From NCBI RefSeq assembly GCF_006345805.1, contig NC_043013.1, positions 26,474,001 to 26,538,000 of the forward strand: a DNA stretch of 64,000 nucleotides, given 5' to 3'. Origin of the DNA: Octopus sinensis. Taxonomy: Eukaryota. Position numbers and translations under genes: made by a program. This document shows, in pieces, positions 1 to 64,000 of this stretch. How positions within the stretch are numbered: position 1 is the stretch's first letter; each line of letters opens with the position of its first letter. The notes beneath the pieces are model-generated. The model had not been told where the DNA came from. It saw nothing but the letters and a program-made list of their open reading frames with translations, and did no database searches.

Positions 1-719
1 CAGTGGCTTATATATAGGCACTGCAGAACTGCAGCACTCCCTATTTCCACTCAATATAATCAATAACATTCAATATAATGAGTTCTTTTTTTCTTTAATT
101 CTTTCTTTATGCTTGTACATTATATAATCCTTAAGCTTAATCTCAGTAGTCATCCCCCAGTTTATGAAAAAAATATAAAAGTCCTTGTATAGAACTGTGT
201 GGTTCACAGAGGTGTTTGGCTGTTGTGCACATGCTCACATGTCCAAGACAGGAAGCTACATGCTAGGGAGAGAGAGCACTGTGGTTCGAGCAGTGCCAAC
301 CCTGGTGTGCTGGTGAAAGGTAGTGTATCTTTTTGACTCCATGTGTGTTGTGCTTAAAAACATGTTTATATTCTTGAATGGGATAAAACGTAGAATTAGA
401 TTATTATCCTACTTCCAGCTACAGTGTTGCTGCCAGGATTTGAAAAATAGGGCACATTTTCCACCCTTATTTTGTGATTTAGGGGGTATTTTTGAGAAAC
501 AAGGGGAAATTCATGGCAATGTTCAGTGAGCAAATTAACCACACTGCCTGGCAGTGGCTAAAACATGAACTGATCAAGTTTATGCATAAATTTTCATTTT
601 ATGTGTTTGTTTCCTTTTACACAAAATTAAAACAACGGCTAAAAATTTTCTGAAACAACACCACCACTAATTTTATCTATGAGCCACCATTGGTCAAGAT
701 ATATTTCTGGAAAAACACA

Positions 720-1126
720 GAATAATAATAATAACAATGAAATTATTGTGTATAGTGCTCGGGTGCACTACAGCTTATCAAAGGTGCATGTATAGTACAT
801 AGAATTATATACAAAAATCAGGGAAGTGAACAGTGTATGAGTCATGATATACGTGTGTGCATGTGTATGGATGGAGGGGGATTTTGGGTGTAGTGTTGGC
901 GAATTTCAGAAAGCATGTAGGTTTTTAAAGGATGCAGTGTCTCGGTATCTAACAACTGATGCAGGTGGTTTGATCCATGCTTCAGCAACTCTGAGTGTGA
1001 AAAAATGCTTCCGAAAGTCATGGGAGCTGTGCTGTTTTCTGACTTTGTAGGCATGCCCACATCTGTTACACACATGGAGTTCAAAAAGGTGCTTAAGGTG
1101 GATGTTGGCACGATGGTTAATAATTC
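720..1126 (-). mobile_element. CR1-clade LINE 3' end, 5'-truncated, (ATT)n tail
   Basis: Reverse complement of the terminal about 400 bp of the copies at 21620-22060 and 44730-45135. Confidence 0.85.
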
Positions 1127-1509
1127 AGCTGAAGGATCTTTGTGGTTTTCATCACTGTTTACGATTATCTTTAAAGAAATTTTTTAATGTATCATATACA
1201 TGTAATTTTTGATGCCCTTGGTTTAAAGGACGAGAAACATTATTTAATCTATTTGTATTATGCTGAAAAAACGAACGAATTTACTTGGCTTGGACGGATT
1301 TCATTGAAATCTTTTCTTTGAGAGTTACCTCCCTTGCATTTGAAAGCATCTTAAAACGTCTACAATCCAACTTTTATTCAATTACAAGACATTTTTTATT
1401 GTCACTCTTGTTACACAATACCTAAAATACGCTCTCTCTGTCTCTCGCTCACTACATTCCTCATAGGGTACACAATATGGTCTCGAGCTAATATCAATTA
1501 CTTTAAAAT

Positions 1510-1835
1510 ATTTTATCAATTCATCGACCAACAAACTAAGAGGAGCACCATATTTGGGATGAATCCATATTGTAGTCTCAGCCAACATGTCTTAAGTTTA
1601 GAAAAAGTGATAAACTCATTTTCATTTAGAGTTATTGGCTGGTTCTTCTTTGTTCAGTGCTGAACAAGGTCTGTGAGTGGTCAAGCTGATTTCTGTAGAG
1701 TGAGGAATAAATCTCTGATAGAAAGTATCAGTTCTAGAAATTTACTTAGTTTCCACACTGATGTTAGTTCTGGAAAATCTATAATGGACTTCACTTTCTC
1801 GAGGAGTGGACAGATTCCTTCCTTGTCAATGAATG
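1510..1835 (-). mobile_element. Ty3/Gypsy RT-RNase H junction fragment, decayed
   Basis: Interrupted translation HFIDKEGICPLLEKVKSIIDFPELTSV..KFL..FYQRFIPH..PKYGAPLSLLVD resembles the Gypsy G.RP.PEKV.AI.DFP.P / FYRRFIPH / APLSL.VDAS motifs. Confidence 0.75.
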
Positions 1836-1989
1836 TACCTGAAGAATGATAAAAAAAAAAAAAACTCTCTTGTTGGGATTAATAATGGCTCCCATACTCA
1901 GTCAAATGTAAGTAAAACAAATTCAGGTGCTCTTCATGTTTTTCTTTGGAATTACTTGCATAGAGAAAAAACAAAAGACACATATCACA

Positions 1990-2700
1990 GTATCAATAAT
2001 ATGCTGGAATGTCTGCATTGGGTTACGTAGAATAAAAAGGTATCTGAAAAGTGTGGTGGTTGCTCTTTTGGGGATATCCACAGGCTTGACAGGGATTTAG
2101 TTATATTCCCTCACAAGAAAAATCTGGGTATAAATACAAACTGCATGAAGCCAACTTTGGTATGTGTGTTGGCAAGAAGATGGGTACATGTGGAGCAGTC
2201 GTTAATGAAGAAAACACAACTTTGTTTATGACAACCAATTGCATTTGCCACCCTTTATATTCAGTACCTCATTTCCTAGAAAGGAAGGAGAGTCTTCTGA
2301 AACAGAACAAATGACTCACAGTAGCAGGCTTACTTGCTGAATCTATGGTGGTACCAACATTTCAAATCTGATGGGGAAATAATGATGGGACCTTGGGAAT
2401 GTCGATGAACAAAACCCTGGGATTAGCAATTGCTGGATGGAGTTGAGTTGCAAAATGACAAAGCTTGAATTTGCATGAAAGAAAACACAAAACAAAAATG
2501 AAAATAGACACTGGATCCAGTGGATATATATATACTATTACTCTGGTTATACAAGCAGAAGTACTTGCAAAAGTTTGATAAAAATCCTGGAAAACCAACA
2601 AGTCTCAAAAGATAACATACTAGTTTATGGGCAATGAATGGCACCAGGATGCCGCAATGTGGCTCAGAAGTCCTCAACATTAGACACAAAATTAATTCAT
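1990..2700 (+). mobile_element. Ty3/Gypsy gag zinc-knuckle and aspartic protease remnant
   Basis: Decayed Cys-rich knuckle-like segment near 2050-2170 and KMKIDTGSSG (protease DTG motif) near 2500-2525. Confidence 0.6.
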
Positions 2701-3989
2701 TAATTCACAGCCCTTTGGTTATGTGCTAAGCAAGATATAACTATGCTTTAAATTTTATTTTATTTTGTTAATAATAAAGTACCAATTCATGAAGTTAACC
2801 AGTTCACTATGTACCCCACATTTGTTCTCGTTTCACCAATCTAAAGATGGTAATGGAATTATAGATACCACCATTTTTGTAGCCCCTCATTTGAGTCAAA
2901 ATCATAAATTTCAAGGAAAAGAGAAAGAATAATTTTTTTTTACCATATCATTACCTTCTTGCAAACAGACATTTCCATAGGCTCACAGTGTTGGCATTTT
3001 CTTGCCTGGTTTTTTATTTTGTATATGGTCAAAATATTTAACTTTCAAAATGACTTATCCATCTAACTGTAAAGTGGTCCCATTGCTAGGAACAACTAGT
3101 AACTGTAAGCAGTCTCTAGTGCCAACTCTGGTCATGGCTAACCATTTTCTATAGCTGGAAAATTCCTCTAGAAGGGGCAGGTTTGGACATAATACTATTT
3201 TAGAGTGCATGTGTGTGTTAGACTAGCAGTTACCTATACAAGCAAGTCCCTTCTCTTCATGTCACTGATGATATCAAAGACAAAGGCTGATAAAGCTTGG
3301 TTGCAGCGTCATTGCCAGTGTTGCTACCCCAATGTAAAACACTGTAACAGATAATGCAAGGCATCTCATCTATTGCTCTCACAGTTCCATCAGTCTGTCA
3401 TGTTGGATTGGCAAATAATAAGCTGTGCTGTATAAATGTTTAATGTTTTTCTTTCCTTTATAATGTTATGTTTGACCTATCCTTTCAGTAAAGTGTAAAG
3501 AGCAACAGCAGACCCTATACATTATACAACACAGGTACCCATATTAGAAGCAAAACAGCAAAATGATGGGGTATCTATGTGGTCATCGTATCTGATACAA
3601 ACGACAGTAAAATCCCCCACAAATTACATGGTACAGTTTTGAAAAGGAAGGGCACATTGATGTGTTTTCGCAATCCCTGAAAACAAGATGGGGTGGCCAT
3701 GATTAGAATGACCTTCAAACAAAGATTAGTCCTCTCAGAGTTGACCCGGGATTAAACAACAATAACATCATGAACATTGAGAGCAAATGCAAACACATAC
3801 ACACACTCTAAAGCATAGTAAAAGAAATGTATGGAAGCAAACTGATGGCTCATTTGTGAAGGAAGTTCTTGAGGAGGAGAGATGCTGTATGCAACAAGTT
3901 GAACATGGAACGACTTGTTAAACACCAAACCTTACATAACTACATGTCATCAGAATTGGAATCTGAGGTCAATGCATTTAACATTCCAT

Positions 3990-4400
3990 TTTAACAGTTG
4001 CAAGTCAATAGCTACAGAAAACATATGTAGAGAGAGAATTTCAGAGGTCTGAAAAAATTGTAGAAATGAAGGGCTGAAAATATCTTTCATTTCCATAATT
4101 ACAGCAACACAGGATGTTGAGAAACAATATGGGTGATGAGAAGAGGAGAGATTGTTGGGAGTGTTGACAGCATGAGACCAACCAGGGACCACTGCAGTAG
4201 CAGTAGAAAAGCAGGCAGAGGAGACAATATGGCAATGAACCAGAGGTTGGAGTGCGTGATGAGTGACCCCATTCCAAATAGTTAGGTGGCCAGTCTTCGG
4301 GTACTGACTAGGGTGTCTGTATGTACCACAGCAACAACACATGTCCAGACATGAGAACCAATTTCCAGATATGAGAACTTCTAGGCATCTCAAATGAGCT
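3990..4400 (-). mobile_element. Non-LTR retrotransposon 3' ORF fragment (CR1/Zenon-like), decayed
   Basis: HALQPLVHCHIVSS..SSSHHPY resembles the LQPL.HRR.VASL...HPY C-terminal LINE signature. Confidence 0.55.
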
Positions 4401-4844
4401 TTGTAAAATCTTTGAAGTTATACACTGAACTATTTTCTGCTCCTGAAGTATTTTGAATTAATTATATCCTTACAGCAATGTGAAGTAGGTCATTCCCAAA
4501 CACATATACCATACAGTATGAGTAGGTTAAAAATATCAGTTAAGAACTAAAGCTAGAAAATGCTTAAATATAAGAAATGGATGATAGATACTTGTCACAA
4601 AGTGAGTAATGCCAAAACAATGATTTTGCAGATTTTATCTTTTATTTTTCAGTTGTTGATTAATTACAAGCTAGCACTGATTAAGCAGCATATGATCAGA
4701 ATGTATTCCCGCTTTGAACAATGCCATTTTGATTCAAGGTTCTGTTTACCCAGAGCCACATTTTCTCATCAATCCTTCCTTATTCAATGACAAGAAGTGA
4801 TATGAAGAGAATTTGTCTGTAATTCCTAGCAAATTCTGTTTTTT

Positions 4845-5085
4845 AATGGCTTGGCTTCTTGGCTTCATGCTCTTGCTTGATGGAGCTGGGTTCATTCCAA
4901 GTTTGTGGTTCCAGAGACATCTTCATGTGTAGAGCTGACCAGGTCCACCAGTGCTCTTCAGTACTGGTGGTCCAATGCTAACCTCTCTGCATCCTCCCAG
5001 GTGACATCGAGCCTCTGGAGTTCTTCCCCAATCACATCCAGCCATCTTGTGAGGGGCCTGCCATGAGGCCTCTTCCAGCTCATAT
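4845..5085 (-). mobile_element. RTE-clade LINE 3' end
   Basis: Translates WKRPHGRPLTRWLDVIGEELQRLDVTWEDAERLA, followed by a short (AAGCC)n tail. Confidence 0.7.
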
Positions 5086-5119
5086 ATTCTTTTAAACTTT
5101 TAATTAGTAATGAGTAGAA

Positions 5120-5325
5120 TATTTGTTTCAAATTTTATCACAAGGCCAGAAATTTCAGGGGAGGTGGGGTAAGTTGATTACATCGACATCATCTCCCTAC
5201 CCCGCATGCAACACTGATACCCCCACCCATCCCTGAAAGTATGAAAGGCAAAATTGACCTCAGTGAATTTTGAACTCTGAACATAAAGATGGACAAAATG
5301 TTAACGATTCTGCCAGTTCACCACT
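5120..5325 (-). mobile_element. tRNA-derived SINE, family A (head ...GAGCTGGCAGAATCGTTA..., tail ...AAATTTGAAACCAATAT)
   Basis: Homologous to about ten other copies in the window; B-box GAGTTCAAATTC; degenerate TSD ending in AATATT. Confidence 0.85.
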
Positions 5326-6711
5326 TTAGTAAAAAATACAATATTAGCAGAGAGGTGGCTTCTGAAAATATTTTTCAGGATAGAGTGAGGTAGTGTTGGG
5401 GTGGAACTTGAGTAGAATATATCCTGTTGAAAAAGCGCAATAGTTAGGTCAACAATCTGGTAGTATATCAGTGTGGTATTTCTAACACATGCCATTCCTT
5501 GCTATTCAAAGATAAAGAAAGTGAAACTTTAGTTTCAAAGAAGTAAAAGAGGAAATTCTTATTGCTCATAGGAATTTGAAAATTATAATGTTTATGTTTG
5601 TGAATATCACAAATTTTTCTATTTCACTAATTCCTAAGAACAACTGGAAGTAACCAGCATAATTTATCAGAGAAAACATTTTAAAACACTTTTTTACGAA
5701 ATCAAATTTGGGGAGACTAAATTTATGTTGCAGAATAAACAAAAGTTGTGTTTCACTTTCTCTTGTTAGGTTCATAATCTTTCTTGTTACTTTTTTTTTT
5801 ATTGCTGTTCATTTTCCTGATACCATTCTTAAATGTTTGTGAATTGAAATTTAAATTAAGTTTTCCTATACTGAAGTCAGTTATAAATGAAAGAAAGAAA
5901 TTCCTGATAGGAATTTCATAAGTTACATGTAGTTTGTTAGAGTTTCTGGATTGGTATTGCTGTTATCCACAAAAGCACCCAAAAATAAACCATCCAGCTG
6001 TGGTTCTTAACACCTTTTTTTTTTTTTTGTAGCACCAACCCCCTTCTTTTAAGTAATTATTATACCTAGTGCCCACCTAAACGGCAAGTGAGCTATCATG
6101 ACTAAAATAACTTAACATGGATGATAATTTATAAGTTTTACTCTAAAAACAGATTGTATAAGCTTTTAACTGTGAAATGTTAAAAAATTAGTAAAGACAA
6201 ATGTTGTCAATTTCTTTAAACATTGCAAGTTAATGACTTTTCTGTGTTTAATGAGATCTCATTTTATTTTAATATCCATCACTAGTTTTATCATGTATAA
6301 TTACTACTATAGGTAAAATTTAATGTTATGTTACTTCACTGCCCACCCCCAACACTCACTGCCCCTAAAGTCTAACAACTCTTTTGACATGCCCAGCACC
6401 CTCTTGGGATTAATACCACCCACACTGAGAACCTCTGATCTAGCCTCTAGGCAATGTCTTAATTACCAGTACAACCAAATATCTAACCTACTGTCCCTTC
6501 ACTGACTTTCAACAACAGCTTCTACTTCACAGAGTTAACCAGTTGGATGTTACATCCTGCCAAGCCAAGCCAACACATCTGTTTCTCCTTCTTTCAATAA
6601 TCATTCTGTCCCCCAACCCAAACCCTGCATTAACTACCATTCCCACTTTTTCCAACACCTACAGGATATCAACGCTAGAATTTCTCTTTTAACCTATATT
6701 CTTCTTGCATG

Positions 6712-7030
6712 AAGGCATGTAGCTAAGTGGTTAGGGAATTCAACTCATGATTGTAAGGTCATGAGTTCAATTCCTGGTGACCTGTTGTGTCTTTGAGCAA
6801 AACACTTTATTTCACGTTGCTCCAGTCCACTCAGCTGGCAAAAATGAGTTGTACTTGTATTTCAAAGGGCCAACCTTGTCACACTCTGTGTCACACCGAA
6901 TTTCCCTGAAAACTACATTAAGGGTGCATGTATCAGTGGAGTGCTCAGCCACTTGCACATTAATCTCACGAGTAAGCTGTTCTGTTGATTATATCAGCTG
7001 GGACCCTCGTCGTCATAACAAATGGAGTGC
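6712..7030 (+). mobile_element. tRNA-derived SINE, family C
   Basis: A-box TAGCTAAGTGG and B-box GAGTTCAATTCC. Body matches the reverse complement of 33520-33895. Confidence 0.85.
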
Positions 7031-7419
7031 TCTTTCATATTTTTCTTGCAGAGGTCAACAGACCAGAGTTACATTGTGAACTGGAAACAAATGCAACCGT
7101 TTTGAATGGGGCTTTGGTATGCAAAAACCATGTGAAATGTTGAGAAGCATGGGCAAGGCTTACACGTTTGACTGCCAGAGACTTGTTATTTAATCAGTAA
7201 ACTATTTCATTAAAAAAAAGAAGAGGCAGTTCAAGAAGGTCGGAAGTCTGGTATCTTCATCATAGCTTCTCTAAATACAAAGTGTTTTGATGGAAGAATA
7301 AACATGAAAATGAAATTGTGTGTGTGTACGTGCATGTGTGCATATGTGCGCACCTTGTACTCAGAAACAGTAAAATGGAAGAAAACAACAAAGTCAGAAA
7401 ATTATTTGTCAGCTCTTCA

Positions 7420-7760
7420 TCATCATCATTTAATATCCATTGTCCATGTTGGCATGGGTTGGACGGTTTGACTGGGCTGGCATGCTGGAAGGCTGCACCA
7501 GACTCCATTCTGATTTGGCATGATTTTTCTATGGCTGGATGCCCTTCCTAATGCCAACCACTCCAAGAGTGTAATGGATGCTTTTACATGCCACCAGCAT
7601 GGGTGCCAATTTGCATGACACCAGTATCCGCCACGACTGCAATTTTGCTCGGCTTCATGGTTCTTCTTCTCAAACACAACATAATGCCAAAAGTCTTGGC
7701 CATTGCCTCCATCAGGCCCAGCCTACAACATTTGAGAGATAGCAGCCAACTCTCCCTCAA
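7420..7760 (-). mobile_element. 5'-truncated RTE-clade LINE 3' UTR with (GAT)n tail
   Basis: Matches the 3' UTR of the RTE copies at 40290-41460 and 62213-62815. Confidence 0.8.
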
Positions 7761-7964
7761 GCTACACTCTACTGTCTGTCAAGGAATGTAATAAGATAGA
7801 AAGTAGAAAGGGATAATGGCAATCATTCTTTCTGTGATTCTCCCAGGAACAGTGAAATATAGACACTTTTGGGGATTTTCTTTCTGATCTGGTGACAGGA
7901 AATGAAACATTGTTGTATCTTTATGATCCAAAAACAAAAGCCCAGTCCATGGAATGGCATCACA

Positions 7965-8470
7965 CCTCTTCTTCAAGAACTAAGAAGTTCAAAAGCTGGC
8001 AATTGGCAGAGAAAGTCATGAACATTGTTTCCAAGGATGAAAAAAAACATCATTCTCCTTAATTTTCTGGAATGTGGCTGTACAATGAACAGTAAGTGGA
8101 ACATTGAGAGAGTCAAAAAATTTAAAGAGACCATTAGAAGAAGGAAATTAAACAAGAATCTGAAAATAATCAACATACATCTTTGATCCAAAATCAGGCA
8201 ACGGACAAATTGGCCTGCTCAGTGGTCCTCTATCTGTTGTACACTCCAGATCTAGTGCCCTCTCATTTCAAACTCGTTTGGTCAAATGAGGGACAGTCTT
8301 CAGGGACTATGATCTGATGACACTGACAAGGTGAAAGTAACTGCTAATAGGTGGGTACAAGAGTGCACAGTACACATCTGAATTTTTTTTCAAAGCAAAT
8401 TCAAGAGATGCATTCAACAATGGCACAAATGCATTACTTATGATGGAGACTATGTTGAGTTGTATCTTTG
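7965..8470 (+). mobile_element. mariner (DD34D-type) transposase C-terminal remnant
   Basis: Fragments ..EKVMNIV.., YTPDLVPSHF (YSPDLAPSDF-like) and QQWHKCITYDGDYVE. Confidence 0.75.
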
Positions 8471-11044
8471 CATTGATAAAACGGTTGCTCTACCAACATG
8501 TGCTATGTCAGTTAATAAGAGATTCATGCCCACTTTTGAAGAACTTGACATCACTTGATAGTTGTGAGTGAGCATCACATGAGCAGTGTCCTTTAATTCC
8601 ATTCTTCTGTGACATGGGAAATATTACCCTACTTGGAAACAGATAAGGGTTGGCAACAGGAAAGGCACCTGATTGTAGAAAAATCCACCTCAATAAATTT
8701 TGTTTGACCCATATGAGCATGGAAAAGCAGGCATTATTTACCTCGTTATTTCACAAATATCTGCTTCACCAATCTCAATGATCTTTGTCACAGACACACA
8801 CTCACTCACTCACGTATGCACACATATATGCATGCATACACACATACATACTACATATTACATACATACACACATAGATATATACAGACATATATCCTCT
8901 CCATTCTCTGTACACATAAGGAGTCTTTTGCTACACAGTTATTTCACCTTCCAATAAACTATTTATCTTTCAGTTTATAGCATGCAGTATGTTTAGTTAG
9001 GGACAAATTCATGCTGATATATTAGCACAACACAAATCTTTCTCTTTAGCTAAAGGGATTAGCTGAAGTAGATTAGAAATATGGAAGAGATGCTTTTAAG
9101 CATCCCCCCCCCTGTTTTTATCATCTATTTGAAGAAATTATATGGGAAAATAAGGTAAAAAATAATATAAAACAGAACAAGTGTTAGTTTCTTTAATAAA
9201 TATTTCCAAGGGATATAAAATTAGAAAAGTTAAAGAAAAATAACATTTTAATGACAAATAAGACTGGGAAATTCATGTTAATGGAATTTGGAATGTTGGA
9301 ATAGGAGTATAATAAATTAAGCAACATTATAAATTAGAGAAACAGTTAAATAGTTTAGTTCTGGAACTGTTTTCAAAAGAGTTCATTTTCAAAACTTAGA
9401 ATTACATCAATGAAATATGAAAAGGTACAAACTAACTACATTAAATAAAGGAATATTTTTTAAAATGTCTCTGGCTTTTTTTGTGATTTTAATCTTCATC
9501 ACCCTCACATTCAGCAGCAACATCACCAACATAAACATCTCATGTTTTCTTTCAAATTTAGGAATTATATAATATCCTTTGACAACACCAACAATCTGGT
9601 GGCAATTACTTAATTGCATGTAATACAAGATAAAGCTATAATCATTTTTTTTCCAAAAAAGTTTGTCTAAAATTACACAAATTTTTCCATTCTTATATTT
9701 AGAAAAAAACTTTAACAAAATCATATAATAAATCATCTACACTAATACTACACCTACAATTATGTTTCTTCAATTCTCTTTTTAACAGAATATTAGAAAA
9801 AAACTAGTGTTAATATTCTATGAAGATTAAGCTAGAGTTGACTATAGTCTCCAGTCAGTACAAGCATTTCAAAGAACTAGAGGCATATATTTAGGACATC
9901 TTTATATTAACTATGCAACTAATAGGCTTGTACACCATTTTATAAAATTAAGTTCAAGTTTAGTTAGTTATAACAAGCAGCATAAAGAGCATATTCTGTT
10001 CCAACACTCACAATCTTTTAATTATTATTCAAATCCCACCTAGTCCTTGGGTGCTCTTAGAGAACCTCACCCTATTTGCAAACATTGAGGCTAAGCCTTC
10101 AGTTTGTTGATAGTTTCCTCTCATCAGTCTTACAAACCCTATAAAGATAAAGGGCACAAGCACTGCCGTTCTCACTCTGACTAAATGCTAGCAAAATTAA
10201 ATAACTAAAAAAAGAAAAGAAAAGAAGTATTGACAGAAGTATAAAACTGACAAGTATAATTCACAGATGCTGGCTAATTCTTCCTGTGGACAAGGCTTGG
10301 AGACAAATGTCAGAGCTCCATCAAGTTAATTCTCCATAAAATAACTACATCGAAGCAATCTTCAGTGAAACACTTATGAACCAAATAGATTAAGCAAGGG
10401 ACACCACAATACTATCATTTAACCATGTTTACATCTACCATACAGTTGTATTTATACAACCTGCTGTTGTATTTATACAACACTTTTGAACCAGTAACCA
10501 ACTTGTCTTGTCTGCTATTTATAATTCCATCTACATCTAAGATGCATTAAAGGAATGTAGTATCAATACCAGTACTTGATCGCTTCTTTATTTTATTGAC
10601 CCTGGAAGGTTGAAAGGCCAAGTTAACCTCAGCAAGATTTGAACTCACAGTGAAAAGGACTGTAACTAAATGTAACATGTATATATTTTGTCCAAATTTT
10701 AAAATTCCTACTAATACACTCCTAAAATGTTATATTAAGCCAGCAAGAGTGCCCTTACATGATTGCTCTATCTGTTAGAAATGGCAGCTAACTCTCCTTC
10801 CAATTCTACCACTGAATATAAGAACAGGGTACATTAAATAGTGTAATCCTACATACTTCTAAATAGATGGAATGGTCATGGTTGGAATGCTAGTCATATG
10901 TCTGCTAGATCAGGGCTGATCAGGGACAACCAATACTACAATCCCCACATTACAATAATCATCATTACAACTCACACTTTTACAGAAGTGTAGGATTTGG
11001 GCCACCTATACAACTTCTATCTATTTCTTATTTATTGTAATATT

Positions 11045-11250
11045 GGTTTCAAAGTTTAGTACAAGGCCAGCAATTTCAGGGGGAAGGAGTAAATCGATTA
11101 TATCAACCCCAGTTCTCTATTTTATTAACCCTAAAAGGATGAAAGGCACAGTTGACTTTGGCAGAAATTGAACTCAGAACATAAAGATGGATGAAATGCC
11201 GCTAAGCATTTTGACTAGTGTGCTAATGATTCTGCCAGCTTGCTGCCTTC
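11045..11250 (-). mobile_element. SINE family A with 15-bp TSD ATTTATTGTAATATT
   Basis: Direct repeats at about 11030-11044 and 11251-11265 flank a full-length copy. Confidence 0.9.
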
Positions 11251-12984
11251 ATTTATTGTAATATTAATAAACATCAATGTACTGTCACTTAAACCCATAT
11301 CAGATATTTTATGAAAATTAAGTTGGACTCAGTATCCACATTACTCTATTGAGTGGAACTCAATAAGGTTCTTTACTGTTCAAAACATGTTTTTTTTGTC
11401 TCAGAGAATTAAGGTTTTAATTTATCTCTTTTTGAAGCTAAAAACTGAAATGGTGCCTCTAAGATGTAAAGAGTTAAGAGAAATTCTATCACATGTTTAA
11501 TCACTCCAAAAAATGTTTTAAACAATGAAATCTGTATAAATTAAAATTCTTTAGGGGAGAAAAACTGCATTGTCATATTGGTTTCAAATTTTGGCACAAG
11601 ACCAGCAATCCATTGTTATATTGAACGTGTATAGTAATATATTTCTTTGTATTTCAGAAATGAAACATCAATACATAACTTTGAAAACGTTATATTTCCA
11701 TTTCCTTCTTTAGACTTATATCATGAACAGAACAAAATAGCTGTCATCAAATTAGTAATAGCTTTTTTTTAATCTTAAAAACAAATGAAATTAAATAAAA
11801 ATAGATGAATTATATAATAATGAAAATATATTGTTTTCTGAATCCAGCATGTATATATGAACTCCATCTATATACTTATATACTTACATGCTGCCTGTCT
11901 TTTTTCTGTCACTTACACACACAGGCTCACATAAATATCATTTCCCTCTTCTAAAATAGGTTTATATAAATATAAATAAAAATACAGATATTTACATGCA
12001 GGAAGAGCAGAATATATAAAAATTTGACTCATTGAATCATGCCCAAAATTCAAAGAGTTTAACATTATTTAATCAAACAAAATGTTCATGCATATTTATG
12101 TCGTGTTAATACCACAGCATTACAAACTCTCTCTTTAGACTAGTTATGCTAATTAAGTAAATGATCATATAGTTTTTAAATTTAGTCAGCTGATGTCATT
12201 TCTCCACTTTCAGTCAATGAGCTATGCTTGACTTTGGCAGAATGTTTACCGAGAAAAATTAAGGCTCTGATAACATTCTTATTGGTCACACTTTTCACAA
12301 ATACCCATAAGGAATATTTTTGTTTTAAATTTACACAAAGTTGAAGTAAATATATAGTGAAAAATTTAGACGTTTATAAGTATATGTCTTTAATTCAGAT
12401 TCATCTTTTATGAGCAATTGAGAAAACATCTTATTTGAAAATGTTAACAAAAAGACTTAATACCCTGAGATAAATTTTACCAATTATGTCAGAACTATAC
12501 ATATATATATCATACATAAATGGAAAAGATCAGTATTAGTAGACTGATATATTAATCAGTCCTTCAGTTATAGAACCACATCATTTCACCAATGAAATCA
12601 TTAAGTCTCTGTTGACTCCTATATTCCAGCAATATCGGCAGGAAGCATTATTTATATTATGCTTGTAGTAAGAGCTCATGCAATAAATATAGCTATGATA
12701 TTGTGAAGATCTACATAAAAGAGAAAAAGAATCTATGTTTTAAAATAAATAGCTATTCCTTTCTTGAATAAATTAAAGTTAATAATACTGGTGAATTTAG
12801 TATAAATTCAATTTTTCCTTGAAAGTAAAATGTATCTTCATCCAATTCTGAGTAAACTCGAGAAAAAAAAGCAAGCAATAATTCAAAATAATTTTTAAAA
12901 CACTGAAAGCAGCAAAAATAAAAGCATTAACCTATCAATTTAGATAAAAGCAAATAAGCTAAACTAAAATATATAAATAAAATC

Positions 12985-13087
12985 TCAACGAGTTTTGTGT
13001 TCTGGATGGTTCACCAGTGAGTTAATAAAGTCAGTGGTTTTCATTTTGCGTTGACAAGTCAAATGGACAGCCACAAATATTGGGAAC
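12985..13087 (-). CDS. Gpd1: GPD exon 9 coding part (K)FPIFVAVHLTCQRKMKTTDFINSLVNHPEHKTR*, 103 nt including TGA
   Basis: Acceptor TATTTCTTTCAG. Conserved FPxFxAV and NHPEH C-terminus. The 3' UTR end could not be determined. Confidence 0.96.
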
Positions 13088-13194
13088 CTGAAAGAAATAT
13101 AACTTCTGTGAATCATTCAGGAAAAGATTTGTTAATACTTTAATCAATCTTAAATCCATAAATAAAACATTTTTATTTGAGATAAATGAATAAT

Positions 13195-13369
13195 TTTGTG
13201 GCTTAGAGGCTTGCTTTGCAATGACATAGTTTCAGGTTCAGTCCCACAGTACAGCACCTTGGGCAAGTGTCTTCTACTATAACCCTGAGCTAATCAATGC
13301 CTTGTGAGTGGATTTGGTAGACAGAAACTGTGTGGATGCCATCATGTGTGTGTGCGTGTGTGTGTGTGT

Positions 13370-13403
<34 letters not shown>

Positions 13404-13590
13404 TGTGTTTGAGTTTGTGTTTGCTCCCCACCCAACGCTATTGCTTAGTGGTTTGGCAAAAGAGATCGATAGAATAAGTACCAGACATGGAAAATAAGAA
13501 CTGGGGTTGATTTGTTAGACTAAACTCTTCATAGTGATGCTCCAGCATGGGCACAGTCAAGCAAGAGAAACAATTAAAAGTGAACAGATA
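13195..13590 (+). mobile_element. tRNA-derived SINE, family B, with internal (TG)n
   Basis: GGTTCAGTCCCAC B-box and a body matching the reverse complements of 60285-60686 and 43370-43745. Lies in GPD intron 8. Confidence 0.85.
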
Positions 13591-13629
13591 AAGAATTATT
13601 TCCTTGATGTTCAATTAGATGTGACTTAC

Positions 13630-13736
13630 TTTTCTACCATCTTTTTGGATTTCAAAATTTCAAAAACTGCTTTGGCTACTAATGGTCCTTGAAAACTCTG
13701 GCCTTTTAAAATCTCTTCCTCCAGTTCAAGAAGGGT
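13630..13736 (-). CDS. Gpd1: GPD exon 8 TLLELEEEILKGQSFQGPLVAKAVFEILKSKKMVE(K), 107 nt
   Basis: Acceptor TTTTATTTTAAAG, donor GTAAGT. Contains GQxxQGP. Confidence 0.96.
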
Positions 13737-14288
13737 CTTTAAAATAAAATCAGAAAGTTTATACTTTACATGTTGTAAAGCACAGTTGTTACAAATGTGG
13801 TTATGTATTTTCTCTAAGTTGTGTATGGTACTTGTGAATGTATTGTCATGATTATACTGGAAATATAATGGTCGTTCTAGATCATTCCAGGACCCTACTT
13901 ATAATGAAGAAATTAGAAAATGTAGTGTAAATGAATGTGCTCCTAATCTTAACTGAAATTTTATTTGTTCTTTAATTTAGCCACATTTATAAATAGGTAT
14001 TCCAAAACTAGGAAAGGCTTCTTTAGAGTCATCATAACAAACTGCTCATCTGCATAGTGAACTTTCACAATTTGCTCTACTATAACTTGTATCAATGAAG
14101 TCTTCTTTAATCCTTACTCTATATAGTCAGATGTACCTCAAAATTCAATCATTTCCTTGTCCATTGTCTTTCTTTAGTAACTTCTCTTCTTTTGCTTCTA
14201 AACATCTACATCCTATAACCTTATCTGGTTCTCCAGCCTAGTGGAGCCCATAAAACCAAAATTACTGCTTTTCTCCTTTAGTTTAGAC

Positions 14289-14633
14289 CAATGGTTCTCA
14301 GCCGGGGTCCATATGGCTCCTGAGGGTCCATAAAAGATTTTAGGGGGTCCACACAGCAAAATAGTAAATTGGGGATCCACAATAGTATTTTAAGAGAACT
14401 TGAAAAAATTTTGCTTTAGTTGTATGTATTGGTGTGTATTACAAGAAACAGCTTAGTTTCTTTAATGCTTTACATAGCTCAACCTACACAAGTTAATATG
14501 TGAAAAACAAAATAGGAAGTTTGAAAGAAGTTTCTATAAAACTAGTGTTTAAACACCAAATAGCTTTAGGGATCCACCAGAATAAAATAGTAATCAAAGG
14601 GGTCCATGCGTGAAAAATGTTTGAGAACCCCTG
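14289..14633. mobile_element. hAT (Charlie-like) MITE
   Basis: TIRs CAATGGTTCTCA / TGAGAACCCCTG. 8-bp TSD GTTTAGAC / CTCTAGAC fits the NTCTAGAN Charlie target. Confidence 0.8.
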
Positions 14634-15327
14634 CTCTAGACCAAGAAATAAAAGAAAGTAACTTATCTGCATAAGTTTGTGTATTTAAGCCGTGGCCTAG
14701 TTCACAGTTAATTAAAATTATGTGTTATGAAATTAAAATTAATGTTCTTTGAAAACTATTTAAAAAAAAAAAAAAGAAAACAGATGCTCTTTTCTAGTGT
14801 GAAGATTGGCTGAATTGGTCTCTCATTCACTCTATAAGTAGCAGCAGTTTCCAGCCAAATAACCATATGTGTGTGTGAGACCCACAAAAACTGGTGGCAA
14901 AGTACCATGGTAAGATGAAATAAATAGGATTCTAAGATACCCTGATGTAATAAGCAAGAAAGAAATATGGCCAGGAATACCTCATTTGCACTTGAATGTG
15001 TAATTTGTAGTGGAAACATTAAAATGTAACCACGTAAAGGATCATCACACAAAGCAAATCAATATTAGACTAAGTTTCTTACGATACTTAGTTATGTCCC
15101 TTCATGTTCTACATTCGAATGCAAAGAGAGACTGAGGAATTTCATATTTCATTCCCATAGATCAATAAAATAAGTACACAGAAAAGTACTGCTACTGAAG
15201 ATAAAATCCCCTACACTCTCTCCTTCCAGATCAGAATTCCTTTTGTTCCTCATCAGTAAGAAGTGAGTGTGTTTTGTCTATTTACTTTTTAAAACACTTT
15301 ATAAGACTGTGGTTATTTTCCTTCCAC

Positions 15328-15542
15328 AAGGAGGTGCTGAAAAGTTCCTAGTTTTAAGAGTGTTGTGAAAGACCTAGTTGGATGCCCAACCATCTGAGTT
15401 CTTTTACAGGGCTAAGGAAAACTGAAGGACTGCTGCAATAAGTGCATGAATTTGAGAGGGGAATATGTTGAATAAAATCCTAATTAACTGATCCTCTTGT
15501 ATTTTCTGTTATCCAAAGTCAGGAACTTTCCAGCTCCCCTCA
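15328..15542. mobile_element. mariner-derived MITE
   Basis: TIRs GAGGTGCTGAAAAGTTCCT / AGGAACTTTCCAGCTCCCCTC. Second copy at 33923-34137. Confidence 0.8.
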
Positions 15543-16397
15543 TATGTACCCAATCACACAATGACATGACTGTCAATTTCAATGTTGGTGGTAACAAAAC
15601 TCCAGAACAGAAACCATGTGAGAACAATAACAGTATGGTCTTGGAAACAAGTATGAAGAAGATCACCAACAGATCTGTCCTCTTGATTCAAGAGATTGTT
15701 ATTCCTAGTCAGACTTTGTTTTTTTGTGTCTCAAGAAATATTGAAATCAGTCTCTTAAGATAGGTGTCAACATTGAGACATCTTCTTTCTTTTATAAATA
15801 GCCTTACTGTTTAGTAGTAGGCAATCATTTACAGATTATTTCCCAATAACATAGGATTAACTGAAAATATTGTTTACAGCAGAGCATTTTATAAACAAAA
15901 GTTTTCATTGTGTTTTGTTTCTTTTTATTTTGCTTGTCTAAAATAAAGTTTCAGATACTACACAGACCTTCTTGGAATATAAACAAACTTGTATTTCAGG
16001 ATAGATTGATTTCTAAAACTTAGAAAAGAGACTTGCATATTTTATAGTCACTAATATACCTTTAAAGCCAGACAACAGAACTTACAAGGAAGGCACATCA
16101 AGTAATCACGAGTTTTCAAAGGCATTGGTCAATGAATACAAGAGAAACAACTTATAATGATAATATTCTGTAAAAAAATAAACTTTTATCCTTATTGCCA
16201 TGACATTACCATTGTAGTGATGCCTTAGTGAATATAACTAACATATATGTTTAAATATTCAATATTTCAAGGTTTCATTAGGTAAATAAAATATGGGGAT
16301 CTTCAAATTTAAATGTATTTCATGCAAATGAAGTGTCTGGTTATATGTTTAGGATTCAACTTTGAATAAATATTCAAATATTTAAAAGAATTATTAA

Positions 16398-16610
16398 CCC
16401 TTTAGCATTCAATTTATTCTATCCAATTTAATGCTTATTTATTCAATTGTTTTGAATCACTCATGCATCATCTCATAGCTGTAAGATTTCGAAGATGCGA
16501 CTGCTAATTAAAAAATTTTTTTTTAGACATTGCAGGGTAGGTATTGGAGACCAGATCTGGCTGGTTTGAACATAAAACAGAATATTTTGGCTAATTTAAA
16601 TGATAAAGGA
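16398..16610. mobile_element. piggyBac-like MITE, decayed
   Basis: TTAA followed by CCCTTTAGCATT on the left; degenerate AATGATAAAGGA on the right. Confidence 0.5.
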
Positions 16611-16757
16611 CTAAATATACTTAATGTAAAAGTCGATATAATCTATGAGACATACAAATAATTAGTTTGTTCTTTGCTAATCAATTAATCAATATAAAAA
16701 CAGTGGAAATATTAGAAGAAACATTCAATAAAGATAATTATAGATGAAATAGTATAC

Positions 16758-16867
16758 CTTATTAGAGTACACAAGAGCTTCTCCTAATTTCCTATTTCGT
16801 CCTCCTTGACAGGTAGTTACTAGATCAGCGAGGCCACAACTTTCAAAATATGTTCTCAAATTTGACT
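16758..16867 (-). CDS. Gpd1: GPD exon 7 (E)[36 protein letters not shown], 110 nt
   Basis: Acceptor TTTCTCTTCTTAG, donor GTATAC. Conserved ESCGxADLxTTCxGGRNR motif. Confidence 0.96.
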
Positions 16868-17294
16868 CTAAGAAGAGAAACAATTTATTTCAATAATTGT
16901 TTAAATCATTGCCAAAATCAAATAATGTTAATTAGCAATAATGATTTATAGATAAGCTTTAAAGTTAAAAAAACAGTTTAGTTGGCAAGTCTTTGTAAAT
17001 TATACATTTGACAAGTTGTTTTAGTAAGACTATGTTCTTAAACTGTTATCCAATCTTTATTATGGAAATCATCAAACAATAAGGATATTTAAAAGAGAAA
17101 TTGAGATACATCAAATTTTAAATCTAAGACCATTAGAAAATAGTCTTGTGTTAACTCATGAGCTCAATATATCAAATAGGGTCTGGTTTTGAATAGAGTA
17201 TGTTAAAGACTCTTTTATTTGGTTGACACCAAATAAATAAAAGTTGCCCTTTAGAAGATTTAGACAAATAACTGCAGTGAATTTTCAGCATTCA

Positions 17295-17500
17295 TCATCA
17301 CCATTTAGTGTCCATTTTCCATACTGGCATGGGTTAGACAGTTTGACTGGAACTGGTAAGCTGAAGAGTTGCACCAGGTTCCATAGTCTGTTTTTGGTTT
17401 AGTTTTTATGACCGGATGCCTTTCCTAATGCCAACCTCTCCACAGAATGTGCTGGATGCTGTTCACATATCATCAGTGTGGATAGCTTTTATGTGTCACC
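17295..17500 (-). mobile_element. RTE-clade LINE 3' UTR fragment
   Basis: CATCATCA...GGCATGGGTTAGACAGTTTGACTGG...GGATGCCTTTCCTAATGCCAAC family signature. Confidence 0.75.
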
Positions 17501-17854
17501 ACACTTTATAAATGTAGACTAACAACTATAATGGTACTGAACAAATTCTTGAATTAGGTAATTTGTATAACAACAATTAATTGATGGATATTTAAAGACA
17601 AAAGACACAAAAGCACTTGTAGCACCAAAACTACAGAATGGCAGATTTGTATATTAATTTCATGTCAAGGAACAATTCAAATATTAAGATAGCAAATCTA
17701 CAAACAAATGTACTTATTTTCATTTTTTGACAGCAGATCACATAGAAAAAGAAAACAAGGATTAATTTAATAATTGTTATTTCAGAAGATTTGTAAATGA
17801 TACAATATCAACAATAGAGTCTATATTTATTGGGCAATTTGAATACTACATTAG

Positions 17855-18048
17855 CATCCCAAGCAAAACACTTAGTAGTGCTTCATCTGTCTTTACAGTT
17901 TGAGTTCAAATCCAACTGAGGTTGACTTTACCTTTCATCCTTTTGGGGTTGATATAATAAGTACCATCCGAGCATTGGGGTCCCTGTAATCAATGTACCC
18001 ATTTCTCAAAAATTGCTGGCCTTGTCCCAAAATCTGAAATCAATATTA
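17855..18048 (+). mobile_element. SINE family A, about 60 nt from GPD exon 6
   Basis: GAGTTCAAATCC B-box; tail GAAATCAATATTATT. Confidence 0.8.
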
Positions 18049-18105
18049 TTCATTTTCTTTTCCAGAAATACCATTTAACTATAATAAAAACAAAATAATT
18101 CCCAC

Positions 18106-18226
18106 CTTTAAAAAAGAAATTGATGAATTCTATTATTTCCAACATGCCGAGTCTGACAATTGCGGCCTTGGTATTATCCCCCATTTTATGGCCATCACCA
18201 ATGCCTGCACCAACAGCAACTACATT
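18106..18226 (-). CDS. Gpd1: GPD exon 6 NVVAVGAGIGDGHKMGDNTKAAIVRLGMLEIIEFINFFFK, 121 nt
   Basis: Acceptor TTTCACTGTAG, donor GTGGGA (weak). Conserved NVVAVGAG and GDNTKAA motifs. Confidence 0.94.
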
Positions 18227-18606
18227 CTACAGTGAAAGTAACAGCATACATGATATTAGAATGTATATGACATTAGAATATATAAATGCATGCAAACACA
18301 CAAGCACACAGAAACCAAAATTTTAAAATTATTGACAAATATATAACCAAGGCTGACCTATTATGAACATATTCTGATCTATATATTCAATAATTCCATA
18401 AAAACATATACAAACATCCCTATATAAACAAAAATGCTATCTTATTTCTAGAAATGCAATTATATTATAAATTAGAAGAATTAAATGTGGAACTTAATGT
18501 TGAATATTATAGCAACTGATGAATTGGAATGCCATTTAATCTGTCAATATTAATCAAATCAGGTAAGTCAACTAATTAAAATACATTGAAGCAATTGTCA
18601 GTTTAC

Positions 18607-18719
18607 CTTTAATGCCCCACAAGCTTCAACTGTTGCAGCATCTTCAACAACTGAGCATCGGAAATAAGTTGTATCAAATAAATTTTTCATTAAAAGCCCT
18701 ACTTCTTTTTTTTTGCAAC
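18607..18719 (-). CDS. Gpd1: GPD exon 5 (G)[37 protein letters not shown], 113 nt
   Basis: Acceptor TTTTCCAG, donor GTAAAC. Ends on the catalytic lysine (GALK). Confidence 0.96.
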
Positions 18720-19689
18720 CTGGAAAATATCAACAAATTTTTTAATTATTTTTTACTTCTTGGATTCACTTAAATCTATTTGAGAATGGTTTTTTTTTTT
18801 TGTTTTCTTTTCTTTCGGTCTCCCCCAGCCCCCACCCCTGGCTTTTATTTCTTTGAAGACGAGCTTAGAGTTTTAAGGAAATGTTTAAGTAAGTTAATTG
18901 AGTAATTGTGCTTACTTATTCTGTAGGCAGAAATATATGATTAAAGACTTGTAGCTCTAGTTCACAAATGACAGCAAGCTGCCAAATGTACTGGCTAAAC
19001 CCAAAATCATAAGAGTGAAAATGTACGACCTTTCACACCATTCAAAGTGGGACAAGGGAAAATCAATATCTTTTGCTTTAGTTTCATCCATTTAAAACAG
19101 TTACGAGACAAAGAAAAGCTTACATAAAACAGTGCCTCAATTATGAGTTCACAACCCAATTTTACAAATAACATTTCTTATACAAGCACAAAGCCTCAAA
19201 TTTAAAAGGTAGGAGATGAAATTATTGTTACATTCATGATTTTCTCAAAATATTAGTGATGTTAGTAATGTAAGATGGGCTCAGCCAGAAACTGAAACAG
19301 GGTTCTAGATTTAGTGCATTGGGTGCATACCTCTTATTTTGGTGTAGTCGACAAAGAATAAAGATCAGAATTAATAAAAATGAATAAAATAGAAGGTATA
19401 AAAATGTGTAGATCAATATAGAAAGCTCAATATAAAGATATTAGAATAAAATATACATTATTACCCTCTCTCTCTCTCTCTTTCTTTCTCTCTCTCTCTT
19501 TCTTTCTACATACATACATATTAGTTACTTAGTATGTGTGATTGTGTATGTAGTTATGCATATGTATATAGTTATGTATATATTTAGCTTTATGTATAAT
19601 TATTTGTTCTATTATTGGAAAAATTACATTACAAGAATAGTCCATGTTCTCAATGAAGATGATCCAGACAGAAGAGTGGTACTAAAGCA

Positions 19690-19990
19690 TATGGCTCACT
19701 GGTAAGAGCATCAGGTTCACAATCATGAGGTAGAGAGTTTGATTTTCAGACTGGGCTCTGTGTTGTGTTTTTGAGCAAGACACTTGATTTCATGTTGTGA
19801 CGACACTGGTGCCAAGCTATATCAGCCTTTGCCTTTCCCTTGGATAACATCAGTGGTGTGGAGAGGGGAGGCTGGTATGTATGAACAACTGCTAGTCTTC
19901 CATCAATGACCTTGCCTAAACTCATGCCTCAGATGGGAACTTTCTAGTGCATCCCATGGCCATTCATAACTGAAGAGAGTCTTTATCTTT
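19690..19990 (+). mobile_element. tRNA-derived SINE (family C-related head)
   Basis: A-box-like TGGCTCACTGG, B-box-like GAGTTTGATTTTC, then TGTGTTGTGTTTTTGAGCAAGACACTT shared with 6780-6810. Confidence 0.65.
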
Positions 19991-20039
19991 ACCATTTTTA
20001 CTTGGCAAGATGTGTAGAAGAAGCACACTTTCCAAACAA

Positions 20040-20545
20040 AGGCCATTGGAGTAATGAGGCTACATTTAAATCAAATAGCTTAATTAACCACCCCATCTAC
20101 ACCTAATAGGAATCAGAGAATCCACATATTATAGAAGAACATCATATTGATTTACCAAGAATTAAGTACGGTGTAGCTTATCATTAGAGGATTAATTGAA
20201 CCATTCTTTTTGTATGATACTCTGACTGCCCCTGCTTACTTGAACTTGCTGTAACAATCTGTTATGCCAAGAATTCAAGAGAATCTGGAGTTTTATTTGC
20301 AGCAAGATGAGCAGCCCAATATTACCACAGTAATGTAAGGGCCTATCTTGATTAGACTGGACAAAGAAGTTCAGTGGAATATCTTCCACCATTCACTGAA
20401 CCACACACAACTGGACATTTTATTTGTGGGGATACTTAAAAGATAAAGTCTATAGTACAAAAATCAGCAACAGTTGATGAAATGAGAGCAGGCATTAATC
20501 AAGAATCCAGACAAATACAGAATGAAATGTTCTTAATTACCAGTG
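20040..20545 (+). mobile_element. Tc1/mariner (rosa/Visitor-like) transposase remnant, 5' part
   Basis: [19 protein letters not shown], and a decayed PPxSPDxT..F.LWGYLKDKVY..ATVDEMRAGINQE. The element resumes after the CR1 insertion. Confidence 0.75.
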
Positions 20546-22007
20546 TCATTCCTCTGATTAAAAAGTGTGACTGCATGTTACCTGTCAACTATCACCCAGT
20601 CAGTCCTACTAGCTACATGGAACCCTGTGTCAGAGGAACACTCAGTAACTTTTGGAATTCTCACAGCCTTATCTGGCCCTCACAATTTGTATTCATCCCT
20701 AACTCCAGCTGCTGTGATCAACTTATCAAGCTTCTTGAAGACATCACCCAGGTCACTGATGGCAGCTCATGGGTGAATGTTGTTTACCTTGGCTTTGCTA
20801 AAGCTTTTAATTCTGTGCCACACAAAAGACTTATAGCAAAATTCTCTGTAATGAGTGTGAAGGATGATCTTTTTAACTGGTTGGATTCCTTCATTCTCAG
20901 CCAAAAAAAGATAGTCATGGTTCTAGGACAGCATTTTTTACTCTATGAGATGTTATCTGGTGTACCACAGGGATTTCTTCTTGGTCCCCTTTTGTTTGTT
21001 GCATACATTAATGACATAGATGCCAACTTAAAGAATGCCACAGAGCTGAAATATGCAGATGATATCAAGCTGTACCTTGAGATAAAAAGGACAGATCCTG
21101 AACACTATAGATCTTTCCTGCAATCAGTTCTAGACACAATGCAGCAATGGATCACAGACTGGCAACTCAAGCTGGCTGTGGACAAGTGTACCACCATGCA
21201 TTTTAGGAGGAAAAACTCAGCAACCACATACTCCCTCCACAACAATAAAATCAAGATATCTTCTTGTGAAAGTGACCTGGGCATTACTGTCAATAGCAAT
21301 TTGCGCTGGACAAAGCACATCTCTAAAATTGACAAGAAGGCTGAGAGTGTCTTAGCATCACTCAGTAAGAACTTTGTTAGCTGCTCTCCAGCTATCTATT
21401 TAAGGTTGTATATGGCTATTGTATGGCCACACTTGAAATTTGCATCACTAGTCTGGAACCCCTATCTTACTCAGGACATTGACCTCCTGGAAACTGTTCA
21501 GGGACATGCAACCAAGCAATTACCCTCCATCAGGCATCTACCATACTCTGAACACCTTGCTTCCCTGGGCATAGATACACTGAAGCTCCAACATCTAGCA
21601 AGTGATTTGGTAAACACCCACAAAATTATTAACCATAGTGCCAACAACCACCTTGAGCACCTTTTTGAACTCCATGTGTGTAACAGATGTGGGCATTCCT
21701 ACAAAGTTAGAAAACAGCACAGCTCCCATGACTTTCAGAAACATTTTTTCACACTCAGTGTTGCTGAAGCATGGAACAAACTACTTGCATCAGTTGTTAG
21801 ATGCTGAGACATTGCATCCTTTAAAACATCCATACTTCTTGAAATTCGCCAACACTATACCTAAAATCCCCCTCCATCCATACGTATGCACACACGTATA
21901 TCATGACTCATACACTGTTCACATTCCTGACTTTTGAACATAATTCTATGTATTTTGATAAGCTGTAGTGCACCTAAGCACTATACACAATAATTTCATT
22001 GTTGTTG

Positions 22008-22042
<35 letters not shown>

Positions 22043-22060
22043 GTTATTATCATTATCATT
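20546..22060 (+). mobile_element. CR1-clade LINE, 5'-truncated, with an open reverse transcriptase C-terminal half and (ATT)n tail
   Basis: ORF 20482-21807 contains NYHPVSPTS, FAKAFNSVPH, SGVPQG.LLGPLLF..YIND, YADDIKL and HFFT..VAEAWNKL. Confidence 0.93.
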
Positions 22061-22230
22061 AATGGTTGTGATTCTATTGCTTCACATCATCAGCGGTGCA
22101 TGGACCAGAATGGTCATCTGTTTGAAAGTAGAGGCTCATAAAAAAATTAAATTCTGTCTGTAGATTCTATTAAATTTTGAAAATGGAATGTATTCTAATA
22201 AACATTAGCTTTTATACAGTGTGTGTATAG
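22061..22230 (+). mobile_element. Tc1/mariner remnant, 3' part (continuation of 20040-20545)
   Basis: CDSIASHHQRCMDQNGHLFE is the transposase C-terminus (RC...NG..FE). Confidence 0.65.
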
Positions 22231-22277
22231 ATGTCTTTGGGACACACATCCTGAATGAGTATGTGTGTGTGTGTGTA

Positions 22278-22470
22278 TCATCCTCATCATTATTTAACAT
22301 CTGTTTTCCATGAGGAGTTGGATGGTTTGACAGGAGCTAGCCAGCTGGAGAGCTACACCAGGCTCTAATTGTGTGTTTTGACATGGTTTCTATGGTTGGA
22401 TGCCTGTCCTAAGGCTAACCACTTCACAAAGTGGACTAGATGCTTTTTACGTAGCACCAGCATTTTACAT
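22278..22470 (-). mobile_element. RTE-clade LINE 3' UTR fragment
   Basis: Same family signature as 7420-7760. Confidence 0.7.
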
Positions 22471-22618
22471 GTATGTATAGATATACATACTGGTGCTGCT
22501 GCTGCTGCTCCTACAAATACAGTGGCAAGGACAAGGCTTTATCTAGTTTCTCTATTGTCAATATTCACAATCAAAATTAGGTCAAATGTAAAATAATACA
22601 CAGAAAGAAAGAAACAGA

Positions 22619-23803
22619 CAGTTTTGCTAATCTGCTATCAGCTAATTTGTGAAGCTAACTTTTCGTTTAGTGGATTAGCATTTTTACTAACTTTGGAAAC
22701 TGTTAACAGATCAATTAGCTTCCGTTAAATTTAGTTCTGCTAACTTTAAGTATGCTAATAAAGTTCATATGTTTGTTCTTGTCTGTTGTGAGCATGTCTT
22801 GAAGAGTCCATCAGGCATGCTATTGGCTGATGACATGTACATGTGACAAGACATGATTGGTCGATGCAGTAGCAGCTAGCTAAGCAGCATTGTGTAATTT
22901 TGCAGTTTTGGGTTATGTTCACTTAGGACGTCAACACATTACAGACAGTCCTACAGTGTCAGCAACAGCAATGTATGTTATCAGCTTATTAAGTTATTGC
23001 TTATCGTTATGGAAGGTAAAGACATTTTTGTTCAGCCTGAGGATGAAGGGCCTGTTGAGGAGTCTGCAATGGCTGTGAGTGAGGCAAAGGTCGCTCAGGT
23101 TGAAAGCCAAAGTCTCAGAACCCATGTCCCCATATGGAGGACTACTTTGTCTTTACATCAAGGGATAAGAGGAACGCCAAAATCCTATACTTCCGGTGTG
23201 TCATGTGCCAGCCTAAGGGGACCACCGGCAAGCGGCAAGCTTCTACAACTTGAAGTTGTATGTCAAGAGGAAACACCCAGCACATGCCATTCAGTTTGAG
23301 GAAAAGATCAAAGCCGGCTCTTCCCGTGGGAAACATAGACAATCTTCCGGTAGCAGAGCCAGTAGCCAGTTGTCCCAGCCATGTGCAAAGAAAGTGCACC
23401 AGCCCAGCATTGGCAAGGCATTTGCCCAAACTTCTGGCACTGGCATCAGTCAGTTTATGGTGGATAGAAAGATTGTAGAGCTGTTTGTCAACAACATGCT
23501 ACCACGGCATGTGGTGGACTCCACCTTGGTCACCCTGATCAAGAGGCTGAACCCCAGCAAGACATAGATGTCCCGTCGCACCCTAGGCAGGATAATCTTG
23601 GCCAGCCATGAACAGCTGGAGGAGTACCTTACAAGGTATTTATAAATAAAAATTAAACAAGATTAAATTATTATTATGGTGTATTTCATATTTCCTTAAT
23701 TTAACTTCATTATTTAATCATTTATTAAATGATTATTTTCTTAATTAATGTAATAAAATGTACAATAGCTAATTGAAATAAATGCCATAATATATAATAT
23801 ACA

Positions 23804-23843
<40 letters not shown>

Positions 23844-25355
23844 CACTCATGATTAAGTCTTCACAGCCAAAACAGCAGTCTTTAATGAAATAACAAATGA
23901 ATGAACCTTAAGTTCTGAAATTATCAAATTCCGACCATCATTCCATCCCTCATCTTGGTAATTCCTCACCCCCAATGTGTTACCTATCAAGGTAGTGTCA
24001 CTATTTTCAAAAGTTTAAGAACAAGGCTTTAAATTATAAGCAATATTTCCATGAATTTAGAACAACCTAGTAACAAAAACTACAATCTGTGTGATTTCTA
24101 TAAACAAAATATGATTATAAGATACTACAATCAAATGTCCTGCCCACTTCCAACCCACAAAAAATTGTACAGACCACATGCTCACAAAAACCATTGCAGC
24201 TTACATGGAGATGCGGATGAGAGGCTAGTTTACTTTTTTTCTTTTTTTAGTAGGCCTTGATTATACTCTTCGTCAGTTTATATAAAGTGACAGTGAATTA
24301 TTTCCTTGTTGGTTTTAAATTGCTGTTAGCCACCTTGATTATTTTATAATTTTCACACTGCCATTTTGTGTAATCAGTCACTGATTCCAATGGCATTCTC
24401 CATAATATTGACAGAGTAAGTTGGCCTCTACTGGCTGTGGTGAAGTGAGCATTACTGATGAGTGGAGTGCCAGCTGGCCACTGCCTTCCACCCCAAGTTT
24501 CGCCTGTTCTAACTGGAGCACTATAATAACAGCCAGGTTAGCAGAGTAATGAACACCATGGAGACCATCATAGAAGCAGCCCAAACGGAGACCAATGAGG
24601 AGAGCGGCAGCACCACCAGTAATGAGGATGAGGAAGATGATTTCTTTAGTAACATCACTTGATTCCAGGAGAACAGGAGCTACAGGTGCAGAACTTGATG
24701 AAGATCTGGCTGGCGGCCGTCTCAAATGAGGTCCTCACTGAAGTATCATTTTTGGGTGAGCAGGTCATGATCAACGTATTCACCAAGTATAACACCACTA
24801 TACCATCCAGTGCTGCAGTTGAAGCAAAGATATTTTAAGGGTCAAGAGAGTCACCCTGCCAGATGGTAACTTTGAGAGACTGATGTCTATGAAGGGCAAC
24901 CAGCATCACATCAAAGCAATGGAGAAGGCCATCAACTGATCTTGACATGATACCTATGCTATACTATACCTTTTTGATTCATCTAATACTTTTTGTACAG
25001 TAAATAAAGTGTATGTTGACTGAAAAACTAATGTTTAATTTCATTTGTTCATTTAATTGTTTGCATACACCTTAATCATCATCTGATCTTGGCATGTTGT
25101 ACCTTTTTGGAAAACTCTATGTCTAAGCTATGACATGAAAATTTTAGCTCTCTAGATCTGTTTTTAGGGGTTTTAGACCCCCAAAACCAAGCCAAAACTA
25201 AATTCATATGATAAAAGTTAGCAGTTATCATTTAGTGTTAGCTTCCACTAATTTTTTTACTTGTTTAACGGTTTAGCATTTGCAAAGCTAACTTTCTTAT
25301 TTAGTGGATTAGCAGTTAGCGAAGCTAACTTTTTGGTTAGCTGTACCCAGCCCTG
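22619..25355 (+). mobile_element. hAT DNA transposon, internally deleted (BED zinc finger and C-terminal dimerisation domain retained)
   Basis: 8-bp TSD GAAACAGA (22611-18) / GAAACTGA (25356-63). Right end TACCCAGCCCTG. GCTAA-rich subterminal repeats. BED finger FRCVMC...KLYVKRKH near 23190-23280. KYNTTIPSSAAVE..KDIL..KR..L.DGNFE near 24785-24900. Confidence 0.88.
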
Positions 25356-26469
25356 GAAACTGATATATTACACACACACACACACACACTTTTTAGTCAG
25401 TGGGTTTTTGTGACCTTTCAGTTAATTGAAGCTAAAATAAGACAGTTTTACAAGGTGGAAGACATTAAAATAACAACAAACATACAAACATTGTTTATCT
25501 TTGTGCTTGACCTTTAATCCTTGGATCGAATGGAATGAAAGCAGGAAGTTTAGCAGTGAAATATTACTTATTTAAAATGGTAGTATTATCCATTTAGGGG
25601 AACAAAAATATAAATGAATAAATATAATTTACAAGAGACACAATTACAAAACATAAGTTAGAACTAAGCAGGAAAAGAGGAAAAGAAAATGGGAACAAGG
25701 AGCAGAAATGAGTATTAAAAACTTAAGGATAAAATTAGATAAATAAATTTTAGTAAGGTATAATACTTTGTTTTAGATATCATATTGTCATACCCTTTTC
25801 CTGTATCAGCAACAATGGATGTGATAACCTGGTAAATTTTAACAATAACAAGATATTACTTATTATCAAGAAAAAAAAAGGACTATAACACTGTGTCACT
25901 TCTTATGAATAGCTCCATATTAAGTAATTTGCTTATTGCTTATTCTTACAACTGCATCAAAATGATGCTGAATAATAACATTTATTTAAGTTAAAAATTG
26001 CCTTCTTATACTAACAGTGTATACCAAATATGTATCTTGTATTTTAAATCAGGAAAGCTTTTCTTTATTCAAATGTCAGTCAGCAAAATATGATACCAAT
26101 GGATAAAATACTTTCTCAGACATAAAAATGAGAATTGTTCACATTTGTAAAAGGATCTTTTAAACTATAACCTCTTTTTATGTAGTGAGCTCTGTTAACC
26201 TCTACTATTACTGCACTGGTCTCAAGTTTGCTTCACTTCTCTTCAATGCAGCTCTCTACACAAGTGAATGATGGACACTCTATACAGTTGATCAATCTGC
26301 TACAATTAGTAGCAGTCAAAACTCCCTCAACTGATCCTAAAAATGGAAGGACATAGGATGATGTAGTCCTAGATATTGTTGTTGGTATTATTATATATTG
26401 TCCTGTCATCCTTCGCCCTACTGCCAAAAGAAATCATTGTTGTTGTTGTTGTTGCTGTTGTTGTTATTA

Positions 26470-26701
26470 AGGTGGCAATCTGGCAGAATCATTAGCACAC
26501 TGGATTAAATGCTTAGCAGTATTTCACCCATCATTACATTCTGAGTTCAAATTCCAATGAGGTTGACTTTGCCTTTCATCCTTTCGGGGTCAATAAATTA
26601 CCAGTCAAGTACTGAGGTCAATGTAATCAACTAGTCTCCTCCTCACTAATTTGAGGCCACGTGCCTTCAGTGGAAAGGATTATTATTATTATTATTATTA
26701 C

Positions 26702-26734
<33 letters not shown>

Positions 26735-27003
26735 CATCATCATCATTATTATCATTATCATCATCATTATTATTATCATTATTAAAGTGGTGAGTTGGCA
26801 GAATCGTTAGCAAACCAGACAAAATGCTTTGTGGCACTTAGCCCGACTGAGTTCAAATTCAACTGAGGTTGACTTTGCTTTTCATTCTTTCAAGGTTAAG
26901 AAAAAGTAAGTATCATTTGAGTACTGGGGTTGATGTAATCAAGCTCCCACTCCCTGCAAAATTTCAGGCCTTGTGCCTATGATAAATAGGATTATTATTA
27001 TTC
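26470..27003 (+). mobile_element. Two SINE family A copies (26470-26680, 26785-27003) separated by (TTA)/(CAT) repeats
   Basis: Both have the GGTGGxxAxxTGGCAGAATC head and GAGTTCAAATTC B-box; tails end in ATTATT repeats. Confidence 0.85.
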
Positions 27004-27099
27004 TGTTAAGAAACACGTTTTATTGAAACTTTTCTGTAACTCAAAAGTAAAGTTAATTGGGTTATAAGAGTTCCCCTTTTTTTACAGTTAATAGATGCA

Positions 27100-27117
27100 C
27101 TGTGTGTGTGTGTGTGT

Positions 27118-27159
<42 letters not shown>

Positions 27160-27409
27160 TGTGTTTGTGAGTGTGTGCATGTATGTTTGTGTATGTGTGT
27201 TTGTGTGTGTTTGCGTGTGTATGTCTGTGTGTATATGTCTGTGTGTGTTTGTATGTGTGCTTGTGTGTGTAGGTCTGTGTGTGTTTGCATGTGTGCTTGT
27301 GTGTGTGTAAGTGTGTATGTGCATGTTTGTATGTGCATGTCTGTGTGCGTTTGTGTGTGTGCTTGTGTGTTTGTGTGTCTGTGTGTGCTTGTGTGTATGT
27401 TTGTGTATG

Positions 27410-27440
<31 letters not shown>
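27100..27440. repeat. Degenerate (TG)n microsatellite, about 340 bp
   Basis: Directly visible; source of the spurious HT/CV ORFs. Confidence 0.95.
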
Positions 27441-27719
27441 ATGAGAAAATAAAAATATAAAAACGTTGCTCTACAAAAAAAGTCCCTTGAAATATCTGCA
27501 TAGCACAGAATTACTGACAATCTTTTGCTATGCTTGCCATCAGAAGAAATACATAGAAAATCAGTGACTGAAACATCCGAAACCAACAACCAAATATGTT
27601 ACTATTATAAATAGTTGCAGAGAAAGATGGAGTGACAGTACTGTAAGATACATAACTATACACTAACTGAGCTGCTGTAGTCATAAGGATAATGAAAACA
27701 AAACAGCTACTCTGACTTG

Positions 27720-28260
27720 TATATCTTGTTTGCCATAACACTGTCTGAATTTGAGAGCAATGATGTTCTCATGGAAACTCTAAGCACTGCTGAGGATGAA
27801 CCGCATAGTCTGTTCCAGAAGACATATGAGTTGGGAACTGATATGGATAACTTCCAGAAATACTTGACCAGGTAGTGTTACTAAGGAAGACCGATGATTC
27901 AAGATAAATTCTACAGGCAAGAAAGTAGTGCTACAAGGTGGAAGTGTCTGAGATGTGTACAGACTGACAAAACTGTACTGCATGCACTTGAGACATTATC
28001 TGAGCATTTCTGGCTTGCAGAGTTATGTCACACAACTACTGTTGAGTGTAGGACAGATCTAGCTATCAGTCGAGACCATCATGAAGATAGTCTTTCTGCC
28101 CTGGCTGGGCAAGCAGTATACCTCAGCCTGGTGAGTATGGAAAAAGGGGGTTGTGTAACTGATGAAACTGAAAGATTTTAGGACAAACACCAAGAGAAGT
28201 ATTTACTCTCAGTCAATTTTTTCAAGTGAGATGTTTTAAATTCAAGTGTAAAGTAAGATT
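27720..28260 (+). mobile_element. L1/Tx1-clade LINE C-terminal (zf-RVT) remnant
   Basis: MDNFQKYL...DKFYR...CLRCVQTDKTVLHAL matches the C.RC...DETVLHAL zinc-finger motif. Confidence 0.7.
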
Positions 28261-28285
28261 GGGGTAATTAAAAGTAGATATTTAC

Positions 28286-28424
28286 CAATTGTTGATTCAC
28301 AAAATAATTCATTTGCCACTTCATGTGCAAGGTTGGCACCCATTAACACAGCACATTCTATTCCAAGATTGCTCGCTATTACATCAGACAAAAGTCTAAT
28401 GCTTCCTTCAAACATATCAAAACC
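28286..28424 (-). CDS. Gpd1: GPD exon 4 [46 protein letters not shown](G), 139 nt
   Basis: Acceptor CTTTTACTAG, donor GTAAAT. Conserved LMGANxA and FCExTIG motifs. Confidence 0.97.
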
Positions 28425-28576
28425 CTAGTAAAAGATATGTAGACACATTCTATATAGACACATACAAACAAGCACAGAAATAAACAAAAATATTTAATAT
28501 ATAAAATATGTTTATATATGTATTACATAGCTAATATATAGATAACATATCTATGTTATACGTAGGTTTTGACCAG

Positions 28577-28608
28577 TATTGACTCAGTCCATATCTAACT
28601 TATATAAT

Positions 28609-28658
<50 letters not shown>

Positions 28659-28894
28659 TTAACGTCTGCTTTCCATGCTAGCATGGGTTGGACGGTTCGA
28701 CTAGGGTCTGGGAAGCCAGGAGGCTGCACCAGGCCCAGTCTGATCTGGCAGTGGTCAGACTGGGCCTGGTGCAGCCTCCTGGCTTCCCAGACCCCACTCG
28801 AACAGTCCAACCCATGCTAGCATGGAAAGCAGACGTTAAACGATGATGATGATGATGATGATATTATATAAGTTAGATATGGACTGAGTCAATA
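28577..28894. repeat. Fold-back inverted repeat (arms 28577-28743 and 28755-28894, 11-nt loop) built from an RTE 3' end plus unique flank
   Basis: The arms are reverse complements with about 4 mismatches, apart from a difference of 9 (CAT) units. Confidence 0.95.
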
Positions 28895-28907
28895 TATATG
28901 TACATTC

Positions 28908-28944
<37 letters not shown>

Positions 28945-29319
28945 CTATATGTATATATATATATATATACACACAGAATATATTATGTAATTATTTCAAA
29001 CTCATTGGCAGAAGGAAACTTAGAAGAAGATCATATGCAACATGGAATATTCCACCTTTAAACTTCTCTGTATCATGATCTGAAATATAAGATATCTACC
29101 CTGATGATGGAGGCTCAATTTATCCAAAGTTTATTTGCTTCTATTATTGGCTTCATATTTTGATGAACTTACATCTACCAAGATTATGATGGATCCCTGA
29201 GCCCGCCAACAGATCTTATAACACTTTACTTCTTCCCCTTCAATTTTCTCTGACATTTATTCTCTGTGTAAGTTTGGTCTATTAATATAAATATCTATAT
29301 ATTTATACTTAAATATTCA

Positions 29320-29690
29320 TCATCATCATCATCATCGTTTAACGTCCGCTTTCCATGCTAGCATGGGTTGGACGATTTTGACTGAGGGCTGGCGAACTAG
29401 ATGGCTGCACCAGGCTCCAATCTTGATTTGGCAGAGTTTCTACAGTTGGATGCTCTTCCTAACACCAAACCACTCCGAGAGTGTAGTGGGTGCTTTTTAC
29501 GTGCCACCGGCACGGGGGCTAGTCAGGCGGTACTGGCAATGACCTCGCTCAAATCTTTTTACATGTGCCACCGGCACAGGTGCCAGTGAAGTGACGTTGG
29601 TAACGATCACGCTTGAATGGTGCCCTTGTACGTGCCATGGGTATGGAAGCCAGTTGGTTGCTCTGGCAATGATCACGCTCGATCACGCTG
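29320..29690 (-). mobile_element. RTE-clade LINE 3' UTR fragment
   Basis: (CAT)n followed by TTTAACGTCCGCTTTCCATGCTAGCATGGG; well preserved. Confidence 0.85.
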
Positions 29691-29723
29691 AAAATCTTCA
29701 TACATACATACATATATATATAT

Positions 29724-29769
<46 letters not shown>

Positions 29770-30613
29770 GGAGAGAGAGAGGGAGAGGGAGAGAGAGAGA
29801 GTATATCAAACCCAAGCTATTATGTCTAATTTGTTTATCTGCATAATTGCTTCATTCCAGGAAGGACAACAAACTTTATAAGCACCAAGTGTGTTGGTAT
29901 TTTACAGACAGGAAGGTATATTTTGAATGCAGTATCTCTGTGGAAACAGCTAAAAAAGACTGGGTGCTTACTCTTAGAAGACGGAAAAAAAGTTTCCAGC
30001 AGCCAGCTACAGAGAATTTGAGATTTATTTTCTTGTCTATAAATATAGTTGAAATTAATGAAAATATAACATTTTTTATTTTTGTTAATTCAACTATTTA
30101 TTAATACAATTGTTTTTTGTTTTTTTTTCTTAATACAGTCATTAAGAGGAAATACTAGGAAACGATAAAGAGACACTAAAACACAAATATACACTGTTTA
30201 TATTGATATAGTTTGAATACGTAATTACAATCTAATCTATCAAGCACAATATTGACGACACAACAAAAAAAAAAAAAGCAATACATTCTAATATTTCTGA
30301 TTTTGTTATAGATTTCATTACAACTTTAGGTGATGGTATGTAGGCAGTTTTGTGTACAGTTTCACTATGCAATTTAATGACTAAATCAGAAAGGTGTTAC
30401 CATCAGATATTCAGTATTCAATTCTTAATCATTTCAAACAGGTAAATGTCAGCATTAAAAAAAGTTACATGAAAAAACGTAAATAATTGATGAAACTTTC
30501 TTCCTTAGAATCTGATTGAATGTGTTGAAACATTTCATAATAAATGAAGATTAATATTCTAAAAAAAAAAAAAGGAAAAAAGCAAACAAAATTAATAAAT
30601 TTTGATTATTTAC

Positions 30614-30754
30614 TTTGATTAAAGATATAGCTACTGCTCCAGGTTTTACAGTTCCTTTAATGGTACTGCATATTCCTTGAACAAATTGGTGTGGTAAAAC
30701 AAATATTAAAATATCAGCATTTTCAGTGGCTTTGATAACATCAGGGATAGCAAC
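30614..30754 (-). CDS. Gpd1: GPD exon 3 VAIPDVIKATENADILIFVLPHQFVQGICSTIKGTVKPGAVAISLIK, 141 nt
   Basis: Acceptor TTGTTTTCTAG, donor GTAAAT. Conserved ADILIFVxPHQF and ISLIK motifs. Confidence 0.97.
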
Positions 30755-31079
30755 CTAGAAAACAATAAGACCAGTAAACGATAAAGAACAACATGAATTG
30801 TTAACACAATAAACTGAAGCTGTTAAGGTGATCAATATTTAAAATTTTTAAGTATAGTAGACAAAATATTTGATTCAAACAGTGATTATAATAATTTTTT
30901 GAAACTCAGAAATACGGGATATAAAATAATGTCAAATATTGAGGAAAACATAAAGGAACATTACACCTTTAGATTTCTATAGTTTTATATTTCCAATCAG
31001 AGTTTTGAAATATAACAGACATCTTGCAGGTGATTATTATACATAGGAGCACAGATATGTTGTGTACTTCAATTTGCTT

Positions 31080-31240
31080 TACAACCACATGGTATAGAGT
31101 TCAATTCTTCTGTGCAGCACCTTAGACAAATGCTTTCTACTATAACTTTGATCAACCAAAGCCTCATGAGAAATAGTCAGATTAAAACTGTGCAGAAACC
31201 CATCTTATTTATTATTGTTGTGTGAGTGCATCTGTGTGTG
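31080..31240 (+). mobile_element. SINE family B 5' fragment
   Basis: ACAACCACATGG..GAGTTCAATTC..GCAGCACCTTAGACAAATG signature. A similar head fragment lies at about 32120-32240. Confidence 0.65.
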
Positions 31241-32930
31241 TGTGTGTGTGCATGTGTAGCACATTTAAATACTATCATGGGTTGAATGGTATTTTTTGAG
31301 GTAGTGTTTTGTGACCGGGTGTCTTGATGCAAACCCTTTCCTTACCTTTTACATTAAGCAGGGACAATCTAAAACTTTGTGTATGTGTGTGTGTATGTGT
31401 GTGTGAGAGAGAGAGAGAGTGGTTGTGTACAAAACGGAAGAATAAGTAGATTGGACAAAAATACCCGTTGGTATTTTGTTCCACCTGTATACATCCCGTT
31501 ATGCCAAAGTTGACTGTGCTTTCTCCCCAAAGTACATGGGTTAATATAATCAACTGCAACCCTTACCGACAGAGCCCAACAATCATAGAAAGAGAATGAA
31601 AAAAAACATGGTTTACTAAAACTGTAAGAAATTAACTATAAGCAAATGGTTGCAGTAGAAATAGCCAAATCAGTAAGGTATCAGAAAACCAGCTGACAGG
31701 TCAGTATATTATATCCTGTCATCTAAGTAGTTTTATGTCTGTAGTCAAGAAATTTAACTCACAACAGCTGAGTTCACTTAGCTCCATCTAAGTATCACCA
31801 CTGATATAATTCACTGCAGCAGACAGTGAAAGAACCAGAAATATTCTATTTGTTTCCAGTGTTAGGTTCAATTCCTCTGTCAGGAAAAATCACTTGAGAT
31901 AGATCAGTGTTCTCTTTTGGAAGAGAATCCACTCTTGTCTTTTTAATGCAACAAAAACTACACATAACCACCAGCTCTATGTATTCTTGTGATTGAAAAA
32001 GTATTAGCCATTCTGTAGTCAGTCTGTTTAAATAAAGTAAAATGAACAAGAAATTAATACAAAAATATCTCTGAGAAGTACATTATTAAGAAATGATAGC
32101 TGTAATGCTCCACTTGCAAGCATGGCTGTGAGGTTAAGAAGTTCATTTCACCACCACATAATGTTTAGGTTCAATCCTCCTGCAGGTTGAAGAATGCCTT
32201 GCAAGTGAAATTTGCAAGATGGTAACTGTATGGAAGCCAGTCACAGCAAAAACATTCTCATTTCATCCTATCTTTTGACTTGGCAAGACTTTTTATTTTT
32301 TGCTGCCTAAGGTATTTTTGAGACCATTAACTTGTATATTCTTTCTCTCCAAAGATAGATAAGTGTCCAAAATGTTGGATCATTTTTCATGCTTTGCAAC
32401 AAATCAAATCACTGTAAGTTATTTTTTTACAACAAACCTTTATAAATTAATATTTGTCAAAGCAGACCACAACCAATTTCCTCAGATTCTGAGCCTTTCT
32501 TTGTATACTACTTAGCATAGAAAATTAAAGTTTTGTAAAAACATTTTATAGAGACTCCACTAACATGAAAAAAAATAGTCATTCGGTTAGTATTAACATA
32601 TTTAATGCTCAGAGAATTAGAAATAATTATGTGATGAGATGATAAGAAAAAAATATTAGCCATAGATTAAAATCATTTTATATATTTAAGTAAGTATGGT
32701 TGACAACTCCAAGTATGTTTCAGCTTCATTATGAACTCATCAGCAAAGCAGTCTTTACCATACTTTTCTGAAGTAATGATGGATAAAAGTCACTAAGTAA
32801 ATGTAAAAGAATGTACACTAGCTGATGTAGAAAAATAAGGTTGTTTAAAGAATAAATCACTCATAGATACTTTCTGTATGAAAAACAAAGAGAAAATACT
32901 TTAAGATAGCAAATAGCTAATTTTTCTTAC

Positions 32931-33111
32931 CACATTCTCAGGTATTTTGATTCCAGGAAGGTATTTAATGTTTATATGTGTAGTATTGAAAATTTCGGAG
33001 AGTTTCTGGCCCTCATATAGTTCTTCATACATGTACATGTTTATAGTACGTTCAAATAAATTTGTGCGCTCAATCACATTTTTGCCTGTAATTTTAGCAA
33101 TGGCTGTACCC
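32931..33111 (-). CDS. Gpd1: GPD exon 2 (W)GTAIAKITGKNVIERTNLFERTINMYMYEELYEGQKLSEIFNTTHINIKYLPGIKIPENV, 181 nt
   Basis: Acceptor ATTTTTCAG, donor GTAAGA. Open frame homologous to the NAD-binding domain. Confidence 0.95.
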
Positions 33112-33335
33112 CTGAAAAATAAAAATCATTACTAACATTTAAATATCATTCATAAAAGAGAAAGAAGAGTAATATAAAACACTTTGGAGATTAGCAAATG
33201 TGTGTAACATGTTGTGGAATCAGTCAGTTAGCTTTGATAAATAAATTTAAACAACTGACTTCTCAAAATCATTCAGATTCAATAATATATTTATTAAGAG
33301 ATTCACTAATAATATAAAGAGATTGCATTTGGTTC

Positions 33336-33339
<4 letters not shown>

Positions 33340-33391
<52 letters not shown>

Positions 33392-33465
33392 TAATAATGA
33401 AATTATTGTGTATAGTGCTCAGGTGCAGTACAAGTCATCAAAGGTGTATGTACAGTACATGGAGT
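33340..33465 (-). mobile_element. CR1 LINE extreme 3' end with (ATT)n tail
   Basis: AATGAAATTATTGTGTATAGTGCTCAGGTGCA matches 738-770 and the reverse complement of 21965-22000. Confidence 0.85.
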
Positions 33466-33519
33466 AAGGTAACAGCTCAACAATTATAGCGTTTTCTGTA
33501 TAAGTCATTGTTGACACAC

Positions 33520-33895
33520 TCCGTCAGTTACAACAACGAGGGTTCCAATTGATCCAATCAACGGAACAGCCTGCTCATGAAATTAACGTGCAAGTGGCTG
33601 AGCATTCCACAGACACATGCACCCTTAACATAGTTCTCAGGGAGATTCAGCATGATACAGAATGTGACAAGGCTGGCCCTTTGAAATATAGGTACAACAT
33701 AAACAGGAAGACAGAGTGAGAGAAAGTTGTGGTGAAAGAGTACAGTAGGGTTTGCTACCACCCACTGCCTGAGCTTTGTGGAGCTTTAGGCGTTTTTGCT
33801 CAGTAAACACGCTCAATGCCCGGTCTGGGAATCGAAACCGTGATCCTACAACCACAAGTCCGCTGTCCTAACCACTGGGCCATTGTGCCTCCACA
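33520..33895 (-). mobile_element. SINE family C
   Basis: Reverse complement of 6712-7030; tRNA-like head at about 33830-33895. Confidence 0.85.
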
Positions 33896-33922
33896 CTGTA
33901 TAAGTAATGCGTATTATATATA

Positions 33923-34137
33923 AGGGGGTGCTGAAAAGTTCCTGGCTTTAAGGGTATCATGAAGGGCCGGGTTGGAGGCCCAACCTTCTGAGTTCTTTCA
34001 CAGAGTTTAGAAAAAATTGAAGGACTGCTGCAATAAGTGTTTGAATTTAAAAGGAGAATATGTTGAATAAAATCATAATTAACTGATTCTCCTGTATTTT
34101 CTTTTACTCAAAGCCAGGAACTTTTCAGGCCCCCTTG
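33923..34137. mobile_element. mariner-derived MITE
   Basis: TIRs AGGGGGTGCTGAAAAGTTCCTGGCTTT / AAAGCCAGGAACTTTTCAGGCCCCCTT; preceded by TA. Confidence 0.85.
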
Positions 34138-34246
34138 TGCATATATTATATATATATATATATATTATAATAATAATACTATTAGGGAGTATAACTCCAA
34201 ACTTACAGGGAAAAATTCAATTTAGTATTTCACAATATAAATATAT

Positions 34247-34494
34247 AAAATATAAATTAGAGATAAAACCACTATTATGCAACTCAAACAGTGATAGACT
34301 TATTATATATTTATTTCTTTACTATCCACAAGGGGGACTTATTATATATTACTTATATATTAATCATTCATATTTATACTTTTTGAGATCTAGTTATATG
34401 TTTTATAAAAATATATATTTGTTATTTATGTTTTGGTTTCTGTGTATCATTGTTTGAGTTGCATAATAGTGGTTTTATCTCTAATTTATATTTT
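34247..34494. repeat. 50-bp inverted repeat pair (34247-34296 / 34445-34494), MITE-like
   Basis: 49/50 reverse-complement identity; AT-rich spacer of about 150 bp. Confidence 0.85.
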
Positions 34495-34496
34495 AG

Positions 34497-34577
<81 letters not shown>

Positions 34578-36783
34578 TATATATATATAAATAGCCAGTT
34601 GGCCAGCAAGTACCAACTATTTTGATCATGGACTATTGACCTAACTATTTAGTAAAGTTTGTTATCATCATATCAGGTTAGTCAGCTGGAACTTCTATTT
34701 ACATTTATTCTACAATTTTTATTTTTGAAGTACACTGACACTATGACAACATAATTTTTTAAAATTGAATTTGTATTTTGTGTATTTGAATAAATCACAT
34801 TTTACTTTAAACTCATTTTGTCATTCTGAATCAGTTTAATAACTACAAACTAAAACATCAAAAAATATATCCACATTCTGAAAGAACATGGAAAAGTAAT
34901 GTTCTTATCTTCAAATCCAGGTATACTCCTCTACATTTGTTCCAATACCAACGAAGCTAACCACTGAGCTTCCTACTTGTGATTATATATATCCTTAACT
35001 TCTAATTTTGATGTTATTCTCACAAGAATCTCATCAAACTAGTCCCTTTGTTCATCAACCAGCTAAACTTGTGGGACATATGAAGAAGCTTCTACAGAGC
35101 TTTAAACAGTATAGCCAAACTCTTTTATGAAACTCTTTGCCACCGCTAAAGAGAAGGTTACCCTCAGAAAACCTCAAAGGTGCTTAAGTGTTATTAAGTG
35201 GTGGTGATTGAAAACTTTTATCAAGCTAGGCCAATTGCTTTATAATATTCAAAGTTGCATATCTCATTACTTTGAGTTCAATTTCAGATGCAGTTCATAT
35301 TTCTTTCTCATTAGTTTCAGTTGGTGTAATATAATGAACTTATTGTAACAATGCTCAGGTGCACTACATACAGATCTTATATTTCACCTGACAGCTGATC
35401 ATATCAAAGATATTCTATAAAAATCTCTTTAATAAATAGGGTTGTGTGTCTTGCTACAAAAACAAAATACATAGAAACATATAATCACTGATAACATGTA
35501 AAACTGGTGCACCCAACTGCGTTACCCAGCTAAACTTAGTGGCCATTTAAGCAATGTGTTTGTGGATGGTTAATGGGTTGGTTGTGGTGCTGAATAAAAG
35601 AGCAAGAACTCCTGAAATGTGTATATACACTCATTACCTATTTTTCTATCTTCAATCACATTGTTTACATAGCTGATGTATTCATATATGAAATGGCATA
35701 ACTTCCAGTACTGGCTCTGAATTCTATAGAAAATCTATAGAAATAACTTTAGAAAGTGAAACATAGAAACATACTTTCCACAGATTCAATACAGAACCTC
35801 AAACTCTGTAAACATACTAATGTACTATGCACATTAGGAGAGAATACAAGAAACTATGTCAGAATAGAGTGCATGTCCATTCTTTAAATGATTTCAGGAT
35901 AAGATAAATATGCAAAGTAAATATCAGACTAATAACAATAAATTGCTGTTATATATGAACTGATTAAGATAATAATTAGCTCATGTACACATCCTGCATG
36001 AGAAGAAGCAACTGTTAAACTAGAAAAATATTTACACTGTAGAAAAGTGAAAGCATAAGAGGTGGGTCTGAAAAGCTTTGAGACCAAAACATTTAATGAC
36101 ATGACAGCAGGAAAAGAATACTTTTATTTCATATTCAGGCTCAAAACGAATGCAATACTCTTCATTTGTTTGTACATTTATATATTTCAGAAAACAATGA
36201 GTTCATGTGTGTGTGTGTGCATGCAAACACACACATGTTCATATTTGTGTGTGTGTGTTGTATGCAGGTGAGCACACACATGTTCATGTTTGTGTGCATA
36301 TGTGTGTGTTGTGTATGTATGTGTTGTGTGTGTGTGTGAGTTTGTGTATGCGTGTGTGTGTGTGCGTGCATGGATGCACTTGTATAAAGAACAAAATCAG
36401 TGGAGCAACAGAAATTTACAGTGCCTGTATTTGTCATCCAGTGGCATAGACAGTATAATCAGTGGAGCAGCACAAAAATTGCCCTGCAATATATTTAAGA
36501 AACTTGCTACTACTAAGCCTTCAACAAGTAAGACACAAAGGTTGGTAGCTCTAGTTCAGTACAACAGTATGCTCTATTAAAATAGAATGTAGTGACATGA
36601 TGCTGAACTTAAGAATTCAATATCTTAAGCACACAACAGTTACACATATACAAGAGTGACTTTTATCCCATTAGCATGATATAGCTGACATCAATAGCAT
36701 CATCATCATCTTAATCATCAACAATAACAATTATTTTTTCTTTTTTTATATAATAATATGTTTACACTTTGTCTTAAAATATT

Positions 36784-37192
36784 GATTTCAAACTTTGGCA
36801 AAAGGCTAGCAATTTCTGGGGAGGGGATAAATTACATTGACCCCAGTACTCAACTGGTATTTATTTTATCGACCCTGAAAGGATGAAAGACAAAGTCAAC
36901 TGCAGCAGAATTTGAACTCACTCTGCAAAGAATTTTGCTTAGAGCACTAATGACTCAGCCAGCTCATTGCCTTATATTGTCTTAAGATATTGGTTTCAAA
37001 TTTTGGCTCAGGGCTAGCAATTTCTGGAGAGGGAATAAATCAATTACATTGACCTCAGTACTCAAATGGTATTTTATCGACCCTGAAAAGATGAAAGGCA
37101 AAGTCAACCTCAGTGGAATTTTAACTCAGAATGTGAAAATGGACGAAATACTGCCAGTGTTGCTAATGATTTTGTCAGCACACCACCTTATT
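36784..37192 (-). mobile_element. Two tandem SINE family A copies punctuated by three copies of TTGTCTTAA(A/G)ATATT
   Basis: The 15-mer occurs at 36769, 36977 and 37193. Confidence 0.88.
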
Positions 37193-39982
37193 TTGTCTTA
37201 AAATATTAAGGACATATTGGATAATGATGTCCTATATAGACTGTGGCTGGAATGACTTTGCTCATGGATCTACTTCATCAGAACTTGCCATGGATTAAAT
37301 AATAACACAACCCTTTTAATATTTCTGCATATTACATTTGATTTTATAATATATTAGAGGAATATCCAGTGTTGCCTGAGAACTGAAGAACACTGGTTGA
37401 ATAAGAATCGTCATAATTCATTATTTCAAAACAGTGTTTATATCATTTGTAAAAGACATGCATTTTGTTTTCTTTTTTAATTTTACTTGGATTTCAATAA
37501 CCTAATGTAAATACCATTTCACCCATGCCATATATGCAATATATATGAAAGGTATATCTGTGTAATGATTAAGTGTAACATTTTATATGAGTACATGTTT
37601 GGAAGTTGGCATCGCCAATTTGTAATGGTTAAGTGTAAGACCCAATTTTAACAGTTTATAAACATTAGAGGTCACCAATTATAATGATCATATGTAACAT
37701 TAATATTCACTGAATGAGTGAAGAATATCAATTGTTAGCTGAAATAGTCCTTAATTTATCATCATGATCATTACAAAGTAAATTACAACTACTGTGAGTT
37801 GTTGAGGTACACAGGATTCTGTAGATAGTTTCATCTGTGGCTGGCAACTAGAGAGAGGAAAGGTAAGAGATCTAGGCAGATAGAGAAAGTAAGAGCAGTG
37901 TTGTCCCTCACATAAAGGTGCTTCCTCCATTGGTGCAGGAAAAAAGAAGGAAGAAAGAGGGATGCTCTTAGACCAGAAGCCAAATGACCAAAGAGATAGA
38001 ACTGATGTTTGGTTGCATATTTATATTTTCTCTAACTAAATTAGGTCAGGTTAAACATAAGATTTTCCCTCTGTATCAGCTTTGACTCATATATGATTCA
38101 AAAAGATTAAGAAGGTCAGCTTACTCTTATAAATTTCCTAGTGGAAAAAGTAAGAACAAGAAGAAGAAAACCTGTAAGAAAATGTGGATTTGGGTTCAAA
38201 TCCTTGCTTAGAAATTTGGAAGCTATTCGTAACATTGGTATACAATATATGACTGAGTTATCCAATAAGCATCCTCCTGATTGTATCTTTTTGATTTTTA
38301 ATTTATTCAGAAAACATTTATGGATTTCTTTGTTAGAAACAGGAGATTACAAGTGTATCAGAAACAAAAAAATGTTTACCTTCTCCATAACCCTAAAACC
38401 TAATTCTAAACCCTAAACTATAACCTTAAATTCTAAGTCTAAACCCAATGCCTAAAACCAAACACCAACCATAAATTGAATTTTTCCTTGCAATATAATT
38501 CACCAAAAAAAAAAAATTGGTAAAGTAACTGTTGGTTCATTGTTTAATGATTGTGTGGTTACGAACATTGCTTCAGAACATAATATCAGCTTCATTCTAA
38601 TTAATCACATCATTAAAACATTAGAATTAGAGTTAGAATATTAAGCTAGCATAATGTCAGTAATTTGTTTCTAGGAATCCACAGAAGTAATGATAAAAAA
38701 GTAGGTAGTTTCCAAGTGAAAAAGCAAAAGTGTTTTCCTACAAAATGAAACTATTAGGGGAGAAAAAGTAAGATGGCAGACTAGAGTGTGCAGGACAGAT
38801 ACAGTAAAAACATGCAGTGTGATATTGTCATTTTGGAATTGATCAACAAAATATTTTGATTAAATTTTAAGTAAGTCAGAACTATTAACTACTCAAGTGG
38901 GAGTTACAATGATTACCAGCAAATGTATAAAATAATTATTTTCTGCAAATCTATAGCCATTTTTCATTGTATTTGACTTTGTCCATGTTGCGGAGGGGGA
39001 AGGCAGATGGATGGATAGATAAATGGATGGATTTTCTTTTTCGTTTTTCTCTTCCCAAAACTTTCAATTAACTATGCTTTTAACTTATCTATACTGAGTT
39101 GTTTTAAAATATGAAATGCCAACACTTCTCTTTTATTATATCAATGCAGAAAAGAGAGAGAGAGAAAAAGAGATAAATCATGGCATTTTTATCTACATAC
39201 AGCCTTTGAAATACAATATACATACACACACACACACACACATATGTTTAGAAGTGAGTGTATGTGTTGATGTCATGCATGAATTCTCTATTACATGAAT
39301 AGTTAAAGATTACTTTTGTGTGTTGGTATAATAAGTGAGATCTTTCAATTCTCTGTGTTCTAGAAACCAGAAATGAACTGGTAGTTATGTGAGTAAAAGG
39401 GGCTTAAAAGTACATTAGCTGAAACATTTTATCACCACATTTTATCACAATAAACATAAACATGCTAGCATACCACCATTTCACATTTGATTTTACAATA
39501 TATATACTGATACACACACACACACACACATATATATGTACATATACACAAACATATATATGTATACATATATACACATGCATATATACATACATACATG
39601 TGTATAATGCCACATATCCATTTCCAAGTAAGTTTATCTTAATCTTTTTGATGCAACTCTACTCTATACTGTTTTCTCCCCTATCGTTTTCTCTCTCATC
39701 CTTTCTCTAATTCCCTTTTTTCTCCTCTTCACCATTTTCTATCTGTCTCTCTCTCTCCCCGTCTTTCTACATTTCTTTCTCTCGTTGCTCACACATGACC
39801 ATCATTCATGTTTCTTTTCTTTCAGGACTGCCCTAAGGAGTGGCTGTACCCTATCACTCTCTTCTATCTTTTCTCTTGTCAAAGAAAATAATTCTCTAGT
39901 ATTTGCTATTTTACCGTTGTTCTGGTCTAATACAGCCTTTATTTGTTTGTTTTCATTCAGTTTCCTTATATGTCTCCACTGT

Positions 39983-40043
<61 letters not shown>

Positions 40044-40077
40044 CACACACACAACACACACACACACATACATATAA

Positions 40078-40290
40078 AGTGAACTGGCAGAATTGTTAGC
40101 ACACAGGACAAAATGTTTAGTAGCATTTCATCTGTCTTTACATTCTGAGTTCAAATTCCACTAAGATGAGTGGTGCTTTCATTTTTTAGGGGTCAATTAA
40201 AAAAAGAACCAGTCAAATGCTAGGAACCAATGTAATCGATTTTCCCTCTCCCCTCAAAAAGTGTTGGCCATGTGCCAAAAATTTGAAACC
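40078..40290 (+). mobile_element. SINE family A, abutting an RTE LINE
   Basis: GAACTGGCAGAATTGTTAGC head; AAATTTGAAACC tail. Confidence 0.8.
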
Positions 40291-41460
40291 ATATACCCAG
40301 TGTAAGCTATGGACACATAAGAGGTGCAGCAACATCAAAGGAAAATTAACTGAGAAGATGGCTTTCATGTGCAGCAGATGCACAGGGGCAATAGACACCA
40401 CAGATACTCAGTAAACAGATTTCATCACACTCCTGGGGGAGAAACTAGAAGTAGTTGATAGTTTCCGCTACCTAGGTGACCAAGTTAGTAGTAGGGGTGA
40501 ATAAGAATAGCCTGGGCAAAATTTAGAAAGCTTCTTCCCCTACTGGCGACAAAGGCTCTCTCGCTCAGAGTGAAAGGTAGATTGTACGACGCATGTATGC
40601 AAACTGCCATGCTTCACGACAGTGAAAAATGGGCCATGACTGTGGAGGATATGTGTAGGCTCGAAAGAAATGAAGCTAGCATGATCCGCTGGATGTGTAA
40701 AGTCAGTATGCATGCACGACAGAGTGTAAGCGCCCTGAGAGAAATGTTGGACATAAGAAGCACTGGATGTGGTGTGCAGGAGAGACGTTTGTGTTGGTAT
40801 GGTCATGTACTACAGATGGATGAGGAGAGATGTGTGAGGAAGTGCCACTCTCAAACTGTTGAAGGAATCTGGGGTAGAGGTAGACCCAGGAAGACAAGGG
40901 ATGAGGTGGTCAAGCATGACCTTCGAATGTTGAGCCTCACAGAGCCTATGGCAAAAGACCAAGACCTCTGAGATATGCCGTGACTGCGAAGGCCCAACAA
41001 ATGAAGTGAGTTCATGGCTTGCAGGACGGCCTGCTGTGCTAACCTTGGATCGTAGGGTGACCTGATGTACTTGAGGAGACCTATTGAGTCAAGTACATCT
41101 ACATCAAAATTAAAATCAATGGAAATTGTAGTTGTGATACCTGTGCCGGTGGCATGTAAAAAGCACCATCCGAATGTGGCCGATGCCAGCGCCGCCTTGA
41201 CTGGCGTCCATGCTGGTGACATGCAAAAAGCACCAACCGACCGTGGCCGTTTGCCAGCCTCCTCTGGTCCCTGTGCGAGTGGCAAGTAAAAAGCACCCAC
41301 TACACTCACGGAGTGGTTGGCATTAGGAGGGGCATCCAGCTGTAGAAACACTGCCAAATCAGACTGGAGCCTGGTGCAGCCTCCTGGCTTCCCAGACCCC
41401 AGTTGAACCGTCTAACCCATGCTAGCATGGAAAACGGACGTTAAACGATGAGGAGGAGGA
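40290..41460 (+). mobile_element. RTE-clade LINE, 5'-truncated (ORF C-terminus plus 3' UTR)
   Basis: CKLWTHKRCS, LEVVDSFRYLGD, KGRLYDACMQTAMLH..RLCWYGHVLQMDE..RGRPRKT; ends GGACGTTAAACGATGAGGAGG. Confidence 0.9.
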
Positions 41461-42504
41461 AGATATATGATAAACACAGGCACATATGTAACATACCTCT
41501 GCACCTACCAAGCTTGCTGCTAAAAGGCAACAAATGTCAGTTATTCAGATGGGAAACAACAAATAGTTTAAGCCTTCAATCCTTAGCATAGGTAGATCTG
41601 TATCTCTGTATCACGATACGCTACAATGGTAGGAATGATAATTGTTTCACCTACAAACTTCATTATCAACAGTACAAGTTAACGAAAGAACTTATATGCA
41701 ACCACTCAAACTGTTAAAAATAGAAACCGAATCTTCTTAAAATCATCACTACCCCCTTTCCATCTTAGAATGAAATAACACAAAGCATGTGTTCCTGAGT
41801 GCTGTGCTTCTAAGGAAACGATAGGAGGGGGAGTCATAACTGAAATGCTTTTGATCAGAGGAGTGCTTGGTAGGGCTGACCTAGAACCAAGCAGCAACCA
41901 TCAATGGCCATTAAATTGTAGACAAGATTATCTTAGTTTTTCACTATATCTCACCAACTATCTTCCATATTTAAAGAACAATCTTCTCTATGGTGCAATG
42001 ATCAGAGATCTAATAACTGTAAAACAGTCTGAAATATGAGGAATACAACTCTGTGACATAATGCTGGACAATTATTTTGGAACAAATACATTATTCTCAA
42101 GTGAAAAGGTTATGCATTTCATTTACTTTTGTTCAGCAAACAGAAACTGGATAAAATGCTTAACAATTTGATTATGGGCACAAAGTTTTCTATGGCTCAA
42201 AGGATAATAGAGTTGCAATCATTAAGACATTGGCCAACTTGTGACATACATGTATTACATGGATCTAGTTTTGTTAATAAAAATGTGTCTAAGATAATAA
42301 GCTCCAACCAAAAGATAATCAAAAGGTAATCAAACATTATCCTGAGTAACAGATAATCACACATCAAATGAAACTTACAGGAAATTTATCCAATTTTGTA
42401 CTTTTCTTTTAAAAATGAATAATTTATTTACAAATTTGGGAGTTGTGTTTACCAAGCAAGTGATCTGAGACCATGTGTTGAATGATTCCCTTTGCCATAT
42501 CTCA

Positions 42505-42690
42505 GAAGGTGGTGAACTGGCAGAATCGTTACTGAGACAGGCAAAATGCTTAGCACCATTTCTTCCAATTTTACATTACAAGTTCAAATGCTGCCAGGGT
42601 GAATTTCACATTCCATCCTTTCAAGGTTAATAAAATAAGTACCAGTTAAGCACCATAAATTACTGGCCTTGTACCGAAATTTGAAACCAA
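42505..42690 (+). mobile_element. SINE family A
   Basis: GGTGGTGAACTGGCAGAATCGTTA head; GAAATTTGAAACCAA tail. Confidence 0.8.
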
Positions 42691-43369
42691 CATTTATTTC
42701 GCACTCAAGAGTGGATGTTGTTTTAGAACACAAGATACTGCATTCTTTGCCATGAGAGAGCCTCTCATATAGACTTGTGTTGCATAAAAGCACTCATATT
42801 TATATTGCAAATGGGCAATAACCAACCATGACAGTTCTGGCAGATGTAACAAATGGTTATCACCTGTTAACAAAACATAGATGTGTTTTTATATGCACCA
42901 TTTGAGAAGACCTCACATGATAAATAATGTAGTATTGCGTTCTAACACAACACCCACTTTAATACATTTTAGTATTAACACTGCTTCAGTCACTATTAAT
43001 TATCTTTTAAATAAACCCACTTCGCATTTATTTCTTGAAATGTGAAATCAGAACTTTCTTGCGTAAAGGTAACCTGATACGTGACACAGTTCCAATGGAA
43101 CCAGGTTGCTGTTGTGCAACAAGAATTTTTAAAGTTTTTGAATGACTAAAAGTGCTCTCCCACAAAATAATTACTAATATAAATGTTTTTCCTAATATTT
43201 CTATGCTTTTAATGAAATTTCATATACAATAATGCTGTTACCCAGAATAAAAAGAAACATGGAGATAATATGCATATATTTCGTTATGAAATGGGTTTTG
43301 TAGAGAAATTGAAACAAGAATTGTTATTCATGATCTGAACACAAAAACAAGGTATCTTTCTTTTATCTT

Positions 43370-43745
43370 ATGCTTGTTTTAGTCATTGGACTGTGGCCAT
43401 GCTGGGGCACTGCCTTGAAGGATTTTAGTCAAATGAATTGACCCCAGTGCATTTTTTTAAGCCTGGTACTTATTCTATCAGTCTCTTTTTGCTGAACCAC
43501 TAAGTTACAGGGACATAAACACACCAACACCAGCTGTCAAGCAGTGGTGAGGGACAAATACAGACGCAAAGACACACACACTCATATGTATATATATATA
43601 TATATATACATGACAGGCATCTTTCAGTTTCCATCTATAAAATCCACCAATGAAGCTTTGGTCAGCCCAAGGCTATACTAGGAGACACTTGCCCATGGTT
43701 CCACACAGTGGGACTGAACTTGGAACAAGGTGGTATATTGTGTCA
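43370..43745 (-). mobile_element. SINE family B
   Basis: Collinear with 60285-60686. Confidence 0.85.
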
Positions 43746-44084
43746 TAAATTAAATACCATATGTTTAAACAGCATCCTATGTTCTTGTTAAACTCAAGAT
43801 CAGTCTTGATTGATCAGGTGTATGATCAAAAGCATTCATTCCAACTATGACCAGCCTGTTCTTCTCAGTGTTGTGTAAGTCTACATTAGTCAATGTTAAT
43901 ATTTGGTGTTATTTCTAGCAGATCAAGCAACCGCATAGAAAGGTCTTTAGTAAATAGGGTGGAAAGTGTGACACAGTATTAATTACGGTTTCTAAAAATC
44001 ACAAATAAAGCAGGCTTTATATGTCAAGAGTGAACAAAACATTTATTGTAAGTGGAGCATGAAAATGTAATCAATTCTCTTTAT

Positions 44085-45135
44085 TTGGCCTCCTTCTGTT
44101 TGTTGCATACATTAATGACATAGATGCCAACTTAAAAAATGCCACAGAGCTGAAATATGTAAATGATATCAAGCTCTACCTTGAGATAAAAAGGACAGAT
44201 CCTGAACACTATAGATCATTCCTGCAATCAGATCTAGACACAATGCAGCAATGGATCACAGACTGGCAACTCAAGCTGGCTGTGGACAAGTATACCACCA
44301 TGCATTTTAGGAGGAAAAACCCAGCATTCACATACTCCCTCCACAACACTAATATCAAGATGTCTTCTAGTGAACATGACCTGGGCATTACTGTCAACAG
44401 CAATTTGCACTGGACAAAGCACATCTCTAAAATTGACAAGAAGGCTGAGAGTGTCTTAGCATCACTCAGCAAGACCTTTGTCAGTCACCCTCCAGCTATC
44501 TATTTAAGGTTGTATATGGCTATGGTGTGGCTACACTTGGAATTTGCATCACTAGTCTGGAACCCCTATCTTACTCAGGACATTGACCTCCTGGAAACTG
44601 TTCAGGGACATGCAACCAAGCAATTACCCTCCATCAGGCATCTACCATACTCTGAATGCCTTGCTTCCCTGGGCATAGATACACTGAAGCTCCAACATCT
44701 AGCAAGTGATTTGGTAAACACCCACACAATTATTAACCATCATGCCAACAACCACCTTGAGCACCTTTTTGAATTCCATGTGTGTAACAGATGTGGGCAT
44801 GCCTACAAAGTCAATAAACAGCACAGCTCCCATGACTTTCGGAAACATTTTTTCATACTCAGAGTTGCTGACGCACAGAACAAACTACATGCATCAGTTG
44901 TTAGATGCTGAGACACTGCATCCTTTAAAACCGCCATGCTTCCTGAAATTCACCAATACTACACCTGATATCCCACCCCAACTCCATACACATGCACACA
45001 CGTATACCATGACTCATACACTGTTCACTTTCCTGACTTTTGTACATAATACTATGTACTATATATATGCACCTTTGATAAGCTGTAGTGCAACTGAGCA
45101 CCATACACAATAATTTCATTGTTATTATTATTTTA
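44085..45135 (+). mobile_element. CR1-clade LINE, 5'-truncated
   Basis: Collinear and highly similar to 20980-22010; ORF 44243-44911. Confidence 0.92.
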
Positions 45136-45869
45136 ATGTAACAATACAGAACTCTTTCCGGCACATTCTAACCACAATCCATTTCCCTTACTACTACAAT
45201 ACAGCAAGTGAGTGAGCAACATCTGTGAATTATCTACAATATATTATTACGAACAGTGAATTGATAAACAATCAATAAATAATGAATTTTTTGAAACTAG
45301 GACAAGGACAATTTTTCTAGCAAGAGGCTGATCTACTAGAACCAGCTTCAGTGTTGTATATTTCTGATACTCCTATTATCAACATCGAAAGTTAATTATA
45401 AGTTTTGGAATAAGAACAGAGAGAGAGAGACATTAGATACTGTGTACGTCACCCCACTACACTAGTAACTCTATTCAACCATGACTTTCACACAACATTT
45501 ACATAAAAAACAGTAGTCGGGTTGGTGTTAACTTAACAAAGGGAGCAAATATATCTAACTGGAAATACATGTGCTGAAACTGACTAATATTATTTCAATC
45601 CTTTCAGCAATTACGGTAGACAATACCAGACATGCTTCAGTTGTATTTGAGATTCTCAGTGAAAATAACACTAGGGTAAGGAAACTGTTGTAGAAATATA
45701 TAATTGTGGAAATACAGAACTGATTGTCTTAATAGTTTAGTTACATATAAGCTCTGAAGTAGCAGACCTATGCTCACAGACAGCTGTGATCATACAGTTT
45801 TGTTTAGAAAATTTTGTTTTTTCCTTTATGTATCTACAAATAAATGATCCAGGGTGTATTTCATTTTAA

Positions 45870-46090
45870 CCCTTTCGATACTGTATCTATTTTGAGATGA
45901 TCTGTGTTTCTCTCAATTACTTTAAATATAACAAAGAATTTAGTAAAATAACTTAGTTATCATTAAGCTAGTGTTAGGAACATAAATTGTGACTAAGGTT
46001 TTGCGGAAGATTTTAATTCAAAACTTATGAAAACAAGAGATTTGTACTACAAAACCAGAGCCAGTTTCAGCCAGGTTGGTAACGAAAGGG
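45870..46090. mobile_element. piggyBac-like MITE
   Basis: TTAA|CCCTTTCGATAC ... GTAACGAAAGGG|TTAA with a perfect TTAA TSD. Confidence 0.88.
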
Positions 46091-46732
46091 TTAAGATGAT
46101 AAGGCACGTTTTGAGATTTGACTCCATCGATAGCAAGTTAAGAAACCACATAGAGAGGGTTAATAGTATGCTGCACTAAGATTTAAGAGGTAAAAAATTT
46201 AACAAATGTTTTAGGAAGGAAAGACGTAGTTAGTAAGTTTAGGAGAAAAGCTAGATCTCTCTAACTTTCATGTCCCGGTTTGCCTTGCCCTTAGAGCAGT
46301 TGACAATGATACAACTACATCAGTCATGGGTGATGATATATTCTTGTATTACTACCCAATTGACTATGTAAGTGACTAGCATGTACTCGACTTCATCAGA
46401 TATTTTAAGCATCTATGGGTCTATTCCTGATGGTTCATCTCCCTTCATCACCTTCATTGCACTTGTAATCATACAACTATCAACTCTATGCATGAACAAG
46501 TGCAACTATTAATCCAGACACACTTTCCTTTCCTTTCTTCATCTCTTTTCTATCCACATTCTTTTCTGTAGAAGAGCATAAACTCAAAAGACTTTTTCCA
46601 TTTTTCCTGAGCATCAACAAACTCTGGTTCCTGTTCCCTCATCTGTCACTGTCTTGTTTTTTTTTTTGTATCATTTTGAACCATACATAAATATATATAT
46701 AGATAAATAGATAGAGATATAAAAACACACAC

Positions 46733-46780
<48 letters not shown>

Positions 46781-47177
46781 TCATCGTTTAGCGTCCGTTT
46801 TCCATGCTAGCATGATATAAATACATACATGTATACATATACAGATATACACACACACACACACACATATATATATTCTATTTATGTTTTATTTCCTCTC
46901 AATGTAAGCAAAAAGCAAAGTCTGGAAGATGCACAATGTAAAAGCACACCTTTCATGTAAGTCTGTTGAAATGCCACTCTAATGTCTAAAACTGCAAATA
47001 TTATGTATATTTTCACTTCAAACTTTTATATAAACTGGAATTGAAAGCAGAGTTGGTACAGAAACAATTGTAACTGAATATTAAAGATGTGTTAAAGTGT
47101 TTCTTTGTGTTGTTATTTGATTTATATTTTACTCTTCGCAAAATCCACAGAACTGTTTTACTGTTTTAAACATTTAA

Positions 47178-47595
47178 GGAGGCGAGCTGGCAGAAACGTT
47201 AGCATGCAGGGTGAAATGCATAGCCATATTTCGTCTGCCATTACATTCTGAGTTCAAGTTCCACCGAGGTCGACTTTGCCTTTCATCCTTTCGGGGTCAA
47301 TTAAATAAGTACCAATTACGCACTGGGGTCGATATAATCGACTTAATCTGTTTGTCTGTCCTTGTTCATCCCCTCTGTGTTTAGCCCCTTGTGGGTAGTA
47401 AAGAAATAGGTATTTCGTCTGCCACTATGTTCTGAGTTCAAATTCTGCCGAGGTCAACTTTGCCTTTCATCCTTTTGGGGTTAATTAAATAAGTACCAGC
47501 TATGCAATGGGTTCAATATAATCAACTTAATCCATTTGTCTGTCCTTGTTTGTCCCCTCTGTGTGTAGCCCCTTGTGGGCAGTATAGAACTAAGA
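47178..47595 (+). mobile_element. SINE family A subtype with tandemly duplicated body
   Basis: GGAGGCGAGCTGGCAGAAACGTTAGC head; unit TATTTCGTCTGCC...GCCCCTTGTGGG repeated twice. Confidence 0.88.
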
Positions 47596-47754
47596 AACCA
47601 AGATTTTTTACACATGAAGAATTTCAGTATTTGTCTCAAATCCAACAGTGTTGATAGCCCAGAACTCAGGTTGAGTGCTACATGGAGATACCCTATACCC
47701 TATTTTATACCCAACCAGGACCTTATACATACATAAATGCATGCAAGCATACAT

Positions 47755-48045
47755 ACATATATGTGCGTGTGTGTGTGTGTGTGTGTAAACAGAGTTAGCA
47801 GTTGTAATAACTGACTAAGGGATAAAATGTCCGTATGTACTATCAGTATCTGTTACCCATATTATCCTCAGGCATTGGTGTGCAGATACACTATGAATGT
47901 AGAGTGCAAGTAATAACAGGATAAACAAGAGTTTATCAGAAACTAATGCAAATAATCAGAAAATGGAGAAAACCTCAGATTAACAAACACATCGATTGGA
48001 CCACATTTATAGCTTATTCTGTAATACAAACAAATGGGTGATGCA
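47755..48045. repeat. Left arm of a roughly 290-bp inverted repeat; right arm is split into 50370-50405, 51170-51338 and 52752-52830
   Basis: About 91% identity (about 15 mismatches in 170 nt, counted by eye) to the reverse complement of 51166-51337, continuing across both insertions. Confidence 0.9.
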
Positions 48046-48249
48046 AGCCAAAAGGAAATAAAACAAAGACTAGCCACATGCCAACATTCTTTTAGAAATA
48101 GAAACTTAATTGGGAGCTCAAAGATAGTAACACTAGCTTCACATTAAATTGGGAAATCCTCGCTACTGCACTTACACATAATGAAAAAAAAAAAAAAATG
48201 TTGCCTTTGCATTAATGAAATGTTTTACATTCTAACAGCATGTAATCAA

Positions 48250-50405
48250 CTAGTGAACCTGAGAGATGGGCGAAGTGTAGCTTGCCAGCACAAACGGATG
48301 TCTACTTTCGGTAAATATAAATAATACTAGAAATACTTATACTACCCCATAATAGTACTTATAACCCCACAGCAAATAAATAGTACACCCTTGATAGTTT
48401 AATGTAGGTTACACATCTTACTCCTTAATTTATAGTTGGCCTTGTTAGCAATAACTGAGGCTCTTACCTTTTCCCTAACTATTACTTATTTCTTATATCA
48501 ACTAACCTTTCCCCCTTTTTATCATAACCTAACTCTTTGTATTAATGCTTATTATTTCTATCATAACTGATCCGAGAACACAAAGGCCTTAGGTTTTCTA
48601 CCATATAGTCTTTTACCCCTAATAACCACTTCAAATCCTAAATCTTATTTAAATTTCAATTTTAGCTCTTCCTATCTTGCTTGCTTTCTTTACCTTCTAG
48701 CATCTTTTATACCATGGATTTATTTATCAGCACTTGCTGGAATTTGGACTTATTTCACTACTAATTGTTCTTTGCCCCACTCACTGCCTTTCCCCCATTT
48801 TAATGTACATTCTTAGCACTGCATATATTCGGGCAATATTTCCCCCATGTTTGATTTATTTATCCTTTTCATTTTATTTTTTCTTTATTTTATTGTACTC
48901 TATATCCATCCTCTCCCACCTTACATTGTATGTGTTTGTTTGTTTATGGAAGTATGTTACTTGGGCTTACCAGGAGATATTTGCATAAATTTGTTGCACG
49001 ATGTAGAGTGGTATGTGTTGCCCGTTAATTGAAATTGTATGGCTGCACCCACTTAAAGTTAATATTAATTATTAGATTTTATTGATAGGGATATCTATTT
49101 TGAGGGTAATGTAATATAAGCACAGCTTGTTGATTGTAATAGTATTTCTGCACCCACTTGGAGTTAATATATCTTGGTTATTAATTTTAATGATTAGATT
49201 TAATTAGTATTTCATCCTTATTTTATTGCTATTTTTAGTATGTTTAGTAAATTGTTTGATTTAAGGTAACTTTTCTCATAGTACTAATCTGCCTGAGGGC
49301 CTGGCATTATCTCTACGCATATAGTACCAATATACTCTTTTAAATTGTTTTACAATAATAGGAACTATATAACTTTAATGACTATTTAATGCATATTAAT
49401 CATATTTAGTATACTGTGACAACTAGGGAGTTTCATTATCTGATAATATTCATCATGGTGATTTGACCTTAAATATTAACTGCCTAATTGTAAGTGCCTT
49501 TTTATTTGTGCATTGTAAATGTACCTATAAGATGGATTTTTCTTGTGTACCTCTATATATCTAATTATTACCAGAATTCCCTATATATGAGGTTAAGCCC
49601 AATTTTATTTCCTAGTAGCCTTAATTGAATCTCTGAATTACCAGTACTAGTTGCCTCCCCTTAACCACAACCCATGGGTTCTTTCTTCATTCTTCCCTCA
49701 TGCATGTTGAAGGACATAAGCAACCCCAACACCACCTGTATCATTGACTTCTCCATTGGAACATTTTTCTTTTCTTGTAACGGTTTTAACTTGTGACCTC
49801 AATACAAATTATAACTGACCATTTGTAGAGACTGCTGGATTTAGACTTGCCCCATTGTGGACCATAGGTGGGATTCTCGGGAATAATCTTTGTGAGCAAA
49901 TTTTTTTAAACACCCTATGGTAATTGTTTATATTTACTTGAGTTTACTTCGTTAGCATAGGTACTACTCAGTGAAAGTCATGTTAGTATTTTCCTTATAT
50001 ACATTTTCTTGATAACTTCTTTTTTTAAAACATCCTGCCTACCCACCTACCCTTTAAATTGCATCCACCCATTAATAAAATATAGTATTCCCTAGACCAT
50101 TACTAGCTCAATTTTTTACCTATGGACCTCATAGTCCCTAGATGGTAAATTATATGCTTTTAACATATTGGGCTTCTAGACTTTTTTCCAGGCCATGTTT
50201 TCTTTCCTTTTCCTTCTTCCCTTTGTTTATATTATGTGCTCTTGTTTTTTTACTCTGATAAAGCCCCATGCCTTAATTTGAATGTCCTATGAAGATGAAG
50301 AACTTTATTCTTGCATTTCTTTATAGACAGCATTTTGGCAAGTGATCGGAAACGGCCGTAAGATATGTTACATCACCTATTTCTTTGTCTTACAAAATAA
50401 GCTAT
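48250..50405 (+). mobile_element. Decayed Penelope-like retroelement or derivative with a hammerhead-like 3' terminal repeat
   Basis: CTGATAA...long hairpin...GAAACGGCCGTA at 50255-50360 and an inverted terminal-repeat arrangement. No intact ORF was found. Confidence 0.45.
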
Positions 50406-51165
50406 TGTAGAACGACTGTACGAAAGGAGATGGTGACGAATGAATGACTACTTTAAACACTGCATGGTCGCCTTACAATAAAAGCCAAAATATGGATAAA
50501 TGAAGGAATAAGGAGAAGACGACACAACCAGAGAATGTAAGAGAAAGGCTTTATTTAGGTGTTGACATGTGGGTAGCAGAGCGTGTGTACGTCATAAGTA
50601 CATATATAATAAGAACAATAATAATAGACAGGCAGTCAGGCATACAATAATGTGTATGAGTGTTAGCTGAAATTCTTGCAGGTTAAGCTAGCTGTTAACC
50701 ATGGTGAAATATTCACAAACAGGGTGAAGTTAAACTTGGGCGAATGTTGGCGTCGATAAGATGAAGGCAACGGAGATGGAGACGACGTTAAGATGAAGGC
50801 GATGGTGGTGGAGGTCCTGAATACAGCTGGTGTTGGTGTTGTCGCTGGAACATGGCTGAGTGCTCTGTGGTCAGTGGTAAGAACCAAAGACGAGATAGGG
50901 TGAATCGCTGAAGCTTTTATAGCAAATAGTAGGTTCCAGAAGAGAATTTAGAAGACTGTGTCACGGGACCTTATCAGAAGGTTGCGATTGGTTGGGTCGC
51001 ACATTGACACGAAATAAAGCGAGACAAACTGCACCAAAAACAACCAATCAGAGTAGTAGACAACAGGGCCTAAGCAGCCAAAGGTTAACTGTTATCTGCT
51101 ACTTCTGTATTTGTGTTATATATGTCAGAGAGAGAGAAGATGTATTTCACTAAGGGTACGCTACA
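50406..51165 (-). mobile_element. Solo LTR (Gypsy-like), 760 bp
   Basis: TGTAG...CTACA termini; 4-bp TSD CTAT (50402-05 / 51166-69); empty site visible at about 48008-48020. On the minus strand: CCAAT near 50985-50990, TATAAAAG at 50921-50914, AATAAA at 50555-50550. Confidence 0.85.
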
Positions 51166-51340
51166 CTATAAATGTGATCCAATCGATGTGTTTGTTAATC
51201 TGAGGTTTTCTCCATTTTCTGATTATTTTTATTGGTTTCTGATAAACTCTTGTTTATCCTGTTGTTACTTACACTCTACGTTCATGGTGTGCAGGCACAC
51301 CAATGCCCAAGGATAATACGGGTAACAGATACTGATATTA

Positions 51341-52749
51341 CAGGGTGTTCATAAAGACTTTCTGCAGTGAATTTTTTTCATCCTGCACACGCACAACTTG
51401 GCTATCACTGCATGATGGGGCTGGGTATCAGCGTTTGTCACTCAGTCACTGTGTACCCTTCAGCATGTTGACATGCTAACCATTGAAGAACATACATTTT
51501 TAGGTGAATGGGTATTTTGAGCATGGAAACAAATACCCAGATACTGTGAAACAGAAGTTCAGTGAAACTTTTCCAAATACTTTTGTTCCACATCGTGACA
51601 CTGTGTAGGATTTGATAAGAAAATTTAGAAACACAGGCTCAATGGAAGATGCAGCAAGAAGCAGTAGGTCTACTGTTCTTTCAAACGAAACACTCTCCAA
51701 TATTTTTGATGAACTATTGGAAAGCCCGTCAAAGACCTTACTCAAATTGTCACAGGAAACGGAAATCAGCCTAGGAAGTGCTCACGCAGCAGTAAAAAAG
51801 AAATTAAATTTCTATACATACAAAGTGCTGGCCATTCAAGAATTGAAGACTATGGATCATGCTAAAAGGCTTCATTATTGTCATTGGTTCCAAAACTTTG
51901 TTGCCGAAAAAGGCATAGAAGTGCTGGATGGGTGTTTTTACACCGATGAAGCTTGGTTTCATCTGTCGGGACCCATAAATTCGCATAAGACAAGGTTATC
52001 GCAACACGAGCAATCTCTGCATATCGGAAAAGTTGGAGTATGGATAGCAATTTCGAGAAAGCGTATTGTGGGACTGATATTTTTTTAAGACACCATCAAC
52101 ACCTAGAGATATTGCTCAAATATTGTCTATCCATTTGTAGGCCAACTCACCGAAAGTGAAATTAATACTGTATACTTTCAGCAAGATGAAGCTACAGCGC
52201 ATACTTCGTGCATCACCATGGCGCTACTTCAAGAGTTTTACGGTGAACGGATTATTTCGAAGAGACTTCACCAAGATCACCTGGTTTAACACCGCCAGAC
52301 ATTTTTTTTTCTGGCGAGCAAGTAAAGCATCAGTGTACAAGAATCGCCCGAAAACCATTAATGATATTCTCTAACCTCATAAGAGACATTCTGAGCAACT
52401 GCACGAACAGACAGACCTCCAATAAAGCATATTTAGAATTAGAAAATCAACCAGCCCCTATAACAGAATATACACCAATACTAGAAATACATAAAAATAT
52501 TATCATCCTTATACCATGCAATCATAACCTTCACACGGTCCATATCGTGTCAGATACACCAAGATATATTTCAAAACATGTGTAGAAGAGTCAACTTATG
52601 TATTGTAAATGAAGGACGACACCTTCAACACCTCTTATAAAGTTTTTTAAAGTCTTGTAAAGTCTAATATATTCTTTTGTAGTCTTATATCATCTCATAA
52701 ATATATATTTTGCAATAAAATACTGCGGGGAGACTTTTTGAAAACCCTG
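51341..52749 (+). mobile_element. Near full-length Tc1/mariner element (rosa/Visitor-like), transposase pseudogene
   Basis: Imperfect TIRs CAGGGTGTTCATAAAGACTTTCTGCAGT / ACTGCGGGGAGACTTTTTGAAAACCCTG; TA TSD. Motifs KFRNTGS, FYTDEAWFHL, FQQDEATAH, PRSPGLTPPD and RRVNLCIVNEGRHLQHLL*; stops and frameshifts present. Confidence 0.9.
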
Positions 52750-52829
52750 TATATAAGGATATTTTTATCCCTTAGTCGGTTATTATAACTGCTAACTTTC
52801 TCTCTCTCTACACCCACACACACACATAT

Positions 52830-53061
<232 letters not shown>

Positions 53062-53062
53062 T

Positions 53063-53690
53063 GGCGAAGTTTCGCATGTCGTAGCACAGATTTCCGTCGA
53101 TTTTCGTAAAAAACTTTTATTTTTTTACATAAGTAATGAGAGCGAAAGAGACTAAGAGGAAGCGATTTTATGACGAGAAGGTTTCTCTTTGAAATCGGCC
53201 TGTGTGTGTTTGATGGGGTGTGGGAGACAGACAGTATGTTGTGTAAGTGAAGTGCTTCTGTTAGTGTGTGCGAAGAGACAGAGAGAGTAATGTGTGAAAG
53301 AGATAACTGAAATTTTACTCGGTGTATGTGTATATGTATGTATGCATGTATGTGTGTGTGTGTGTATGTATCTATGTATGTGTGTGTAAGTATGTGTGTG
53401 TGTATGTATGTATGTATGGCCGATTCATCGTAATTTTTTACTCGGTGTATGTGTATATGTATGTCTGCATGTATGTATGTGTGTGTATGTTATGTATCTA
53501 TGTATGTGTGTATGTGTATGTATGTATGTGTGTATGTATGTATGGTCGATTCAGTGTAATTTTTTACTCGGTGTATGTGTATGTCTGCATGTATGTGTGT
53601 GTGTATGTATCTATGTGTGTGTGTGTGTGTGTGTAAGTATGTGTGTGTGTATGTATGTATGTATGTATGTGTGTATATATATATACATAC
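53063..53690 (+). mobile_element. Non-autonomous TIR element (MITE), left TIR intact, right end lost in microsatellite
   Basis: About 250 bp nearly identical to 58800-59070. Its left end matches the reverse complement of 59238-59288. Confidence 0.75.
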
Positions 53691-53740
53691 ATATACATAT
53701 ATATATATGTTTTACGTTCTTGTCCCAGTTTGTATTTTTC

Positions 53741-53780
<40 letters not shown>

Positions 53781-54395
53781 TGATAGATCTGTCATAATAA
53801 AGAAACACTCGTCAAGAATATTATGCAAATAGAGATATTCGAAGCATGGATAGCATTGTAGCATAGTATGAAACAAACAAAATATTGCTGTGTTTATGTT
53901 ATTATGTTGTTGCAGTGAATGAAAGCTGCTAAAGAAAACGTTTATGGAGAAGAAGAAGACGCAGCCAAAGTAGAAAACTTTCCTGTAACTTCATCATTTG
54001 AAAGTCATTTCGTTATTCTATTTTAGAGGAATAACACAGGTCTTTAAAATGAAAACAGAAATACGTTGCGTAATTCCCCCTTATGCATATACGATTGTGT
54101 GTCTGTGTGATTTCCCCATAATCATTCAATAATTGGTGATTTATGAAGGTTTAAAATAACACGAAACTGAGAGAAGAGTGAAAAAGGTTTTCAACGAAAT
54201 TGTGGAAATAGATTAATGGTTTTATTAGTTATATATAAATATATATATGGATAAATTTATATATGTGCCTACATATGTATGTGTGTATGTATGCACGTGT
54301 GTACACGTCCGTATAGAAATGTATGTATATTGTATATATGAGTATATTGTATATAATTATGCTTATATGTTTATATAAATGTGTGTGTGTCTATG

Positions 54396-54456
<61 letters not shown>

Positions 54457-54615
54457 GGAGATATAGATAGATAGATAGATAGATACAAGGAGATATAGAT
54501 AGATAGAGAGAGAGATTGAGACGGGGGAGATAGATAGATAGATAGACAGATAGAGAGAGAGAGAGAGAGGGAGATAGAGAGATAAACATATTTAAAAAAA
54601 AAAAAAACAACGAAC

Positions 54616-54656
54616 CAATTTCCTGATCCTATGATACAAACTTTCTTCGGAGCCAT
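54616..54656 (-). CDS. Gpd1: GPD exon 1 coding part (MAPKKVCIIGSGN-TG), 41 nt
   Basis: ATG at 54656 in strong context (AACATGG). Donor GTTCGT at 54615. Same length and phase-2 junction as human GPD1 exon 1 (recalled sizes). Confidence 0.95.
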
Positions 54657-54872
54657 GTTCGTAGCATAAGTCAATGGAGATTGTTGAGTATGTAGTGTGC
54701 GTTGAGTGGCGAACGATACCAAGTTAAATGGCGTTGACAAAAGCCTGTAGCAGACGATATCCTTGAGACTGTTTGCAAGGACATTGATGTCAGGGCGTAC
54801 AGTGCGGTGGTGGTGATGACGGGAGTAGGTGGTGGTGCATTTGAGAATGTGGTTGGACGTACACCTGAGCAT
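54657..54872 (-). CDS. Gpd1: Putative in-frame N-terminal extension of GPD (72 aa), resembling a mitochondrial presequence
   Basis: ATG at 54872 (CACATGC, weak context) is open and in frame to the MAPKK ATG. 6 R + 2 K versus 2 D and 0 E; S/T-rich; contains RLLST and RTLHT. Confidence 0.55.
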
Positions 54873-55199
54873 GTGGTAAGAAGTGAATCCAGACCACAGC
54901 ACTGCAGCGCTAAGGAGAAGAGGTCAGAGAACGGGGTCAGGCGAGCGAAGTAACCCAGCTGTTACATCAAATTATTATTATTTAGTTTGTACGATTATCG
55001 CGTCGTTAGATGTGTATAACCTGCTGATATAAACTATTGATAAATAAAAGGGAGTGTTTTACTAAAGCACAGAAAGTCCAATCAATTAGATGAACATGAA
55101 CAAAACGAACATAAAAAATATTAAAGTAAATTGTCCATTGTTTTGATCACAGATGCTGATGCTGCCAATGAATATTTTTTTCTTTTTGAAATAGTTGTA

Positions 55200-55380
55200 A
55201 GCGTAGCTGTGTAGTAAGAGGTTTGCCTTCCAATCACATGTTTCCGAGTTCAGTCCCACTGCGTAGCCCCTGGGACAATTGTCTTCTCCAAAACCTTGCC
55301 AGTGGATTTGGCAGACGGAAACTGAAAGAAGCATATCGTGTATGTGTGTGTGTGTGTATGTATGTTTGTGTCTGTGTGTA
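55200..55380 (+). mobile_element. SINE family B 5' half
   Basis: TAGCTGTGTAGTAAG...GAGTTCAGTCCCACTGCG...GGAAACTGAAAGAAGC. Its 3' half lies at 56225-56420. Confidence 0.75.
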
Positions 55381-55647
55381 CAGTGGCAGACTGTCCAGGT
55401 TGCCAGCTTGCCCGATGGCAAGTTGGCCCCTGCACCATTAGAATCCATATATGGGGGCCCATCCCCTCAAGTTTGAGAATTTTTTATTCACTCCTGGAAG
55501 AATGCATTATTTCAGCCTGGATGTGTTTGTAGATAGTTGAAAAGAATACTTTTAACAAAAAAACTTAATGATAGCATTGCAGTTGCGGGTGCTCCCCCCC
55601 CCCTTAGTCTCCTGGCAACCAATATTTTTAGACCCAATCCGTCACTA
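55381..55647. mobile_element. hAT-like MITE inserted in the SINE's internal microsatellite
   Basis: Termini CAGTGGCAGA / ATCCGTCACT; subterminal GGTTGCCAG / CTGGCAACC inverted pair. TSD not resolvable. Confidence 0.55.
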
Positions 55648-55657
55648 TATATATGTA

Positions 55658-56174
55658 CTAGCAGTATCGCTCGGCGTTGCTCGGGTTTGTAAGGGAAATA
55701 ACTATATAAGCATTTTTAGAGAGTTACTTCCCTTATAGATGCCAATTCGGGCTTTCTTAGCCATTTCTGTTTTGGTGTCTTCAAGCCATGAAGTCGTTGT
55801 TCTAAAAGAACGCTGGTCTCCTTGACAACGCATTACGACGTTGATTTCCTTAAACTCCCTTCCCCACAGCTTCACGAGGGAGGGAAGAAGGGGGAGAAGC
55901 AAACACAGGTGCAGGTGTTTGAGCGTGGACGCCAACTCCGCCGCCATCGACACACGAAAAATTATGCATTAAAATGGAATAAAAAATTATGTTAAATTAT
56001 TTTTAAAATCGTAGACTCATCGTAGACGCGCGCTAATAGCCAGACGGGCTCGATATTAATCACGACTATAAGATACCCGAATTTGGTTAAACTGCACCGC
56101 AAAATGTGGGAGGAGTTAGGAATCTAAATCGAAGGGGACAGACACTCACACAACTACAGTTTTATATATATAGA
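55658..56174 (-). mobile_element. Non-autonomous Helitron, 517 bp
   Basis: Minus strand reads A|TCTATATATATAAA ... CCCGAGCAACGCCGAG (hairpin-like) CGATACTGCTAG|T: 5'-TC, 3'-CTAG, inserted between A and T with no TSD. Confidence 0.82.
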
Positions 56175-56224
56175 TGTATATGTCTTTGTGCTTGGGTAAA
56201 ATTACAGTAATTTTACCTGTGCTT

Positions 56225-56420
56225 GTACTTGAGAATCGGTGTTGGTTTGCTTACGTCCCCGTAACTTAGCGGTTCGTCTTAAAGAATCCAACAGAATAAG
56301 TACCAAGCGTAGAAAAAGAAAATAATTACTGGGATCGATTTGATCGGCTAAACCCTTCTAGGAGGTGCCCCAGCATGGCCGCAGTCCAATGACAAAAAAA
56401 AAAAACAAGATAAAAGATGA
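56225..56420 (+). mobile_element. SINE family B 3' half
   Basis: TACGTCCCCGTAACTTAGCGGTTCG...CCAGCATGGCCGCAGTC signature. Confidence 0.8.
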
Positions 56421-58798
56421 AAATACTGGATTTGTAAAATTTCTCAATTCATAACAAATTCGAGTGGATGTGTGGGAATAATGGAACTGAAAGGATTGTT
56501 TTTATTTCTAGATACAAGATGAAAAAAAATATAATTCTTTTTAAAAAGCAATACGGCATCAAAAAAACAATACAACTTTGCTTTAGACCCTGATCACTGA
56601 TCGAGCTGGCCAAAGTTCAAAGATATTTCAGTAATGACCATCACACCATTTTCTTTCATTTATTTATTTATTTTATTTTTTTATCCATGATACTTTTCTT
56701 CGGTCTATATTATCTGATGTGTGGTTAGAAGGCAATGTTACTATGATGATTATATGTAAATGGGAAAGATTAACGGAGAATCTTGCCTCTCATAATATAG
56801 AAACATTTCTCATGGTTATTTCTGTTGTGTCGAAGTGTCACATTAAAGACCCATATTGACTCCTCTAAAATGATCTGATAAGAAATGAATTAGTTTCAAA
56901 GCGGGAGAATTTGGCGCCTGAAATTGAAATAAATATCGAATACGGAATAAATAAAAACTGCAGCAAAAATTGCTACAAACTACCCTTAAGTTTTGGGGGT
57001 TTCTTTTACAAAATCACACATACAAAGTTGCAATAAAAGTTTTATATTGCGGATTCGATTCATTGGGAGATATTTTTCGTCTTTTATTATAATTCCATTC
57101 ATAAGATGCTTTATAGAAAATATAAATCGAACCTGTACTTGATTTATATTTTAATTTTTATCAACCTTGATAAAAGGATGGAAGGCAAAGTAGACCTCTT
57201 CGGGATTTAAACATATAATTAACATTTTACTGGGTACTGGACTGCAATTGTAAGCCAGTAGTTTTTAGTTGATTGTATTGGTCCTTGTATTTTTGTGACT
57301 GATTGATATTTCATTGATCGGGACATCGACAAAAGGGACGTGACTCGAACCGAATAAATACAACAAAATGCTTTTAGATCGATGCATCGATTTTTTTTCG
57401 GCGCCAAAATTTGAAATCATTATTGTTTGTTTGTTTGACTCGAAAATCTTCCCCCAGATTCAAATTTAGTATGCTTATTGTTTTTAATCAATTATGCCGA
57501 TCCCAGAATTTTGAGACCGATACTAATTTTAATTTTTTTTTTATCGGAGTTTTTTCAGGGGTTCCACAGAGAAGGGATGTAACTCGAAAGAAAGTATGAA
57601 TGCCTGTGTTCAATGTATCGATTCTTCCGGCATTTTATCTTTTTTCTTTTTGTTAGTAATTTGTTAAAAATGGTTCTTCCTAAATTTGTGGATCTTTTCG
57701 TTTTTGAACGGTAGTTTCACCAGATTCTTTTCGTCCCAAATGTTCTACATTGAGTTTTGCACACTGATGACGGAAATCAGTTGCCTTTCCCTCCCCTAAA
57801 ATATACTATCGAGTATATTAAGGGTTTATAAGCTGACCAATGAAATTTTATTCCAGATCAAAACCGAAGTTCAGTGAATGTAACAAAATGACCCTTTAAG
57901 AGAATTAACCAACTGGACGGCTGATGACCGTTCTACACAGGGATGTCTACTAGCCAGAATGACAAACTTGACCATCAGAAAGATAAGACGTCATCAGTAC
58001 TTTTACGAATCAAAAAATAGATCCGTTCACGGAAAAGAATTATAAATACACTGGATTCCAAAAAGAAAACCACCGTTACAAGCGAAAATCGCTGCACACA
58101 ACGGAGAAAGAATCACCTTTTTAACTCAGTGTGACCGAACTTTTGATGATCCACATTTCTTATCGATCACTTCTAATGCTATTGAATTTTGTGCATTTAA
58201 ACAAGGTGATCCACATTTTTTTATGTTATTGACTGTTGTGAACATTTAAATCATATTTGATATTATTGAATTTTGTAAACATTGAATCTTTTGAATATGT
58301 TTTTCTACTTCACAATTTTAAATTTTTACCATTGATAAACAAAAAATAGGTACTACAAGCGAACAGAAACTAATTTTTTAAACTAAGTAAATAAATTATT
58401 TTTATAAAAAAACTAGGTATAGGGTTAGGGTTAAAAAGTCGTAGGATCTACTACTTACGACTAACTAGTGCGCGCACCGGGACCCAATTTTAAAACAATT
58501 ACAACTTTTTCAAATTCAGGTGCATTTTCAATAAATTTTTCTATATTTTTCCTATTGTTTATATATATAATATTTTATATACATAGTTTTTATATTTCTT
58601 TTTCCTATATATATAACATATTTTTAACTTTAAGATAAAATCTATATATGATTTTATCTGGTAGTTAGCATGTAATGACCAGTTATGGAAAAATCAATAA
58701 ACCTATATCAAGGACAAGCGAGTAAGTACACAGGTTTACCCACATGCTAAAGGAAGACACCAAGGTAGTTTAGAAAATATTCACAGGATGTAAAATTC

Positions 58799-59288
58799 CG
58801 TAGCACACGTTTCCGTCGATTTCCGTAAAAAACTTTTATTTTTTCTACATATGGCTTTGCGGGAATATTTGAAGTAATGAGAGCGAAAGAGACTAAGAGG
58901 AAGCGATTTTATGACGAGGGAATTTCTTTTTGAAGTCCCCGTGTGTGTGTTTGATGGGGTGTGGGAGACAGACAGTATGTTGTGTAAGTGAAGTGCTTCT
59001 GTTAGTGTGTGCGAAGAGACAGAGAGTAATGTGTGAAAGAGAGAGATAACTGAAATTTTTTACTCGGTGTATGTGTGTGTATGTATCTATTATGTGTGTG
59101 TGTATGTATGTGTGTGTGTGTAAGTATGTGTGTGTGTATGTATGTATGTATGGCCGATTCAGTGTATTTTTTACTCGGTGTATGTGTATATGCATGTATG
59201 TGTGTGTGTGTATGTATGGCCGATTCAGTGTTTACATTTTTTACGGAAATCGACGGAAACGTGTGCTACGAAAAACGAAACATCGCCA
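58799..59288 (+). mobile_element. Non-autonomous TIR element (MITE), second copy
   Basis: CGTAGCACACGTTTCCGTCGATTTCCGTAAAAA at the left and its reverse complement at about 59238-59270; internal (TG/TATG) arrays. Confidence 0.85.
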
Positions 59289-60081
59289 ACATCGCTAAAT
59301 ATACTTAAACATATATATTTATACATATATATATACACATATACATTTATATATATATTTCTATGGCAATGTTTTAACATTGCCATTTCTATAAATACAT
59401 CAACACACATAGTTCAGTGTAAAACAACTCCCATTAACTGTCATGTTTTCTACTTTCAGAAAATATTCACAGGATGTAAAATTTATTTTTCAATTCTTAT
59501 CTTGCATGTCATGATATGTATTTCATGTTGAATGATCGAAATGAGTGGTAGATAGGCAGCCGACAACTGATAAAAAGTCGTTTCTCTGTTTACTTGTCCT
59601 GTTTTCCATTATTTTCTCTCGTTGTTTACGTAATTAACTCGTTGTCTATGTATTTCATGTTGTTTACACAGTTGGTGACGTCCTGTACCTATATATGCAG
59701 ATATATATTATTATTATTATTTATCATTATTCTGTATTTATATATGTACGTATACATGACAACAACCCCTTTACTCATTCACACGCGCATACATATATGT
59801 ATAGAAAGGTACATGCAAAAACATACGTGTGCGTGTGTAACTAATTATAAATATATAGAGCTGAACACGGTGTAAAAAAAATAATGGAAATTAACGAAGT
59901 GTGCGATTTCAAGCAAAATAATGCCCCATGGCCTGTGTGTGTGTGTGTGAGATAGAGAGAGAAAGAGAACATTACAAATAATGAATAAGATAAACATGGA
60001 ATGAAAAAATCGTATAAATAAAAGCACTTTAAAAACTATCTTGTACCGAAATTTACATTTGTGAACTTAGTAAATATTTCT

Positions 60082-61373
60082 TGGGGGATAAAGCAGTTTC
60101 GCACCTCTCCGTGAAGATGCATTTTTTTTTAAATATATTTTCTCGGATTCCTACGTTTTAGATGTCGGAAATTACGAATATGCGAAACACAAATTTTTTA
60201 GATTTCAGTCCCACCCCCACCCCCGGAATTTAAAAATTTTGATTTTGTTTACTGTGAAGAGATTGTAGCAAATCGAAATTAAATACTTTTACTCTTTACT
60301 CTTTTACTTGTTTCAGTCATTTGACTGCGGCCATGCTGGAGCACCGCCTTTAATCGAGCAACTCGACCCCGGGACTTATTCTTTGTAAGCCAAGTACTTA
60401 TTCCATCGGCCTCTTTTGCCGAACCGCTAAGTGACGGGCACATAAACACACCAGCATCGGTTGTCAAGCAATACTCGGGGGACAAACAGACACATATATA
60501 TACATATATACGACGGGCTTCTTTGAGTTTCCGTCTACCAAATCAACTCACAAGGCTTTGGTCGGCACGAGGCTATAGTAGAAGACACTTGTCCAAGGTG
60601 CCACGCAATGGGACTGAACCCGGAACCATGTGGTTGGTAACCAAGCTACTTACGAGTACCACATTTCTCGTACCACACAGCCACAAAAATATTAAAGTTA
60701 GAAGAATTTGCGTTTTACTTCTGTTTGCCTGAAATAATCATAAAACTTTTTCAGCCGTCTATTTATTTGTCTATCTATTTATCCCTATCCGTTTATTCAT
60801 ATCTATCTACATTACTTATGCTTATGAAATGAAAAATTTTAAAAACGTGGTTTCTTGGATATTCGGAATCTCTGTCATCGAAAGCATAGGAACCCGCTGA
60901 AAAAAAAAATCGGAAACGTCAAGGTTTTTTTGGGGGGAGGGGGGGTAACTGCGTGACATCCTCCAGAGATGCGGGGTGAAATTAAAAAATTTTTGGCGTA
61001 ACTTCGGTATAGTTACCGGAAGTACCGGATACATTTCAAGAAAGTGTTATTTTTATATATATGGGGGAGGTTAGGTTTACGGTTACGGTTAGGGGTGGTA
61101 GAAAAGGGTTTCTGTTATCTTCAGAAATGTAAATAAAGCCACTTACGGTATCTATACCGAAGGATCACCCCGGAAGTGGCTTTGTTTACATTTCTGAAGA
61201 TAACAGAAACCCTTTTCTACCACCCCTAACCCTAACCCCCCATATATATATATAAAAAAAACACTTTCTTGAAATGTATCCGGTTCTCCGATATCTAAAA
61301 CGTAGGAATCCGAAAAAATATTTTCAAAAAAATAAATTTTTCAAGGAGAGGTGCGAAACTGCATTAGCCCCTG
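60082..61373. mobile_element. Non-autonomous DNA element with about 85-bp TIRs, containing a SINE and an inner palindrome
   Basis: GGGGATAAAGCAGTTTCGCACCTCTCC...CGGATTCCTACGTTTTAGAT at 60084-60165 is the reverse complement of 61290-61371. Superfamily not assigned. Confidence 0.75.
60285..60686 (-). mobile_element. SINE family B, well preserved (CpG-rich)
   Basis: Complete tRNA-like head to (TAAAAGAG)n-like tail. Confidence 0.9.
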
Positions 61374-62212
61374 TAATTTATTGTAGTTGTTTACAAATAG
61401 CGAACTTGATGAAAACATTAAAAATTTTCACGTCAATACCGGAAGTTGACACTGAGAAGTGAATCATATAACAAATTTATTAATATCTCAAGAAGTAATT
61501 ACGAAGGAAAACAAAACTCCAGAACTTAGAACGAAATCATCAGCTCAATAAGATTTCACTGTTTTACAAATGCTTATCCTGCAATAGATAGCAGCCAAAT
61601 GTTTCTAAACTCACACACAACTATTTTTTAAAAATAATAGATTATATTAAATAATGTAGTCTAGGGTACATTATGCTGAAAAAAATCTGATGATCAGTGT
61701 TGGAATATTTTAAATTATATTTAGACTCAATGAATGAAGACCAGCGCTTTTCAATCTAGTTTTGGATTTGACGAATAAGAATCTGTTTGAATGGATAGAT
61801 TACTCTGAAACTAATGTGGAGAAAACACACACACACACTGACACCTACACACACTTTTCAATGTACAAGAATTTTGGTACGTACAGAGTGACAAAATGAA
61901 ACTAAAAACACCAGACTCAAATACTTTCGTTACTCAGGTCCAACTTCCGACTTCCTGAATTCAAGTCTCATCATAGATAGCCTTATTGTTCATTCCCGCC
62001 ACATGAAAACCAAATTGCCTAACACAATAATAGGAAATACATTCCAAATACACACATATATAGTTGTAATATTTTTATATCCTTTTTCCAGTACTAGTGT
62101 AAAATGCTGCTGTGTAGAGGATTTCTTTGAATGTAGGGTTATTAATAATTATCTTTCTCTCTCTCTCTGTTTCCTTATTATGTGTAACATTGGAAATTTT
62201 ATATTTCCCACA

Positions 62213-62815
62213 TCATAATCTGTTAGCGTCCGTTGTCCATGCTGGCATGGGTTGGACGGTTTAACCAGGGCTGGTAAGCTAGAAGGCAGCACCTGATTCC
62301 AGTCTGATTTGGCATGGTTTTCTACGGCTGGAAGCCCTTCCTAACGCTAACCACTCTGAGAGTATAATGAGTGTTTTTACGTGTCACTGGCACGGGTGCC
62401 ATTTACGTGACATCAGTATCTGCCACATCTGTGATTTTGCTTGGCTTGATAGATCTTCTCAAGGTCTCGGTCATTGCCTTCATGAGTCCCAAAGCTTGAA
62501 AGAAACTAAGCCACTTTGCCTCTGTGAGGCCCAATTCTGAAACGGTGCTCTTTATGTGCCACTGGCATGGGTGCCAGTTAGATGACACCAACATCAGCCT
62601 TGACTACGAATTCACTTGACTTGACGGGTCTTCTCAAGCACAGCATATTGCCAAAGGTCTCAGTCACTAGTCATTGCCTCTGTAAGGCTCAAAGTTCAAA
62701 GGTCATGCTTCACCACTTTATCTCATGTCTTCCTGGGTTTACCTAAACCACAGGTTCCCTCCACAGTTAGAGATCAGCACTTCTTTACACAGCTGTCCTC
62801 ATCCATATGCACCAC
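62213..62815 (-). mobile_element. RTE-clade LINE 3' end (ORF C-terminus plus 3' UTR)
   Basis: VVHMDEDSCVKKC..TVEGTCGLGKPRKT matches the ORF at 40810-40900; same UTR. Confidence 0.85.
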
Positions 62816-62827
62816 ACACACACACAC

Positions 62828-62893
<66 letters not shown>

Positions 62894-63414
62894 CTGACTT
62901 GCCAGTTGAAGGTAGTGTATGAGTGTCCAGTGAGCAAACAGAAATAAAAAAAAGATATACACACACATACATGTGTGTGAGTGAGTGTGTGAAGTGTGAT
63001 AAGTGCTGATGCATGAAAGTCTAGGCTCTTGAGTCATTCTGTAACTTCTGCTGACTAATGAGTTCTCTTTCCTTGTTTGAATCACCAAGCACACACATAT
63101 ATACATATATGTATGTTTGTATGTATAGAGTGTTTGAAGTGATGTACAGATATTGTATATTGAGAAAAAGGAAGCAGTCAGAATTTTGGATAATTCTTTA
63201 TTGGAGCTTTCGTACACTTAACTGAACTCTAAGAAATAAATTAAAACGAAAATGATGAAAACAGAACGTTTCCTTGTGAATTGGATGTGTTTGTGTTTTG
63301 TTTAGAAGAAGAGAAAATTTTGTTCTTTGGAGAAAAGGAGAAAGAGAGGGAGGTAGGGAAAAGGACAATTAAGAAAGAGGAAGAAAAGGGTGGAGGAGAA
63401 CAGAGAGAGAGAGG

Positions 63415-64000
63415 AAGGTTTCTCAGCCAAGTTCCTCAATCTTTTGTGACATGATCTTTGCAATATGGGGTCTTGCATTGTCCTGATGAAACACCACTCC
63501 CTTTTGATTCACTAAAGCAGGGTTTTTTTTTCTTCAAAGCAGCATTCAGATGCTCTAATTACTGACAATAGATTTGAGCATTGATTGTTGCATTAGTTGG
63601 TAGCAACTCTAATTGAATGACTCCTTTCCAATCCCACCCAACAGAGAGAAGAACCTTCTTTGTATGGAGTTCCCTTTTCAGTTGTGGTTGGACCTTTTCT
63701 CTTTAACCTTGCCAATGTCTACAATGCTTAACATTCTGTCCAAAAAGAGTGAGATGAGTTCACAAGAACAAAGAGAAGAGCAGATGTCCACTTGGGATTT
63801 GTGGTTGGCTTCAGACAAATCATGAGGCACTCATTTTCCATGTTTTGGGACCTTTCCAAGCTATTGAAGATGGCAGTGAACAGTTGCATGGCTTGAACAA
63901 AGCTTTCTTGCCAATTCTTCAACTGAAACTGCATGATCTTTTTCAAGTTCTGCCAAAAGGAGTTTGTCATCAAACTCAGTTGGACATCTTGTTCAAGCCT
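63415..64000 (-). mobile_element. mariner (Mos1-like) transposase pseudogene, running off the window edge
   Basis: EELARKL..SHATVHCHL..LGKV.K.GK.VPHDL and PALVNQKGVVFHQDNARPH, with stops and frameshifts. Confidence 0.85.

What the first reader, a model, noticed from the sequence alone, without database searches (positions are those of the whole stretch)
54657..54872. Hidden 72-aa N-terminal extension with mitochondrial-presequence hallmarks on a 'cytosolic' NAD-GPDH
Seen: an ATG at 54872 opens MLRCTSNHILKCTTTYSRHHHHRTVRPDINVLANSLKDIVCYRLLSTPFNLVSFATQRTLHTQQSPLTYATN, in frame with MAPKK. It has no acidic residue in the first 27 aa, 8 basic versus 2 acidic overall, 17 S/T, and two R-X-L-(S/H)-T motifs (RLLST, RTLHT) typical of processing sites. 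The upstream AUG has a weak context (CACAUGC) and the downstream AUG a strong one (AACAUGG). Established: GPD1 is the cytosolic arm of the glycerophosphate shuttle, which is prominent in cephalopod muscle, and yeast Gpd2 carries an N-terminal mitochondrial presequence. Inference: one gene may make both cytosolic and mitochondrial NAD-GPDH via alternative TSS or leaky scanning, which would add a matrix NADH/DHAP reaction. Caveat: three weak out-of-frame AUGs lie inside the extension, which favours alternative TSSs over scanning.
Basis: partly seen in the sequence, partly recalled or inferred. Interest (0 to 1): 0.8.

Follow-up and report, generated by a model that had tools for sequence, protein, structure and literature searches.

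The report
Conserved N-terminal leader on octopus GPD1 paralogue
An octopus gene for a second, divergent copy of the enzyme NAD-glycerol-3-phosphate dehydrogenase carries a real 72-residue N-terminal leader that octopuses, argonauts and cuttlefish all keep; it may send the enzyme into mitochondria, but this is unproven and the leader is already in public gene models.

Summary

It is not hidden. The window is Octopus sinensis, and RefSeq XP_029646793.2 and O. vulgaris CAI9735202.1 are already the 423-aa form.

It is not the canonical cytosolic GPD1. Octopus has a separate, slowly evolving 351-aa GPD1 on the same chromosome with no extension. The window gene belongs to a divergent molluscan paralogue group with the signature GQSFQGP.

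The extension is coding:
- The frame stays open for 64-104 codons in four cephalopod lineages (joint chance about 1e-8).
- Indels inside it are in frame.
- dN/dS is 0.32 in Octopus.
- A 12-residue core, NVLxxxLKDIVC, is conserved.
- Spliced cuttlefish mRNAs carry it together with 5'UTR.
- An extra Argonauta copy has accumulated stops there.

Mitochondrial targeting is plausible but unproven. The N-terminus is basic, acid-poor and predicted disordered. However, amphipathicity is not above random ORFs, and the RLLST/RTLHT motifs are not conserved.

The canonical AUG, in a strong context, is kept in every lineage. That allows two products, but nothing here shows them.

Interest is moderate.

The parts
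54657..54872 (-). 72-codon N-terminal extension ORF (MLRC...YATN), contiguous with the canonical exon 1
   Evidence: Identical to residues 1-72 of public protein P0002, which is XP_029646793.2 / CAI9735202.1.
54870..54872 (-). Upstream start codon AUG1, weak context (C at -3, C at +4)
   Evidence: The context is also weak in O. bimaculoides and Argonauta. In the two decapodiforms there is a purine at -3.
54924..54926 (-). First in-frame stop (TGA) upstream of AUG1. It bounds the open frame at 89 codons above the canonical ATG.
54750..54785 (-). Conserved core of the extension, N30-V-L-A-N-S-L-K-D-I-V-C41. It lies within the helix predicted for residues 29-45 (54738-54788).
   Evidence: Protein alignment A2. 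Codon table with synonymous third-position changes, and dN/dS of 0.17-0.34 between Octopus and the decapodiforms. It is the 5' limit of DNA that can be aligned between Octopus and Argonauta. AlphaFold predicts helix 29-45. The segment is not amphipathic.
54838..54840 (-). Out-of-frame AUG (+32, 16-codon ORF) inside the extension
54782..54784 (-). Out-of-frame AUG (+88, 37-codon ORF ending 14 nt before the canonical AUG)
54665..54667 (-). Out-of-frame AUG (+205, 12-codon ORF overlapping the canonical AUG)
54616..54656 (-). Canonical part of exon 1 (MAPKKVCIIGSGNW). Its AUG has a strong context (A at -3, G at +4). The GT donor is at 54615-54614.
32931..33111 (-). Exon 2, after a 21.5-kb intron 1
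   Evidence: AG/GT boundaries.
30614..30754 (-). Exon 3
28286..28424 (-). Exon 4. It is missing from the O. bimaculoides assembly.
18607..18719 (-). Exon 5
18106..18226 (-). Exon 6 (contains the catalytic K-N of GALKN)
16758..16867 (-). Exon 7 ([14 protein letters not shown] substrate-binding segment)
13630..13736 (-). Exon 8 (carries the paralogue signature GQSFQGP)
12985..13087 (-). Exon 9 and stop codon

Best explanation
Window 12985-54872 (minus strand) is the Octopus sinensis copy of a divergent molluscan GPD1 paralogue with an intact NAD-G3P dehydrogenase domain and the signature GQSFQGP. It is not the canonical cytosolic GPD1, which is a separate gene on the same chromosome.

In coleoid cephalopods the first coding exon of this paralogue acquired a translated N-terminal leader of 64-105 residues. 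It has three parts: a fast-evolving, basic, acid-poor, disordered N-terminus of about 25-30 residues; a conserved 12-residue core (NVLxxxLKDIVC); and a length-variable S/T/N/H-rich linker that runs into the old initiator Met.

Shown here: the leader is coding, under purifying selection, present in mature mRNA in decapodiforms, and structurally detached from the enzyme fold.

Inferred: the leader most likely works as an N-terminal organelle-import signal, with a mitochondrial presequence as the best single candidate. Translation from AUG1 would then give an imported long form.

Also inferred: the retained strong-context AUG2 may additionally give a short cytosolic form.

I put the coding extension at about 0.9. 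I put mitochondrial targeting at about 0.4.
For: Gene and family:
- Nine exons with AG/GT boundaries give 351 aa from MAPKK.
- Pfam PF01210 and PF07479 match far above their cut-offs, starting at residue 77.
- Human GPD1 structures align from residue 72/73 (E = 1e-122). SLIKG, GALKN and ADL..TT..GGRNRK are conserved.

Paralogy:
- The canonical Octopus GPD1, P0196 = XP_029646788.1, is 351 aa, carries GQKLQGP and falls in the same 90%-identity cluster as the Argonauta protein P0141.
- It has a stop 5 codons upstream of its ATG.
- The tree and the signature place the window gene with the GQSFQGP group. Many molluscs have both paralogues.

The extension is coding:
- The public models of O. sinensis/O. 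vulgaris (423 aa), O. bimaculoides (403/435 aa), Argonauta (417 aa) and Sepia pharaonis (437 aa) all include it.
- The in-frame ATG-initiated ORF is 72, 77, 64, 84 and 104 codons in five species. By chance this is 0.6-1.6% each, or about 9e-9 jointly.
- Both indels inside it between O. sinensis and O. bimaculoides are in frame (12 and 3 nt). Upstream indels are 1, 27, 1, 2, 2 and 4 nt.
- dN/dS is 0.32, with 8 synonymous changes out of 17 (binomial P = 0.028).
- The conserved core has synonymous changes and dN/dS of 0.17-0.34.
- The Sepia extension is about 95% identical between two species, against 85% with 21 gap positions for the adjacent 5'UTR.
- Thirty Sepia RNA contigs are on record. The 19 inspected, plus one contig from another decapodiform, are spliced and carry AUG1; the Sepia contigs have up to 476 nt of 5'UTR.
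- An Argonauta-specific extra copy keeps recognisable exon-1 homology but has several in-frame stops in the extension region. This shows how quickly the frame decays without selection.

Targeting-like properties:
- There is no acidic residue before position 25-37 in any lineage, and net charge over the first 30 residues is +1 to +5. Fisher's combined P against random ORFs is 0.005.
- AlphaFold gives pLDDT below 50 for residues 1-27 and 34-70, against above 90 for the enzyme.
- There is no PTS2, no PTS1 and no 19-residue hydrophobic segment.
- All 23 extended GPD1 models from other invertebrates have net charge of at least +3 and keep the canonical Met.

Precedent: yeast Gpd2 is cytosolic and mitochondrial (PMC9428294; PMC8124512).
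Against: Against mitochondrial targeting:
- Amphipathic-helix strength in the first 40 residues (0.42-0.65) is within the range of random ORFs from the window (mean 0.46).
- The conserved core is not amphipathic. Its hydrophobic moment is 0.07-0.19, and 65-95% of shuffles reach that value.
- The Argonauta N-terminus has net charge of only +1.
- The putative MPP motifs are specific to Octopus species.
- A 12-residue core conserved since the octopod-decapodiform split is unusual for a cleaved presequence. It hints at another role, such as binding or regulation.
- Leaders of 64-105 residues are long for a presequence.
- In Sepia the extension's own dN/dS is about 1.2, from 2.8 synonymous and 10.2 non-synonymous changes.
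- No dedicated predictor (TargetP, MitoFates) and no localisation data were available.

On Octopus itself: there is no direct transcript or transcription-start evidence. The only support there is the gene models.
Confidence: 0.42

Rival explanations
1. The extension is translated but is not an import signal. It would be a flexible N-terminal regulatory or docking tail on a cytosolic enzyme. The conserved NVLxxxLKDIVC core would act as a short linear binding motif, and the S/T-rich flanks as phosphorylation targets. This is analogous to the N-terminal tails of yeast Gpd1 and Gpd2, which are inhibited by phosphorylation.
For: - The conserved core lies inside a disordered tail.
- The core is not amphipathic, and amphipathicity overall is not above random.
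- The leader is long (64-105 aa) and S/T-rich (17 of 72).
- Yeast Gpd1 and Gpd2 are regulated by phosphorylation in their N-termini (PMC9428294).
- No conserved MPP site was found.
Against: - No phospho-motif is conserved across lineages. R-x-x-S occurs only in Octopus species and the unidentified decapodiform.
- The consistent lack of acidic residues and the positive charge at the extreme N-terminus, in cephalopods and in 23 of 23 extended models from other phyla, is what import signals look like. A generic regulatory tail would not need it.
Confidence: 0.33
2. One gene makes two proteins: a long, mitochondrial form from AUG1 and a short, cytosolic form from the canonical AUG. The mechanism would be alternative transcription starts or leaky scanning.
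For: - The canonical Met is kept in all five cephalopod lineages although the residues before it are unconserved. It always has a purine at -3 and G at +4.
- AUG1 has a weak context in the three octopods.
- The interval between the AUGs has only 0-1 AUG in Argonauta, Sepia and the other decapodiform.
- Effectively all extended GPD1 models in other invertebrates keep the Met. Several are annotated as X1/X2 isoform pairs.
- The Argonauta extra copy shows that the canonical AUG can stand alone.
Against: - Octopus has 3-4 out-of-frame AUGs between the two starts, one of whose ORFs overlaps AUG2. That argues against scanning there.
- The decapodiform AUG1 has a purine at -3.
- All 19 Sepia RNA contigs inspected contain AUG1, and none starts inside the extension.
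- RefSeq gives a single isoform for O. sinensis.
- A separate canonical cytosolic GPD1 gene removes the need for a short form.
- G at +4 follows automatically from the conserved Ala codon.
Confidence: 0.25
3. The 'extension' is untranslated 5' leader. The open frame would be chance or an artefact of annotation pipelines choosing the longest ORF. Translation would start at MAPKK, and the protein would be an ordinary cytosolic GPD1.
For: - In one species alone the ORF is only a 1.2% event, and its composition a roughly 5% event.
- Gene callers do take the longest ORF.
- The upstream non-coding DNA is about as conserved between O. sinensis and O. bimaculoides (7% mismatch) as the extension.
- The extension's own dN/dS in Sepia is about 1.2.
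Against: - The frame is open with an ATG near its 5' limit in four independently diverged lineages. It spans 64-104 codons despite many indels, with a joint chance of about 1e-8.
- All indels are in frame.
- There is a conserved amino-acid core with synonymous substitutions.
- dN/dS is 0.32 in Octopus.
- The frame decays in the unconstrained Argonauta duplicate.
- The canonical paralogue has a stop 5 codons upstream of its ATG.
Confidence: 0.06
4. The leader targets another compartment: peroxisome through PTS2 as in yeast Gpd1, the ER or secretory pathway, or a membrane anchor.
For: - Yeast Gpd1 uses an N-terminal PTS2 (PMC5314374 was listed; PMC9428294).
- The Sepia N-terminus has an 11-residue hydrophobic run, VTVAAAVGLLL.
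Against: - There is no PTS2 consensus and no PTS1 in any of eight extended molluscan proteins.
- The maximum 19-residue Kyte-Doolittle mean is 1.4 or less in all of them. Octopus has no hydrophobic run at all.
Confidence: 0.04

Closest known systems
Saccharomyces cerevisiae Gpd2 (NAD-GPDH with an N-terminal mitochondrial presequence; found in cytosol and mitochondria)
   Same: Both are a second NAD-GPDH paralogue that differs from its sister mainly by an N-terminal extension ahead of an intact catalytic domain. In both, the sister paralogue covers the other compartment (PMC9428294; PMC8124512).
   Different: The acquisition was independent. The cephalopod leader has no sequence relatives outside cephalopods: 0 hits among 1.84 billion representatives. 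It is longer (64-105 aa) and contains a conserved non-amphipathic core. Localisation is untested.
Saccharomyces cerevisiae Gpd1 N-terminal tail (PTS2 plus inhibitory phosphorylation sites)
   Same: Both are a disordered N-terminal tail on a GPD1-family enzyme that carries sorting or regulatory information.
   Different: There is no PTS2 consensus in any cephalopod leader. No phospho-motif is conserved across the lineages.
Canonical animal cytosolic GPD1 (human GPD1, PDB 1X0V/6E8Y; Octopus XP_029646788.1)
   Same: The fold, the domains and the catalytic residues are the same. About 55% identity to the Octopus canonical paralogue.
   Different: The canonical form starts at the Met that is residue 73 here, and in Octopus it has a stop 5 codons upstream of that Met. 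The window gene belongs to the divergent GQSFQGP group and evolves faster: 73% identity between Octopus and Argonauta, whereas the canonical pair falls in one 90%-identity cluster.
Long 'isoform X1' GPD1 gene models of other invertebrates (beetles, stick insect, amphipods, crayfish, isopod, sea urchins, bryozoan, Lymnaea, Haliotis, Babylonia)
   Same: They carry 37-95-residue N-terminal extensions that are basic and acid-poor. The canonical Met is retained at the junction in effectively all 23.
   Different: Their sequences cannot be aligned with the cephalopod leader. Most lie in the canonical GQKLQGP group. Whether they come from separate upstream exons was not examined. No paper describing them was found.
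Two-AUG dual-localisation genes such as yeast HTS1/VAS1 (from my own knowledge, not tested here)
   Same: There are two in-frame AUGs: the first adds a presequence, and the second sits at the start of the mature enzyme.
   Different: In those genes, transcripts starting between the AUGs are documented. Nothing of that kind was seen here.

Membership tests
[quoted passage not shown] | Pfam NAD_Gly3P_dh_N (PF01210) and NAD_Gly3P_dh_C (PF07479) above their gathering scores | tested here: met
   149.1 and 127.5 bits against cut-offs of 23.1 and 25, covering residues 77-245 and 266-411 of the 423-aa form.
[quoted passage not shown] | Rossmann GxGxxG (GSGNWG) and the catalytic/substrate residues of human GPD1 (K120, K204, N205, D260, T264, R269, N270) | tested here: met
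   Alignment to 1X0V (E = 3e-122) shows SLIKG, GALKN and [14 protein letters not shown] conserved. The residue numbering comes from my own knowledge of the human structure.
Canonical cytosolic GPD1 orthologue group (the glycerophosphate-shuttle enzyme) | Orthology to the GQKLQGP-type GPD1 shared with other animals, with the protein starting at the Met before K-K-V/I-C-I-V-G | tested here: not met
   A different Octopus gene (P0196, XP_029646788.1) fills that slot. The window gene carries GQSFQGP, groups with the second molluscan paralogue, and starts 72 codons earlier.
Cleavable mitochondrial matrix-targeting presequence | N-terminal position, net positive charge, and few or no acidic residues | tested here: met
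   The first acidic residue is at position 25-37 in all lineages. Net charge over the first 30 aa is +4, +5, +1, +3 and +3. This is only mildly unusual against random ORFs (individual P from 0.024 to 0.31; Fisher's combined P = 0.005).
Cleavable mitochondrial matrix-targeting presequence | Capacity to form an amphipathic alpha-helix | tested here: not met
   The maximum 11-residue hydrophobic moment in the first 40 residues is 0.42-0.65, against a control mean of 0.46 and control maximum of 0.78. The helix predicted for residues 29-45 has a moment of 0.07-0.19, which 65-95% of shuffles reach. This is a crude measure, not a trained predictor.
Cleavable mitochondrial matrix-targeting presequence | MPP cleavage motif (R-2, R-3 or R-10) at a conserved position | tested here: inconclusive
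   RLL|S (R-3) occurs in O. sinensis and O. bimaculoides only. Weak R-10-like matches occur in O. bimaculoides and Sepia. None is found in Argonauta or the other decapodiform.
Cleavable mitochondrial matrix-targeting presequence | Membrane-potential-dependent import and processing; score from a trained predictor (TargetP, MitoFates, DeepLoc) | not testable with these tools
Two-AUG dual-product gene (alternative initiation) | Second in-frame AUG at the start of the mature domain, conserved and in a good context | tested here: met
   There is a Met at the junction in 5 of 5 cephalopod lineages, with A or G at -3 and G at +4.
Two-AUG dual-product gene (alternative initiation) | Transcripts starting between the AUGs, or an AUG-free interval with a weak first AUG | tested here: inconclusive
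   Octopus has a weak AUG1 but 3-4 intervening out-of-frame AUGs. The decapodiforms have 0-1 intervening AUGs but a purine at -3 of AUG1. All 19 Sepia RNA contigs inspected include AUG1. Contig ends are not transcription starts.
Peroxisomal PTS2 / PTS1 cargo (yeast Gpd1-like) | [RK][LVIQ]xx[LVIHQ][LSGAK]x[HQ][LAF] near the N-terminus, or an SKL-like C-terminus | tested here: not met
   No match in eight extended molluscan proteins. Their C-termini are KTR, KTH, GLH, KAN, AHL and FGV.
Signal peptide / signal anchor | Hydrophobic core long enough for SRP or the membrane | tested here: not met
   The maximum 19-residue Kyte-Doolittle mean is 0.8-1.4.

The most novel reading that the evidence does not exclude
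Coleoid cephalopods import an NAD-linked GPDH paralogue into mitochondria, and many other invertebrates whose GPD1 genes encode similar basic leaders do so convergently. This would create an NADH/DHAP-G3P reaction inside the organelle. It could, for example, supply G3P for phosphatidylglycerol and cardiolipin synthesis, or act as a matrix- or intermembrane-space-side partner of the FAD enzyme. The conserved canonical AUG would still allow a short cytosolic form. The NVLxxxLKDIVC core would be a new sorting or docking element.
Probability: 0.28. Interest if true: 0.7.

Novelty: new variant of a known kind. Interest (0 to 1): 0.5.

Why it matters
In animals, NAD-GPDH is treated as strictly cytosolic and as one half of the glycerophosphate shuttle. 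A conserved leader-bearing paralogue in cephalopods suggests an overlooked second location or a second mode of regulation for this enzyme. So do the look-alike long isoforms in arthropods, echinoderms and other molluscs.

If the long form is imported, there would be consequences for models of redox shuttling and of mitochondrial G3P supply in highly aerobic invertebrate tissues.

There are also practical points. The public name 'cytoplasmic' is a homology label placed on a model that contains an untested leader. The O. bimaculoides models are wrong in exon 4. Expression or proteomic studies of 'GPD1' in cephalopods need to separate the two paralogues.

Tried and rejected
1. L001 was the only hit to the 86-aa query. 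It looked like a relative with a stop and a TATA box inside the 'extension'. It is a compact fish gpd1 gene, and the upstream resemblance (RLLYPFAL) is chance.

2. O. sinensis against O. vulgaris has only one substitution in the extension, which is synonymous. The pair is too close to be informative.

3. I read the conserved LKDIV as a Tom20-type phi-x-x-phi-phi element on an amphipathic helix. The hydrophobic-moment test does not support amphipathicity, so I dropped it as evidence.

4. The PTS2, PTS1, signal-peptide and transmembrane readings found no motif and no hydrophobic segment.

5. A search for relatives of the leader alone among 1.84 billion representative proteins gave 0 hits. The leader is therefore lineage-specific. 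It also means no functional hint could be borrowed from elsewhere.

6. Rfam found nothing anywhere in the window.

7. Seven literature searches found no paper describing a mitochondrially targeted NAD-GPDH in animals, or the cephalopod paralogue. The library excludes most subscription journals, so absence there is weak evidence.

8. AUG depletion as a test for leaky scanning was not significant: 0-1 AUG in three lineages and 3-4 in Octopus.

9. The tree is a BLOSUM62 neighbour-joining tree with midpoint rooting and no bootstrap. The cephalopod group sits on a long branch. Its assignment to the GQSFQGP paralogue rests on the signature and on higher identity (60-63% against 55-56%), not on a robust phylogeny.
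Full report
**The observation.** On the minus strand, an ATG at 54872 opens 72 codons (MLRCTSNHILKC...PLTYATN). These run without interruption into MAPKKVCIIGSGNW at 54656, and exon 1 ends at a GT donor at 54615. The frame is open for 89 codons upstream of the canonical ATG, back to a TGA at 54926-54924. Its context calls are also correct. AUG1 is weak (taccacAUGc) and AUG2 is strong (acgaacAUGg). The three out-of-frame AUGs are at +32, +88 and +205.

Taken alone, the sequence is not remarkable. An ATG-initiated in-frame extension of at least 72 codons is found at 1.2% of random positions in this repeat-rich window. About 5% of random ORFs of at least 60 codons in the window are equally basic and acid-poor at their start.

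**The gene.** tblastn and splice-site inspection give nine exons from 54656 to 12985, all with AG/GT boundaries. They encode 351 aa from MAPKK, or 423 aa from AUG1. Intron 1 is 21.5 kb.

- The protein has both Pfam GPD domains, starting at residue 77.
- It aligns to human GPD1 structures from residue 72/73 (E = 1e-122), with the NAD motif and the catalytic and substrate-binding segments intact.
- AlphaFold, run with a 63-sequence alignment, gives pLDDT above 90 for the enzyme.
- AlphaFold gives pLDDT below 50 for residues 1-27 and 34-70. The only structure there is an isolated helix at 29-45.

**Where the window comes from, and what is already public.** The window is 100% identical to Octopus sinensis CM016875.1 and 98% identical to O. 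vulgaris. The 423-aa protein is already the public model. It is XP_029646793.2 in O. sinensis and CAI9735202.1 in O. vulgaris, named 'glycerol-3-phosphate dehydrogenase [NAD(+)], cytoplasmic'. So the extension is not hidden. What is untested is what it means.

**It is not the canonical cytosolic GPD1.** Octopus has a second gene on the same chromosome, about 17 Mb away. It encodes a 351-aa GPD1 (XP_029646788.1, P0196) that falls in the same 90%-identity cluster as its Argonauta counterpart and carries the pan-animal signature NGQKLQGP. Its ATG is preceded by an in-frame stop 5 codons upstream. That makes it a clean negative control.

The window gene carries GQSFQGP. This signature is shared with a second GPD1 paralogue found beside the canonical one in chitons, bivalves and gastropods. 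It is 60-63% identical to those proteins, against 55-56% to its own canonical paralogue. Most non-cephalopod members of that group have no extension. All cephalopod members in hand do.

The tree is neighbour-joining without bootstrap, and the cephalopod branch is long. The grouping therefore rests mainly on the signature and on identity.

**The extension is coding.** Seven lines of evidence agree.

1. *Open frame in every lineage.* Orthologues in O. bimaculoides (77 codons), Argonauta hians (64), Sepia (84; S. pharaonis GPD1 CAE1254534.1 is 437 aa) and a second, unidentified decapodiform (104 or more) all have an ATG-initiated, in-frame leader, despite extensive length change. The joint chance is about 9e-9.
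2. *In-frame indels.* Between O. sinensis and O. bimaculoides the two indels inside the leader are 12 and 3 nt. The six indels in the 380 nt upstream are 1, 27, 1, 2, 2 and 4 nt. The single Sepia indel is one codon.
3. *Purifying selection in Octopus.* dN/dS in the leader is 0.32, with 8 synonymous and 9 non-synonymous changes (P = 0.028 against neutrality). The catalytic part gives 0.30.
4. *A conserved core.* The core is N-V-L-x-x-x-L-K-D-I-V-C (window 54785-54750), shared by octopods and decapodiforms. It shows synonymous third-position differences and dN/dS of 0.17-0.34. It marks the 5' limit of DNA that can be aligned between Octopus and Argonauta.
5. *Sepia conservation relative to the UTR.* The Sepia leader is about 95% identical between two species. 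The adjacent 5'UTR is 85% identical with 21 gap positions. However, the leader's own dN/dS is about 1.2 on 13 changes, and its dS (0.048) is oddly lower than that of the catalytic part (0.149).
6. *Direct transcript evidence in decapodiforms.* Thirty Sepia RNA-seq contigs from many runs are on record for the leader-bearing ORF. The 19 inspected, and one contig from the other decapodiform, are spliced at the exon 1/2 junction and contain AUG1. The Sepia contigs have up to 476 nt of 5'UTR.
7. *A natural decay control.* An extra Argonauta-specific copy keeps recognisable exon-1 and leader-end homology, and even the downstream (CTAT)n repeat. It nevertheless has several in-frame stops just upstream of its Met. 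That is what the region looks like once selection for the frame is lost.

**What the leader does.** This part is inference. No trained predictor and no localisation data were available.

Points in favour of an import signal, most likely mitochondrial:
- The extreme N-terminus has diverged beyond alignment between lineages. It nevertheless always lacks acidic residues for 25-37 positions and is net positive. Fisher's combined P against random ORFs is 0.005.
- It is predicted disordered and detached from the enzyme fold.
- There is no PTS2, no PTS1, and no hydrophobic segment of signal-peptide or transmembrane grade.
- There is a fungal precedent: yeast Gpd2 is found in cytosol and mitochondria (PMC9428294, PMC8124512).
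- Strikingly, all 23 N-terminally extended GPD1 models from other invertebrates have net charge of at least +3 in their first 30 residues. These come from beetles, a stick insect, amphipods, a crayfish, an isopod, sea urchins, a bryozoan, Lymnaea, Haliotis and Babylonia. Many look like textbook presequences.

Points against:
- Helical amphipathicity is no better than in random ORFs.
- The conserved core is not amphipathic.
- The RLLST and RTLHT 'processing motifs' occur only in Octopus species.
- Argonauta has a net charge of only +1.
- The leader is long for a presequence.
- A sequence-conserved core is atypical for a cleaved presequence and suggests a binding or regulatory role. Yeast Gpd1 and Gpd2 are in fact regulated by phosphorylation of their N-terminal tails.

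I therefore put mitochondrial targeting at about 0.4, a non-targeting regulatory or docking tail at about 0.33, and other compartments at about 0.04. I put 'not translated' at about 0.06.

**One gene, two products?** The canonical Met is retained at the junction in every cephalopod lineage, although the residues before it are unconserved. It always has a purine at -3 and G at +4. The same Met is kept in essentially all extended models of other phyla. The Argonauta extra copy shows it can serve alone. This is the classic signature of a still-used second initiator.

It is only indirect evidence, however:
- Octopus has 3-4 out-of-frame AUGs in the interval, one of whose ORFs overlaps AUG2.
- No Sepia contig inspected starts inside the leader.
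- RefSeq lists one isoform.
- The separate canonical gene removes the physiological need for a short form.

I rate the dual-product model at about 0.25. It is not exclusive of the best explanation.

**Comparison with what is known.** The closest functional analogue is the yeast Gpd1/Gpd2 pair, whose paralogues differ in N-terminal sorting and regulatory tails. The cephalopod leader is an independent acquisition with no detectable relatives: 0 hits among 1.84 billion representative proteins. I found no paper describing an organelle-targeted NAD-GPDH in animals, or this cephalopod paralogue. The library lacks most subscription journals.

The enzyme is an ordinary member of the GPD1 family. The leader-bearing paralogue is best described as a new variant of a known kind.

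**Verdict.** The 'hidden' label, the identification as the shuttle's cytosolic enzyme and the processing motifs are wrong. Mitochondrial import and dual products remain plausible and untested. Interest is moderate (0.5). It would rise if import were shown, especially given the parallel long isoforms across invertebrates.

Noticed in passing
Proteins P0040, P0056, P0065, P0067, P0068, P0073, P0083-85, P0106, P0115, P0123, P0124, P0130, P0138, P0169, P0173, P0176, P0186, P0192, P0010, P0017, P0035: N-terminally extended GPD1 gene models (37-95 extra residues) occur in beetles, a stick insect, crustaceans, sea urchins, a bryozoan and gastropods. All 23 have net charge of at least +3 in their first 30 residues and keep the canonical Met. 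This may be a general, apparently undescribed, long isoform of animal GPD1.
   Followed up: partly
L029:9000-9340 (Argonauta hians BAAFZT010000020.1; protein P0064): This is a third, Argonauta-specific GPD1 copy from the cephalopod leader-bearing lineage. Its exon 1 (MRKRVCIIGSGYW, with N-to-Y in the GSGNWG motif) is preceded by several in-frame stops where the leader used to be. The public model starts only in exon 2. The copy may be decaying.
   Followed up: partly
L013 (O. bimaculoides CM046617.1), between exons 3 and 5; compare window 28286-28424 and 27062-27589: Exon 4 is missing from the O. bimaculoides assembly, which has 839 N in that interval. The public models XP_014785913.1 (403 aa) and the 435-aa model fill the gap with intronic sequence (VSDVSVTDFLRISSDGKHSKRLS...), which matches an intron-4 ORF of the window.
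   Followed up: partly
L002 against L015 (two Sepia species), leader against catalytic part: Synonymous divergence in the leader (dS 0.048) is about three times lower than in the rest of the CDS (0.149), although the 5'UTR is only 85% identical. This could reflect RNA-level constraint such as editing or structure, or just small numbers.
   Followed up: no
window 54396-54584 and 53323-53684: Long (TAGA)n/(CTAT)n and (TGTA)n microsatellites start about 30 nt into intron 1. The (CTAT)n array is also present after exon 1 in O. bimaculoides, in Argonauta and in the Argonauta extra copy. These repeats inflate long 'ORFs' in mechanical ORF lists, for example the 179-aa ORF at 54363-54902.
   Followed up: no
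window 20482-21807 (+), 44243-44911 (+), 40570-40971 (+), 51612-52088 (+): There are intronic ORFs that look like retrotransposon reverse-transcriptase fragments (a YADD-type motif, in two related copies) and a transposase-like fragment. They lie inside introns 4 and 1 of the GPD gene, on the opposite strand.
   Followed up: no
L001 (Logan SRR15600130): This was the only hit to the 86-aa leader+exon-1 query. It is a compact fish gpd1 gene whose exon 1 happens to encode the identical MAPKKVCIIGSGNW. The word-indexed search failed to return the exact public proteins P0002, P0004 and P0005.
   Followed up: yes
window 54873-55250 against L013: The 380 nt upstream of AUG1 are 93% identical between O. 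sinensis and O. bimaculoides, with an AT-rich block (TTTATTTATCAATAGTTTATATCAGCAG, around 55025-55052) and a minimal ATG-TAA uORF around 54967. This is a likely promoter or 5'UTR, but no transcription-start data were available.
   Followed up: no
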